From Trichodelitschia bisporula (Eukaryota), in contig ML996690.1 of NCBI GenBank assembly GCA_010356995.1, forward strand, positions 141,101-205,100: a stretch of DNA of 64,000 nucleotides, given 5' to 3'. The notes beneath the pieces were generated by a model, which did not search any database, was not told the DNA's origin, and worked only from the letters and a program-made list of their open reading frames with translations. The translations under genes were made by a program, and so were the position numbers. Shown here piece after piece: positions 1-64,000 of the stretch. The number at the start of each line of letters is the position of its first letter. Within the stretch, counting starts at the first letter, position 1.

Positions 1-131
1 TCGCCATCGAAATGGCATCTCCCAGCCTCGCCACGTCATCCTCTACCTCCACCTCTTCCGTACCCTCCGCCTCTCCAACCGCAGCTTCACCACACCCCCG
101 ACCAGACCTCCTCCACCCCGACAGACACACC

Positions 132-3100
132 ATGACCGACCGACGCTCCCCGCGCACCTCCAGCGAAGACAACCGAGACCCAGACCCAGAAAAACCCCTC
201 CGCCGCCCCAAAACCCGTAAACCAGGCGGCTTCCTGCTGCCCTCCGCGCTGCGCTTCTCCCCCGAGCCCGAGGACCCACGCACCGAGAACAATGACAAAG
301 GGAAGAAGAAGGCGGACTCAAAGCGCACGCCCCACAAACTGCTCCCGTATAATCGTGCTGGCGTCAGGGCGTCGATACGCAGCTCGCCGCTGTCGCAAGT
401 CGAATCCACAGTGCCGACCGACGGCGAGGACGGGCCGGCGGCCACACAATCACACGTGCGGGACTACGGGCGAGACAGCTCCGACAACGGCGAGGAAGCA
501 GCGCAGCCCGCCTCCGCCATCGACCCCGCCCAAATCGTCAGCATGGCGCTGAACCTCAGCGAAAGCCGCCGCCGCAACTTCAGCGCAGGCCACTTGCTTC
601 CGCCCCCATCGCCGAACCCGCGCCGCGTCACGTCGGCCGCGCAGCACGCGGCGAACACTGCGAAACTGCAAGGGAGCTATCAAGGCCAGAGTGCCGGCGG
701 GAATCTGCGTCATCACCTGCAGCACCAGCGCCAGCCGCGGAATGTTTCGCCCGAGAACCGGCGGCACGGCGTCTCGCGCCACTCGTCGAATGCCTACCCG
801 ACTCCCGGGTTTCTGGATTCAGCGGGCTCGGCTCGCGCGGTGCCCGATTTCCAGTATCATTTCTCGGCGGCGACGCTAGCGAGGGCGGAAAAGGCACGGC
901 AAGCCATCGAGCTGTCGCTCGAGTTCCGCCGCTTGCTGCAGTACCTCCCCCAACTAAAGCCAGACCACAGCGCACCGGGCAACTTCCTGCTAGCAACATC
1001 CAGCGTCCCCGGCACCGCGGGCGTGGACCTCAGCCGCACGCTCTCGTCCAGCAGTTATCGGCACGACCTCGGCCGAACCTACAACCCCTTGCAACTAATC
1101 CGCAACCGCAAGCTGCGTGCCCGGACACGCAACCCTCTAAACCCCGATATCGATTACTGGGAAGATTCAGCCCGCGTCCGCGAGTGGGTCGATGCGGTGG
1201 AGGACGCCGCCCGCCGCCCCGGCTATAGGGGTGACGACACAGTGATCCTGCCTCCCTACCCGGTGGACGGCGAAATCATCCGCGCGGATGAAGGCCCGGT
1301 GCGAGGGCATAGAAGGAACGAGGGGAGTATCAGCAAGCCCAAGCGCCCGCGCATGGACTGGTTCACCTGCCCCTCTGAACTGCTCGCCGACGCGTACTGG
1401 CTCGAGCAAGGGCATAATAAGGCGCTTATCGAAGACAAGGCAGGCGCGCGCATCTTCCCGCAGAAACGCAGTCTCGAGTCCCTCCGCCCGCGCGCCAGCC
1501 ACGAGAGCCGCCGCAGCCATTCGGGGTCAGTGCATTTATCCACCGGATCGGTAGACGACGAAACAGACCCCGAAGCCCACGCACAGCGCGGCCGCATCCG
1601 CCCCCTCGGCACGCATTCCCGCGACAATTCCCGCGGTATCAAGGGGGTGTTCCACCGCGCGCGCGCCCGCTCCCGCTCCGCCGACGCGCTATCAAGTTCA
1701 GACGAGGGATCCAACGCCACGGGCCGGCGGCACCGCCTCAGCGACGACGAGGCACAAGCACTCGACCCGCTCGAGAAACGCTTAACGAATTTCCTGGCCG
1801 GGACTGCTGCGGCCTCAGGCGCGGGCGCGCACCAAGATGGCTCACCCTTGCTCAGCCCCGGGACGCCGAATAAGTGGGGTGCGGATCTGCACGACGGCGC
1901 GGTGCGTCCAGAGCGCTCGCCCGCGCGGATCGGAATCGTCGAGCCGCCAGGGGATGACGCGAGTGCGCCGGGTTCGCCCGCGGAGGCGAGGCAACTCACG
2001 CCCCCGAGTCGGCGCATCAGCCCCGTGCGCAAAAAGCTGCCTAAACTACCCTTCATACGCACCGACGGCGACGACACGGACGGGAGCAGTCGGCATCCGA
2101 GCGGGGAATCGCCTCAACCACTGCCCGCGACGCGGACGAGTCTGGACCTACCTGGGAGGAAACTCTTCCCCACGCGCACAAACGACAGTCTCTCCTCCCT
2201 CCCCCGTGTGCCCAAATCCAAGTCCAAAGAACCCCAGTCCGCAGTTCGCCGCTTCTTCAAAGGCTCCGCGGCCGCCATGCGCGGTAAACGCGCTAAGCCG
2301 ACTCCTAGCCGTAGCACCACGGGGACGGAGTCCGAAGGCGACGAGCCGGAGGGTCTCAAACCCCTCCCGCTGCCGCACGCGCCATCTCGCACACCGTCTA
2401 CCGCTGCGGACACGGAGGGACCGGGTTCACCCGCGCAGCCCGCCCTAACAGCCCCAGGAAAACCAGACCGTTTCGCGCGCCTCGCACCCCCCGGCCTCGA
2501 TCTTTCGCACGTCAGCGGGGGTGACGACAGGCGCCCGAGCGCACCGCGCCCGCGCCGGATCGCGAAGCATATTGCTGCACTCGTCGTAGGCCGGGACGGG
2601 GGCGGGAGGGACGGGAGCGGGAGGGATGGGGATGAGAAGAAGGACCGGGCTACCCCACCGAGTACCCGGCACTGGAGCATCAGCGACGTGAGGCCGGTGC
2701 TGGGGAATGGGAATGGGGATGAGAGGGGGAGGGGGAGGGGGAGGGGGGGGGTTGTGCGGCCTGATCCGCATGCGCTTGCGCTGAGGAGGGTTAGGGCTGT
2801 GTTGCTGTGCTCGGGGGTCAAGGCTGCTGCTATTGTGGCGCGCACTGGGGATGCGGAGATGGGAGCGGGGCGGATCCACGCGGCCGCACTGCGCGGCTCG
2901 CTTCGCTCCCTGAAAAAAGCTGAGACCACATTCACCTCCTCCCTCGCGCCCTCCCTACGCGGCGAACTAGAAACCCGCTGCACGGAGGGGGAGAGCGAAG
3001 TCGAGCGCGCGCGCCGCGGCGGCGACATCGCGGCGGCCGGACTAGAAGGGGGGTGGGGCGTGTTGGCTAGGGGTGTGTGGGGGGATATAGGCCGCCTGGG

Positions 3101-3275
3101 ACGGGCGCGGAAGAGGAGGTTACGATGGGTTAGGAGGGTGGGGTTTGGCGCGTTGGAGTGGCTTGTGCTGTGCGTGCTTTGGGGATTGTGGTTGGGGGTT
3201 GTGGTTTGGAGGGTGATTAGGGGGACGGTGAGGGGCGTGGGGAGGGGGGTTAGGTGGGTTTTTTGGTTGAGTTGA
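132..3275 (+). CDS. Conserved fungal protein, MTC4 (maintenance of telomere capping 4)-like, with C-terminal membrane anchor
   Basis: Single long ORF 12..3275. ATG at 132 (MTDRRSP) is preferred; ATG at 12 is possible. Conserved blocks GRTYNPLQLIRNRKLRAR and RPRMDWF..P.ELLADAYWLE, and a C-terminal RRRLRWVRR..GF..LEW..L..LW..W hydrophobic segment, resemble the Mtc4 family as I recall it. Confidence 0.6.
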   Translation: MTDRRSPRTSSEDNRDPDPEKPLRRPKTRKPGGFLLPSALRFSPEPEDPRTENNDKGKKKADSKRTPHKLLPYNRAGVRASIRSSPLSQVESTVPTDGEDGPAATQSHVRDYGRDSSDNGEEAAQPASAIDPAQIVSMALNLSESRRRNFSAGHLLPPPSPNPRRVTSAAQHAANTAKLQGSYQGQSAGGNLRHHLQHQRQPRNVSPENRRHGVSRHSSNAYPTPGFLDSAGSARAVPDFQYHFSAATLARAEKARQAIELSLEFRRLLQYLPQLKPDHSAPGNFLLATSSVPGTAGVDLSRTLSSSSYRHDLGRTYNPLQLIRNRKLRARTRNPLNPDIDYWEDSARVREWVDAVEDAARRPGYRGDDTVILPPYPVDGEIIRADEGPVRGHRRNEGSISKPKRPRMDWFTCPSELLADAYWLEQGHNKALIEDKAGARIFPQKRSLESLRPRASHESRRSHSGSVHLSTGSVDDETDPEAHAQRGRIRPLGTHSRDNSRGIKGVFHRARARSRSADALSSSDEGSNATGRRHRLSDDEAQALDPLEKRLTNFLAGTAAASGAGAHQDGSPLLSPGTPNKWGADLHDGAVRPERSPARIGIVEPPGDDASAPGSPAEARQLTPPSRRISPVRKKLPKLPFIRTDGDDTDGSSRHPSGESPQPLPATRTSLDLPGRKLFPTRTNDSLSSLPRVPKSKSKEPQSAVRRFFKGSAAAMRGKRAKPTPSRSTTGTESEGDEPEGLKPLPLPHAPSRTPSTAADTEGPGSPAQPALTAPGKPDRFARLAPPGLDLSHVSGGDDRRPSAPRPRRIAKHIAALVVGRDGGGRDGSGRDGDEKKDRATPPSTRHWSISDVRPVLGNGNGDERGRGRGRGGVVRPDPHALALRRVRAVLLCSGVKAAAIVARTGDAEMGAGRIHAAALRGSLRSLKKAETTFTSSLAPSLRGELETRCTEGESEVERARRGGDIAAAGLEGGWGVLARGVWGDIGRLGRARKRRLRWVRRVGFGALEWLVLCVLWGLWLGVVVWRVIRGTVRGVGRGVRWVFWLS

Positions 3276-3584
3276 TATGGAGAGGGAGGGGGGGAGGGGG
3301 GTGAGATGGATGGATGGTAGGGCTGAACTGGATGGATGGTGAGGCTGGATAGTCAGGCTTTTCGTTGATTCGGATTTGCATATGCGAGCGTGGAGTTTGG
3401 GGGCTGCCGTCTGCGAGGCAGGGCGATTTTGTTCAGCATACACCTCATGTACACGCGCGATGGATACCGTGGGATGCGCAAGTCCAATTTTCATTCTCAT
3501 AACTTTCGTACCCAGGAACACACAGAACTAACACCAGGCATAAGAATCCCCCCCCCCCCATCACCACCCCCCATCAATCCCCCA

Positions 3585-6410
3585 CTACCGCACAAACACC
3601 TCAACAACAACCTCATTACTCCACCCCGCCCTCTGTTCTGACTCTTTCCACGCCCTCTCCAAATCAACCAAAAGCACATCCCCATCCACGCTAACACAAT
3701 GCCGCGGAATCGGCCTCCCAAAAAGCACCCCCATCAAATCCTCCTCCACACTCCTCCCCGCCAGGCCACTAATCCAAATCCCAAGCACACCCAACGCTTT
3801 GAGGCTCGTCCAAACATGCACCCGCCCATTGGACTCACTAACCCTCGTCCCGACCACACCAGCCGCAGCACTCATTTTCGCCACCAGTCCCAGCACTGCA
3901 ACGCCCAACGGGCCGCTCTTCGCTTTCGCGCGGGTCACGGGGTACGCGGTGAGTAAATCGTACCCGCGCACCGGCAAATCGAGGCTCACAACCGCCTTCC
4001 CCGCCCTCGTCGTCGGGCCCACGAGTTTATCCGCGACATGGCTGCGCAGGACGTATTCCCCCTCCGCACTCGCGCCCGGGAAATCCGCCAGCGTGAGCAC
4101 AGCGGACACAGGATCCTGACTAACATTGAAGACCCCCAAAAGCGGCGTCCCGGGGCTGCCGGCGTACCCGTCGATCCAGTTATCCACCGTGAGCAATTGC
4201 GCGTCTCCATACCCGACATAAGGGGTGGTAGCTTTGGCCACGCGATGCGGGCGCAAAATGACCGTTTCACCGCGCGGCGTCGTCGCCGTCATTTGCTTAA
4301 TCAACGGCACGTTGTGTCTTCCCGGCGTATCGGTGAAATAAATCGGCCCCCCACTAACACACCTCGCGGCAGCATGAAACGCCGCCCAGGGATGATCCGT
4401 CTGGAACATATCCCAGTCCGGGAGGGCATGCAAATGCTGCGTAAACAACGCGTTATGCGCATTTGCGAACACGTGCCACGCATGACTACTCGGTATGTCG
4501 GGGAAGAAGTCATCTGAGTTCCGGACCAGGAGACGCGGTTTCGTGACTGGCATTTGCGAGTGGAAGATTAGGGGCGGGGCTTGCGACATGCAGCTTATGG
4601 CTCTGGCTTGGAACTTGCGGAGTGTGGCGATGGTCCAGGCGTCTTGGTAAGGCCGAATGAGGGCGCGGCGGGAGGGTGCGGTGGCGATTTGGTCGAGCAT
4701 GAATTGGGCGTCGGTTTTTACGGAGTCGATCCCGCAGTCGGAGAGGAATCTGCTACGTTAGTTTGGGGTGCGGAGGGGAGGGCTACGGGGACGCACTGGT
4801 AGAAGTCGCTGTAGAAGCGCAGGGCCTCGCCAGGGTGGATACATGTCCAGGTCCCGCCGTTGACATTCTTGACTTCGACGGTGAGGTAGTTGAGCGCTAT
4901 TTCGCTCTTCGGCGCGATGGCGCCCCAGTAGCCGAGCTTGCGGACGTCAGTAGACTTCCCGCAGTAGTAGAGGCGAACTCACCATCGCGTGCCACACGGC
5001 GACGTGCCGGATGCTCTTGTGCTTCTCGCGCAGCGTATGCACCGTGTGCCCCAGACCCTTTGGAAACCCCTCCTCATTGGCCTGGAAGCGCGTCATCCCG
5101 CGATAGATCTGGTTGAGGCCCGCGTTGTCCTGTGCGGTCAGGTCAGCCTCGTTCAGCCTTGCAGTGTCAGGGGGGAGACAAACCAGTGACTGCCAGTTAT
5201 CGTCAATGATGAGGCTGGAGACTGCGGCGCTGGTCAGCATAGCTCCTTCTGATAGGAATGCCCACGCACTCTTGATCCCATTCCTCTCCAACTCATCCAA
5301 CGCATCAAAAATCTTCTCCTCAGTCAACGCCTGCCCAATCCCATTCCACGTACAATACGCAAACCCATCCGCCCACTCCTCCACCCAACTCGCCTTAACA
5401 TCCTCCTCCTTTATAGCCTCAATCTCCTCCTCCAACTCCCCACTCGCGCGCGCAAACTCTGCCACCACCCGCCGCGCCTTATACATAACCGCCGCATTCG
5501 CAACCTCAAAGCTCTTCGCCACCGCAACCAGCACCCTTGCCGTCCCCTCCCCCTCGTCATCATTCCGCGAATTCACAACCACGTTCCCGTCCCCATCATG
5601 CACCAGCGTACTCAGCACATCATCCACCCCACTCAGCGCCAGCACCACAACAGACAACCCATCCCGCCTTAAAAACGCCGCCATAATCGCCTCATGATCG
5701 ACCTCGAACTTGTCACGGCCGTGCCGCGGCGCCAACCACGGCGTCCAGAGGCGCACAATTGCCATCCACCGGCTACACATTTCGGGCACGCCGAGCACCG
5801 TCTTCGCCCACGCCGAATCATCCCCGTTCGCCGGCGCCAGCGGGGCCGTGAGGGACCACAGCTGCGTATCCGGCGTGTCTGCGTTCTCGCCCTGCACGGC
5901 CCATGCCTCGCTCAGCCCGGCGATGTAGTACGAAAGCGGATGCTCTGAGAAGAGCGCGGGCTGGAGGTAGAGCAGCCCGTCGCCGAGGCCAAGCGTGTCC
6001 TTAGCCCATTTCCAGTCCCCGTCGGTGCGGGGCCGGAATTTGTATGTGAAGGCTGCTGCGGGGTTTGTGGCCTCGCTGACGGGGAAGTCGAGGATGAAGA
6101 CCCGGCGGTGGAGGTGTGGGGCTGCGAGTTGATGGACTTCGAGCTGGGGACGTCAGCAACAGCATCCCGCCTGTCCCTGCACAGGAAGCAATTAGATGAG
6201 ACGTACCAGCTCGGCCGCCTCGCCCGCAGGCACCAACTCCGTGCTCGCCCAGTTATCAACCCCACCCAGGTTATGCCACAGCGCGACCTGCCACTCGGCC
6301 CCACTCGCAACGTCCGTCTCCAGCACGACGGCGAAAGGGATAGAGCCCGCATCAGGCGCAACGACGGTCGCGACGTCGAGCGGCGGGTTGCTAGTGAGCT
6401 TCGCGTACAT
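3585..6410 (-). CDS. Raffinose synthase/Sip1-like alpha-galactosidase (GH36), multi-exon
   Basis: Start MYAKLTSNPPL at 6410. Motifs YCTWN, LIIDDNWQSL, AVWHAM-LGYWG, SCMSQ, RNSDDFFP, PDWDMFQT.H..A.FHAAARCVSGGPIYFTD. Several short introns; stop at 3585. Confidence 0.93.
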
Positions 6411-7075
6411 ATTTGCAGGTTGGGGAGGGGGAGACGCAGGTTTGGGAGGCCAGGCAACGATCCGTTCGGGGAGGTAGAGGTTCATAGCTGCGGATTGCGG
6501 GGGGAGGTTGGGGTGTGGTTGCTAAGCCGGAAGGGGCAATTGAGGGGAAGGTGGGAATGGGGAGGGGTTGGCGTTCTGGAAGATCTCAGCCTTGGAGGAA
6601 TACGAAGTACTGGTTGCTGCGTTCAAGACTAGGGAGAGGCTGGGGGGCTGGGGGGCTGGGGCTGATCTCATAGCTTCAACAGCAGGTGCGGGTGCTACTT
6701 GAGTGATTTTCTTCTACTTTGCTGCTCTGCTCTTCCCGTCACGATACGATGCAGGTCCAATTGCACATTGCCTTCAACGCTACCATTGTTGGTCACTCGC
6801 CCGCCCCGGGTCCCACTATGCTAGGCCCCATACGTCGCATCGGCAGGTACTCAGGTGCAGGCGTGGCACCTCACAAGGTCAGCTGCAGGCCAGAACAACT
6901 CACGAGACGCGCGGTGTGCAGACCGCTTCCACAAAGCTCCCATACCATAGACAGACAAGGAAAAAGGGGGGAAAAATAGAATGCCCGATGCATCACACTA
7001 CAAAGGATTATCTCGCCCAAAAGTGCGACCCGGTCCAGCGCCTGTAAACTGCAGCAACCACAGCCATTACGGCGT

Positions 7076-9284
7076 CTATTCGATCCTCTTCTTGCCTTCC
7101 TCCATGAATCCGAGACGCGCGTCGCTCTTACCCCGTTCGTGACGCGAGAGCAGCGGTCCTATCACCGGCGTTTGTAGCACGTTGTTGAGCGCCTCCTGGT
7201 ACCCTTCATGCGCATAGGGTGGCGTGTTGAGTTTCGGCCAGTTGACCTAACAAAGTCAGCCTTGCCCAGCAGTTATAGAATCAAAGGACGACTTACGTAG
7301 AATGTGCCGTGCGTGAAGATAAAGTAAAGACTGGCCATAGCAATGATAAACGACAAGATCATGAGCACCCGCAGCGGCCAAACCGCCGCCATGGCATCTC
7401 TCCGCGTAAAGGATCCCACAAACACCAGGAACACACTCGCCGCCAGAATATACGGCACACTCTGAATCAGCAGCGGCCGCTTGTCGACAAACACCCAACC
7501 GCCGAGGTGATTCCTCGCCGGCAGGTACGTGCCCAAGAAGACATCAAACGCGTCCTGGCGCGGCCCATCATAGAAATTATTCCTTAGATAGCGCGTCGTC
7601 GAGTTCGTCGCATCCATCAACATCCCCCTCTTCGTCCGCTCGCCCGTGCGCGTAAAGTCCGTCTTGAGCGCGCCCGTACCGGAGTACGACTTACTCACGA
7701 CATCGGCGTTGTCGGCCCACACGTTGCGGAACAGGTGCTCGAAGGCATGGTCCTCGTCCACGCGCTCGCCCTCGCGCAACACACCCAGATCGATCAGCAT
7801 CCGCGTTAGCATGAACCGGCCAAGCATGCTCTGTACGACATTCGTACGGTCCAGACAGTCCATGCAGTTCGTCCGCACGACGCACGTCTGCCGGCTGCGC
7901 ACCTCCATGCGGCCCATGGAATCGCCGGGCATGTCCACGCCGCGGAAGTAGCCGTGCTCGATGAGCGGGCCCTCGAGTTGCTGGAGCAGGAGCTGCGCGC
8001 GATGCCACCGGAGGCCTTTGGTTTCGTTGTGGAAATCGAAGTAGATGTAGTGCAACCGGCTGTATTCGCCGCGGTCCCGCTGCGGTTCGGCCACGTTGAA
8101 CTTCTCGGCCGTTTTCTCGTCGCTGTACGTTTTTTGTGCGGGTGCTGGCACCAGGTAGTCGTGCATCTGCTTGTATGCATCCTTCACGCGCTGCTCGCGG
8201 CCCTTCTGGTTAACCAGGTTGACGAGGAAGTTGTCGCCGTAGATCCGGATCTGCTCGTCAAAATGGCGTTTCGCCGCTTGCACCGCGCTCTCTACCCCGC
8301 GGATCTGCAGGCGCGGCGTGTACTTGAGGGTGTTGATCTCGGCCCAGTAGACCGGCACGCTGCCCCGAGTCTGCACATACGACAGGGCCTGCGCTTCTCG
8401 TCCGGCCAACGGCCCGGTCTTCGCTTCGGACATCCCACCGTCGCCGGCATAGCTCACAGGGCCCTTCGATGCGGCATCGTTGATGATGACAATCTGCTCC
8501 GTCTCGTTGTAGTTGGATACATTGCCCCTTTCGTCTATCCCGCGGGAAAAGTAGCGCGTGCCGCCGCGGTGTCTTGAGCGCCGAGTGATGAGGACAAAGG
8601 TCAGGGGGTTGCCCTTTACGGATGTGTTCCTGATCTCCATCATGCCGTACATGACTGGTAGGATAAAGGGGTCGATCCCGGGCTGCTCCCCGCGGTATCC
8701 GAGCCGGCCGCTGTTGCCCGTCCGGTAGTCAATCAGGTCCGACTGGACGAAGCGGTTCCAGAAAAAGCGGTCATCGGCGCGTTTCCAGAGCGGAAGCACC
8801 GGGTTGCTGTCCGACTGGCGCTGGAGGCTGTTTGTAATGTCGTAGGAGTAGGAAAAATACAGCGGCGCATTCTTAAGAAGATCTTTGACAATGTGCAGAT
8901 ATGTATCTTCATCCAAATCGTGCAGCGGGCGCTCGCGGAGGGGAAGGAACTCCGTTGCCGCGATCTTGTAGATCATATGTCCCCGAAGCCGGCCCACGGG
9001 TGTCGCCTTCGTGATCACAATGATGTACTTGTCTGCCGACGTCAGCCAGCTCCGCAGTTGCGGGGTTGTCAGGAGGTACCTAGGCGCAGGCTGATGATGC
9101 CTAGTATGCCCGCAATGCTAGATACTCTTTTCGAACCCAGAAGCTTGCCATCGTTCAGGCGCAGATCTCCAGAGGGCCGGTCGACGACCAGAGTCGGCGA
9201 GTTCGGAGACGACGGCGACGAGAAGGCATAATGCGATGCGGAGGCGTGCACATTGATGTCGCGAAAGGGGAGGGACGTGGCCAT
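7076..9284 (-). CDS. SAC1: Phosphoinositide phosphatase Sac1
   Basis: Sac domain motifs RGGTRYFSRGID, QTRGSVP, catalytic RTNCMDCLDRTN and GTGALKTDFTR. Two C-terminal TM segments. The last exon ends MEEGKKRIE* (KKxx-like ER retrieval). Introns near 9033-9078 and 7247-7298. Confidence 0.95.
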
Positions 9285-9821
9285 GATAGGCCGCTGAGCT
9301 GCTGGCCCGGTGTGGAGCTCACAGCAGAATTGGCAATGCTGTGTGACGGACTGGTGCTTTCTTTACGGCAAAAGGGAGGAAGAGGTAACGCGTCGTCCAA
9401 ATCTTTGGACAAGTACAGAATAGCAAACTGTAGGTGGCTCGTCTGGAATGGTGTTCTTCGGAGGCGCAAAAGGTTCGTGTTCCTTGGAAACATCAAGGTG
9501 GCGCGGCTTCGGGAGGGATGAGGAGCAGCAGGTGGCTAGTGAAATGACAGATGCAGGGTGTGGCTGATAGGCCGACGCTCACAGGTCAGTTCAGTTCTGG
9601 CAGCGTCACGCTGAACCTCTCTCTCTCTCTCGCTCTCCAGGTTCCAACCTTCAACATCACCGCCCCAACAAGTCCAGTCCACCACATCCTCAACAACCCC
9701 CACCAACCCCATCAACACCGCCAGCTGCCAGCCCATTCCGTTCCACATCCACCTCCTTTGGGCCTCCAACTGTCATCACTCTCCCTCATCCGCCCTTCCG
9801 CCTCCGCTTCATCCTCCAACA

Positions 9822-10668
9822 ATGGCAGCCCGCATGCAGCAAGGTGGCAGACCTGGCGGCTCGCGCTTCGCACAGTTCAAGCTTGTACTTCTCGGTATGT
9901 GATATTATTGCCAGCGATTTGACATACACTAACCACGGTGCAGGTGAATCGGCAGTCGGCAAGGTGAGAAATGGCGACGTTTGCTCATATCGCTAGCTAA
10001 CAGAGAGACAGAGCTCACTAGTATTGCGTTTCGTAAAAGTAAGACACCCCCTCCACACTCTATCCCGCATCGCTAACCTCCAGGACCAATTCGACGACTA
10101 CCGAGAATCAACAATCGGCGCCGCCTTCCTCACCCAGACCATCGCCCTCGACGAATCCACCACAGTCAAGTTCGAAATCTGGGACACCGCCGGGCAGGAA
10201 CGCTACAAGTCGCTTGCACCCATGTACTACCGCAACGCCAACTGCGCCGTCGTCGTCTACGACATCACACAGGCCGTACGTGTCCCTATCTCTTCTCCGC
10301 CCCACTAACCCCCCCAGTCCTCCCTCGACAAAGCCAAGGCATGGGTGAAAGAGCTCCAGCGCCAGGCAAACGAGAACATCATCATCGCCCTCGCAGGCAA
10401 CAAGCTCGACCTCGTAACGGAATCGCCCGACAAGCGCGCCATCACGACCGCCGACGCCGAGCAGTACGCAAAGGAGGCCGGGCTGCTCTTCTTCGAGACC
10501 TCAGCCAAGACAGCGGAAAACGTCCGCGAGCTCTTCACAGCCATTGCGAAGAAACTACCTCTCGACCAGGCGGGACCGCGGAGTATGCGCGCCCAGGCAG
10601 CGCGTCCGGGCGTCGACCTGCGGCCCGAGTCACATGCCACGCAGGGAGCGGCGGGGTGCAACTGCTAA
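9822..10668 (+). CDS. Rab5-family GTPase (Ypt52/RabB-like), 5 exons
   Basis: Exons 9822-9894, 9944-9963, 10012-10038, 10084-10275 and 10318-10668 splice to give [51 protein letters not shown] and a C-terminal CNC prenylation motif. Confidence 0.96.
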
Positions 10669-11034
10669 ACTAAGCGGGTACCGCTTTGTCCAGTCCTTTG
10701 ACGCAGGCCTTGTTCGGCCGCAGGTCCGCGACGCGTATGTCCTTCGACGCATGTCCATATGCCTCCGCGTAGTTTCTTGAGATCAGGCCGGTGTTTTGTA
10801 AGCCCGATTTATGTCTCATTAGGTGCTCTTGCGCGCGCGCTTGTTTTCGGCGGTGTTGGTTGGCGTGGGACTGCTACTTAAGACACAATTCCTTAATAGG
10901 CACATGAAGATTCCGGTCGTGCGAGTGTTTTTTCTGGATGTCAGAGTCTAGAGACTGAGTAGGGTGAGGAGATTGTCAATCAATTGATCCGTGAAACGCC
11001 GTGGATGCTTAAGTTACATGCCTGTTTACCGTGC

Positions 11035-11633
11035 CTACTTCCCCCCCCAAAGCCCCTTCACCGAATCCATTATCCCCCCCTTCTTCTCGTCCCCCTTCTC
11101 CTCCAGCTGTGCCGCCTTCCCCTCCACCGCCCTCTCAACCGCCTCCACCACCCCCGTCCCCCCCCTCTCCTCCCTCCTCGCCCGTCTCCTCGCCCGCTCC
11201 GCCTTATCCTCCTCATCCCTCGCCTCCAGCTCCTGCAGCCACTTCTCCCTCCTCTCCCTCGCCACCCTCTCCTTCTCCGCTCCCTCAACCTCCTTCCTCG
11301 CTTCCCTATCCCGACTCCAATACGCACTCCCAACCACCAACGCAAACAGCGTAAAACCCTGCGCGTAAATCCTCCGCCTGAACATGATATTAGCACGCGC
11401 GTGGTCGTTAACGCGCATCGCGCGCGAGGCGCCGATGAGCGCGGCCACGGTCGCGAGACAACCGAGTGGGACTAAAGGTTCTTGTTTCAGGCGTCGGAGG
11501 AGTTTTTGCGTGGGGGATTCGGAGTAGAAGTCGCTGCGGTTGTCAGTAGAGGTATCGGATGGGGAAGGGAAGAATGGGGGGAAGCCTACGTGTCGCCGTC
11601 GAAGGACGAGGGTAGGGGGTTGTCGCCTGACAT
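11035..11633 (-). CDS. RCF1: Respiratory supercomplex factor 1 (HIG1 domain)
   Basis: MSGDNPLPSSFDGD, then an intron, then KLLRRLKQEPLVPLG...MFRRRIYAQGFTL, followed by a charged coiled coil (KWLQELEARDEED). Confidence 0.92.
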
Positions 11634-12239
11634 CGCGAGTAGAGGCTGGTGGAGCGTTGGTGGTGTTGGTGGAGGCGAGAATGTGTAGGCCGGTATGAAG
11701 ACGGGATCGTGAGAAACGGTTTACGGGTCACAGTTGGGTGGAACAGGTGGAGTGTGGGGAGCGCGAGGTGTGCCGCGGGGATGACGATGTGATGCGCTTT
11801 GGGCGAAAAGCGTGGCGGGTGGCGGTTTTTTTGGCAAACATGGTCACGTGAAAGGCTGGTTGGGGAAGGTGGGGATGACATTTTAGGAGGGGAGAGATAG
11901 ACTTTTTGTCACTCGAGCTACACTTTTATGTCCTTGGGTTGGATTGACAGGTAAAGGGCTTGCTTACGGGCACATAACCAAAGACTGCGTTCTGGACGAG
12001 CTTCAAGGGACTCACTCCCAGCGCAGCGAACTTTGCCATGAAAGACTTCAATTCATATATCATTCATGATGGCACATCATAATATTGAAACTTAGCTACA
12101 ACTATGAAAAAGATCAGGGCCTTGCTGTAAACAACCTTACTGAAGAGCAGACCAGTCATGTAGTACCCTTCAAAGCAGCGAAGCCAGATAAAGAGCGTGT
12201 ATTCATCCGGATACACAACTTGCAAAGGATCCGGAGCGG

Positions 12240-12247
12240 CATATAAG
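12240..12247 (+). promoter_or_regulatory. Putative TATA box upstream of the double-hairpin locus
   Basis: CATATAAG about 130-150 bp upstream of the first repeat unit, with no protein gene downstream on the + strand. Confidence 0.3.
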
Positions 12248-12374
12248 TTTCGGTAGGTCTCCCATCAGTACACGGCCCGCAAGGCCACCGTGAATGCCAT
12301 TGTAGTCCTCGATGCATTCAAGGACGGCTTGTCGAATGAGTTTCGTCTCCAGCTCCAGCAAGGAACGAGTGTAC

Positions 12375-13050
12375 AACGCCAAACGGATATGCGAGGAGGG
12401 AAGAAGGAGCTTCCGGTGTCTGGATCAAGCAGAAGCGTCGGGAGCGCAGAGAGATCCTCTCTGTCTTATATTTCTCGGAGCAGAGCACATCTACGTCCAC
12501 GAGTTGCTGCGCAGGAAATGGTACATGAAGGACGAGGTGCGTAGCACAGCGCCGAGCTCCCTGCTATATGCCTCGTCTTTCAAGTACCACTTCCCGTAGA
12601 GAGACCAGTGGACGTAGTTGTGCTGTGACTGTTCATTGATATATAAGACAGAGGGGCAGTTGCCCCGCACCGTCCTGGCTTGTTGTTGTCGACGCAAAGA
12701 TATGAATGTGAGAAGGTAAAAGGAGCTCTCGGTGCGTTGACCACGTAGAAGCGTCGGCAGTGTGGGGATATCCTCCCTATCTCATATTTTTTAGAGCGGA
12801 GCACAACTCCGTCCACGAGATGTTACGTCTCAAGTGGTATTTCAAAGACAAGATATAGTACGGAGCCGGGCAGTACAGCCCCGTACTATATCTCTTATCT
12901 CCCAAATACCACTTGAAGCGGAAACATCGCGTGGACGTGGTTGTACTGTTCTGCTCCGAGAATAAGACAGAGAGGGTAACCTTAGCTGCCCCGCACCGTC
13001 TTGACTCCGCTTGCCGTTAACGTCCCATGTCAAAGAATGAGGGAGGAAGG
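12375..13050. repeat. Tandem duplication of a ~316-326 bp unit, each copy a long imperfect inverted repeat
   Basis: 12399-12539 aligns ungapped to 12715-12855 at 101/141 identity (hand count). TGCCCCGCACCGTC recurs at 12661 and 12987. Hairpin 1 arms are about 12456-12546 and 12562-12656; hairpin 2 arms are about 12772-12866 and 12878-12975. Confidence 0.9.
12456..12975 (+). ncRNA. Candidate hairpin-RNA / milRNA precursor (two ~200-nt stem-loops)
   Basis: Two stems of about 90 bp with 11-15 nt loops, compensatory substitutions between the copies, several G-U pairs on the + strand, and no credible ORF. Transcription is inferred, not shown. Confidence 0.45.
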
Positions 13051-13792
13051 ATGCTTGAAGACGGGAATGGAGAAATTGAGTAATGTCTTTGAGTCGCAGT
13101 GGTGATGATGAGTTGTCGCGTTGAGAGGTTAGGTTGTGGGATGAAGTCAAGAGACAAATTCCAATCAGAAGAGAATAACCGCAACTCCCCGACATGAAGC
13201 CATCCGAACTCGGCCTTGGCCTGAGAGCTATCGAGTCCGGCTTCCATCAACATCTAGAACTAGGATCTGGTTCGAGAACGCTTCGATGAGGTTTCCTGTT
13301 ACATGTTCTACCACAGTACATAGATGCAAGACATCAAACGAAACAAACAAGCTTCGATTCCCTGCTACGCCTGCCTCCCAACCCAGGTTATCGCGCCATC
13401 AAGCGCAGCGGAACGCCTATCAAGATTGCAGCAGATGGTGGCGTCGGTGCTGTGTGACGGTATCTTCAGCCGCAGCCCGATTCTGCAGGTCCTGAACGTC
13501 ATGTCATCTGTCAAGGACAGCAGCCGCGCTTATATCGACATTTCTGAAAGAACTAAGACACGCGTCTCAGACCACAATCCCCCAAACCTCCAGCTCTCAG
13601 TCATCACCACTACGCCATTGCGTCAAAAGGCGGCTCACATCACACATGCACCACACGAAATGCGATTAAGTACTACCCACTGACCCTCGCACCCTCCTCA
13701 AACAGCCCTGCACGACCGTAAAAACAGTAATCCGTAAAACAGAATCCCCATCTAGAAGGCAGAACAGTGATCCGTCAAAGCAGAATCCCGAA

Positions 13793-14510
13793 CTAGATCA
13801 TGGCAACCACAGCACCGAGACCCAGCAACGCCGCCAGAGCCTCCCCACCGACAGTCCGGCCCGCTCCGCTCGACGGCACCGTCGCCACGGTGGCACGCGT
13901 GGTGCTCGGAGTAGCAGTGCGCGACGCGCTTGAGCTCTCGCTCGCAGACGACGAGCTCGCGCTGGCACTTGCACTGGAACTAGCGCTGGCGCTCGCGCTC
14001 TTGGACGACTCAGACGCGGAAGCGCTGCTGCTCGCCGACGCACTGTCCGTAGACGCCGACGACGCAGTCTTAGTACCAGTCACAGCGGAACTCAAGGGGC
14101 CCGACGTGCCGGAGACCGTGAACTGAGGCGTGTAGTTCACATTGCCCTTGTTCGAATCGTCGATGATTTCGATGGCGTAGGTGGTGCCGGAGGGCAGATC
14201 GGAGGGGGGCGTCCAGCTGTAGGTGCCGCTGTTTTGGACGGAGGCTAGGGGTTGCGGTTAGTTTGTTTATGTTTATGTTTATGTGTTTGGATTTTTGTTT
14301 TCGCCGCTTACCCGCGATGCTGGTGCCGGGGTTCAGGTTGCCCGCGTCGCCCCAGCGCAGCTGCAGCGACACGGTGCCCGACGTCGTCGGCTGCCAGGTG
14401 ATGGTGGTGGGCTGGCCGGCGACGAGGGCGCCTGCGACGGGGACGAGCGGGTTATCGAGCGCGGCGGCGAGGGCCGCGAAGGCAGAGATGACGATGGCGG
14501 TGAACTTCAT
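13793..14510 (-). CDS. GPI-anchored Ser/Thr-rich cell-wall protein with Kre9/Knh1-like N-terminal domain
   Basis: Signal peptide MKFTAIVISAFAALAAA. Domain motifs AGQPTTITW, NSGTYSWTPP and NYTPQFTV. Ser/Ala-rich stalk and hydrophobic GPI-type C-terminus. Intron 14245-14311. Confidence 0.88.
14262..14288. repeat. (GTTTAT)n microsatellite in intron
   Basis: TTTGTTTATGTTTATGTTTATGTGTTT inside the intron of the GPI-protein gene. Confidence 0.7.
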
Positions 14511-15443
14511 GTTGTATGTAGAGTATCTAAAGAGTGACGTAGAGTTAGACTCTGAATGCTAAAGAGCGACGACGGTGAGATGCGAGATGAGGGCGATTGC
14601 GCGAGGAGGGAACACACTGCGTGCTGTCAAGAATGTTTTTGAGTCCGTACCTTTGACCCCTTGGGCTAGTGGCGATCGCTCCGCGCCGGCCTATTGCGCT
14701 AGGCTCTGGTGAGGGGTCTGAAGCGCGCGAAAGTGTGTTTGCGGAGTCGTGAATGGTGGGGCGTAACGTGGCAGCGCTGGGCAAATCAACGGCACTTAAA
14801 ATCACGATTGAAGAACAATGCGTGGAGTAGAAGTGTCGTTAAAGCTGGACAGACGTTTGCTGCGTAAAGTTCACGATGATGGGATGACGACGGACGGGAG
14901 AGCAGCAACACCCCCCATTTAAATCCCTACCCCGTGCCTCCTTCGTTCCTTCCCTCCACCTTCCAGACCACAAACCTGCTTTGTCCCCCTCAGCGGTGCG
15001 TCCTTCCACTCGGCTCATTCTTCCATATTAACCTCGCGATCCGTGCCCCGGCCACGGGCGCGGCAATCACGAATCGCGCCTGGCGCAGCGGTCGCCCTGA
15101 AAGGCTAATTTCCGTTAGGGGGGCACGAACATCGCGCCATAATCCCGAACCTGTGGCAGCGCTGACGTCGGGTATCACTGGGGAATGGCCCGCGCTTAAG
15201 AATACTATGGCGCGTCTGCCATTCAATTGCAGTAGATCGCTCGGAAGTAGACGCTGCAGGCGCATTACTTGAAGAAAGCCCTTCCCACCCCGCACTTGTT
15301 GACGGGTGGAGCTGTGGAACCGTTGAGCAAGGGGGCGTGAGGAATGACATGTGGCGATATCGACATTCCTGACTACATCATATCCGTCCCAGAGTGACAA
15401 AGACACAACACCAGCAATCCATCATCCCCCGCAATATCCCCGC

Positions 15444-18067
15444 TCAAATCTCAAACGCACCCTGCAGCCTAACATCCAGCACCGACGCCCCCACATAAAC
15501 ATTATAAAGCCCCTGCTGCAGCACCCAATTCTGCAACTTGGGACTCCAGACGCTCAAATCGCGGCGCGTGAGCTCAAAATGAAAGCTACCCGTCTGGCCC
15601 GGCTGCAGCTCGCGCTTGACAAACCCGCGCAGTTGCCGCTTCGGCGCGTTCGGGATTCCGATGTATAGTTGCACGACTTCGGCTGCTGTCACCGCGCCTA
15701 CGTTGCGCACGCGGCAGTCGACGGTTGCGACTCTGTCCCATAGCGCCGCTGGGCCGCCCTCGGCGGTTGGCGACCGTGGTGGCACGAAGGAGTCGTTGAT
15801 GGTGTTGACGACGAAGGAGAGCATGGCTGTTTGGAGGCCTGAGTATTCGAAGCGCGAGTATGTGAGCCCGTAGCCGAATTCGAAGCGCGGCGTTTTGTTG
15901 TGCGTGAGGAAGTGGCGGTAGTCGATGTTGACGCCCTCGGAGAATGTGCCTGCTGGTTAGATGTGATCTGTATGTGGAAGTGTCCTTACTTTGTGGGTAC
16001 AGTGTCATGTTCGTGTTTGGTGGTGGAGTGTCCGGTTGCAGCAGCGGGGAGTAGTCGAAGTCCATTTTGGCTACAGTGTACGGGAGCCGGCCGGATGGAG
16101 ACACCTTGCCGTAGAGTATATCGATGAGTGCACGCCCACTGTCCTGGCCGGGCAAATGTGCATAAATGACCGCCGTGACATTGGGATGACCGATCCAGGC
16201 GTCAACGAGGCGGATGCCAGCGTTGTGGATGACAACGACGGTGTTGTTACACTTCTCCGCGACATTCATGACGAGACGGTCGGACCACCCGTCCGCCAGG
16301 GAAGGCCGGTCGGCACCCTCGAGTGCAAACTCATTGATCATCACGACGCACGCATCCGACGCAGCCTCGACCGCGGGATCCAGCGACTCAAAGTCCCACA
16401 GCAGGGTCGTGCCGTCCTCGTACGCCTTCTGCTGGAAGGCATCATACGGAGCCGAGATGTAAGGCGGGGAGTTAGCCCCGCTGCCGCCGCCACCGATAAG
16501 TGTACCCTTCTTAGCCGCGCCGGGCGGATTCGTGAGGCCGAAGAGCAGGAACAGGCCATCGATAGAGCCTATGCCGCTGGACTGGAGCCCCAGATTCCAT
16601 ATCATGTCATTGGGACCTGAGGGGTTGTTCTTGACCGGGGCGGTAGCGTCATAGCCGAACAATGAAAGCAGTGTCGGAGTCCGCAGCGGGAGGGCCCTTT
16701 TGACGTTCTTAACCAGGACGTGGCCTTCGTACGCGGCTTGCAGAATCGCCTGCTTTGACGCCTGATCACGCGCGTTTATGAAGGGGCGAGGCCGGTTGAA
16801 GGCCTGGTTCATGCCCACGCCTTTTGTGGGATTGTTGGGTGCGTCCATGCCTATGCGGAACCACGAGGCGACGATACTGCTCCATTAGCGCGGTCCAAGA
16901 TTTCTAAGATTACCTACCGTGTCGCCATATCATCCAGCCGCCATTGCGCGAAGCTCCCATTATTAACGGCTTGGACGAGGGCGCCGCCCGTCGGAGTGGT
17001 GATATTAGGAAGCATCACATTCATCACCATGTCCAGGCCTGCGCTGGCACTGGCAAGTCGCGAGTGCTCTGCGCCCCAGTCCGACACGACGAATCCCTGA
17101 AACCCGAGCTCAAGCTTGAGCAGCCCATTTAGCATCTTACTATTCTGGCAGCCGTATGAGTTGTTCACGCGGTTGTACGAGCACATGACGCTCCCGACGC
17201 CCGCGCGGACGGCATCCTGGAATGGCCAGAGATACAACTCATGCATCGTTTTGTCGTCGATGTTGGACGACACCGACTGCTTCCCGCTCATCACAAAGTC
17301 GAGCTGACTGGGGTTACGGTCCGTCTCTTGCTCGTTGCCGATGAAGTGCTTGACGCAGGCAATTACGGACCGCTGGAGCCCTCGGATGGTCTCCGCCGCC
17401 ATCGCGCCAGAAAGATACGCTTAAGGGTCAGCAACCGACATTTGGAGAGTCATAATGCTCACGGTCCGCGCCGAAGCCCTCCCAATTCCGTCCTCCGCGT
17501 GCAACCCGGCCCAGAGGCCCAACAACCGGCCCAAGAGCCACATTAACTGCGCCGTCAGCAGATCTTCGCACACCTCAGCCGAACACCCACCTCCTTTGCG
17601 CCGAAACTCAGCGCCCATGTACCCACCAATCTCTTTTGCCAGCGGTGCATTCCACGACGCGCCTATATGGATTCCCGCCGGAAACGCGCTCACGCCGTCC
17701 ACACCGCGTACGCCGGCCGGCCCGTCGTGCAAACACAGTCCGGGGAATCCAACAGACTCAACACCACCGCTGTTACCGGCGCAGCTATTGGGATCGGCTA
17801 CCTGGTTCGTCACATGCTCTTTCTCCTCATTGGTCATGCGTGAGACCATTTCGCGGGCTCTGTTGTATGCGTCGGTCCAATTGCCAATCCCGGCGCCAGA
17901 TGCTGGATTGTTAGCCAAACTCACGCGATCACAAGAGACGTACGGCCGGGATAGACGGGTGGTGAGCGGCCATAGGACCAGAATCGCTCCAGGTCGGCCT
18001 TCGACGCATTTTGCGCCGTGGCTATGCCGGCCAAGGACAGGAGCAGGATATGGACGAGAGCCAGCAT
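15444..18067 (-). CDS. Secreted GH3 beta-glucosidase, multi-exon
   Basis: Signal peptide [18 protein letters not shown], then [45 protein letters not shown], catalytic [31 protein letters not shown] and an FnIII-like C-terminus (EVVQLY...QLRGF). Confidence 0.95.
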
Positions 18068-19196
18068 GGCGGTATGACTTGGGACTTCAGATTCCGGGGA
18101 CGGTCGCTATTAAGACCCAGACGGGGCGACGCATCTGATCGTCACCGCAATATGGTGTACTAAGTCGATATACTCGCATTGAGCTATGGCCATCAACGCA
18201 AGGTGGGATTATACAGTGGCATGGCAGATGCTGAACGGCAACCGGGACGGACTCACGATCGACATCAGGCCAATGTGGGCATTGTCGGTTACTGGCTTTC
18301 CTCAAGTGGGAATCGAGTGTAGAATGGGTCTTGTTGAGTAGGGTCCCACCCTCATTCGGTTCACCGTAGTCCATATAGCATTAGGGTTGAGCAATGTATA
18401 CCGAAGAACCGAGCAGTTGCGGGAGTTATTGCGAAGAAAGCCATCAGGGGAAAGGTCTGAATGGTTCATAGCCGACGCATTGACACTCGTATATTAGACG
18501 AGAACGCTTGGAGGTGGGAAGCTGCAGCCCGCACTCTCAGCGCCGCAGGTTTACGTGCGGTCCAGGATGCCATCGACACTACAATAGGGTGAGATGCGAA
18601 ACAATGTACAGTAGCCACTGAAGGAGGTAGTCACCGCATGTGCCAAGAGCTTGCGTCAGGCACAGAATATCCACCGAGATGCAGTTCATAGCGAGCAGTA
18701 TGTTAACCAGGTTATGACTTCGGTAGTGGGTTTGCACAAGCATCCCGAACGTCGCTCGAGCCTAATTTAGCCGGCAAAGCGAAACTCAGATGCGATTACG
18801 ATGAAGGAAGCACATCCTCAGCCTTCATCATGCAGATCAAGCGGCCTAGAACTAGACGTTTGAGGGCCCGACCTATGTGCATGATATTAGCTTCAAGGTG
18901 AAGATAAGTGAGTCAAAGGTGACTCGATGCTGTAGCCACCCCAATACAAGCAAATATGACTCTGCGGTGAGCTTAAAGAGCTGTAAGCTCGAAGGAGTTG
19001 AAAGAGCCAGCAAGCAGATGCATTTTCTCGAGTCATTTCTCAACCGCCGTCAAAGCTCCCCGCCTGCCAACAGCAGAAATCCACAATGTCAACACCACGT
19101 GACCACTCATCGCCGCAAACCTCCGCAAACCCCAATTTTCACCCCAAACCCCACGACTCCAATTCCCCGCCTCAAGCACCGTCCGATGTCCAGAGC

Positions 19197-22100
19197 ATGC
19201 TGACCCCCAGCCGAGCTCTCAAGGCATCATGGTCATCGACTCTCCACCTCCCTAAGTCGAGCCTACCGCCGCGGCCGCCGCTTCCCTCGCCGTACCTCGC
19301 CCGCTGCACCGATGACCTCTACGCCTGGCAGGCCACCCAGCGAGCGAACCAGCAGCCTTTTGTGCTACACGACGGGCCGCCGTATGCGAATGGTGGGCTA
19401 CACGTCGGACATGCGCTGAATAAGATCCTCAAGGACATTATCTGCCGGTTCCAGGTTAGTCAGGGCCGTCGCGTACATTATGTGCCTGGTTGGGACTGCC
19501 ATGGCCTGCCGATTGAAGTCAAGGCGCTGCAGGCGCTCAAGGTGAGCCACGATGCCATGGGACCTGTGGAAATTCGCCGCGCGGCGAGGAAGCTGGCGGA
19601 AAAAACGGTCGAAGGGCAGAAGAAGGGATTCCGCGAATGGGCTGTTATGGGCGAGTGGGATAATGCGTATAAGACGATGGAAAAGAGCTTTGAGCTCCGG
19701 CAGCTGGGTGTCTTTCAGCGCATGGTAGAGAAGGGTAAGGCTGCCGTAGCAAGATTCAATTCAATTGGGCGAGCTGTGCTCACATTTGTAGGCCTGATCT
19801 ACCGTGCCCATAAACCCGTGTATTGGTCGCCCTCCTCAGGAACGGCCCTTGCAGAAGCCGAGCTCGAGTATGACGAAGCCTTCAAGAGCACATCGGCCTT
19901 TATCCGCTTCGCGGTTGTAGAGCTCTCCGAAGAGCTCAAGGCGCTCGAGGGAGTCGATCCTGAAAACATCGGAGTGGTCATCTGGACAACGACCCCGTGG
20001 ACACTCCCCGCGAACCAGGCCGTAGCCGTGCATGCCGAGCTCGACTACGCCGTAGTAACGCTGCAGAGCGCTCCACAGTCCCAGTTATTCATCGCCGAAT
20101 CCCGCATCCAAAATTTGCAGTCACTCCTCGGCGAGGATGCCATCAGGGTGGTCGTTGGAGGCATCTCTGGCGCCAAACTCGCCGGTGCCGTCGCATATCT
20201 GAACCCGTTCCAGTCCGGAACGCGCCACGTCATTCATGCCGACTTTGTCACTGCGACATCGGGCTCCGGGCTTGTCCACCTTGCCCCTGGCCACGGCATG
20301 GACGACTACCACGTGTGCACCAAGCTCGGTCTCAAGGCGCTTGCTCCAGTCGACGACAACGGTCGCTTCACGGCAGAGGCATTCCCCTCCAACCCGTTGC
20401 TGCTGCAAGGCAAATCCGTCCAAGCCGACGGTCCCTCCGCTGTCCTCGCCCACCTAACCACGCTCCCCGTCAATCATGTTATCGCCACGCACGACATCCG
20501 CCACAAGTACCCAATCGACTGGCGTACTAAGCAACCCGTCATTGTGCGCGCAACCGAGCAATGGTTCGCGGATGTCGACGGGCTCAAGGACGACGCGCTA
20601 GCAGCGCTCGAGGACGTCAACTTTATCCCAGAGGGCGGCAAGGCACGCCTATCCAGCTTCATCCGTGGCCGCTCGCAGTGGTGCATCTCGCGCCAGCGTG
20701 CGTGGGGCGTGCCCATCCCCGCATTGTACCGCGTAGACGGCGGCGCTCGCGAAGCGGTCATGACGCCGGAGACGATTGCACATATCATCAGCGTGGTGGA
20801 CGCGCGCGGGATCGATGCGTGGTGGACAGATGCCGAAGATGAGGCTGCATGGGTACCCCCCTTTCTGGAGGGTACTTATGTTCGCGGCCGCGACACCATG
20901 GATGTCTGGTTCGACAGTGGCACCAGCTGGGCGCTGCTCCCCGAGCGGCAGGCAGACCACGTCGCGGACGTTTATCTTGAGGGCAGCGACCAGCACCGTG
21001 GGTGGTTCCAGTCGTCGCTGCTGACGCACGTGGCGCAGCAGCAGGCCGCGGGGCTGCCGGTTAAGGCGCCGTATAAGACGCTCATTACGCACGGCTTCAC
21101 GTTGGATAACGAGGGGCGCAAGATGAGCAAGTCGCTGGGGAATGTGATTGCGCCGTCGCAGATTGTGGATGGGAGCCTGCTCCCGCCGGTTAAGCGGAAG
21201 AAGCAGAAGGCTGGACCGCCGACGTACGATGCCATGGGACCTGATGTTCTACGTCTGTGGGTTGCTGGTAGCGATTACCAACGCGACGTTGTGGTTGGCG
21301 AGCCTGTCCTCAAGGCTGTGCAGCAGAGCCTGCACAAGTTCCGCGTCACGTTCAAGTGGCTCCTCGGCGCTCTGGCAGACTACACGCCCGGGACGACGGC
21401 CAGCACGCCAAACGCCTATGCGCTGATTGATCGCATTGCATTGCACCAGCTTTCGGCAGCGGCACACGCGGTACACGGTGCTTACACTTCATACGAGTTC
21501 TTCAAGGCGACGAACATCCTCAACAGGTATATCAATCTCGACCTCTCGGCCTTTTACTTCGAGACCCTCAAGGACAGGTTGTACACCGGAACTCCTACCG
21601 AGCGTCTCACCGCCCAGGCCGTCCTGTACCCTATTTTCAACGAGCTCCTCGCCATGCTCGGACCCATCACTCCACTGCTCGTCGAAGAGGTCTGGGACCA
21701 TGCGCCCGAGGCCATCAAGCGCGAGGAACACCCACTGCGACGCGTGTGGCAGCCGTATGGCGAGCTCTCCGAGGACAGTGAAATCAAGACGCAGATCGAG
21801 TATCTGATGGATACACACTCGGCCGTCAAGGTGGCGCAGGAAACGGCGAGAGGAGAGAAGAAGATGGGCAGCAGTCTCGAGTGCGACGTCCACTTTTTCA
21901 TGCCCCCAGATGCGAAGCCCATGGCCAAGAGCCTGTTAAATGAGCAGATGAAGGAGGAACTGGCGTCGGTGTTTGTTGTGAGTAAGGTGCATGTGCACGA
22001 GAAAGGCGAAGTGGAGGTGGTGGAGGGGGTGGAGAACGGGTTTACGCTCGGTTGGGGGCCGATCTATCTTGCCGTTGTGACGAGCCCCAGCGGACACAAG

Positions 22101-22205
22101 TGCGTACGGTGCTGGCGGTACCTGGCAGAGGCGGAGGAAAGCCTATGCGGGAGGTGTGAGGGCGTGGTAAGGGAGGCATTTCCCTCGATGCTGGAGAAGG
22201 CGTAG
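19197..22205 (+). CDS. ISM1: Mitochondrial isoleucyl-tRNA synthetase
   Basis: LHDGPPYANG.LHVGH (HIGH), GWDCHGLPIE, WCISRQR, EGSDQHRGWF, KMSKS and a bacterial-type C-terminal CxRCW..CxRC zinc finger. Presequence-like start MLTPSRALKA at 19197. 57-nt in-frame intron 19735-19791. Confidence 0.94.
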   Translation: MLTPSRALKASWSSTLHLPKSSLPPRPPLPSPYLARCTDDLYAWQATQRANQQPFVLHDGPPYANGGLHVGHALNKILKDIICRFQVSQGRRVHYVPGWDCHGLPIEVKALQALKVSHDAMGPVEIRRAARKLAEKTVEGQKKGFREWAVMGEWDNAYKTMEKSFELRQLGVFQRMVEKGKAAVARFNSIGRAVLTFVGLIYRAHKPVYWSPSSGTALAEAELEYDEAFKSTSAFIRFAVVELSEELKALEGVDPENIGVVIWTTTPWTLPANQAVAVHAELDYAVVTLQSAPQSQLFIAESRIQNLQSLLGEDAIRVVVGGISGAKLAGAVAYLNPFQSGTRHVIHADFVTATSGSGLVHLAPGHGMDDYHVCTKLGLKALAPVDDNGRFTAEAFPSNPLLLQGKSVQADGPSAVLAHLTTLPVNHVIATHDIRHKYPIDWRTKQPVIVRATEQWFADVDGLKDDALAALEDVNFIPEGGKARLSSFIRGRSQWCISRQRAWGVPIPALYRVDGGAREAVMTPETIAHIISVVDARGIDAWWTDAEDEAAWVPPFLEGTYVRGRDTMDVWFDSGTSWALLPERQADHVADVYLEGSDQHRGWFQSSLLTHVAQQQAAGLPVKAPYKTLITHGFTLDNEGRKMSKSLGNVIAPSQIVDGSLLPPVKRKKQKAGPPTYDAMGPDVLRLWVAGSDYQRDVVVGEPVLKAVQQSLHKFRVTFKWLLGALADYTPGTTASTPNAYALIDRIALHQLSAAAHAVHGAYTSYEFFKATNILNRYINLDLSAFYFETLKDRLYTGTPTERLTAQAVLYPIFNELLAMLGPITPLLVEEVWDHAPEAIKREEHPLRRVWQPYGELSEDSEIKTQIEYLMDTHSAVKVAQETARGEKKMGSSLECDVHFFMPPDAKPMAKSLLNEQMKEELASVFVVSKVHVHEKGEVEVVEGVENGFTLGWGPIYLAVVTSPSGHKCVRCWRYLAEAEESLCGRCEGVVREAFPSMLEKA

Positions 22206-22779
22206 ACGTTCGGCTTGGAAAGACGCACTCTCCTCTCCGCGCCTTCTGGGACGCTTTTGTCTGAATATTTAGCCTTCGCCATAGAGAATAGATCTTCGTC
22301 AAACTCCAGAATCCTTTCGGTCTGATTCCATCGGATATTTTCGTCATGGCTGGTCCTTCTTCTCTTCTACCCAGAGTAAAGGTGGCTATGCACGCTATAT
22401 TCCCCCAGCCTCACAGCTGGGGCGCCACAGTCACGGCCCCGCAAGTGGTGGGTCAGCCCCGCGCCGCGTGGACCACATGCCACTTCGTGTGCGACTGAAC
22501 ACTCTTGAGAACATTCACTGACTACGTACACTCCAGTACACCCCACCGGCTACTCCCAAGCACCTATCTGCCGTCCTCTTGAAAGACTGTGTTCTGTTTC
22601 TCCTCAAGGATCCTCAAGCTTCGCCTCTTTCATCCCCCAAGAGCAAGTCGAAAGCGAACAAGAACACGAAGAAGAAGAAGGCCAAAAGCAAGGTGCTCCC
22701 CGCTCCAGAGCTCGCAGATTTTTACTCCTCCTTCGACGGCGCGCAGCCACCGGACAAGTCCCCAAGGGAGTGGGTGAAG

Positions 22780-24349
22780 ATGGCCGACGTCCCCGCATCC
22801 GTCGTCGAAGGCCGCTCCCTGGGCATCTTTGGTGAACTCAACACCCACCCCTCTCCAGACGCGACTAACAAACGCAGCCCTGGGAGCTTCGCTCCACCAC
22901 ACCCTCAGCTTCATCAAAGCCCAACCGCTCCTATTCCCCAAAATCGAAATGTCCTACTCGCAATCCGAACCCCTCAGCGTCCCTCCCATGATCAACCTCC
23001 CAGCCAACGGCATCCGCCTCCGCTTCGACGCCACCGAACAGCGCCTCCGCCTCATCGAAGTGACCAAATTCGGCAAATCGCCCCTCGTATACAAGGACCA
23101 GGACATCGTGTCCCCGTCGTCGACCACAGGGCCTACCTTCAAGCACGTATACCAGCTCTTCGGCCCTACCACTCCGGGCGAGTACCTCCCCGCGCAGTCC
23201 GGCAAAGAGGGCGAATACTCGCTCTCCTACCCTGGTATCTCATTCTCCTTCCCCATCCGCCCCGGCGCCAGCTTCGCCCGCGCAGACTGGGCGTCACAGG
23301 TCTCGGTCCTCTCGTCCTCCGCCTGCGGCCCCGCCCGCGCCATGGCCATCTTCCACGGCGAGAGCTGGCCCGCCGCGCGCAAAGTACTGTACACAAGCGA
23401 AATGCCCTTCCCCCGCGCGCCACTCCCGCCGGGCATCCGCGACGGCGCACCGCGCGAGATCGAAGCCGTGCACATCCACGGCGAATGCCTCGTCGAGCTG
23501 CAGCGCAAGGACGCGCCGTCGTTCTGGCTCACCATCGGCGAGACCACGGCGCAGGATCTGCTCGCCGAGCTCGGGCCGCCGGACACCACACACCCTAAAA
23601 AGAAACCTACGGGGCCGGCGAGGCCGGCCGGGAGCGGAAGTCGCAGACCGAGTGCGGCGGCGCATAATCGCCCGCTAGAGGTGGGGAAGGGGGAGAGTAG
23701 TGAGGAGGAGGAGGAGGCAGAGTGGGAGGAGGAGGAGGAGGAGGGGACGGTTGTTCTGGATGTTGAGACGGATTTGGGGACTTTTTGGAATTATTATGGG
23801 CATGGGCTTGATGTGCTGGTTGGGCCGCCGACGTTTTCGACCCCCCGTGGGCCGAAGCCGTTTAATCCTGACTCTGGGCTGCCGAATATGGAGAGTCTTG
23901 GGGCGGTGGCGGATGCGCGGAATCACCCTACTGTTTCACAGATCAAGCTCCACGGCAACGTGCCTGGCAGTTACCAGTTCCAGCGGCACCGGCGGCTCCG
24001 GTGGACGATGGAGGATGTGCCGGCTCCGGACGGCGAGGGTGCGGTGGATCTTGACAGCGAGATGAAGTTTGCGGAGATACAGCGGTATCTGCGCGGGGTG
24101 TATGGGGGGAGGTATACGAGTCCTGAAGAGGAGCGGAGGCTGCAGTTGCCCATGGTGTTGAATCGGGGTTGGGGCGAGAGTCCGAGTGTGAGTGGGAGTA
24201 CGGAGTTACTGGGGGGGTGGGAGGATGGGGGTGGGAAGGGACGGAAGGGGGAGGAGGGGAAGACGTTTGAGGTGGAGCTTTATGGGTTCAGGGGGTTTGT
24301 GTTTGAGGTGCTTAAGACGGGCGATGTGAGTGCTGTGACGATATATTGA
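22780..24349 (+). CDS. UPF0183 / PHAF1 (C16orf70-like) protein
   Basis: MADVPASVVEGRSLGIF, intron about 22832-22877, then LGASLH..L, NGIRLRFDATEQRLRLIEV, FGPT.PG, LSYPGI.F.F, GETT.QDL..ELGPP, F.NYY.HG.D and LHGNVPGSY.F. Confidence 0.85.
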
Positions 24350-24915
24350 AGTAGGCCCGGGGGTGTTGTGGGGAATGGGATGGTGTCTTTAGTTTGGCTT
24401 TGGGGCTCGTCTTGGGTACCTTCATTGGGCGGAGTATGGATTCATGGTTGGTTGTGGGCGTTGGTGATACTGGCGGCTCACAATATCATTGCCGCATTGC
24501 CTAGTATTCTTTGGTGCAGGCATCTTATGATTGTGTTGGTCGACTACTCTTCAGTAATACTTCACTCCTAACCGCCGGTTAGTCTTTGATAGAGCAGCCA
24601 ACAGCAGTCGAACATGAACCGTTTCTAGAATTTCGCCAGACGGTCTTCAAACAGTTTTCACTTCGTATTGTAGCGTTAGATTTAGACATGAGGCAGAAGC
24701 ATCGGTATGTCAAGAAGGAGCATACAGATCAGAGGAAGGACATACGTCGTGGACGCATATCAACACGTGCAAATGTTATAACTGTCCGCCAAGCGGGCGT
24801 CATCCCCTCGTAAATACCTCGTTCTCCCGACTTCTTCAAATTATCAGCCAGCCCAACCCCTACCTCCATCATCCCCGTCGCCCTTCCACCGCTTCCGCCG
24901 CTTCTACTCATAGCC

Positions 24916-25240
24916 ATGCCGCCATTCGGTATGTCAGCCGAAACAATCGAGCAACTCCGCGAGCTTGTCAGGGACACCGATTCTCTGACACGGAGGGGTG
25001 GTGGTTCGACCAGCTTAGCTCGTACAATGAATGAAGTGCACGCTAATATCTCCAACTTCTACGACGATTTCAAGCGGAATCCCCACCGTTACCAATGAGA
25101 AGCTGAGGGAGGAGATACTTGTGCTTCTCGGAGCCGCCGCAAGAGGGTGCGAGGGTACGAGGCATGGCTTCGAGGGCTTGACAGATGAGGATTTCTGCAT
25201 GAATGACAAGCACGTTGAGGAGATGAAACAAATCGTTTAA
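24916..25240 (+). pseudogene. Possible small orphan gene interrupted by a single frameshift
   Basis: The 60-aa ATG ORF (24916-25098) joins the next frame (TVTNEKLREEILVLL...) if one C is removed from the C4 run at 25081-25084, giving 107 aa. A pyrimidine-rich leader lies upstream. Confidence 0.3.
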
Positions 25241-25572
25241 AGCCTTTCTAAGAGCTATTGGTGTAGCATTAAGAATATTATCTATTCAGAGTGAGGGCCA
25301 AGAGCTTTTTGGAAGGCCGTTTTGCTAGTGTGCTCATCACGAAGGAAAAGGAGCATGGGAGGAGATCGTGTATTCATTCTTGAGCGTCTCTCTCTTACCT
25401 TCTCTTCGTCGTCTTTGATTCAACTTTACTTTCACACTGTAGCCATTTCCACGCGTTGAGCCTACACTTCTATCAGCCTTGCGGTCCACACTTGAATTCT
25501 GCCTAGCTTTGCTTATCTCCACGACGTACCCGCAAACGCCAAAGTACTCGCTATCCACACCCCCTCCCCTAT

Positions 25573-27744
25573 CTACAACTTAACCCTCCCACCCCCCAAC
25601 CCACTCCACTCCTCCGCCCCAAACCGGCGATACACCTTCTCCCCCGGCGGCAACCAATACACCGCATCCGGCACGCGGGTCGGATCCACCCCCTCCTCGC
25701 GCAAATGGTGTTTCTGCTGCTTATTCGTGCCCGTCCGATGTCCCGCCTCCACCGTCTCCTCCCGCATAATCCTAAGGAAAACCGGCACCGCGTACCGCGG
25801 CAGTCCCGCCAGGGCTCCCTGCGCAAGCGCCGCGAGTTGAGCTTCAGGCACCGCGCCGTCCTTCTCCACCCCCTCGTTGAGAATGATAGCCGCACACCCC
25901 GCCCGCCCGTCGTGCCCCGGTATCGACACGCCATAGACGTTTGCTTCTGCGACGCCCGACACGCGCCCCAGCACCTCGGACACCTCGGCCGTGGACACGT
26001 TCTCGCTCTTCCAGCGGAAGGTGTCGCCGATGCGGTCGAGGAAGAACCAGCGCCCATCGCTATCCTTCCTTAGTATATCCCCCGTGCTGAAGTACGCGTC
26101 GTTGGGCGCGAGCACGCCGCGCACGATTTTGCTCTTCGTGGCGCCCGTGTTGTGGTAGTACCCCTGATACGCCTTCTCGATGTCCTTCTCATCGAGCTTG
26201 TACAGCAACTCGCCGGGCTCGCCCAGCGGGCAGCGGATGCACAGGCCGGTCTTCGGGTCCCGGAGTGGCGTGTTCGCTTCGTAGTCCAGCCGTACCACGA
26301 CGGAGGACTTCCCGAGCAGCGTAGACGCGATGAGGCCTGACCGCCCGACCGCCCCCGCGGTAAACTCATTGCGGCTCTTATTCCACATCGCCGCCGGCCC
26401 CTCAGTCGCAGCATAAAACTCAGCAATAGTATCGATGTTAAACCGGCTCTTGAACCGCGGCCACACATCCGGCCTAAGCCCGTTGCCAAACGCAACCCGC
26501 ACGCTGTGCTGCTTGTCGAGCGGCGATTCCGGCGCGGAGAGCAGGTACCGACACGTCTCGCCGACGTACTGGATGATGGTGGCGTGCGTCGCGCGCACGT
26601 CGTCCCAGAACGTGGAACGGTGAAAGCGTGCGCCTAGGCTGAAGGTTGCGCCCGCTTGCACGACGGACATGCATGCGAGGAGCGCGGCGGAGGAGTGGTA
26701 CAGCGGCATGCACTACGCCATTAGCCGGGATACGAGAGAGAAGGGAGACGGCGCTCACAGTGTACATAATATCATCCGCGCGAATCGGCATCCACCCCGC
26801 CACAAAACTCGGCGCCAGCGCCGCCTTCGCCCAGCTTACAACCGCCGGCTTTGGCAACCCCGTCGTTCCAGACGTGTAAATCAGAATCGCCATGTCCTTC
26901 CCAAGCTGGCCCGAGCGGGCAGCGTCAGGCGCGCGCGTAGGCGGCGTCCCGGCAATCTCAGCCTTAACCTCAGGCGTAAAGAGCGCGACTTCGACCCCGC
27001 CGCCGTCTGTGCGGAAAGCCGGGTCGCTGAGTGCGGAGAGCGTTTCCCCAGAATACTTGTCCTTGACCTGCGTATCGACGAGCACAACCCGCGCCCCGCT
27101 CGTGCGGATACAATGCAACAGCGGTCTGTCCGCAAGGTTATAGTTCACAAACGCGGGCTTCGCACCAATCGCCCACAGCCCAAACCACGTCCAGAGGAAC
27201 GTCTCACTGTTCACAAAATCCATCGCCACGACCTCGTTCTTCTTGATCCCAAACCGCTTGCCGACCCACGCGCCGTGCTTGAGCGCCTGCTCGTACGCAG
27301 CTTTGTAGCTCCAGCTCTTGCCCGCGAAGAGCAGGAAATCCTTATCCGCGGTCTTGGGATCGGTGGCCCATTTCTCAAGTGTGTAGAACGCGGAGACTCT
27401 ATCTTTTTTCTCGAGGAACACGCCTGCGAGCGTGGTTCGAAGGAAGACGGAGAGCATGCTTGCGTCTGCGCGCAGCGCGTACCGCGCGTCGAGATATTTC
27501 CATAGTGCGGTTGCGGCGGGGAGGGCGAGGGTTAGGGGGACGGCTGCTGAGCCGTATTAGCCTTGTTTTTCCAAAGTAGTTCACATGCCAGCAGGGGCGG
27601 TGAGGATGCGTGGTATGAAAGGCAGCTTGCGCGGGAGGAGACGCAGCAGCGCGCGCAATGTATGGGAAGCCATTTGCGCTCAAGCACAAGTATGGAGGTA
27701 CATGAGGTTCCGCGATGATGGGGGTGGTACGTACGGGCTGGCAT
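25573..27744 (-). CDS. FAT1: Fatty acid transport protein / very-long-chain acyl-CoA synthetase (Fat1/CefD1-like)
   Basis: AMP-binding motif YTSGTTGLPK, plus MPLYHS, YVGETCRYL, FGNGLRPDVW, EFYAATEG and the FATP signature DRIGDTFRWKSENVST. Tiny first exon (MPA) at 27744, then a ~190-nt intron. Ends -VKL. Confidence 0.92.
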
Positions 27745-28881
27745 TGTGGGGCGAGTCGCGGCCCGGTGGGGTGGGGCGTGTGGGGAAGATAGTCGTGATG
27801 GATCGCAATGGGTACGACGTTACGATGTCGCGACCGCGCCCTGGGGTTGGGGGCTTCTTGTACGGCTCGCCCAGCGCGGTGATGGGCACGGTTCGCAGCT
27901 GTGGCTGCCGAGGCACGGAGATAGAGTTTGGGCTACGTGCTTGGTGTGGTCTGGGGTGCAGGATGTGGCGGCGGGCGCGAGGTGCGGCTAGGGAATAGGC
28001 ACAGCACGGTTACGAATCCGTAGGTACAGAGACGGCCGAAGAGCGCTTTGATGGGAATGGGAATTAGGATAGATGATAGGCGACTTTCACTGTACCGGTA
28101 GTCTCACGGCCCATCCTACTTTGCGGTACTGCACAGCGAGCACGAGTTTAGAGCCGTGCCGAGAGCCGTCTTGGGCGTTGCTTGCGAGGCTGCTAGGGGC
28201 GGCCGAGGGATGCGCGCCACAGGAGGGCTAGGCTGAGGCTGTGTGCGGGCGTGTGGGGAAGGGGAAGTGGGGATTAGAACTACGGTACGGACGGTAGGCG
28301 GCATTGCAACTTGATACTCGTTCTTTTGAGCAGTTTGACGAAAAGTCTCTTCGGAGAGACATGAAGATGCGTTGAAGAGCAGTCTGAAAGATTCAATGTG
28401 TTCATCGCATTCCGGGGCGCCTGACGTCTTGGCTTACCGGTCCCTGCATATGCAGCATGTGGTTCAGCCGCGGCCGTTTCCTACGCTTGTGATTTGGTAG
28501 GCGACAGGCGGCATATCCGGATAAACTCTCCGATTAGGCCTCGTACTTAGCATCGTGGTTACAAGGCGGACGACGGATATCGAGAAGTATGTAGATCGGT
28601 CGGCATTACCTGGCTCGGACTCAGCATCCAACCTGCCTCGTACACATACGGCTGGTGATCCTAAATGGCCATCGCCGAAGATCTTCACGTCGCGAAGAGT
28701 TGCACGTGATGTAGCCTCGTCACAGGAGATCAATCAGGCTGAATTGAGCAGCCTAAAATTACACAGCTCATATCCACAGTAAACGCCCATCCAGTACCCG
28801 CCCCACAAAGCCCAGCCCAGCGCTAGAAACGCCTTCCATGCATCGCTCGTAGAAACCAGTACCCCCTCCCGCCATCATCAC

Positions 28882-31800
28882 CTAACTCCGTTTCCGCCTA
28901 AGCCCAGTCCGCGGCCCAACACTCGCACTCAACGCCGGCATATCCTCATTCTCCCCCCCAACCGTGCCCGCACTCCCACCCCTCTTCTTCCGCTTCCTAG
29001 TCTCAACCCCACCCGTAGTCAACATCTTCGGCAGCGGCTCGGTCCCGGTGGCCGCCGCAAACGCATTCACATCCAGCTCCCTCAGTCCTCCCTCCCCGGG
29101 CCCACCGAACCCAAACCGATTCACCCGCTCCTCAGCCACAAGCGCCTTCCTCGGACTCGCACGCTTGCTCGGACTCTTAGCCGGGCTGCGGCTGCCGAAG
29201 CGGCGCTTGCTCGGCGAAGCTGAGTGCTCATCGTCGTCAGTCCGGCCGTGCTTGCCCAGGCTCGTGCGCGGGAGGCGGCTCGGGTCCGGGACGGGGTATT
29301 CCTTGCGTGCAGGCGACGTGCCCGCAGGCTCGTACTCGTGGTACTTGGCAGCACGCACATTGTCGCGCAGGCTGGAGAGTTGATCCGCAACACTGGTGGG
29401 ATTGTGGGCGAGGTCGAGGGCGCGGTCCTTCAACTGGTCGCTATAGACGGCGATGTCGGCTTCCAGGATGTTCATGCGGTTCCCCGAGTCCTCGATCTTG
29501 TCCACTATCTGGCCGAACACGGCACGGACGTTGTTGACATGCGCGTCCACTTCGCAAGTGCGCGCTGCGGATTTTTCCTCCGAGATGGAGAACACGCGCT
29601 GCGAGATGCCGTCCAGCGCGCCGAGTTGCCGGTCAAGCTCCTCGCTCTGCGTATCGATGGTGCGCTTGGTGGACGCGTGGACCTCGGAGGTGGTGGCGCG
29701 GATGCGGTCCGTGGCTTCTGTGGCCCCCTCCAAGTCCGTTTCGCAGTGAGCGATGAGCTCTTCTCCCTTGTGTACCGCCTTGCGGAGGGTGGAATGCATG
29801 TCCTTGGACCATCGCTTCGCTTCCCCTCTGAACTCGTTGCTGTAGCTTTCGTGAATCGTTCTTGCGCAGCCCAAAGCTTCTTGCGTTTCGCGGAGCCGAT
29901 TCGCCAGGCGATCAGCCTGGCACTCTGTAGTTTCATTCAATAGTTTGCTTATGGTGTCAAGGAGCTCCGCGCGCTCAGCGGCTCGCCTCTCCGTTTCTGT
30001 GCGGGAGAAAGAATCAAGCTCGCGGGTTGCTTCAAGTACTTTGTCGCGGAACATCTCACCCTTGGAATCGACCCGGAAGGTATGACTACGAGCCTGAACA
30101 AGTAGCCTCCCCAGGTCATTGAGGAGTGCGCTGCCGGAATCGCGGATGGTAGATGATAAAGAAGTGGACGATTTGTGCAAGTACTGATGCAAGGAGTCGA
30201 CTTCAGTGCGAATGCCGTGCTGAATCCGCTGCGCGGCGGACTCGAGCTCTTTGAGGCCATCGGTGACGCGCGCGCGCACCTGCCCACGCAACGCCTCGAC
30301 GTCTCTCGCCACAGCTCGGAACTCCGCACGCTCCTCCTGGTCTAGGACTTGGAGGCAAATTTTCGAGCCGTCCATGGCCACTAGTTGCTCCTTGAGGAGT
30401 TCGCACGATGACCGAGCTTGTGACAGTTCACAGTTGACAAAGGACAGCACGCGGTCATGGACTTTGGCGATCGCCGTCAGTTGATCTCCCTGCACGCATC
30501 CGAGACGCTCTTCAATGCTTTCAGCGGCGCTGTCAACAAGCATTTTGAGGGCGGATGCCTCCTCGCGGTTCAGGTCGTGCAAGTCGGAGCGGCGGTGCAG
30601 TTTGGAATGCAGGCCATCCAGATCGGCGGTGGTCTGCCCCAAAGTGCCGATGAGATTTTTACTGACGCCCCTCAGGTCCCTTTCGGTGTGCTGATAGGCC
30701 TTGCGAAGGGCGGTCTCTTCCGCGAGCGACTGCTGGGTCTGGGCGAGAAGAGCCTCAGTCTTCTCGAGAGCACTTTTAGTGCTATCCAGCGTGACCTTGG
30801 TCGTCTCATGATCTTTCTTCAAACTGTGGTAATTTGTCTGAAGAGAGAACAGCTCCTGGAGCTTGTTCCGCAAGTGCAGCTCCATCGTCTCAATCTTATC
30901 CCGTTGCTCCTCACTAAGGATTCGGCGAGACTCGTTTTCCGTTGTGAGCTGTTCGTAGGTCTCAGGAGTGAGATAGACGCCATTCCGCTGGCGCGTAGCC
31001 TTGAGCTCGCTCTTGAGCCGCTCAATCTCGAGCGCCCACTCGCGGAACATGGTGTTCTTGGAAAGCACTTGGTTGGCCTGGGGCTTGTTGCGGATGTTCT
31101 TCGCACGGAACGCATAGTCCAGCGTCGAGATGGTTTCCTCGAGGTTGCTCTTGGCGGGTGACAATGTAGCGATGATGCACGTCTTCGTCCGACCGCCGAG
31201 GGAGTCTTGCAGCAGGCGCGTGAGCTTCGATTCACGGTAGGGGATGTGAGAGCTCTTGTCGACCAGAGCGTTGATCACACGCCCCAACGTCAGCAAGCTC
31301 TTATTGATCAGACCAGCTTCGGCTGCGCGCTTGTTCTCTGCACCGCTCCGCTGGATGTTTTCACTGCCGGCCAAATCAACAAGGTTGAGCTTTCCCGCAT
31401 TGACAAACTCTTCGCCGGTCTCTGTCAGGCGCTTCCTGTAAACGGTCACCGTGAAGACGGTGTGGCTGCGCGAGCTTAGGTCGTTGCACTTGGTCGCCGC
31501 CACCTGGCGCTTGTGGCTACCCTCACGAAGACGGTCGATCCCTTCAGTAGCTGAAGTCACGTAAGTTTCTTCCATGCCTTGGACTACTGTTGAGATGTGC
31601 CCCTTCTTGTTTTCTTCGAAGATCTTCAGCTTCACGCTGTCATCGGGCGACAGCAGATCGCGCAGCTCCTCGTTGTAAAGCTCGATGAAGGAGCACTTGA
31701 CAGAGTTATCGTTTTCATCGGCCTCAAGGCGGTCGAATAGTGCGTGCAAGACGCGAGGAATGATGCCGGCGTTCTCCGACATTGCCAGATCAGCCGGGGC

Positions 31801-32385
31801 GTTGATGTCGCCAGACATGGTGTACGTCTTGCCCGTACCCGTCTGGCCATACGCAAAGATGGTGCAGTTGTAACCCGCCAGAACCTAACTCATTAGTACA
31901 ATCCCACCACAGAAAGACAGGCGACTCACTTCGTCCATGATCGGCATAACTACCTCGTCGAAAATCATGATTTGATCGGCGGCAGGCGAAAAGACCTTGT
32001 CGAAATGGTATGTCTTGTTGCTGAGCGCGCTGGTGCCCATAGCAAGCTCAACCGTCTTGCCCTTGACGCCCTCTGTCGAAACCACCACACCAGAGTTCTC
32101 GCGCACTTCGCGTTCATTGCGACCGCGACACCGAACAACGACATTGATGTTTGTCTCGTCGCCTACGATCATCGACTCGTCCTCGTCGTCGCGAGACACA
32201 GGGCGCGTCTTTGCTGCGCCGCGCACAACCGGAGACTTGTAGCGGGACATGCTGGAGGTAACAGACTCTGCTGGTGAAGGTGCGCGGCCGTTGCTGCGGG
32301 TAGAAGTTGAGGGAGTTGGTGCGCGCGCGCGGCGGGGAGGAGGAGGGCCCATAGCGCGCGTGGAGCGCGAGCCGCGGGACGCCAT
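28882..32385 (-). CDS. bimC: Kinesin-5 (BimC/Cin8/Eg5 family)
   Basis: N-terminal motor with NINVVVRCR, FAYGQTGTGKTYTM, SSRSH, LVDLAGSENI.RSGA, INKSLLTLGRVI and HIPYRESKLTRLLQDSLGG; kinesin-5 neck AKNIRNKP; REKNG-like RQRNGVY; long coiled coil. Intron about 31885-31930. Confidence 0.95.
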
Positions 32386-32527
32386 AAGAAGATTTTGAAG
32401 TCGCGTATTCAAAGTCGATATGCTGAAGAGATTTTAGAGCTTGAGATGTGCTGTTTATTCGCTTCAGAGCTGGGGGACGTGGAACAGATGCGATGTGAAT
32501 GGTTGGGGTTGTGGTGGGGAACCTTCA

Positions 32528-32546
32528 GTAAACAAGGGTGTAAACA
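32528..32546. promoter_or_regulatory. Two forkhead-type GTAAACA motifs in the bimC promoter
   Basis: GTAAACA at 32528 and TGTAAACA at 32539, about 150 bp upstream of the kinesin-5 start; this matches the Fkh consensus of mitotic genes. Confidence 0.5.
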
Positions 32547-33042
32547 GTTCGGTGCCAAGACCCTAACCTGGGGCCAGCTGCTGGGGTGGGGAAACGTTTA
32601 GCCGCGTCTTGCGGGGGATCATGTGACTATATACAGCGCACGGACGAACGCTCCATACGGTATAAGTTGTTGCTGAGTGTTGAAGAGCAATGGCTGAGCG
32701 AAGAAGTCATGAGCGCCCCACCACCGGCTTTTGCTTAGCTATACGGACAGTTCACCAAGAGGGGCCGCTCATGACTTTTTCGCTCAGCCCTTGGGTCTAA
32801 GTTGCACAAAAGGGCAAATAAATCGTTCCAGTTATCAGCACGATAACCGCTGCCTAAGGCCTATACTATCGACTACTATCCTACACAAACAGACAGCAAA
32901 CAGCCGTCCAAGCCCACCGGAAAGTCGCCAAAGGTATACAAGCTCCAAGAGCATCCGCAAGTGAAACTCCAAAGCATGTCCCGCGCCCATCCGCTGTTCC
33001 TAACTCCGTGTCCAGTTATAAAACGCCGCTGAAAAAACACAA

Positions 33043-35395
33043 TCAAGCCTTGTCCTCCACAGGGGTAGGAGCGACCCGCCGCCGCTTGCCGGCTTGCTCC
33101 TCGCCGTCCTCATTAGCGCGCTTCTTGTCGGTATCCTTCGCGTCGTCAGCGGCCTTGGGCGCAGCGGGAGTCAACCCAGTGATTCCGCTGACGGACGAGC
33201 TGGCAGAGTGCGTACGCGGCGCACCGGTGCTCGCACCAGCACTGAACATGGGCGTCTCGGGCGGCGTCCACAACGGGACGTTGCCAGGGACCGGGGCCGA
33301 GTGGGCAGCCGCAACTCCAGGGACCGACTGCATCGATGGCGTCGAGTGCATCAGCACATTACCGTGGATTACGGAATCTGGGGGGAATGAAGATGCTGCC
33401 GAGCTGTTGGACATGCTTCGCGCTGGGCTGACAGGACGGACGGGCGCGAACTTGGACGGGGAGGCCGGGAAGCTAGCGGACGGCTGCTTGGTAAGCTGCG
33501 GAGGGTTTGCTGCAACAGGAGTAGCATTGGGTGTCGTCGCCTGCGAGCTAACGGTCGTGTTGATGGCACCAGGCTGCTGACGCGTCGGGATCGGTCCGTG
33601 ATGAACCTGCCCCAATTCACCAGGCGCAAAGGCGAGAGCAGAGCAGAAACCGTCTGAAGAGCTCATGAGCAGCGTGAGGCCATCATTGGACCTGGATCAT
33701 TAGCTAAGTCCTAGGGACAGGAAAAGCACATACCAGGTGAGATCAGTAAAGTTCGCGTAGTGGAGGTTGCTGACGACGCACAGCGGCTTCTGCTGCTGCG
33801 TGTCATACACATGGACCGCATCCATGGTAGCAACGGCATACACCATGCGGTACGCTAGACCAAAGGCGGCGGGAGGTGTAGCAGGGGTCGTTGCGCCATC
33901 GGCCTCCGGCTTGGGAGACGCAGCTGCGATGCTCGCAGCGGGCGATGGGGCGCTCAGAGGCGGCGGCTCCATCGCCGAAGGCTGTGGCTTCGCCTGCATG
34001 GCCGGCTCCGAGAGCGAAGAGATCTCCACGTCCGGAGCAGAGGTGTCGATTGTGATGTGCTTCGTCGGAACCGCGGCGCGGTGAGTATAGAAGATCGGTG
34101 AGCATCTAACCGCGACCGATGGCTTCTTGTGTCCGGGCAAGAACGCAATTGGCGGCTTGTTGAGTCCAGAGCGCGTATAAATGTAGACTGTGTTGACAAT
34201 CTCATCCTTGGACGCACACCCCTGGGGCGCGCGGTACTGTCCGGCAGGCGTGAACAGCAGGCTACCTTCGGGCGTGAACGTCAGACGACGGAAGAAGGAT
34301 GAGAAGGTATCTTCGCCGGCATAGATGCGCTCGTTCTTGAGGTGCAATGCAGCATACGGATTCGGTGACGATGGCATCACTGCAGGGAGCGGCAGCGAAG
34401 GCGCGGGAGACACGGACCGACGCGAAGAGCCGAAGGACGACCGACGAGAGTGCGACGTCGGCGGAGGGTTCATTGGCAACGCAAGGCTCTGCGGAGTACC
34501 CGGAGCAGATGGCACGGGCGACCCGATGCTGTGAGATGTGGGATCAGCAATGAACGATGCACGGCCGCTGAAGTCTGGCGGCGCCGGGCTGCTTGATGAT
34601 ATCCGCCGCGTAGGGATGTCCATCCGCGATACCTTGTTGTGCTGGGCCAGAGAGAAATGTCCCTCTTTGGTCTTGAGAGTGTAGATATGGACGGAGCGAT
34701 CGGATGACTGAGTCGCAATGTACTCGTTTAACGGATCCCAAGCGACACCTTGGACGAAGTGGTTGTGCTCAGCGATTTGCCGGACACAGCTCCCTGATGA
34801 AAGTCAGACATCATCCGAAAGAACCAAACGACACCTTGCGCCCCTACCGGTCTGAGCATTGTAGATTTTGGCAATATTGTCCATGCTGCCGGTGATGAAG
34901 AACTGGCCATCAGGAGACCACGCAAGATCATAAATCTCAGTTCCCATCGAACGGCACATATGCTTTACCCGCCACGTCTCCTTGTCTTCCGTACCGTCTT
35001 CACCGAACGCCGCGTGTTCGTGGTGCTCAGCGGGCACCCAGAGCAGGACATTGCCGTCGTCTCCAGCACTCGCAATCATTTCGCCTAGAAAGTCAGCGAC
35101 AAATCACCACGATCCGAAGAACGCACCTCGAGGACACCAACGGACGACATTAACAGTCTGTGAATGCCGAACGAGCGTCGACAGGTATGTGACCTTGCGG
35201 TCCTCGCCATGAGGGTCAATCTTCCAGATCTGTCGCCGTCATCAGCTGTCATCTCGAGTCTCGGACTCGACGTACTCGAACATTGCTGTCGCCACCGGCC
35301 GTTGCCAAACGACCCTTGCCGTGAGGTTCGAAGTGCGCTGAGAATATCGGCGTGCCTTCGTTGTGCCATTGCACAAGGAGTGGAGCCGCCTTCAT
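33043..35395 (-). CDS. CAC2: Chromatin assembly factor 1 subunit B (p60, WD40)
   Basis: MKAAPLLVQWHNE..PIFSAHFEPHGKGRLATAGGD, ASAGDDG, EIYDLAWSPDG, H.HFVQGVAWDP, SFFRRLTFTPEGSLL.TPAG and YRMVYAVAT....VYDTQQ; several introns. Confidence 0.93.
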
Positions 35396-37631
35396 GGCTG
35401 CCCACGCGGACGGTTTTGCTGCTTAGAAGGGTTGTAAAGACCTGTATGAGGGGGATTGGTGATCGTGGGCGCCGAACAAGGAAGAGTTGAGGATAGTAGA
35501 GAGGTGAGGGGGGGGAGGTTGGTTGGTGGGCTGTTCTTCGCGGGTGACTGGGGGAACAGAGGGAGATTATTGCAGCGCAGACAATCAACGCGGATTTCTG
35601 CGGAGAAAGCAATCGAAGGGACAGCTTAGGATCGAATGGGGAAGGGAGAAATGGACGATGGAATGGGTCCTGAGCTCTTTCATCAGCTAGGAGGAGAGGT
35701 GGTGGTGATAGTGCATTGGACGCTGGTGCACTGGTGCCGCTTTGGTCGGAGGAGCAACCTTGCGTCTCCGCACCACACAGCAGCCCTCCACTTCCTCTCG
35801 GCGGCCTCCCTTGTAACGCTGCGATACCTCAACCAGCCTGTCCAGCTTGTGCTACAGGTCCCTCATCGTCACAAGTACACTGCATTGGTTCGTGTCTCAC
35901 ATTCATCCGTACCTTCATCGGCACACTCAATTTTGTCTTTTGCTGTCTCTGCCTCTCTTTTTGTCGCCATGTATCAGGCGCGACCCGCAGCGTCTTGGAC
36001 GCTTGACTCTTGAGACTTGCCTCGCAGCAGATGCCAGCCGGCCGGCAGTCTCATTGTCAGCAGCTTTTCATTGGCGCCAGCAACGACACGTCTACGCTTC
36101 CTATGAAGGAGATATCACTCCCGTCGTCATGCAGCAGTCACCATTCTCTCATCCCATCGGAATACACGGAAGACTCGAGAGATGAGCCGTCCTCCCCCGT
36201 CAGCCGCATCTTCCGTGACGGTCTGACGATAATGGGAATATCGAGCGCCGTGTAGCACTCAGCTCATTTCAGCATCTATCGCCTTCTTCCGTTCCAGCCG
36301 TTTATAGAGACGCCTTGTTGAGGCATTTGTTCTCTGCATCCGAGTCAAAGCAAGTACTTGATACATATCAAGATCAACAAAGGCATCGAAACAGGCAGCG
36401 AGCTACTACTGTCAGAATCCGAATCATTGGCTCCATTTGCTTGGCCCAACCCGTATTGGGTAATCGGCGAGCTTTCCGGCTTGCCTACTTTGTTGGCCTC
36501 ATATTTCGACAACGTGCTTTGTAGACCGAGCTCAGAATCGCCCTCCCGTCGACAGTCAGGCAAAAACGGCGACCGCTTCTTGACGCTCAACTTCAGCCGC
36601 ATCGCCGTCAAGTCACCGACCTCCAAGCATCGTGAGAACTCAGATGGGTCGGGCCATGCCGGGGCACCATGTGAATGCTAAGCTCGCGCAGCGTTCCCAG
36701 TCACAACGACCGAAGCGTCGTCGGCCTTCGATGTGTCATCATTTCGTTAGCAACCAAATGAGTCGTCCAGAGTCTCCTAACGACCACTCGATGGCATGAC
36801 TTGATGCTCTCGACGTCCAGAACTCATTTACCAGGGCTCGGTCCCAGATGCGATCGCAGCGAAGGGAGCAGTTCGAGACGGTAGGTCGTCCGCTCCGCTC
36901 CGTATTTGGTAGCATCAGGCACAAAAATGTCATTTCTGCGGTCCAGTGCCAGAAGATATTCCAGTCCATCAAGAAGGTAAAGGCTCGCCACTACCCTCTA
37001 ACATATTCCCATGCACATCGTCTGCCTGCGATACAGGATGCGACGTAGCATCGCTATCAGCTCCTAGTCTTTCTCGCCTTAGAAAATTGCGGCACGGGTC
37101 CACGTGCAACTCTCGACCAGCACGTCGATGAAGGCCCTTGTGATTATCCTATCACATTTTCATTCCATCTGTTGACGCAAAAGTCATAATTCTTTCCTTC
37201 CTTCATGCGCATCGAGCCTCATGCAAGGCTTCTTCTCCGCACTCATATCACGCATATCCGATCATCCTTGAAACGGGAGTCGATTGCGGGCCATACTGTA
37301 TCTGGCCATCTTATTAAGCCTAGAATGAGGGCTTCTCTCGATCAGTCTCTCATTCCATCGCCTCCGCGAGCGTCTGCCGTCATCTTGATTGCTGGAGAAA
37401 CGGATTCCATCTCCTTTCGGCTGCGAGCGAACTTCCCATTCCATTCAGAAGCAAAAGCTCAATGCTCAAAGAGTCCATCCCAGCCTGATCACTCATCATC
37501 CCTGCCCAAACGGTTGGCCATAACCAGCATTCCACGACCAAAAAAAGCCATCGGTTGTCAACTTGAAAGGCAGATGCTGATCAACACCGACGGCATCTTC
37601 AGCTCAGGATGGGGCAAAAAGAAGATACGCA

Positions 37632-37727
37632 TGCGTCGGCCGGGAATCGAACCCGGGGCCCGTCGAATCATAACTGAATTGCTTCAGATCATGGCAACGA
37701 CGGATTTTACCACTAAACCACCAACGC
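37632..37727 (-). tRNA. tRNA-Gly(GCC) with 25-nt intron
   Basis: Minus strand reads GCGTTGG TGGTTTAGTGGTAAAATC CGTCG TT GCC A [intron] T CGACG GGCC CCGGGTTCGATTCCCGG CCGACGC A. Acceptor, anticodon and T stems pair, A/B boxes are present, and a T5 Pol III terminator follows. Confidence 0.96.
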
Positions 37728-38113
37728 TTCTTGGTGCTGAGATTCGTTCCTAAAACGTATATGTGTACCAAAAACGGCAATGGGACCCATTGCGCCTGGA
37801 ACCGGCTTCTTGAATGTCGAAGAGTCGAACACAAGGTGGCTGACTTTTAGACTTAAATGCATATTGCGCTGAATTAGAAGGATCATGTCTACTACGTAAG
37901 GCTCGATCCAACATCTGACCGCATCTTACCATATCCTGAGCCGGCTGACATCTCATCAGCGAAAACCCTCATTAGACTCCCAACTCATTCTTCTGTACCC
38001 TCCAAAACCGAAGCCCAACTCCGCATCTACACCGTCCAAAACCGTGCCAGGCACGCCGAACCATGCCAATCAACGCCGTCCAGATCCCATTCCCATTCCC
38101 ATCCATCAGCCCC

Positions 38114-39623
38114 CTACCACTCCTTCATAACCCCCCCCGTCCCCACCGGCGCCGCACCCCCCACAATATCCTTCTCACTCCCCCGTCTCTCCTCCCCCCC
38201 CCTCCTCCCCAGCACCCAATCAAGCAAACTCCTCTTCCCCGCGCCCTCCAACACCGTATTCACACTCCGCGCATCCGGACTCCCCTCCTCCACCACCCCC
38301 TCCGTCAACTCAAAGCTCTGCCTCCGCATGATAGCCAGCGGCTTCGCAGCAGGCTCCGGGGTCGGCGTCGGCGCCGGCGCGGGAGCGTTGTACACTGGCA
38401 GCCCGGCGGGGACTTTGCTGTGCCGCTTGCTGTGCCGCTTACTGCTCGACGTAGTCGACAAGCCGGTGGTGCTGAGGCTGCCGTGCACCTTGCTGGTCAA
38501 GCGCTCGATGGGCCGGAACAGCGGGCGGATGTACACGAGCAGGAAGGGGCGCAGGCCAGGCACACACGCCGTGATCTCCACCATCAGTCAAGCACCATCA
38601 ATCAGCAGGGCGTACATACCACAGCGAGATCGATCTCAACCACCCCTGCAATCCACAGCGGATACGAGTACCACGTCTCGTCATAGCTCGCCATCATGCT
38701 CTTCCACACGTAGAAGCTGCGCACGATCCCCGCGATCGTGACGATGAAGCCTAGGCTGAGCAGGAAGGCGACGCCGAGGCGATGCTTGAGGGGCATGCGC
38801 AGTTGCATGATGATGGGGATGGGGAGGGTTGTGGTGAGCAGGTCGCAGATGCAGTTTACGATGCCGGCGCCGAGGGTGGTTTTGCCGTCGTCGAGGCAGT
38901 GGCCGTGGGCGGGAAAGTCCCAGTATGCGGAGATAGGGCTGGGGATTGGGGGTTTAGCTGGGCCCTCGCTTTCTGTCTGACCTTGCTGGTGATGATGGGG
39001 ATAGGGATAGGGATAGGGATAGGGGGCAACGCAACGTACCGGCAGGGAAACAGACACAGCGCGACAAACACAATCCCCGTCACGACGTTAAACACCGTCG
39101 CCGCATGCAGCACATTGCGGAAGTGCTTAAGGCTCGTCTCGCCGATGAGGCGGTAGTAGAAGGAGAGCAGGCTCTGGCGCGTGAACACAGCGGCGAGTGT
39201 GAAGAGTGTCTTCGCTGCCATGGCCGTCTTGCCCAGCTGCGGGATCTGGGAGGGTGGCACGTCGTAGATATGCTTGTTCCTGAGACATCAGTGATGCTCA
39301 GCCTCAAGGGGGTGTCCCGCACCAGTTGTACTTCGTGTGCGAGAGGATGACGAGCGCGGCGAGCGCGACGGTGAAGATCTGTCTGTCAGTAAGGCTGCCC
39401 GTTATGGAAGGCTTCGACATACCGTCGCTGGAATAATCCAGATGTCATCCCACCCCAAGCGGCGATTGATCGCTAGACGCGTATACAGCCTTACGCCCAC
39501 GACGCTGATCACAATTCCCATGAACACGCCATGCGTAATCGTAAGCGCATCGCCGCGCGTCACCGGGTTGTCATAGTTCGGCGGCGGGAAGGAGAGGAAC
39601 ACCTCGAGGGGGACTTCACGCAT
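38114..39623 (-). CDS. PTH11-like (fungal rhodopsin-domain) integral membrane protein without CFEM
   Basis: FPPPNYDNPVTRG, VRLYTR.....LGWDD, SLLSFYYRL, C.P...YW, DLLTTTLPIP...L.MP...R..V..L..LG......GIVR and EIDLAVITAC.P.LRP; multiple introns. Confidence 0.88.
38997..39025. repeat. (GGGATA)n microsatellite in intron of the PTH11-like gene
   Basis: GGGGATAGGGATAGGGATAGGGATAGGGG. Confidence 0.8.
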
Positions 39624-41478
39624 CGTGAAGATCTCTGCGTGAGAAAAGCTAGAAGAGGGATTAATAGGGCATATGAATACCGGACACAGCTCCTCGGAAA
39701 TCGGAAGGCCGTTAAAGATACGCGCAAGGCAAAGAACAACAGAGAACAACGCCCGCACGCACCATCTGGGGGAAGCATTATGTACATAAACGATCTTCCT
39801 CCCCCCGGCCTCACCCACAACACGCTTCCAAACCCGCAGATCCATGCCCAAACCCATACCCTCCTACGCATTACCGTAGTAAACCTGCCTGCCTGCTTCC
39901 CTCCCACCGCGCACCCTGATTCGCCCTCCCCAAACCCTCATCGCCCAGCTCGTCAGCGCCCTCCAATCGGCGTCTGTCCTAAAGAGATCTGCATCCCAAA
40001 GCGGCCCGCAGAGAACTAGGATCGGACAGGCTGGGCGGGACTGCTCGGCGCCACGCGAACGGATGGGGAGTCTGGCGCGGCGCGATTGGCGCGCGATCGG
40101 GGCGCGGCGCTGCTGAGATCTGAGGTCCGGGCGGAGGGTGGGGGGGGGGTGCATTTGTGGACTTGTGTGGGTGACGTAGGAAGGCTCTGGTGAATGAGTG
40201 GGCTGGGGGTGAGGTGCTTGTGATATCTGAGGTGTGGGAAGATGTACGGTAGGAGAGTAGAGTTAGATTGGACGAATTGGGAGGAGGAGAGCGTTGTGTC
40301 GTTCTCCGTCCTAGTGGGCCTTGGGCTGTCTTGGGGTGTCTGGCGATGTTTCTGAATATGCGAGTGAGAGCCGTCGTCTAGCCTGCGCAGCGGATGCATG
40401 TCTGATCTGGCAACGCACCTCGTACGGTAGATTACCCAACCCCATCATCCTCAGCCAGGCATCGCGCTTCGACGGGAGATCACCGTAAGCGCAAGGCTGC
40501 CCACGCCCTCCCCACCCCTCCAAACTTCACCCTGCTGACCGCCCAACCAACTAACCGACCATGTAACCGATCGTGCATACCGGCAACGCACCAACCTCCC
40601 CACTCCCCGGAACTCGGTCATCTACGCAGTAGATTTTTTTTTCCCCATCCCCAACTCCGAGATCGACACTGCACCTCTATTTACCCGCGAATAGCGGACC
40701 ACTCTCCGCGCGCGCGCCAGCCCCATCGCCAGTGGCGCATATGGTGGCGCTTACGCTCGATGCTCCAGCGCGGCCGGACCAGATCCCCGGACATTAAATC
40801 GCGCCCCGCTGGGCTACGAGTAACGCTGGGCAGGCCGTCAGGCTGTGGCGGACTGGCACCGAGTTGAGGCGCTGCGAACGACCGATAAGGTCTGAACTCG
40901 TAGGTGGAAGGAAGAATGATGGCTTAGGAACAGATGAGATACTTCGTATGCAACGAAAGGCTGAGGCTTCGATGCTAATTTTTGGAAATGATGATGATGT
41001 TGTGATACAAGGCGTCGACACGCCTGGGGAATTATTGTACGACTCCAGTCAGCGGGAGGCATTCCCTGGTTGGGGGCCGCCAATCGACGTAACCCCAACA
41101 GTAGCACGAAGAATAATCCGCACGGGAGCGCACGTTATGGATTTGGCAGGAGTGCGAGGATTCAGGAGACATCACGGTACATAAGATTACGGTACGGTTG
41201 GATCCGACATCCCGGAATTTAGGCAGGCTACCAGTCACCGCAATCCATTTCCCTCGTTCCTGACAGACATGAACAGCAGGCCAATCGCATTTAATATGCA
41301 GTGAGACTAATCACCACATTGAATGCTGACACGGCTGACCACTATCAGCCCCCACGTTCTCGGCCAGCCTCATGGCAGCGCATATCAGATCCCATCCCGC
41401 TGTCCACCATGTGGTATCACGCCTCATCATTATCCACCAGGTCTAGACTGTTCTGACCACGCCTCGCCGTTCACCTTA

Positions 41479-42665
41479 TCAAAGAGATCCCATACTCGAT
41501 CTCAAACTCGACCGCAAACTCGACCGCAAGCTCCCCAGCGACTTCGTCCGTCCCTGACTCCCAAACTTCGGCCTCTTCGCCGCCTTCCCATTAACCGCCT
41601 TCGTGGCCACACTCGCCTTGCCCTCCTCCCCAACCGTCGAAAACGGATCCAGTACATACTTCTCCTCCGTCTCAGTCTTATTCTGCGCCTCAGTAGGCAA
41701 CTCCTCCTCCCAACCTCTCACCACTTTCATCCTGGGCGGGGCATGATGTCTCTCGGGCTTGTAATCAGCCAGCAACTCGAACGTGCGATGCGGAATGCGG
41801 AGAACGGGCTCAATCGTTTTCCACTGTTCCCGTTAGCACCGTTCACTACTGCTCCCATTGGGAGATTCTAGGGCTCTCTTCGTCCCTAAACCTTCCAGAG
41901 AAAACTCACCTCGCCCCCGCACGGGAGTACAACATCCACTCCTTTCCCAATACTCCAAAGCCTCCGCGGCCAATCATACCACCCCACATCCGCAACCGGC
42001 GGCCCAGGCGGCCAGAGCACGTCCATCGACCCTCCACCTTCCACCTCGGTCGCAAAGTACATGGGAATAGGCATACACATTCCCCGCGCCGCACTTACCT
42101 CCTCACCCTCTTCCTCCCGCAACCACATCTCCGGCTCCATATCCCCTGCTACACCCACGAGACTGGTGAGTATGTGCCCGTGGAGTGTAAGGCATTTCCC
42201 TTTGCTGGGCCGGAGAGTGTCGGTGGTTGTGGAGAGCGTAGACGGGGTTCGTGCTGGGCTTGGTGGCGCGCTGGCGCTGGGTGTATCGGTGCCGCGGGCC
42301 CGCGAGATGGTGACGCGTTTGATGAGAAGGAGTGACCATGGCTCGGTCCTCGCTGCCTCGAGACGGAGGGATTGGGGCGCGGAGGCGAGGGTGCTGAATG
42401 AGACGGGGGGGGTGCGGAGGAGGGCCAGGGTATTTGGCGCTGGAGTGCTGGTGCGGGTGTGCCATTCTAGCGGTTCGCCCTTGGACGTGAGGGGTGTGTC
42501 TTCAAAGGAGAAAGGGGGTTCTTCGGGGACAGTGAGGGCAGGCGGGGGGAGGAGGGGGGGTGTTGGCGTGCGGCTCGAGGGGGTGAGATGGATTTGTGGT
42601 ATTTGCATTGGGGAAGAGGTCATTATGCTCGTAGGTGATGCCATCGTGGCGTTGGGGGTTTGCAT
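41479..42665 (-). CDS. Hypothetical two-exon protein (Pro/Thr/Ser-rich N-terminus)
   Basis: The ORF from ATG 42665 splices through a canonical intron 41824-41909 (GTGAGT...GCTAAC...CAG) in frame into ORF 41479-41775. No family recognised. Confidence 0.65.
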
Positions 42666-42692
42666 GGTTGAGGTTGAGGTTGAGGTTGAGGT
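42666..42692. repeat. (GGTTGA)n microsatellite
   Basis: About 4.5 copies immediately upstream of the ATG at 42665. Confidence 0.75.
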
Positions 42693-43745
42693 TTTCACTT
42701 TGATTTTGGTCGAGGTTGTGGTTGTGAGGTGGTGATGGCGGTAGTGACGCGCGGGTCAACGCGCGGGAGGACGTGGACTTCGCCATGGCCAAGCTGCACC
42801 GAGTGAGTATGCTGTCTCGGTGAAGTTGGGATGGCAGTGAAATGTAGGACGAAAGTGTGTGTGTATGGTGCTGGGTGAAGTCGCAGTCCGGTAGGCCTTG
42901 GGAGGAAAGGCTGAGCAAGGCAAAGGCGGTTTGGGAGGGCTTGCCCGGCCCGAACGACGGAAGGTTCCCCACCTACACTACGGTAAAAACATCATCCCGA
43001 GAGTATAGGCAGCATCCATGAGCGGCTAAAGAGCTCCCGTGCTGATGCAGTGCCGTTCCCCATCGCGAAACTTGTTTCAAGTCAATGGGCGTCGAGCTGC
43101 AGGACATGAAACGACAGCTCAACTACCGCTGGCCCAAGGCCTCCCACCGAAATTCTGACGTGAGCTAGAAGCTTTCCCCTTTCGACTGATATGTGCCGCG
43201 TCGGCTAAGACGCTTGCATAATTCGCTATACCTGGCATTAGCACCACTGTTCAGGATAGTCACGGAGCCATACCTTTCGGTCTGGTGTTTCAAGACTGTT
43301 CGGTTGAGTGGAAGAGAGAAGAGGAGAGAGAGGAAAGGACAACCTACGTCCAACTCCCAGACTTCTGCCCTACACGGCAAGGAAAGAGCTCCCGCGACGA
43401 CCCAGCACCCAGGACGGAGCTCCACCCCTGGTTCAGCATACGTAGTAGGTCTAGTAAGGGTTCCAGGCCTGATTCCGTGATACGGATGAGTTTCCGCAGC
43501 TCGTGTAGCCGAAGCAGCAAAGCCGACCCCCTCAATACCATGGCCAATCCAGGCTCATCCCGGGCTCGTCGCCCTAGCGCAGAACATCACGACAGTCACA
43601 CCACCACCCTAATGCATCATAGCCCAGATCCTCTATCATATTACTCCTAGCGTCATCAGGCGGGCCGTATCGCATAGAGCTCAGTACCCAATACTACCAG
43701 CACAGAAATTCCACAAGAAATTCCCCTATGCAGACACCGCATCAA

Positions 43746-45680
43746 TCACACCCCTTCGCTAAGACCAAGATCCGGACGCGCAGGCACAATGCGCAGCGTG
43801 TTAGTATGACCCATGCCACCACGCCAGCCCTGCACGCAGACCACGGGGTCGCCGGCCTGGAGCACCGACAGCTTGATCGCGTTAACAATGCCCCACCGCA
43901 GACGCCGGTCGACGTCCTCCTGCCACGACTCCTCGTTGAAGTTGGGCTTCGCCTCGGGGAACAGGAACGGGTACACGCCGCGATAGAGATGGGAGTACTA
44001 CGACGTCAGCATTGGAATGGTGATGTTGGGGTTAACGTACCCGAGCGGCGCGCGCGTTGCGCGTCACCATGATGATGGGGCACACGGGGCGGTACTTGGA
44101 TAGGAGACGAGCCGTCCGGCCACTGTGCATGTGTTAGCAAGCCGCGAACTTCCAACTCTGGAACCAACTTACCTAGTGGTCAAGACAACGATGGCGCCGG
44201 CGTTCTGCTCGAGGGACGCACTTACGGCAGCCATGGCGCAGGTCTCCGAAGTAGGAACCGGCACGGGCTGCAGGCGGCGCAGCTCGTCGAAGTGCGTGAC
44301 GTACGGGATAGCGACCTCGGCAAGCAGACAGGTCTCGTGCATCATGGTCACAGCCTCGATAGGGTAGTTGCCCTTGGCCGTCTCACCCGAAAGCATGACG
44401 CAGTCGGCACCGTCGAGCACAGCGTTTCCAACATCGCTGACTTCGGCGCGGGTCGGGCGCGGGTTGTAGGTCATCGACTCCAGCATCTGAGTAGCGCAGA
44501 TTGCAGGCTTGCCAGCGAGATTACACTTGGTAATCATCATCTTCTGCGCGATGAACACCTGGGCAGGGGGGATTTCGATGCCGAGATCGCCACGGGCAAC
44601 CATGACACCGTCCGTCTCCTTCAGGATCTCGTCAAAGTTGTTCACGCCCTGTTGGTTCTCGATCTTGGCAATGATCTGGATGTCCTTGCCGTCCTCGCCG
44701 AGCACCTCGCGGATCGCCAGAATGTCGCTGCCCTGGCGGATGAAGGATGCAAAGACCATGTCGACGCCGTTCTTGACGCCAAAGCGCAGATCAGCCTTGT
44801 CCTTCTCCGAAAGCGGAGGCAGATCGACGTCCGTCTTGGGCAGGTTGACGCCCTTGCGTGACGAGATCTTGCCGTTGTTCAAGCACTTGACGCGGATAGT
44901 CTGGTCGTCGACTACGTCGAGGACCTCAAACGACAGAACGCCGTCGTCGACGTAGATGATCCGGCCCTTGGTAATCACCTTGGTGATGTTCTTGTAGTCC
45001 ACGTACCTGGAGAATTAGCGCTGTTCTATCCCTGTTCATAGTTCATGGCTCACATGTTGTGGTTGTCACTGGCAGTGGCGTACTTCTCGTCGGTCGTGAT
45101 GTTAATTTCATCACCGGCGCTGATCGGAATGTCTTCATCGCCAACAGTGTTACCCGTGCGAATCTCCGGTCCTTTCTGCGTATTGTGAGCTACATCCTCT
45201 GCTGGAATGGAAGCCACCGACCGTATCCAGCGCAATGGCAAGCGGACGGCCGGGCTGCTGCCGCTCGGCCTCCTTTGCATTATCAATGACCGACTGGTGG
45301 TACTGCGCCTGTTAGCAATCACCGGCAGCTGCAAAAGATGACCTACCTCGTAAGAACCGTGCGAGAAGTTCATCCGCACAACATTGAGACCAGCTGCAGC
45401 ACTTAGTACCCCGCTTGTAAGATTACAACAGCAACATACCGGTGCGAAGAGCATTGATGCGCTCAACGGAGTTCGTCTTCGGCCCTGCACAACACTGTGA
45501 TTAGAATGATGCTTACAATGGGAGCAAACTGTACTCCGAAGGCTCAAGCACCGACTCACCGATCGTGCAGATGATGGAGGTCCGACGGAAGTTGCGGGGC
45601 GGCCGGTACTCAGTGTTGAGTTGCGAAAGCCACTCGGTACGGGTGCGACCGGCATTCAGATGGGCGAGAGCGTTGGCCAT
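43746..45680 (-). CDS. pkiA: Pyruvate kinase, multi-exon
   Basis: [88 protein letters not shown]; many short introns. Confidence 0.97.
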
Positions 45681-47590
45681 GTTGATGAGGTTTCGTGAAG
45701 ATGAACCTTATCGGACGTGTAGTGGGGAGCGGGGAAGAAAGATCTTAAATGGAGGTCGGTGGGTGGTGCAGAGCAACAGAAGCAAAGCTGATGCCAAGGA
45801 CCCGTGCAGATATGGAAAGCTGTGAATTGTTGAGGGTCCGCAGGGGGTGAACTAGAGGCCCGCTGCTTGGTGAGGTGTCTTACAAAGTGTATGGTCGGAG
45901 GCCGGAGGGGTGCGCCAGAGTAGGAAGCTGTTGTGGAGCGGGGTCGAGATTTTGGAGCCGTGCGGGATGAGGGATGTGGTGCTTCATTTCTTCTTCAGTT
46001 TTTCTGCTGTGACGTTCCTTCTGTTTTTGTTCTCTTTTTTTAACCCAAGGCTGATGACGCCGCGTGAGATGCAGATCTCTCATTACCTATCGTAGACAAA
46101 GGCGCGATTTGCGATTGCAGCTTCAAATAGCGCCCCCACCACCACCACCAGCGTCACAGCACAGCTCATCCCATCCTCAAATCTTTTGGCATGCGCGAGC
46201 TCGGACCAGCCATCCTTGCCCCGCTAACGCTTGGGCCCCACCTCTTTCACCCCACTTTGGCCGTCGATGGACTGCGCACGGACCCGGTAAGCTTTTGCTG
46301 GTCGTTTTGCGAGTTGCTCGAGGCGTCGGAGCGGATAATCGTATATCCGTGCTTGCGTCACGGGACGCGGGATGTGAGTCGCTTTGTGTGTCAGCAAATG
46401 CGGGTCTTCCCTCGGCCTGACCGCCTCAGACAACAACTTACCTTACCGCCTGCCCTGCCACCTGATATTCCTCCCTCTTCACGTGTTGCCTCTGGAGCCT
46501 GGGGTGAAGACCATCGCGCCACTGTAGACTTTCCACCTTTTCTTCATCTGTCCCAGCTCTTGCATCCTCATCCTCCTCAGCCTTCACCGCCCCACCCCCA
46601 TCCGCAACCATGGTTGTGAGTGCGCCTGCGGCCTCTCGTCCGGGGATCGACTGACCGAGGGATAGTTTGGCCGGTTAACCCACTACGCCTTCGACGCAGT
46701 GTTGAGTAAGTTTCGTTGCCTTGCGTGATACTGTCAGTGCTGACACTGTCCAGTCTCCGCCTTCCTCGCCGGAGTGAAGCGCTCCACCGGCCTGACGTAT
46801 GCATCCCGCGTCTTGCCCATCCCCGCGAAAGCGCAGCAGCAGCTAACAATCCCCACTCTCGTGGGACCTTAGCCCCAGCCTTAAATCAGAGAATGTCTCG
46901 GAATCGAAAGAAATCCGCAAGTGGCTTGACAACTACCTCTGGGTTGGCGAGGTGGTGATGGACCAGAGCGTCGCGCTCATGAGCGGCAGCGGCTATTTCG
47001 ACCGGAAACGGGACTGATTTGACGGACATGTGACGAATCATGGCGCTGCGCGGGTTCGCGGGCGATGTTTGTGATGAAGAGACGGTTTTGCTTCTGGCAG
47101 CTGGCGTTTGGGCGGTGACACCCCTTATATCGCAGAGGCTCGGTGGTCTGGGACCGGGCGGGTTGACGACGGAGGTTTGGCGCATTCATCTCATGAAATA
47201 CTCGATTAAAATGCATCAATAAATGGATTTGACAGTCGTGTCGATGGCAATGAAGCTGTGTGAAGTGTCTAATGAAGCCCGTTGAAATGTCCAATATGCT
47301 ACGCGTATTCCGGCGAGCCTTTCCCGCCCTTCTGCACAAGTATTAGCCCATAGCCGAGGTCCGCCAACCCGCATCGACAGCCTAGCTGCACGATATGCTC
47401 TGCGGGACCGACGAATGCGGACCGACGAATGTTCTTTTAGTGGATGGCAGACCCCGCGGCTGCGGCTCTGGCGGAGTGTGCGCACGCTCGCGACCCGTGT
47501 CGGCGCAGGTGCCATGCCATGACATCAACCACCGCTGTTCCCAAAAAAAAAAGCCACAACACACACCCCCACACCCCACCACAACCCACC

Positions 47591-48232
47591 ATGGGCGCCG
47601 CGACTTCGAAAACTGCTCGTGCAGCCACAGCTACGGCGCGTAAATACCCCGCCGCTGCTTCGCCGACTACCCGCGCCGCTGCACCGCCTGCGAGGCCGCC
47701 GCCAGAGGCCGTGGATACTGTGCCTGCGCCGGCGCGGCAGGCGCCTGCGGTGACGGAGAAAAGTACTGGTAAGCTTGCGGTAGGAGATTGAGGGATGAGG
47801 CTAATGGATGGGACAGTCATCGATCTCGACGGGCGCGAACCCGCCTACGCCGATAAACTGCGCCGCCTCGGCCCCGTGCAAACTCCCTCAATGCAGTCCC
47901 ACAGCTCCCTCCACCCCTCCGATCCCCGCAGCCAAGACGTGATGTCCGACGCCGAGTTCTTCCCCGACCGCGAGGGTGCGGCGTTCCGGTCGAATCCCGC
48001 TGTGATGACGCTGCTGGCTAGACAGGAGCTGCAACGGAGGGCGGATGAGGAGATGGAGAATGTGGGGCGGAAGGGGTTTAAGGGACGGACGTTTCTGGAT
48101 GCGAAGATGATTAAGGAGGTGTTGGTGCTTAGGATGAAGGGGGTGGAGCCGGGGGAGATTGAGAGGAGGTTGGAGTTGAGGGAGGGGGTTGTGGAGGGGT
48201 TGGGGAGTGGGAGGGTTGTTGAGCCGGTTTAG
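47591..48232 (+). CDS. Conserved fungal protein with C-terminal helix-turn-helix-like segment
   Basis: MGAATSK.AR....ARKYP (possible myristoylation or mitochondrial targeting), intron 47769-47816, then IDLDGREP....LR.LGPV, NP....L.AR and FLD...I..VL.LR..G....EIE..L.L..G.V..LG. Confidence 0.75.
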
Positions 48233-49363
48233 AGGGAGGTAGACCGGTCATGATATCTCAAGCTTCTGTTCGACTCTGAGGTTTGTCCGCTCCATGTTCG
48301 CGGGCTTTCATGCTGATGTGTAGAGTTACCGTATAGCAGTTCTCGTGAAGCGTCGAAGCTCCTGTCTACTAGATTCGTTCGACAAAGGCGCCATGACATA
48401 CTCTCGCTACTGACACCTATCCGGCTTGAGAACGGAACAAGTGTGCTATCTATGGAGCCAGCAAAACACTGCTCTACGAATCCAAGTGGACGCCGGGACA
48501 CGACAGGCCTCAAACGGTGACTGCGAGGCACCCATTATGTCACGTCTGCCGCGCTCTCTCTGGTGAATGGCAGGGTTTTGAATGTGTGCCAATCCAATAT
48601 CATCGGAGCCATTGGCGACACTCTTACCTCTTCAACAACGAACGGTATTAATGGCAGGATTCAGCTTGTTGAGTACAACCTACGAAGCCAGTTGGCAAAG
48701 TGAACATGAAAACACCGAGATTTCAAGAGTGGCCAAGTACATCAAAGATGCCGAATAGCGCAGCTTCCGAATCCGGGGGCGACTGGAAGCTAAAGTAATC
48801 AAGCATCACCAGGCATTACCGTTTAAGTGCTTCCCATATCAGCACTAACCCAATTTATTCCACAGCCGCCGATCTTGCCTACCAGTGATGAAAAGCTAGC
48901 GCCACAGTAGTGGGGAAATGCGTTCATTGCCGCCGCTGTCAAAGGTGACGATCCGGCTGTACCCTGAGTGACAAGGATCCATCGCCCCCGTGGTTGTTTC
49001 CCACAGCGATACGCCCCACCAAAGCGATGCCGTATCCCTTCTAGCAAGCCGTGAATCGACCCTATAAACCGGCTCCAACAACACTCGCACAACGTGAAAG
49101 AACGAGTGAATGACAACAATCCCCCTCCCTTCCCCCGCCCTACCGTTTGTGCCACCCGCTTGGCACGGCAAGGGTTAGACAAGCCGCAGCATCGTGAATT
49201 CCACCCCTCCGACGTCATCGTACCCTAGCAAGCGCGTTCTGCGCGAACCCGCCTCCTAATAACCTGTTCTTCACCACCCTACAGTATACCCACTTGCATT
49301 CAACCCCTTATCTGCGAAAATCATCCTGCACGTCTCAGAACGATCGTCACATCAACCGCAATA

Positions 49364-50694
49364 ATGCATCGTGCCTATTCTATTCGGCACCCGCGCGAGC
49401 AGTCCAAGGCCGAGCTCGAGAGCCCGCTGCCGCCGCCGGCGTCGACCAAGTCGGGCCGCTTGTTTAAGGGGAGCATCGGTGGGTCGTCTCGGGAGCAGCT
49501 CGGTACTTCTTGTGCGCCGTTTTGCGGCGGAGAAGACGAGCGCATTTGCGTGGTTCATGGCTGACGGCTGCAGGACACTCGTTTCGCCGCTCGACGGCGG
49601 GCGCGTTTGGGCCCGATCTGGCCAAGAAGCTCATGCAGCTGGTTAAGATGGAGAAGAACCTCATGCGCAGCATGGAGCAGGTTAGCCGCGAGCGCATGCA
49701 GGCTGCAGTACGTATCCGCGACAGCGTTATTGGCTATGCTGACTCTGGCAGCAACATCTCTCCATCTGGGGCGAGACGTGCGACGATGATGTCTCGGACG
49801 TTACGGATAAGCTAGGTGTCTTGCTATATGAGATTGGGCAGCTGGAGGACCAGTTCATCGACCGCTATGAGCAGTACCGCGTCACGCTGAAGAGCGTGCG
49901 CGATATCGAAGTCTCGGTGCAGCCGAGCCGCGACAGTACGTATACACAGACGGCAGATGGAATGCGCTGACGTCAACCCCAGGGAAGCAGAAGATTATGG
50001 ATCAACTGCATCACCTCAAGTACAAGGAGCCGAACTCGCCGAAGGTCATGATCCTAGAGCAGGAACTGGTGCGCGCCGAAGCGGAATCGCTGGTCGCCGA
50101 GGCACAGCTCTCCAACATCACTCGCAACAAGATCAAGCAGGCGTTTGAGTACCAGTTCGACGCGCTGAAGGAGCACAGCGAGAAGGTGGCCATCATCGCG
50201 GGGTACGGCAAGCACCTCCTGCAGCTGATCGACGACGTGCCCGTCACGCCCGGCGAGACGCGCGGCGCGTATGACGGCTACGACGCGAGCAAAGCGTAAG
50301 TAGCGACCGGGTGGTAAACAAACGTGGCTGACGTATCCGCAGCATCATCCAGGACTGCGAAGACGCGCTCACGAACTGGGTGCAGAAGAACGCCTCCGTC
50401 ACCACCAGCCTCTCAACCCGCGCACGCACCCTCTCCCAGCGCCGCAAGAACCGCATCGCCCAGCGCCACAACGAGGGTCACGATCTCTCGGGCCAAGACA
50501 AACCGCTCCGCAGCCCCGATTCGGATGAGTGGGAGCCGGAAAACACGCGCCAGCTCGAGGCCGCGGAGACACACAACGTGGAGGCGGATTCGGAGGACGA
50601 GGTCGAGGACGACTATGTCATCCGGTCCAACGGCGAAAACGGCGAGAAGCGCGGCAGAAGCCAGGAAAGGGCGGCTGTGGTTGCCGGGCACTAG
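49364..50694 (+). CDS. PIL1: Eisosome BAR-domain protein Pil1/Lsp1 family
   Basis: MHRAYSIR, GAFGPDLAKKL.QLVKMEKN, WG..CDDDVSDVTDKLGVL.YEIG, LEQELVRAEAESLVAEAQLSNITR and LIDD.PVTPGETR..YDGY; four introns. Paralog identity (PilA vs PilB) is uncertain. Confidence 0.93.
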
Positions 50695-52054
50695 GCCCTG
50701 GTCTTAAGTTGGCTGGGCTGAAATCTTCTAGAGGAACTGCTGGAGGCGGGAAATTCTTGACCAGGGGGGCTAGTGGGGCGTCTGGAGTTGGAATACCTAC
50801 TGAGGACGATACCTGCAGGGGCTGCACATTGCAATTCGACGGGGTTTTCATGCGGTCAGGCGCTACATGTTCGGGGATTCGCTTCCTTTTCTTCTACTTA
50901 CACTTTGATATCGTGTTGCGTTAAACTTTTTTGCTCTCCCTGTTTGAGGGAATCGGGCCTGAAGCTGTTGCCTAATGATGTGCTTCGTAATGCAGGTGAG
51001 GGATGGTGGGGGAAGGGAGAGCGAGTTGTCGCCTTCTACGGTAGCCGCGGTTAAGCGGTCATGCGTATGTTCCTGAGGGGACGGGGAGGTGAATCCTTCG
51101 ATAACATCAGAATGTTTCTGCCTGATCTTCATGGTCCTGATAGCCCAATGGGGCAATATTCAGCTCTGCGGAGCTCTGCGGGCTAGGGCAAGCTAAAGCT
51201 TGTACAGGCTTCGCTTGCAACCCTCGCCCCTCCTCTCCAAGTGCCTATTTTCAGCCAAACGGTCTACATACCTGCCTTGTCAAGTCAAGGGATTGCAAAA
51301 AGTCGGGAAAATTCATCTATGAGTCTACGGTTTCACCGCGAAAGAGCCGATCAAAAGCGCCTTACCGTATGCGCATTCCTGTCCCTCAGCGGAGTCATCT
51401 ACTGCCTCCCCCGAATGTACCGGGTCCTCAAGGCGCCCCAAGCCCGGACCTGCACCTCGCGCGCCTTTTCCGACCGCGACGTCCTCTACCACTTTTCACC
51501 CCACCATCTCCCCCCCACCTTCTCCTCCCCCGACCATGCTCAATATACCCGATAGATCCCGCGCCCAGCATCAGCCCTACCTGTCCCCCCCCCCCCCCCC
51601 AACAGCCCCCCCCCAGCTTCTCATGCCCTTTTCCCGTTGCCTTCCTCCCTAGCCGTGGCGTCGCGTGCAGCGAAGGCAAGGTCCAGGCCGCGAGGCCGCA
51701 GCTTGCCGGGACCGTGCCGGTGCGCATGCGCGCATGCATGGAGCGCGCAGCTGCGCTACTGTGTACCTACACACCGCCGGTGTCCGCTTCGGATTGGAAG
51801 GTGCGCGGATCCGCGCTGGGCTGCCTTCCGAGCCTCGCGCGGGCGCGGCTGACTGGTGGGGTGTTTTTTGGTGGACGGTACTTAGAGTGAGGGGGGGGCA
51901 GGTGTTTGTGAGGTGCTGGTTTTGAGATTTCTTTTGAGAGTGGATAGTTTGATTGTGGGATTTTTTGATAAGAGGGAGATTTAAGGAAGATTGATACGGA
52001 ATCTTGGATTGAATTGTGCTGACACCGGACGCGCGGATTGAATTGCGAGACACG

Positions 52055-55000
52055 ATGCTCGCCTGGGACCTCGGGCTTCAAATTGCGGTGGCGGCGGGAG
52101 TTGCTGTGTCTGCTGGGTTCGCGTCGACGAAATTGAGGAGAAGACCGTATGATGAGAAGGTTGATGGGCATCTTTACCAGGACAAGGACGGGATTGCGAG
52201 CGAGGAGAGTCAGCGAGCCTTTTCCGTCAAGGTGCAAAATGTGCTTGGGAGCTTGATCGTGCTGCTCGGCTTTGGGATCGCAGTTGCGGGCGTGCTCTAC
52301 GAGACGGCGGTGAGGCGGCATTTTGGCGGAGTGGAGGAGTGGGTTAGGTTGGGTGTTTGGGTGAGTTACCTCCGGTGTCGGCAGGGCCGCGGGAATCAGC
52401 CTTGCGCCGTGGAACTCGGAAGGGAGGGCAATGGCTGACAATTGTAGGCACTCCTCGCCCTCCAGCAGCTCTACGTGCTCCGCGCAAGAGATCCGCTCCA
52501 ACGCTTCGACCTCGCGCTCCTCGGCAGCGTGTCCTACCTCCTCGCCCTCGGCCCGTACGCCATCTCCTTCTACGCCCTCCTACACCATGAGCACAACCTA
52601 CGCTTCGGCGCCGCGACCAGCAGCCTCGCGCTCTGCATATCCGGCTTCTTGCTTAGCATCGCCTACCCGCGCAAACCGATCGTGTACAGCGGGGGCCGGC
52701 GCGTGGACGGCGAAATGGCCGCCAGCATGCTGGGGCGCGTTACGTTTGCGTGGCCTAGCTACATCATCGAGGCGTGTCGCGGGGGCAAGCAGTTCGAGTA
52801 CGAAGACTTGCCGGTGTTGGATCATAGGGTGAGGGCGCGGGATTTGTTCGATGCGTATGAGGCGACTGCCGGGGGAAGGACGGCGTTGTGGAGGCTGCTC
52901 AGGCATCATGCGCCGCAGTTTGGGTTGCAGTATTTTTTGACGGTTGTTGATGCGGTGCTTATGATTGGGCCGCAGATTGCGATGTATAATCTGCTGAGGA
53001 TATTGGAGGCGAGAGATGCGGGGGGGAGGGTGAGTACGGCGGGGGCATTGGTTTGGGTTTTTGCGTTGGCGGTGGGGATAGTTGTGGCGGGCTTTGTGAA
53101 TAATTGGTTCTGGTAGGTCTCTCACGGGTTTATACGCAGGCAAGGCTGACCGGACAGGTGGGTTGGCTATGGCATGCTCAATATCCCCCTCCGCGTACAG
53201 CTCGCGGCGCTCATCTTCACAAAGGCGATGCGGCGGAAGGACATCAAAGGCGTAGACCCGAAGAAGGAATCCACAACCGTCGAACCCGCCGACCTAGCCG
53301 AGGCGGATGGCACCGAGGAAGCGGTTCCTCCGGTCAAAGGCGACGACGGCGGCAAGAAGCCCGAAGCCAAAGCCGAAGACGACGACGCCAACGCCAGCAT
53401 GCAGAAGACGCGCCAGGGCGTCATCAACCTCATCGGCGTAGACGCAAAGCGCGTCGGCGACGCCGCCAACCTGAACAGCATGCTCCTCGGCGCCGCGTGT
53501 CGGCTCATCATGGCTCTGACCTTTGCGTACAAGCTGCTGGGCCTGCCGAGTCTGGCGGCTGGGTTGAGTCTGCAGCTTATTATCATTCCGCTGAATATCC
53601 ACTTTACGCGCCAGTATACGACGAAGCAGGACGAGGTTATGGCGGCGCGCGACCGGAAGCTGGCGGTGCTGAATGAGGCGCTGAGCGGGATTCGTCAGAT
53701 TAAGTTTGCGGCGTTGGAGGATGCGTGGGAGAACCGCATTATGGCGGTAAGGGAGAAGGAGCTTAAGGCTGTGTGGGGTGCGATGATGGCCGATGTGTGC
53801 CTCATGGCGGTTTGGATCGGTGGCCCTGTCCTGCTGTCTGCGGTCACGATCACGACGTACACGCTTCTGCACGGCGGGCTGCCGCCCAGCGTCGCCTTCA
53901 CTAGCATCTCGCTCTTCAGCCAGATCGAGAACGTCCTCGCCTGGATCCCGGAGATGACGACGAACCTCATGGATGCGTGGGTCAGCTTCAAGCGTATCAA
54001 TACCTACCTCGAGGGTCCCGAGCGCGGCGATGTCACGCAGAACGGCGAGACTATCGAAATGGTGGATGCGAGCATTGCGTGGCCTGCGGGCGAGCCTGAC
54101 CCCGAGGCGTTTACCCTCCGGCACGTCAATCTCGCCTTCCCGCCCGGCGAACTGAGCGTCGTATCCGGCCGCACGGGCTCGGGCAAGAGTCTGCTCCTCG
54201 CCGCCATCCTAGGCGAAGTCGAGGTTCTCGCCGGGAGTATTAAGGTTCCGCGGCCGCTGCCGGAGCACGAGCGGCACGACGACAAGGCCCATCCCGGGAA
54301 CTGGATTCTGGAGAGCGCGATCGCATACGTGGGCCAGCAGCCGTGGATCGAGAACGCGTCGTTCCGCGCCAATGTCACCTTTGGCCTGCCGCTGGATGAG
54401 AGCCGCTACCGGGCTGTCATCTCGGCGTGTGCGCTGGATGCGGATCTGGCTATCTTGCCCGACGGCGATTCGACGGAGATTGGGGCTAGTGGGATTAATC
54501 TCTCGGGTGGGCAGCGGTGGCGGATCACGCTTGCCCGCGCACTGTACTCGCGCGCTGGGATATTGATTCTGGATGATATTTTCTCGGCGGTGGATGCGCA
54601 TGTTGGGAAGCATATCTTCGAGCATGCGCTTACGGGCGATATCTGTGAGGGCCGAACGAGGGTGCTGGTTACGCACCATGTGGCGCTGTGTGCCCCGCGG
54701 ACGAAGTACGAGGTTCGGCTCGGGAACGGCACGGTGGAGTATGCGGGCTATGTGCAGCGGACCGAAGACGGCGAGCCCCAACCCGTGCTTACCGATGACA
54801 CCGAGGCCGAAGAAACCATAGCCGAGCGCGTGGCGCTCTTCCACGAAGCCGAGAACGGAGCGCCCAACGACACGGCGAATGGCACAACGAACGGTACGGC
54901 AAACGGCGAGAACGGAGCCACGAAGCCCCCGACCGCGGACATCATCGACGGGGCCCCGAAGGCGCCGCGCAAGTTCGTCGAGGAGGAGACGCGCGAGGAG

Positions 55001-56925
55001 GGCTGGATCCGCTGGCATGTGTACACGCGGTATCTCGATGCCTGCGGCGGCGTGCCCTTCTGGGTCGTCGTCATCGTCATCTTCAGCGGATACCAGTCCA
55101 TCGTGCTCGCACGCGTAAGTCCCCTCCATCCTTATCCCACCCTATCTTGCTGACCCCCAAGTCCTGGGTTCTCCGCCTCTGGACCCAGCAGTACAAAGCC
55201 GAGTCCTTCAGCGCCGCCTGGGCGCCCACAACGTCCACATTCATCATCTCCGCCCCCCTACGCACCACCGAATTCCCCGCCTCCCTTAAATTCTACCTCT
55301 CCCTATACACCGGCTTCGCCTCCGGAATGGTACTCACCGGCGCCCTCCGCTGGCTCTGGATCTTCTCCGGCTCCATCAAAGCCTCACGCCTCCTCTTCCG
55401 CTCCATGCTCCACGTCGTGCTGCGCGCCCCGCTCCGCTGGCTCGACACCGTCCCCGTCGGCCGCGTGCTTAACCGCTTCACCGCTGACTTCAACGTCACA
55501 GACATGAGCGTCGCGAACAGCCTCGCCGCCTGCGTCACCTACATCATGATGGTCATCGGCGTGTTCGCGGCGGGCATCATCGTTAGCCCCTGGATGGTGC
55601 TCTGCGCCGCGCTGCTCCTCCTCGTCTGCACGCACTACAGCTTGTACTACCTCAATGCCGCGCGCCAGATGAAGCGCCTCGAGTCCACCGCCAAATCCCC
55701 GATTTTTGACTTTTTTTCCGCGGCGCTGGCGGGCGTGACCACCATCCGCGCGTTTGACAAAACGCCCACCTTCACCAATGCTATGTTCACGCGCGTCGAT
55801 ATCCACGCCCGCGCGCTCTACTACCAATGGCTGCTAAACCGCTGGCTCGGGAGCCGCTTCGCCGTCGTCGGCGCGCTGTTCAGCTTCGTCGTCGCCACGC
55901 TCGTCGTCAGCCTCAAGGGCATGGACGCCGCACTGTCGGGCTTCGCCCTCGGCTTCACCCTGCACTACACCGAGGTTGTCTCTGCGTTGTTGCGTAATTT
56001 TGCGCAGGTAGAGCTCGGCATGAACGCCGCAGAGCGCATCCTCGAGTACACAGACCTCCCCACCGAACCCGATGCCGGCGCCGATCCCCCCGCCGCCTGG
56101 CCCAGCGGCGGCGAAGTCCACGTCCGCGACCTGGAAGTCGCCTACGCACCCGACCTGCCGCCCGTGCTTACGGGCTTGACGTTCAAAGTCGGCAAGGGCG
56201 AGCGCGTGGGCGTAGTCGGGCGGACGGGCGCCGGCAAAAGCTCGCTCACGCTCGCACTGTTCCGCTTCCTAGAGGCGCGGAAGGGAAGTATCGTGATCGA
56301 CGGGCTAGATATCGCGTCCATCCGGCTCGGGGTGCTGCGGTCCCGTTTGGCGATTATACCACAGGATCCGGTGTTGTTCTCGGGGACGGTGAGGAGTAAC
56401 CTCGATCCGTTTGAGAGGCATGGGGATGAGGAGCTGAGGGAGGCGCTGGTGCGGGTGCAGCTTGTGGGTGGGGAGGAGGGGAGTGGGGTTGCTACGCCGG
56501 TGGATGGGACGCAGACGCCGGGGAATACGAATGTGTTTGCTAGTCTTGGGAGTGCGATTAGTGAGGGGGGGCAGAATTTGAGTCAGGGCCAACGGCAACT
56601 CCTCTGCCTGGCGCGGGCCATCGTGGCGCGGCCGCAGCTTATGGTCCTTGATGAGGCGACGAGTGCGGTGGACAAGGTTACCGACGGGTTGATTCAGCGG
56701 AGTATACGGGAGGAGTTTGAGGGGAGTACGTTGCTTGTTATTGCGCATCGGTTGAGTACGATTGTGGATTTTGATAGGATTTTGGTTATGAGTGGGGGAC
56801 GGGCGGTGGAGTATGATTCTCCCAGGGTGCTTTTGGGGATTGAGGGGGGGGTGTTTAGGGGGATGGTGGAGAGTTCGGGGGAGGGGGAGGTGTTGAGGGA
56901 GATTATTATGAGGGGGAGGGAGTAG
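52055..56925 (+). CDS. ABCC/MRP-type ABC transporter (bile-acid transporter/Ybt1-like)
   Basis: N-terminal YQDKDGIASEES motif and two TMDs. NBD1 has GRTGSGKS, LSGGQ and LDDIFSAVD; NBD2 has GRTGAGKS, IIPQDPVLF, LSQGQRQLLCLARA and LDEATSAVD. Introns about 52361-52448, 53113-53157 and 55115-55161. Confidence 0.95.
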
Positions 56926-57095
56926 ATGGTGTTGATGGGATGTTGGTGGGCTGGGCCGCGATAAATTGGATACAGGTTGGGAAAAGCAAAATTAGTTCTA
57001 GTTCTAGCTATAGAGATGAAATCATGGAAAGTCATTGCAACCAGCCGTTTACACCTGTACTCAACAACGCCCTAGCAACAAATCAGCCCATTACA

Positions 57096-57551
57096 TCAAG
57101 AACTCGTTTCGGTTACAAGGTCCCCCGGCACCACCTTCCTAATCCTCTCATCAACAACGGGCGTCGCCAACGTCCCCTCGCACAGCACCTCGGTCGTGAC
57201 CCAGGCATCGTCCCAAGGGAGCCAGAGGGGAGCAGAGCCGCAGCCCGTGGTCTTATGCGGCACGTCTTGGTTCCAACGCTTGACGTGCAGGTCGCACCCC
57301 CCGCACTCGACGACCGCGGTGGAGGTCTTGGTTGTAAGGTATGTGAAACACGGCTTGTAGAAATCTTGGTTGCCGTTGTGGAGCACCGTGGTGGTGCATT
57401 TGGAGCCGTGTGTTTGGCAGGGGCCTGGGACGATGGTGTCGAGGTCGTTGATGCGAGTTCCAGTTGGAGTGGGGGCTGCGCAGCCTGCTTGGACGAGGGG
57501 GATGGCGAGGGATAGGAGGAAGGTGAGGGCCGTGAGAGTGAGGGAGTCCAT
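57096..57551 (-). CDS. Small secreted cysteine-rich protein (151 aa, 8 Cys)
   Basis: Signal peptide MDSLTLTALTFLLSLAIPLVQA, Thr-rich body with CTTTV...VECGGC, TATAAA at about 57729-57734 upstream. Confidence 0.75.
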   Translation of the reverse strand: MDSLTLTALTFLLSLAIPLVQAGCAAPTPTGTRINDLDTIVPGPCQTHGSKCTTTVLHNGNQDFYKPCFTYLTTKTSTAVVECGGCDLHVKRWNQDVPHKTTGCGSAPLWLPWDDAWVTTEVLCEGTLATPVVDERIRKVVPGDLVTETSS

Positions 57552-58687
57552 TGTGCTGGCTTTGTGGGGGCTAGTTGGAGTCTGATGGAGTTGGGGATGG
57601 GAGGCCTGGGTGAGACTTACTTGGTAGATGGTTGGCTTGGGATAATTGAAGTTGGTTGTGGGTGTCTAGGAAAGTTGAGGAGTGCTGCGAGTGAAGTGAG
57701 TTGAGTTCTGTAGAAGTTGACGGCAGCCTTTATACATGGCGAGACGGAACACGGCACTCTGGCCGTACCTGCGTACGTCGGCTTTTCGTGGATCTTTGGG
57801 TCGCTTCAGGGACTTGAACCCACTGGATTCGAAAGCCTATTATACACATAGATGAGAAAGCTAGTGTAGCGTAGCCTCCAAGTAGTAGCCCTAGAGAGGA
57901 ACATATGTGGCGTGTGTGCGGTGTATAGGCTGTAGCTTCTCAGATCTCGGTGTGGTGAAATGCCGATCCTAGGGAAGGTCACATTAGCGGTCCGCAACAC
58001 GTCTCCTCATAAGTTGAATGAAGAAAACCCGTTTCTGAAGCGTCATTAGTGTACGCACTCCAAGCGCTAGAGAGAAACAAACTTCCGTCCGATCATCACC
58101 AGATGGACACCATCAAGGTGCAATGGGTCCATCTCAACCATCACCAAGTTATCATGTAGTTGACATCGCTATTACCAACCGCCCTTGCAGGTACTACGTA
58201 TGCTTTCCCAGCAGAAGTGTCATAAGTAACAGCACCGTCCCAAATAATCAGCCGGACGCCGTCAGCGCAAATCTCAACTGTGCCAAATGATCATGGAGTT
58301 GACTTCGCCCTCCCTGCCCGCCGGGAGCTCCTTACCCATAGGGCTGAGCTAACACGAAAGCGGCGAAAAAGCAAGAGACACTCACAAGCCGGTGTTCTCG
58401 TCGGATCGAGACAAGTGGGTGCAATATTCGCCTTCGAGAACTGTAGCAAGATATCGTCTCAGGAATCACGGAACACTTTGCAGAAAGAACAAACAAACAC
58501 GAAAACGGTGGTTGAGTACGTAGCGTCGGATCCTGCCGAGTCCCCCAGACGATACCCGTACCCCCCTGCCCCACCGACAAACGTACGCGCCAAGACACGG
58601 CTAACTATTAACGCCACATCGCGAACCTCACCCTAACCCTAATCTACGGATGTACCCACCAGGCCGTCACCCTCCACGACCTCAGCC

Positions 58688-59672
58688 ATGGCCAACCTCC
58701 AATACACAAACATAACCCCCCACGCCTTCGACACCCTCCTCTCCCGCTACCCATCCCACATCGCCCCCCCCCTCGCCACCCTCGATGTCCACCGCTACAC
58801 CGCCATCCCCCGCCTCGTCGCGTCGCGCACGCCTCCGTACCTCAAGCACGTCGACCTGCTGCAATTAGTGACCTGGAAGCTGTAAGCTCACTGCCAGTGA
58901 TTCTACGAATAGCCGCGCTGAGTAGAGCAGGAAGCACGGCACGTTCCGCCCGCGGCTGCTGGCACTCGTGGAATCGAACGCTGCCGACGTGGTCGAGGAG
59001 ACGACGCGTAGGGCGTTTGGGGTGTATGCGGAGAGTAAGGATGCGGGTGGGGAGGCGTTGAAGATTCTTTGTGGGTTGAGGGGCGTGGGGCCGGCGACGG
59101 CGTCGCTGGTGTTGAGTGTGGGGGATCCGGTGGGGGGGGTGTTTTTTTCGGATGAGGTGTTTCGCTGGGTATGCTGGAGGGATTCAGGGGAGGGGGAATG
59201 GGAGAGGAAGATTAAGTATACGGCGGCTGAGTATCGGGTGCTGGCGAAGAGGGTGAAGGAGTTGAGGGAGAGGTTGGGGGGATTGGGGAGGGAGGTAAGG
59301 GCGGATGAGGTGGAGAGGGTGGCGTATGTGCTTGCGAGGATGGGGGTTGATCTTGATGCGGATGATGTCGATTTGACGGACTTGAAGGGAGAGGAGGAGG
59401 TGGTGGAGGAAGAAGAAGAGGAGATGAAGGAGGACAAGAAGATGGAAGAGGACAAGAAGGTGAAGGAGGATGAGAAGGTAAAAGTTGAAGTGAAAGCGGA
59501 TCAGAAGACAGAAGTCGCACCTGGTTCGAAGAAAGCGAAAGCAGTCAGCAAGAAAGGACCTGCTCCCAAGACGGAGCCTAAGAAGAGCGCAGCGAAGCCG
59601 AGGAAGCTGACAACGAAACGCTCACCGGAACCCCTGGAACCGAGGAACTTGAGGAAGAGAGTGAAGCGTTGA
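58688..59672 (+). CDS. Amun-like HhH (DNA glycosylase-fold) protein with basic C-terminal tail
   Basis: LV.WKL, intron about 58881-58930, then KHGTFRPRL..LV.SN, HhH motif L..LRGVGPATAS.VL, FFSDE and IKYT..EY; acidic then Lys-rich tail. Confidence 0.8.
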
Positions 59673-59861
59673 GCTCAACCGCACGATGACTGTAAAAGGT
59701 GTTGGGCATACTACGGGATCAAGTAAGGGCGTTTTGCTTTCGGGTTTGTGCACTGGTTTTTGAAGAGCGAGGTTTCGCATATGTACTGTACAAGTAGCTG
59801 AGAGGGGTGGGTCTCTATATTGGGCTAAGCATGACCGATGCTTTCGACGACACCGCGCTTC

Positions 59862-61621
59862 TCACTCTTCTTTTGTGACCTGAATGACTCTGACCCTCCG
59901 CTTCCCCACCCGCAGAACCAAAACATTCTTTTCCGGCATGACGTATTCGTCAGCGACCGTGTCCTGGGGCAGTTTTTTGATAGACAGATAGGCCCTGCCT
60001 TGCGTGTCATCGTCGGGGACAGAGCGCACATACGCCCCGCCAGACTTAATCAGTCTCTTCGCCGCGCCGAGGGACTTGACTGCGCCGGCACTGTGCAAAA
60101 CGGATGCGAAGGACTGACCAAAGACAGCAGAGCGGGGAAGGAAGATTGCGGGGGTTGAGCGTTTTGAGCCAGGTTCAGCGGTATTTTCAATTAGATCCGA
60201 GACGTTGAGAGTGTGCCGCTTTGCAAACAGTGCGCGGTGTTCGGCTTCGGCGGCTTCTGCGGCATGGGCGCCATGCGCGAGTTCGACGAATTGCCGCGCA
60301 AGTAGGTGTTGGGCTATGCGTTTACCAGGGTCGACGTTGTGGGCTTTAATGGTCTCCTGAATCGTTGGTAGTGGGAGAAAAGTAAAGAGTTTTAGGAGGC
60401 GCTCAACGTCAGCGTCGGGGGTAGATACAAAGTACTGTAGATGTGAGCAAGAGTCAGTGCGGTATCGGCAAACTCACTCCGTAGAGATCAAAGGAGCTAG
60501 TTAAGGCCGGATTCAACCAAACTGCGTTTCCAGCGCTTTTCCCGAACTTCTCACCGGATGAGGTGGTCAGTAATGGGACGGTAAAGCCCATCAGAGTTGC
60601 TTTGGCCTCGTCACCTCCGATTTCGGCGATCATTTCGCGTGCGCAGTAACCAGCGAGATCTATGCCGCTGACAATGTTTCCGTACTGGTCGGCACCACCT
60701 ATTTGGAGCTGTACGCCTCCATACTGGTACAGGTGCCACCAGTCCCATGCTTGAAGAATGGGATAGGTGAATTCTGAAAAGGCCATGCCATCTCCCTTCT
60801 CAATCCGATTCTTGACACTGGCAACGTTAGTCAACATCAGCTAGGCGGTTTAGCACGTACGTATCGCGGCTCAACATCGCTCCAAGGCGCGCTCTGGAGC
60901 CCATTTCACTTAGGAAGTCGATTATGTTAACCGAGCCGAGCCAGTCTCTGTTGTTGAGGACGACCCTTCTGATGGGACCTTGTTGCTGGAAGCCGTGCTT
61001 AGCTGCCAGCGCTTCAACTTTGACCCAGAGGTCTGCAAGTTGCTGATGCATTTCAATAGCATTCTTTTCGCGGGTTTCACGGGCCATCTCGTTGCGTGCC
61101 GTCAGTCGGTGAGATGGATCTCCGATAGCTGCGGTACCTCCGCCCATCTAAAGATGTCAGCCTCAGACTCTTCAACCGGCAGCAACCTACCAACGACACC
61201 GCGTAGTACCCATGCAAGTACATCCAAAAGAGAGCCATAAACGGCACCATGTGGCCGACGTGCAGGCTCTGGGCAGTGGGATCTATGCCGACGTACACAC
61301 CGACCCGCTTCTCTGTCAGAAGGGTTTCGAGATCATCACGGGTTCTGGGGAACTGTTAGCACAGTTCAAAAGATTGTTCCATTCCCAGTACCCAGCTATC
61401 TGATTGACATATCCACGCTCCTCAAGCACTCTCAAAACGCTTTTTCTCCGGCCCGCTTTGATTTCTTGTGCCAACGCTTTCCATTCCTCATCGACGTCGG
61501 ACGGCGAAAGTTGAGAGGCTTTGCGCCTTTGCACAATCGGCAGACCATAGCGCACTGAACAGCCTCGACTTACATATCGCGCCGCGAACCTCCCGCGCAG
61601 GAGTATTGGACTTGAAGCCAT
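59862..61621 (-). CDS. MSY1: Mitochondrial tyrosyl-tRNA synthetase (CYT-18/Msy1 type)
   Basis: YVGIDPTA.SLHVGH, GG.TA.IGDPS, EFTYPILQAWDW, QIGGADQYGNI, PLLT...GEKFGKSAGNAVWL and an S4-like C-terminus (AKRLIKSGGAYV...VLRVGK); four introns. Confidence 0.95.
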
Positions 61622-61732
61622 TGGAAAGAAAATGGGGTCTGATGCCAAGCGGCCGGGGAAGCCTAGGGATCTCCCAATCTCGCATCAAAAGAAACTTGGC
61701 GTGGTGGAGCTTGGACCCGATAACCCGGCACC

Positions 61733-61759
61733 TTTCGCGTGAAGGCGCGCCAACGCGTT
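61733..61759. promoter_or_regulatory. MCB-like elements in a ~260-bp bidirectional promoter
   Basis: TTTCGCGT (61733) and AACGCGTT (61752) between the divergent TyrRS and MSH6 starts. ACGCGT is the MBF/MCB site typical of G1/S repair genes. Confidence 0.55.
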
Positions 61760-61880
61760 GACGTGAACCCATTTCCCGCTGCACTTTCGACCCGTCCATT
61801 GCAACCCCCAACTTCACCCCCCAAAACAAACCTTCGCACAACCTCTTTTACCTCTGCAGAACCGTTTCCCAGCCTTCACA

Positions 61881-64000
61881 ATGGCTAAGGGAAACGACAG
61901 CGCGGCTTCAACGCCAAAAGGCTCAGTCAAAAAGACGCCGTCGCAGTCCACCCTGAAGGGCCAGAAAAGCATCCTGGGTTTCTTCTCAAAGACCACGCCT
62001 AAGCCGGCAAACCTCGCGACGCGCCTTGCCGCGACTCCCGTTGACCGCAATACGCCGGTTCCAAGCAGTGATCCGGTTGCTCTTTCTAGTCCCCTGACCA
62101 CTGGGCGCAACAAGGAGAATGGTCGGGCTTCTCGTCCTGCCGCAGTGAAGCGTGCTGGCGAGGACGCAGACGACATGCCTAGCTCACCAGTGAAGAAGGT
62201 ATGTGATGTAATTGCGATATATTTTCCGCACTGACAACTTCAGGGGAGGAAGGCCGTTAAATACGCGGAGTCGGAAGATGAGGCCAATATCGACGAGGTC
62301 TTCAAACCTGTCGACGCAAACCGGCGTAGAGTGAACCCCAGCAAGCGCAGAAAGACGGCCATTGAAGATTCTGACGACGAGTTCGGCCTTGATGCGGACA
62401 CGGAGGCCGCCATGCTTGCGGCCGAAGAAGGCATGTTCTATGTCCAGTTTCATAACCCTAGCTGACGTACCAGACATGGACAACTTTGTCGTTCCTGATG
62501 ACTCTGATGATGACGTTGCAGCCTCAAATAAGCGCAAGCGGTCCGCACCGAAAGCACGCAAGGCGATCCCGTCGTCCCCTCCGCGCCCGTCCACCGACAA
62601 TGAAGATGTGGAAATGGACGGGCCCACGGCTACGGCTTCACAGTGGGCGTATGATCCTGAGAATCCCGGTCCGCGCAATCCTTATAGGAAACCGGTTGAG
62701 GCCAAGAAGTCAGACAAGAAGCAGAAGGCACACATGAGCGAGCCTGACCAGCGGTATCCATGGTTAGCCAACATTAAGGATGCGGATAGAAACCCCATCG
62801 GTCACCCCGACTATGACCCGCGGACCATCTTTATCCCCCCCGGTGCTTGGAACAAATTCTCGCCGTTTGAAAAGCAGTACTGGGAGATCAAGTGCAAGCT
62901 CTGGGACACCATCGTCTTCTTCAAGAAGGGCAAGTTCTATGAACTCTACGAGAACGATGCCACCATTGGCCACCAGCTGTTCGACCTCAAGCTCACCGAC
63001 CGTGTCAATATGCGTATGGTCGGAGTCCCAGAGGCGAGTCTGGATCTATGGGCGAACCAGTTCCTTGCCAAGGGCTTCAAGATTGCTCGCGTGGATCAGA
63101 TGGAGAGTGCGCTTGCGAAGGAGATGCGAGAGCGGGATGATTCGGGCCCGAAGAGCAAGAAGGAGGAGAAGATCATCAAGCGCGAGCTGGCCAGTGTGCT
63201 GACGCTGGGCACCCTCGTCGACCCCGGCATGTTGCAAGACGACATGGCCACGTACTGCGTTGCCATTAAGGAGTCTGAAGAAGATGGTCGCCCGGTTTTC
63301 GGTATCGCCTTTGTCGACACCGCCACCGCTCAATTCCAGCTCTCGGAATTTGTCGATGACGTCGACATTACCAAGTTCGAGACCTTCGTCGCTCAGATTC
63401 GACCTGCTGAGCTTCTGCTCGAAAAGGTATGGAGTGTTCTTTCGTATGTTTCGTTAATTAACACCCCTAGGGTTGCATCTCTACTAAAGCGCTTCGTATC
63501 TTGAAGAACAACACCGGGCCTACTACGCTCTGGAACTACCTCAAGCCTGGCAAGGAGTTCTTGGAGGCCGACGTTGCTTGCCGCGACATTGATGGGAGCG
63601 ACTACTTCAAGTCGGATGACGGAGCTAATGCGTGGCCCAAGGCGCTCGAAGAAGCACGCGAGAAGGAGGTTGTGATGTCCGCCTTCGGTGCATTGCTCCA
63701 ATATCTCCGTCTTGTTAAACGCGACCAGGAGCTCATCTCCCTCGGGAACTTTACCTGGTACGATCCGATTCGTAAGGCTACTAGCTTGGTTCTGGACGGG
63801 CAAACCCTCATCAACCTCGAGATCTTCGCAAACACCTTCGATGGTGGCGCCGAGGGAACCTTGTTCCAGATGATCAACCGTTGTGTCACGCCCTTCGGCA
63901 AGCGCATGCTGCGGCAGTGGGTCTGCCACCCGCTCGCCGATGCCGCTAAGATCAATGCGCGCCTTGACGCCGTCGAAGCCATCATGGCCGATTCCGCCTT
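61881..64000 (+). CDS. MSH6: DNA mismatch repair protein Msh6 (3' end beyond window)
   Basis: PIP box QKSILGFF, YDPRT..IPP, FEKQYWEIK, FFKKGKFYELYE.DA, MVGVPE, LDGQTL.NLEIF and TPFGKRMLRQW; introns about 62199-62243, 62432-62473 and 63427-63470. Confidence 0.96.

Follow-up and report, generated by a model that had tools for sequence, protein, structure and literature searches.

A tandem pair of long, diverged hairpins, probably transcribed, in a gap between two fungal genes

The DNA analysed here is a single stretch of 64 kb, to which we refer throughout as the window. It looks fungal, with a tRNA gene that carries an intron, introns of 42-123 nt with GT..AG ends and a GC content of 58%, and it is gene-dense and holds housekeeping genes. 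Within it, an array of two hairpins lies in a gap of ~1.4 kb, with a HIG1/Rcf1-like gene on one side and a Kre9/KNH-like gene on the other. Both genes are on the minus strand, and the initial annotation was correct in describing the array as intergenic. The features of the locus are listed below, where X3 and X4 denote two RNA-type sequencing runs.

11035-11749, minus strand: HIG1/Rcf1-like gene (Pfam HIG_1_N, E 4.1e-20), with an intron at 11534-11589 seen as a CT..AC joint and an RNA contig reaching 11749
12070-13288, strand not given by the contigs: RNA-contig cover over the hairpins (X3 12070-13186, X4 12121-13288)
12390-12705, no strand assigned: tandem unit 1, ~316 bp, made up of a left flank (12390-12455), hairpin 1 and a right flank (12657-12705), 68-72% identical to unit 2
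12456-12656, no strand assigned: hairpin 1, with left arm 12456-12546, a loop of 15 nt at 12547-12561 and right arm 12562-12656
12706-13025, no strand assigned: tandem unit 2, ~320 bp, made up of a left flank, hairpin 2 and a right flank, with a start-to-start spacing of 316-326
~12775-12975, no strand assigned: hairpin 2, with left arm 12775-12866, a loop of 11 nt at 12867-12877 and right arm 12878-12975
13162-14554, minus strand: gene for a Kre9/KNH-like Ser-rich protein (Pfam Kre9_KNH, E 8.8e-12 and 3e-08), with an intron at 14245-14311 and its stop at 13793

The 5' end of the HIG1/Rcf1-like gene lies at or beyond 11749 and the hairpins are upstream of it; the 3' end of the Kre9/KNH-like gene abuts the RNA contig that covers the hairpins. 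On the far side of the Kre9-like gene, contigs of both X3 and X4 carry a joint that skips 123 nt at 14996-15118, with GT..AG on the plus strand, a GTGCGT donor and a CTAAT branch-like motif ahead of TAG. The genes on either side, Kre9-like and GH3 beta-glucosidase, are both on the minus strand, and the joint suggests a spliced plus-strand transcript that runs between them or antisense to them. The intron-containing tRNA gene is at 37632-37727 on the minus strand (Rfam tRNA, 47.5 bits), its anticodon not resolved by ARAGORN.

The two units stand head to tail. A repeat search recovered a direct repeat of 141 nt, free of gaps, between 12396-12536 and 12712-12852 (family D1), at 72% identity and a spacing of 316, together with further blocks in shifted register (D2, D3, D5 and D6) at spacings of 319-326, and BLASTN aligned unit 1 with unit 2 at 68% over 307-308 nt. 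The duplication of a ~320-bp unit that the initial annotation had reported, with 72% identity over 141 nt, was recovered at every coordinate. Homology between the units extends outside the hairpins, with 43 of 66 positions identical in the left flank and 30 of 41 in the right, which indicates that a single local tandem duplication, and not two separate insertions, gave rise to the pair. Support for a partial third unit after 13025 is weak: its possible start, at ~13039-13056, gave a score that was reached by 2 of 500 shuffles against unit 1 and by 161 of 500 against unit 2.

Each unit folds back on itself. In hairpin 1, two blocks find their exact reverse complements in the opposite arm, CTCTGTCTTATAT (12459-12471) in 12641-12653 and CTACGTCCAC (12491-12500) in 12608-12617, and the arms 12481-12546 and 12562-12627 are separated by 15 nt (inverted repeat I1). 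In hairpin 2, the pairing is distributed over three inverted repeats: 12800-12824 with 12923-12947 (84% complementary, I5), 12823-12857 with 12889-12923 (77%, I3), and 12851-12866 with 12878-12893 (94%, with 11 nt between them, I10). All pairings and loops of both hairpins given in the initial annotation were verified in the sequence and by the repeat search. The resulting foldbacks are each ~200 nt long, with 76-83 predicted pairs and without secondary stems. Hairpin 1 forms 81 pairs on the plus strand (8 of them G-U) and 76 on the minus strand (4 G-U), and hairpin 2 forms 81 (7 G-U) and 83 (12 G-U), respectively.

Folding of both strands, which had been proposed earlier as a check, predicted stable hairpins on plus and minus alike (z -10.4 to -14.7). 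The 231-nt RNA of hairpin 1 reached -124.3 kcal/mol on the plus strand (z -10.4) and -116.7 kcal/mol on the minus strand (z -11.6), and that of hairpin 2 reached -110.6 kcal/mol (z -12.2) and -123.0 kcal/mol (z -14.7); none of 200 dinucleotide shuffles matched any of these four folds. Among 912 segments of 210 nt tiled over the 64 kb, 12461-12670 gave the most stable plus-strand fold, with -117.5 kcal/mol at 52% GC against a scan mean of -63.2 (sd 16.3), and those of the ten top folds listed that lie outside the hairpin locus all have a GC content of 67-72%. Folding energy and wobble counts gave no consistent choice of strand for a hairpin RNA.

Two further observations concern pairing in and beyond the array. 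The outer left arm of hairpin 1 (12456-12506) and the outer right arm of hairpin 2 (12925-12975) are complementary to each other at 73% over 51 nt, with a 16-nt core at 94% (inverted repeats I2 and I9), and hairpin bases can therefore pair across units when the whole 1.2-kb RNA is folded. The only other clean hairpin found by an inverted-repeat search of the whole 64-kb window is an unrelated intergenic one at 32688-32793, between a kinesin-like gene on the minus strand and an ORF at 32858; it has 32-nt arms that are 91% complementary, a 42-nt loop and an RNA fold of -65.6 kcal/mol (z -6.7).

To compare the four arms, we aligned the two left arms with the reverse complements of the two right arms and counted site patterns over the 98 ungapped columns. 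Forty-three columns are invariant, 36 carry a change private to one arm (7-11 per arm), 10 show other patterns and 9 are informative about grouping. If an inverted repeat had arisen first, had then been duplicated in tandem and had afterwards drifted neutrally, the grouping of left against right arms should win, and on a star tree all three groupings should be equal. Instead, eight of the nine informative columns group the arms of the same hairpin, one groups left against right and none groups them crosswise (binomial p ~0.001; a fraction of 0.0004-0.0017 of neutral star-tree simulations reached 8). This excess of 8:1:0 indicates that the arms of each hairpin co-evolved. Consistently, in an RNAalifold consensus of the two units, both partners have changed while pairing is kept in 11 of 72 pairs.

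The co-changes have a location and a direction. All eight fall in the apical half of the hairpins (columns 57-99 of alignment A2), five are transitions, for which a route leads through G-U, and wherever G/C in one hairpin corresponds to A/T in the other, which happens at six sites, the G/C is in hairpin 1. As judged from the alignment, this direction and clustering would suit selection for stability no better than GC-biased repair or conversion close to the loop, and compensatory selection on an RNA stem would account equally well for the 8:1:0 excess. Other measures of the arms are less suggestive of a selected RNA. The G-U pairs total 15 on the plus strand and 16 on the minus strand, with the two hairpins leaning in opposite ways (8/4 in hairpin 1, 7/12 in hairpin 2); identity between the units is 0.67 and 0.60 in the arms and 0.65 and 0.73 in the flanks; and strict complementarity of the arms within a hairpin is 73.5% and 77%, which is no higher than the 73-77% identity of arms across hairpins in pairwise global alignments. 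The symmetry of the wobbles, the like conservation of arms and flanks and the modest complementarity would thus weigh against a selected RNA.

RNA-type contigs cover the array. The sequencing runs considered were four, from two studies, with none on record as RNA. X3 and X4 come from one sample in one study, their RNA label is a guess, and their contigs give neither strand nor expression level. Contigs of both runs carry GT..AG or CT..AC joints in the Rab-like, Rcf1-like and Kre9-like genes, which indicates that X3 and X4 contain spliced RNA. Over the hairpins, the contigs of both runs are colinear with the DNA, with no differences, no gaps and no joint, and each bridges both hairpins. Contig cover is absent at 11809-12009 in X3 and X4 and at 10804-11004 in X4; we did not count a stretch without cover as evidence, nor did we take the contig depths of 25.1 and 63.3 as expression levels. 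An unspliced RNA of ~1.1-1.2 kb probably runs across both hairpins, with carry-over of DNA as the other possible source of these contigs. Such an RNA could be minus-strand read-through from the Kre9-like gene, whose X3 contig (13162-14554) overlaps the X3 hairpin contig at 13162-13186, or it could be a separate transcript on either strand. The RNA contig of the Kre9-like gene ends at 13162 in X3 and at 13361 in the X4 contig listed, a difference that could reflect alternative 3' ends or merely assembly breaks.

We looked for further copies of the units in several collections. BLASTN of both units at word size 7 returned no second copy within the 64-kb window; matches outside the locus were at chance level (best E 0.20), and no target-like sequence was found in the window. 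Two DNA read sets from this organism were compared at a likeness of at least 90%, and 1 of 167,132 records (X1) and 3 of 120,004 records (X2) fell on 10000-16000. The third X2 record is a 54-nt piece of low depth at 11114-11165, and the others are the locus itself. These few records indicate that there is no family of near-identical copies, a result that covers likeness of at least 90%. A pattern matching all four arms, with a chance expectation of 0 in the window, matched no stretch in a collection of metagenome contigs. A scan with the protein of the Rcf1-like exon 2 gave 597 matching stretches, none of which was confirmed as a relative.

The marks of a mobile element were likewise sought. 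None of 23 long ORFs in the window matched a transposase family in Pfam. Hairpin 1 begins with CCTCTCTG and ends with CAGAGGGG between GAGAT and CAGTT, and hairpin 2 begins with CCTCCCTA and ends with CAGAGAGG between GATAT and GTAAC; neither hairpin is flanked by a direct repeat in the sequence or in the repeat list. The initial annotation had seen no transposase and no target-site duplication and had judged the locus unlike a typical MITE, and its view holds for all three points, the last in the sense that neither the two read sets nor BLASTN of the window contained a multi-copy element at a likeness of at least 90%.

Coding potential, known RNA families and repeat-induced point mutation (RIP) were considered as well. 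Indels between the units measure 6, 1, 3, 2 and 8 nt and are not consistently multiples of three, and the open frames through the four arms, as translated, are not the same frame; the units are therefore not coding, and we rejected that reading. None of three ORFs at the locus, 12845-13195 (minus), 12312-12596 (plus) and 13324-13680 (plus), belongs to a Pfam family, and the 117-aa ORF, the longest that starts with ATG, had no match among 1.84 billion representative proteins. At gathering scores, Rfam returned a single match in the whole window, a tRNA. A permissive Rfam scan of 11900-13400 brought up, far below threshold, the miRNA-precursor families MIR6457 (33.9 bits, gathering score 140) and mir-90 (19.9 bits, gathering score 68), both of which we dismissed as generic hairpin likeness. 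RIP was also rejected: 23 of the 36 private changes are transitions, and changes of G/C to A/T number 12 against 15 of A/T to G/C, which does not match the RIP spectrum.

How the array should be read depends on how these lines of evidence are weighed. The initial annotation had proposed a polycistronic hairpin-RNA gene, and part of this proposal stands: the structure is real, and contigs in two of two RNA-type runs span both hairpins as a precursor would. The expected marks of a functional stem are those that fall short, with G-U pairs unbiased between strands and arms no better kept than the flanks. In its full form, the proposal is that two paralogous long hairpins sit on a single non-coding transcript and that Dicer would process them into small RNAs that Argonaute would use to silence a target in trans; the gene would be of the long-hpRNA/endo-siRNA type rather than a short milRNA. 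The colinear, unspliced contig in both runs of that one sample, folds that are extremely stable on either strand, the eight co-changes against one and none, with the 11 of 72 double-changed RNAalifold pairs, and a single-copy, non-coding locus devoid of transposon features all speak for it, as does a precedent in Drosophila, where tandem hpRNAs arise from a common transcript in the hp-CG4068 cluster (PMC10317233). The even wobble counts (15 vs 16), arms that are no better conserved than the flanks, stems that are 73-77% Watson-Crick and a window that holds no target-like sequence speak against it; in addition, the well-supported fungal mi/milRNA hairpins described in a review are short, with an inter-duplex distance of <20 nt (PMC9757828). 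On balance we regard a hairpin-RNA gene as possible and rather unlikely. The more specific claim, that a filamentous fungus here naturally carries a long hpRNA gene of the fly type, its stems kept by compensatory evolution and its candidate Dicer-dependent endo-siRNAs directed against an unlinked target, strikes us as distinctly doubtful.

Two other readings dispense with an RNA function. The array might be the relic of a foldback or MITE-like element: a single insertion between the two genes, followed by a tandem duplication that took in some flanking DNA, would have left a pair of copies that is now immobile and decaying. Its palindromic fold over the whole length, its size of ~200 bp and its intergenic position would suit such an origin, the hairpin ends CCTCTCTGTC... 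and ...GACAGAGGGG can be read as terminal inverted repeats, and the read-set comparison is bounded at a likeness of at least 90%, so that more diverged copies elsewhere in the genome are possible. We nonetheless find it improbable: the window holds no second copy and the two DNA read sets hold none at that likeness, no direct repeat surrounds either hairpin, none of the 23 long ORFs is a transposase, the pairing extends right up to a loop of 11-15 nt, the four-arm pattern matches nothing in the metagenome contig collection, and the homologous flanks outside the hairpins mark the copies as a local duplication. Alternatively, the four arms could be an array of alternately oriented binding sites, and thus cis-regulatory DNA upstream of the HIG1/Rcf1-like gene, with the hairpin potential as a side effect and with CGTCCAC, TGGTA and CTCTGTCTTAT as the shared blocks. 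The array does lie upstream of the Rcf1-like RNA contig, ~650-1300 bp from its 5' end, CGTCCAC is invariant in four of four arms as are 43 of the 98 columns overall, and conservation from one unit to the other includes blocks in the flanks, for example TGCCCCGCACCGTC. By a rough estimate, however, with 44% of the columns invariant, 5-7 such columns in a row lie within what chance would produce, and the hairpin-wise co-changes are left unexplained; we give a regulatory array very little credence.

The reading that we prefer, tentatively and at somewhat short of an even chance, is that the array arose locally as a quasi-palindromic, single-copy segment, was duplicated in tandem and is passively transcribed, being neither a mobile element nor a protein gene. 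On this reading, the arms of each hairpin would have been kept alike at the DNA level, intermittently and mainly near the loop, by intrastrand template switching at the quasi-palindrome or by gene conversion from arm to arm. Template switching is a known process at quasi-palindromes, and it may have corrected arms of ~100 bp in this fungus. Ordinary mutation would meanwhile erode the stems, and the locus would slowly decay. The RNA would be a by-product, arising either as an intergenic transcript at a low level or as minus-strand read-through from the Kre9-like gene beyond its 3' end. Provided that the RNA exists and that the fungus possesses Dicer, the two imperfect ~80-bp stems are plausible Dicer substrates that would probably yield some small RNAs, as incidental products rather than a selected regulator.

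Several features of the array favour this decay of a local quasi-palindrome. The 36 private changes over 98 arm columns and the arm complementarity of 73.5% and 77% would be expected of eroding stems, and the tandem duplication, the single copy, the wobbles without strand bias, the lack of extra conservation in the arms and the absence of coding potential point the same way. Against it count the 8:1:0 co-changes and the RNA-contig cover, which makes a hairpin RNA probable, as well as the size of the palindromes for which gene conversion is documented, all of them kilobases long, and it is not the commonest outcome for a neutral duplicate that has diverged by ~30% to fold so well. In all, the structure is real, single-copy and probably transcribed, with a statistically clear co-evolution of the arms and several signs of neutral decay, and it is not yet a discovery.

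The array can be set beside four kinds of known system. MITEs and foldback elements are alike in size, in their palindromic fold and in their intergenic site. The locus differs from them in being single-copy at a likeness of at least 90%, in having no target-site duplication and no transposase nearby, and in the co-duplication of its flanks.

Fungal milRNA loci resemble the array in being intergenic, RNA-covered hairpins without secondary stems (PMC9757828). According to the same review, they are short and are defined by strand-specific small-RNA reads, namely small RNAs of 19-25 nt of which >80% come from the hairpin strand and which include a dominant species; of 1727 loci reported, fewer than half passed basic standards, and the natural occurrence of long hpRNAs in fungi is described there as still needing exploration (PMC9757828). 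The present foldbacks, known by their structure, are not short hairpins of this kind: each spans ~200 nt with stems of ~80 pairs (76-83), although they too lack secondary stems. As far as these sources represent it, the fungal literature describes mainly short milRNA hairpins, and tandem long-hpRNA loci are documented in Drosophila.

The likeness to the Drosophila hpRNAs, and to hp-CG4068 in particular, is closer (PMC10317233). Common to both are long inverted repeats, extended imperfect duplexes, tandem copies, the absence of coding potential and fast divergence, and tandem hpRNAs of the fly can lie on one transcript, as the contigs suggest for the array (PMC10317233). A long inverted repeat with an extended duplex, as in long hpRNAs, is what we found here, and it probably lies within one transcript, since one and the same contig takes in all four arms. 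The differences are that the locus has 2 copies where the fly has 9-20, that erosion of the stems has gone further here (73-77% Watson-Crick) and that the host is a fungus; moreover, what defines an hpRNA in the fly is its Dcr-2-dependent siRNAs and the target gene to which it is homologous, and the array is likened to this class by its structure (PMC10317233). We therefore treat the Drosophila class as the closest working analogue and claim no membership in it. If the array were a true hpRNA locus, it would offer a clean test of fly-like endogenous long-hpRNA genes in fungi, and a test case for the birth of such loci by local inverted and tandem duplication.

Gene conversion from arm to arm, which the preferred reading of a decaying quasi-palindrome invokes as one of its two routes, is documented for the large palindromes of sex chromosomes, which are kilobases long (PMC3723533, PMC8981503). 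The arms of the array resemble these in sharing derived states (8:1:0) and in the direction towards G/C in hairpin 1. Those palindromes are kilobases in length with an arm identity of >99%, whereas the arms here measure ~100 bp at 73-77% (PMC3723533, PMC8981503), so any homogenisation of such short, diverged arms would have been local, and old or rare. Should the array prove to be a decaying quasi-palindrome only, it would serve as a warning that processes acting on the DNA can produce two-copy "covariation" and a very low folding energy in a locus whose RNA has no function.

Follow-up and report, generated by a model that had tools for sequence, protein, structure and literature searches.

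Two long hairpins stand head to tail in the spacer between the RCF1 gene and a Kre9-like cell-wall protein gene of the dothideomycete Trichodelitschia bisporula, and base pairs that differ between them have in several places changed on both arms at once. This hairpin-specific covariation is real and goes beyond independent decay, because arms that decay independently in simulation almost never yield the observed excess of columns in which the two arms of one hairpin agree with each other against the two arms of the other. The reading that we favor, with confidence a little above even, is that the locus is a tandemly duplicated and weakly transcribed quasi-palindrome whose inner arms were homogenized at the DNA level by template switching. 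Under our models, such copying could explain the covariation with no selection on RNA needed.

The locus and its two hairpins

The window is the whole stretch of DNA that we analyzed, 64,000 nt of the forward strand of contig ML996690.1 (positions 141,101 to 205,100) from the 25.8-Mb T. bisporula assembly. Both hairpins are intergenic, and the local gene order is SAC1-domain gene (minus), Rab5-like gene (plus), RCF1 (minus), the two-hairpin spacer, and the Kre9/KNH-domain gene (minus). In a sequence search, the HIG1-domain protein of the left neighbor was 100% identical to a T. bisporula entry, and the hits after that one were in the Venturiales and other Dothideomycetes. The order RCF1, Rab5, SAC1 (window 7273-11633) is common to several other fungal contigs; the region upstream of RCF1 varies, and its content is not alike across the four fungal loci whose genes were listed. 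The features of the spacer and its surroundings are as follows, with a strand given for the two genes.

11035-11633, minus strand: RCF1/HIG1-domain gene, the left neighbor, with an intron at 11534-11589 and directed away from the hairpins
12070-13288: low-depth unspliced transcript contig over both hairpins (12121-13288 in run X1, 12070-13186 in run X2)
12396-12690: repeat unit 1 (aligned part), with homology fading upstream to about 12375
12456-12656: hairpin 1, with arm A at 12456-12551 and arm B at 12557-12656
12484-12503: stem block that is kept best, with 14 of its 20 columns the same in all four arms (excess p 0.08, not significant)
12504-12545: loop-side half of arm A, holding all eight double changes (copy-2 equivalent 12820-12859)
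12712-13015: repeat unit 2, from the direct repeat and alignment
12772-12975: hairpin 2, with arm C at 12772-12866 and arm D at 12877-12975
End of unit 2 to about 13055: short remnant of the start of a third unit, recognized by eye
13793-14510, minus strand: Kre9/KNH-domain Ser/Thr-rich cell-wall protein gene, the right neighbor, with an intron at 14245-14311 and its 3' tail facing the hairpin region

The units, each of about 320 nt, form a head-to-tail direct repeat with a spacing of 316-326 and 72% identity over 141 ungapped nt; a search of the flanks for a third copy returned nothing above shuffles. Flanks that lie outside the hairpins are common to both units (43/60 identical positions on the unpaired 5' side and 87% over 23 nt on the 3' side), which indicates that the whole unit was duplicated. 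The arms are kept no better between copies than that 5' flank, with 21/28, 18/20, and 21/35 identical positions in three arm stretches.

Watson-Crick pairs occupy 70 of the 95 arm positions in hairpin 1, the core of which (12484-12551) keeps one ungapped pairing register, and 66 of 93 in hairpin 2. Compared with shuffles, folding gives z scores of -9.7 (unit 1) and -11.0 (unit 2) on the plus strand and of -8.1 and -11.9 on the minus strand, with 0 of 100 shuffles reaching the observed value in each case. Hairpin 1 folds better on the plus strand (-117 kcal/mol, versus -104 on the minus strand), and hairpin 2 folds better on the minus strand (-119 versus -100 kcal/mol). The hairpin scores of 90 and 80 stand against a best score of 40 among 53 other loci of the same genome; this background comprised 55 loci (171 kb), two of which were dropped when their apparently perfect palindromes of 235 and 67 nt proved to be runs of N. 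Across 64 other fungal RCF1 loci (358 kb), no hairpin of comparable strength was found, the best score being 37. A separate observation concerns the outer 5' arm of hairpin 1 (12456-12487), which fits the outer 3' arm of hairpin 2 (12947-12975) better than does hairpin 2's own 5' arm; in a dimer fold of the minus strand the two stretches pair and a four-way junction results. In this cross-hairpin match, the ancestral state may have been retained by chance.

A pair of such structures could also have been left by two decayed fold-back transposons of the MITE kind, or by a pseudogenized coding fragment together with its antisense copy, and the likeness of the arms within each copy would then reflect a different family member or paralogue behind each. 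We consider this origin decidedly improbable. The size and shape of the hairpins do fit a MITE, but the duplicated unit takes in the flanks outside the hairpin, which fits tandem duplication rather than two insertions, and no third copy was recovered. DNA searches of the T. bisporula genome found no copy beyond the two local ones, and four motif searches of it for family members or targets gave 53, 7, 12, and 19 matches against 48, 4, 8, and 14 in the control, close to control levels and with no extension of any match beyond the motif; all of these copy searches set lower bounds, which leave room for very diverged copies. By eye, no target-site duplication is evident at the hairpin ends, which are decayed. 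A coding fragment would agree with the absence of indels from 141 nt of the 5' side of both units (12396-12538 and 12712-12854), when several occur in the loop and 3' side, and with one plus-strand frame that is free of stops in both copies and scores high by BLOSUM (p 0.04 in that frame). Over six frames, however, the result is not significant (p 0.09 for BLOSUM and 0.53 for identity), and no homologue was found in the same genome, Pfam, 1.84 billion representatives, longer proteins, or the Atlas (best 0.80). We take the stop-free frame as a weak, unexplained hint of something coding-like.

In metagenome contigs, a strict two-arm pattern had 0 matches; a relaxed version had four, all on viral contigs, and these were rejected because each lies within a long phage-like reading frame and has no homology outside the pattern. 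Among the 64 fungal RCF1 loci, Rab5 is retained as a neighbor in 12, and 6 of those 12 extend at least 1.5 kb upstream; none of the 64 shows DNA homology to the hairpin region (best E 0.23) or matches the four-arm model. Since the best of these relatives are only 50-66% identical in RCF1, absence beside their RCF1 genes would at most suggest lineage restriction. The stretch upstream of unit 1 has a 20-residue tblastn match (E 4e-4) in two of the RCF1 loci, L042 and L045.

Rfam at gathering score reports just a tRNA in the 64-kb window, and at E up to 10 what it adds are matches to generic hairpins that score far under the cut-off (MIR6457, 33.9 versus 140 bits), with no ribozyme. Fungal SRP RNA (RF01502) was rejected as a candidate, the genome's single match being on another contig. 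Two further features of the window may be recorded. The anticodon loop of the tRNA gene at 37632-37727 (minus strand) is interrupted by about 27 extra nt, presumably an intron, and at 32688-32793 there is a single hairpin of pre-miRNA-like size (z -8.0 on the plus strand and -6.7 on the minus strand) whose stem is nearly perfect over about 28 bp and which does not match the four-arm model.

Paired changes and proposed arm copying

The first-pass annotation of this DNA had drawn attention to three compensatory differences between the copies, namely, G12515-C12593 becoming C12831-G12915, C12524-G12584 becoming T12840-A12906, and TAGCA/TGCTA becoming TAGTA/TACTA. All three are present exactly as described, and all are base pairs in the minimum-free-energy structures of both copies. 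The accompanying statement that both arms often change together holds insofar as double changes exist and is otherwise overstated: among 74 pairs of copy 1 mapped to copy 2, 44 are unchanged, 7 have changed on both sides and still pair, 8 have changed on one side and still pair, and 15 are broken, and uncompensated changes outnumber covariation about four to one. That each arm of the inner stem matches its own partner better than the partner in the other copy is true at 12514-12550 for three of the four arms. There, A and B agree at 27/37 positions versus 19/37 for A and D, and C and D agree at 29/35 versus 26/35 for B and C; arm B is the exception, since it resembles arm C in hairpin 2 no less than its partner A.

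We aligned the four arms in one orientation over 95 positions (12456-12550), with A and B from hairpin 1 and C and D from hairpin 2. The alignment holds 41 invariant columns, 35 singletons, eight columns that split AB from CD, and none that split AC from BD or AD from BC; a second, independently trimmed alignment holds 39 invariant columns and 38 singletons, with a double-change split of 7:1:1. Independent decay simulated on a star tree gave at least eight AB/CD columns in at most 0.3% of runs, and simulated decay without copying met the observed split in at most 0.08% of runs, which bears out the earlier contention that the pattern is not plain neutral decay. The double changes, at 12504, 12507, 12514, 12515, 12524, 12534, 12537, and 12545, are concentrated toward the loop (7 of 33 variable columns in the loop-side half versus 0 of 23 in the rest; Fisher p 0.034). 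Three of the eight are transversions, and two of these three (12514 and 12515) are adjacent.

Another way to mimic compensation would be RIP, or methylation-driven C-to-T change, striking equivalent cytosines in both arms. At all five transition double changes, copy 2 carries T or A where copy 1 has C or G. The indices of copy 2 are RIP-like (TpA/ApT 1.38, substrate 0.77, composite 0.61), and among 202 windows of 631 nt the repeat pair comes out at the top. Of the four C:G-to-T:A singletons in copy 2, three lie in CpA/TpG context, and the genome has DNA-methylase domains at three loci, none of them placed as RID. RIP cannot, however, produce the three transversion double changes, copy 1 carries no RIP index (composite -0.14), and the singletons run the opposite way overall: 14 of 35 are T:A to C:G, 12 are transversions, and only 9 are C:G to T:A, so that C:G-to-T:A change in CpA/TpG context is not dominant. 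Five double hits against four single ones would, moreover, imply a per-site rate unlike that at the surviving CpA sites. We therefore give very little credence to RIP as the sole cause; that it contributed in copy 2, its changes then being spread to both arms by copying, is possible and is the likelier of its two roles.

Arm-to-arm conversion, one of the two causes that the first-pass annotation had offered, does fit these data. We infer the following order of events and copying mechanism. A fold-back would have arisen by inverted duplication, each arm about 100 bases long, in the spacer between RCF1 and the Kre9-like gene and, while still nearly perfect, would have been duplicated head to tail with its flanks as a unit of about 320 bases. 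The four arms would then have decayed through point mutation. Some time after that duplication, each hairpin may have had its loop-side half re-copied in DNA, one arm onto the other, by replication template switching or by hairpin-templated repair in the quasi-palindrome. Such re-copying would turn single mutations into apparent compensatory pairs, and decay would have gone on afterward. Any RNA made from the region would be expected to form long duplexes open to cutting by Dicer.

Several observations speak for this scenario. That just 0 to 1 columns split the 5' arms from the 3' arms indicates a hairpin that was nearly perfect when it was duplicated, given that 4-7 such columns appear in simulations with 3-6% divergence before duplication. 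When each hairpin undergoes one copying event, a neutral model yields 41-42 invariant columns, 33 singletons, and 5.5-6.7 double-change columns (observed, 39-41, 35-38, and 7-8) and reaches the split seen here in 13-23% of runs if the inner half is copied and in 33% if the whole arm is, although its parameters were set by hand to match the totals, which makes the fit a consistency check and not a test. Transversion double changes for which there is no G-U route, two of them adjacent, likewise count for template-switch copying. Template switching is treated as a source of adjacent multibase compensatory changes in RNA stems in part of a preprint (bioRxiv 10.1101/2021.04.15.439925), and portions of two yeast studies describe homogenization of arms in inverted repeats that are imperfect (PMC8604942 and PMC3820800), in the latter case under high transcription.

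Against arm copying stand the small column counts that come with having two copies and the shortness of the longest surviving perfect tract, about 11 bp adjoining the loop of hairpin 2; template-switch tracts are also short in those parts of the quasi-palindrome papers that bear on their length. Arms C and D differ by 2 nt at a place inside the homogenized half that was not copied; this difference must postdate the copying. A reading in which copying is everything also has to face the fact that both hairpins are complete, transcribed, and unusually strong compared with background loci. If the copying reading is true, the locus would offer a natural example of "compensatory" changes brought about in a long fungal hairpin by DNA-level arm copying and a caution for calling structured RNAs from covariation between paralogues; it would otherwise be ordinary.

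Strand bias, transcription, and small RNAs

The other cause offered earlier, selection on RNA structure, does not find support in the data. A strand bias in G-U pairs had been suggested from four G-U versus two A-C in the core of hairpin 1 on the plus strand; our recount at 12514-12550 gave 4:3 for G-U on the plus versus the minus strand and did not confirm it. The ratio is 6:6 over 12484-12550 and 8:6 over the whole arm in hairpin 1, 5:10 in hairpin 2, and 13:16 for both hairpins pooled, with no departure from 1:1 (p 0.79, 0.30, and 0.71 for hairpin 1, hairpin 2, and the pool). The residual mismatches number 13 G-U, 16 A-C, and 23 others, close to the 16, 16, and 24 of the neutral simulation, and selection models that give at least five double changes over the whole arm predict 15-22 G-U, 3-7 A-C, and 8-14 others. 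The observed bias has p of at most 0.015 under models of selection on the plus strand; under models of selection on the minus strand, p is 0.001-0.12 for the whole arm and 0.05-0.28 if the inner half alone is selected. In these simulations, then, selection on plus-strand RNA fits poorly, and weak selection on minus-strand RNA would be compatible with the bias. Selection on RNA structure is left unsupported by the lack of a G-U strand bias, the preference of the two copies for opposite strands, a transversion load like that of neutral decay, and the confinement of the double changes to the loop side. Copying and selection can nevertheless act together and are not mutually exclusive.

Evidence for transcription comes from runs X1 and X2, which are one sample, taken as RNA by guess, and which consist of assembled contigs without strand or ends; they show spliced joints at neighboring genes. 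None of the four runs is recorded as RNA, and runs X3 and X4 are possibly the source DNA and not independent. The contig over the hairpins has a depth of 63 in X1 and 25 in X2, about 3% of that of the Kre9-like gene (2017 and 781). No contig covers 11821-12037, nor, in X1, 13289-13360, which is a weak hint at most, and in X2 the Kre9-like contig extends to 13162. Minus-strand read-through from the Kre9-like gene and a convergent plus-strand transcript both fit these contigs. Upstream of the Kre9-like gene, both RNA-like runs carry a spliced transcript at 14406-15500 (GT..AG joint 14994-15118) that reaches into the end of an oppositely oriented beta-glucosidase-like gene; it is possibly an antisense or noncoding RNA.

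The chief alternative to copying alone is that the locus is a two-hairpin small-RNA precursor, an hpRNA or a long milRNA cluster, in which pairing has been kept by selection. The strand would most plausibly be minus, with the hairpins carried on Kre9-like transcripts that extend or read through at the 3' end, Dicer cutting the stems, and Argonaute loading the products. We hold this to be possible but doubtful. One unspliced contig spans both hairpins in each of the two spliced runs, the locus is intergenic and matches no Rfam structural RNA, with SRP RNA elsewhere, and the genome has two Dicer-dimer loci and three Piwi-domain loci. (One of the Piwi-domain matches, G000:C18:570652-571683, contains three stops, which would be introns or the mark of a broken Argonaute copy.) The pooled G-U count, at 16:13, leans toward the minus strand, on which hairpin 2 also folds better, and models of weak minus-strand selection are not at odds with the data. 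The block best kept in all four arms is 20 nt long and, if there is a small-RNA duplex, would be the leading candidate for it.

The same alternative is opposed by the missing strand bias and the contrary strand preferences of the hairpins (plus for hairpin 1, minus for hairpin 2), and by selection models that place G-U pairs well above A-C and transversion mismatches at 8-14, versus 23 observed. No relative was found in metagenomes or beside RCF1 in the 64 loci, no target in the genome was found above chance, and expression is supported by one sample in runs guessed to be RNA, at about 3% of the neighbor's depth. Six short motifs searched against the supplementary tables of PMC9757828 that were covered gave only unrelated rows, with no match among published fungal miRNAs and milRNAs; in the part of that paper drawn on here, well-supported fungal loci are usually short hairpins. 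Our literature search returned no published report of this locus, nor of a tandem hairpin-RNA locus in this fungal order.

An intermediate account, which we judge unlikely though worth stating, would make the locus a lineage-specific polycistronic hpRNA locus of the Drosophila kind, formed by the fold-back of a short and possibly once-coding fragment, duplicated in tandem, and expressed as part of a cell-wall gene's 3' tail. Its double strand would be kept by DNA-level arm copying, not by stepwise compensation, and would be diced to siRNAs. If small RNAs are made, the locus would be a young tandem hairpin-RNA locus that shows the birth and maintenance of fungal small-RNA genes.

Comparison with known systems

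Degenerate fungal MITEs and fold-back elements are about 200 nt long, self-complementary, and noncoding. The hairpins described here resemble them in all three respects and differ from them in forming two adjacent copies with common flanks and in belonging to no dispersed family that we found. In Drosophila hairpin-RNA clusters, the transcribed strand forms many G-U pairs, and targets have been identified. Like such clusters (for instance, hp-CG4068), the present locus has tandem paralogous, long, imperfect hairpins on one transcript; unlike them, it is without a G-U bias and without a found target.

With the fungal miRNA and milRNA hairpin loci treated in the portion of PMC9757828 used here, the locus shares an intergenic position, transcription, a strong hairpin, the absence of an Rfam structural RNA, and the presence of Dicer and Argonaute. 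It differs in its 200-nt tandem stems, the supported loci in that portion being mostly short, and in the tiers as given there it would fall short on conservation and small-RNA support.

The remaining comparison is with quasi-palindrome template-switch systems, as far as they are described in the parts of PMC8604942, PMC3820800, and bioRxiv 10.1101/2021.04.15.439925 that concern us. Here the arms, at about 100 nt and about 72% identity, are longer and older than those short repeats, and the event is read from two paralogues instead of from a phylogeny or an assay. In common with these systems, the locus has an imperfect inverted repeat with changes on both arms, together with an adjacent multibase double change for which no G-U intermediate is needed.
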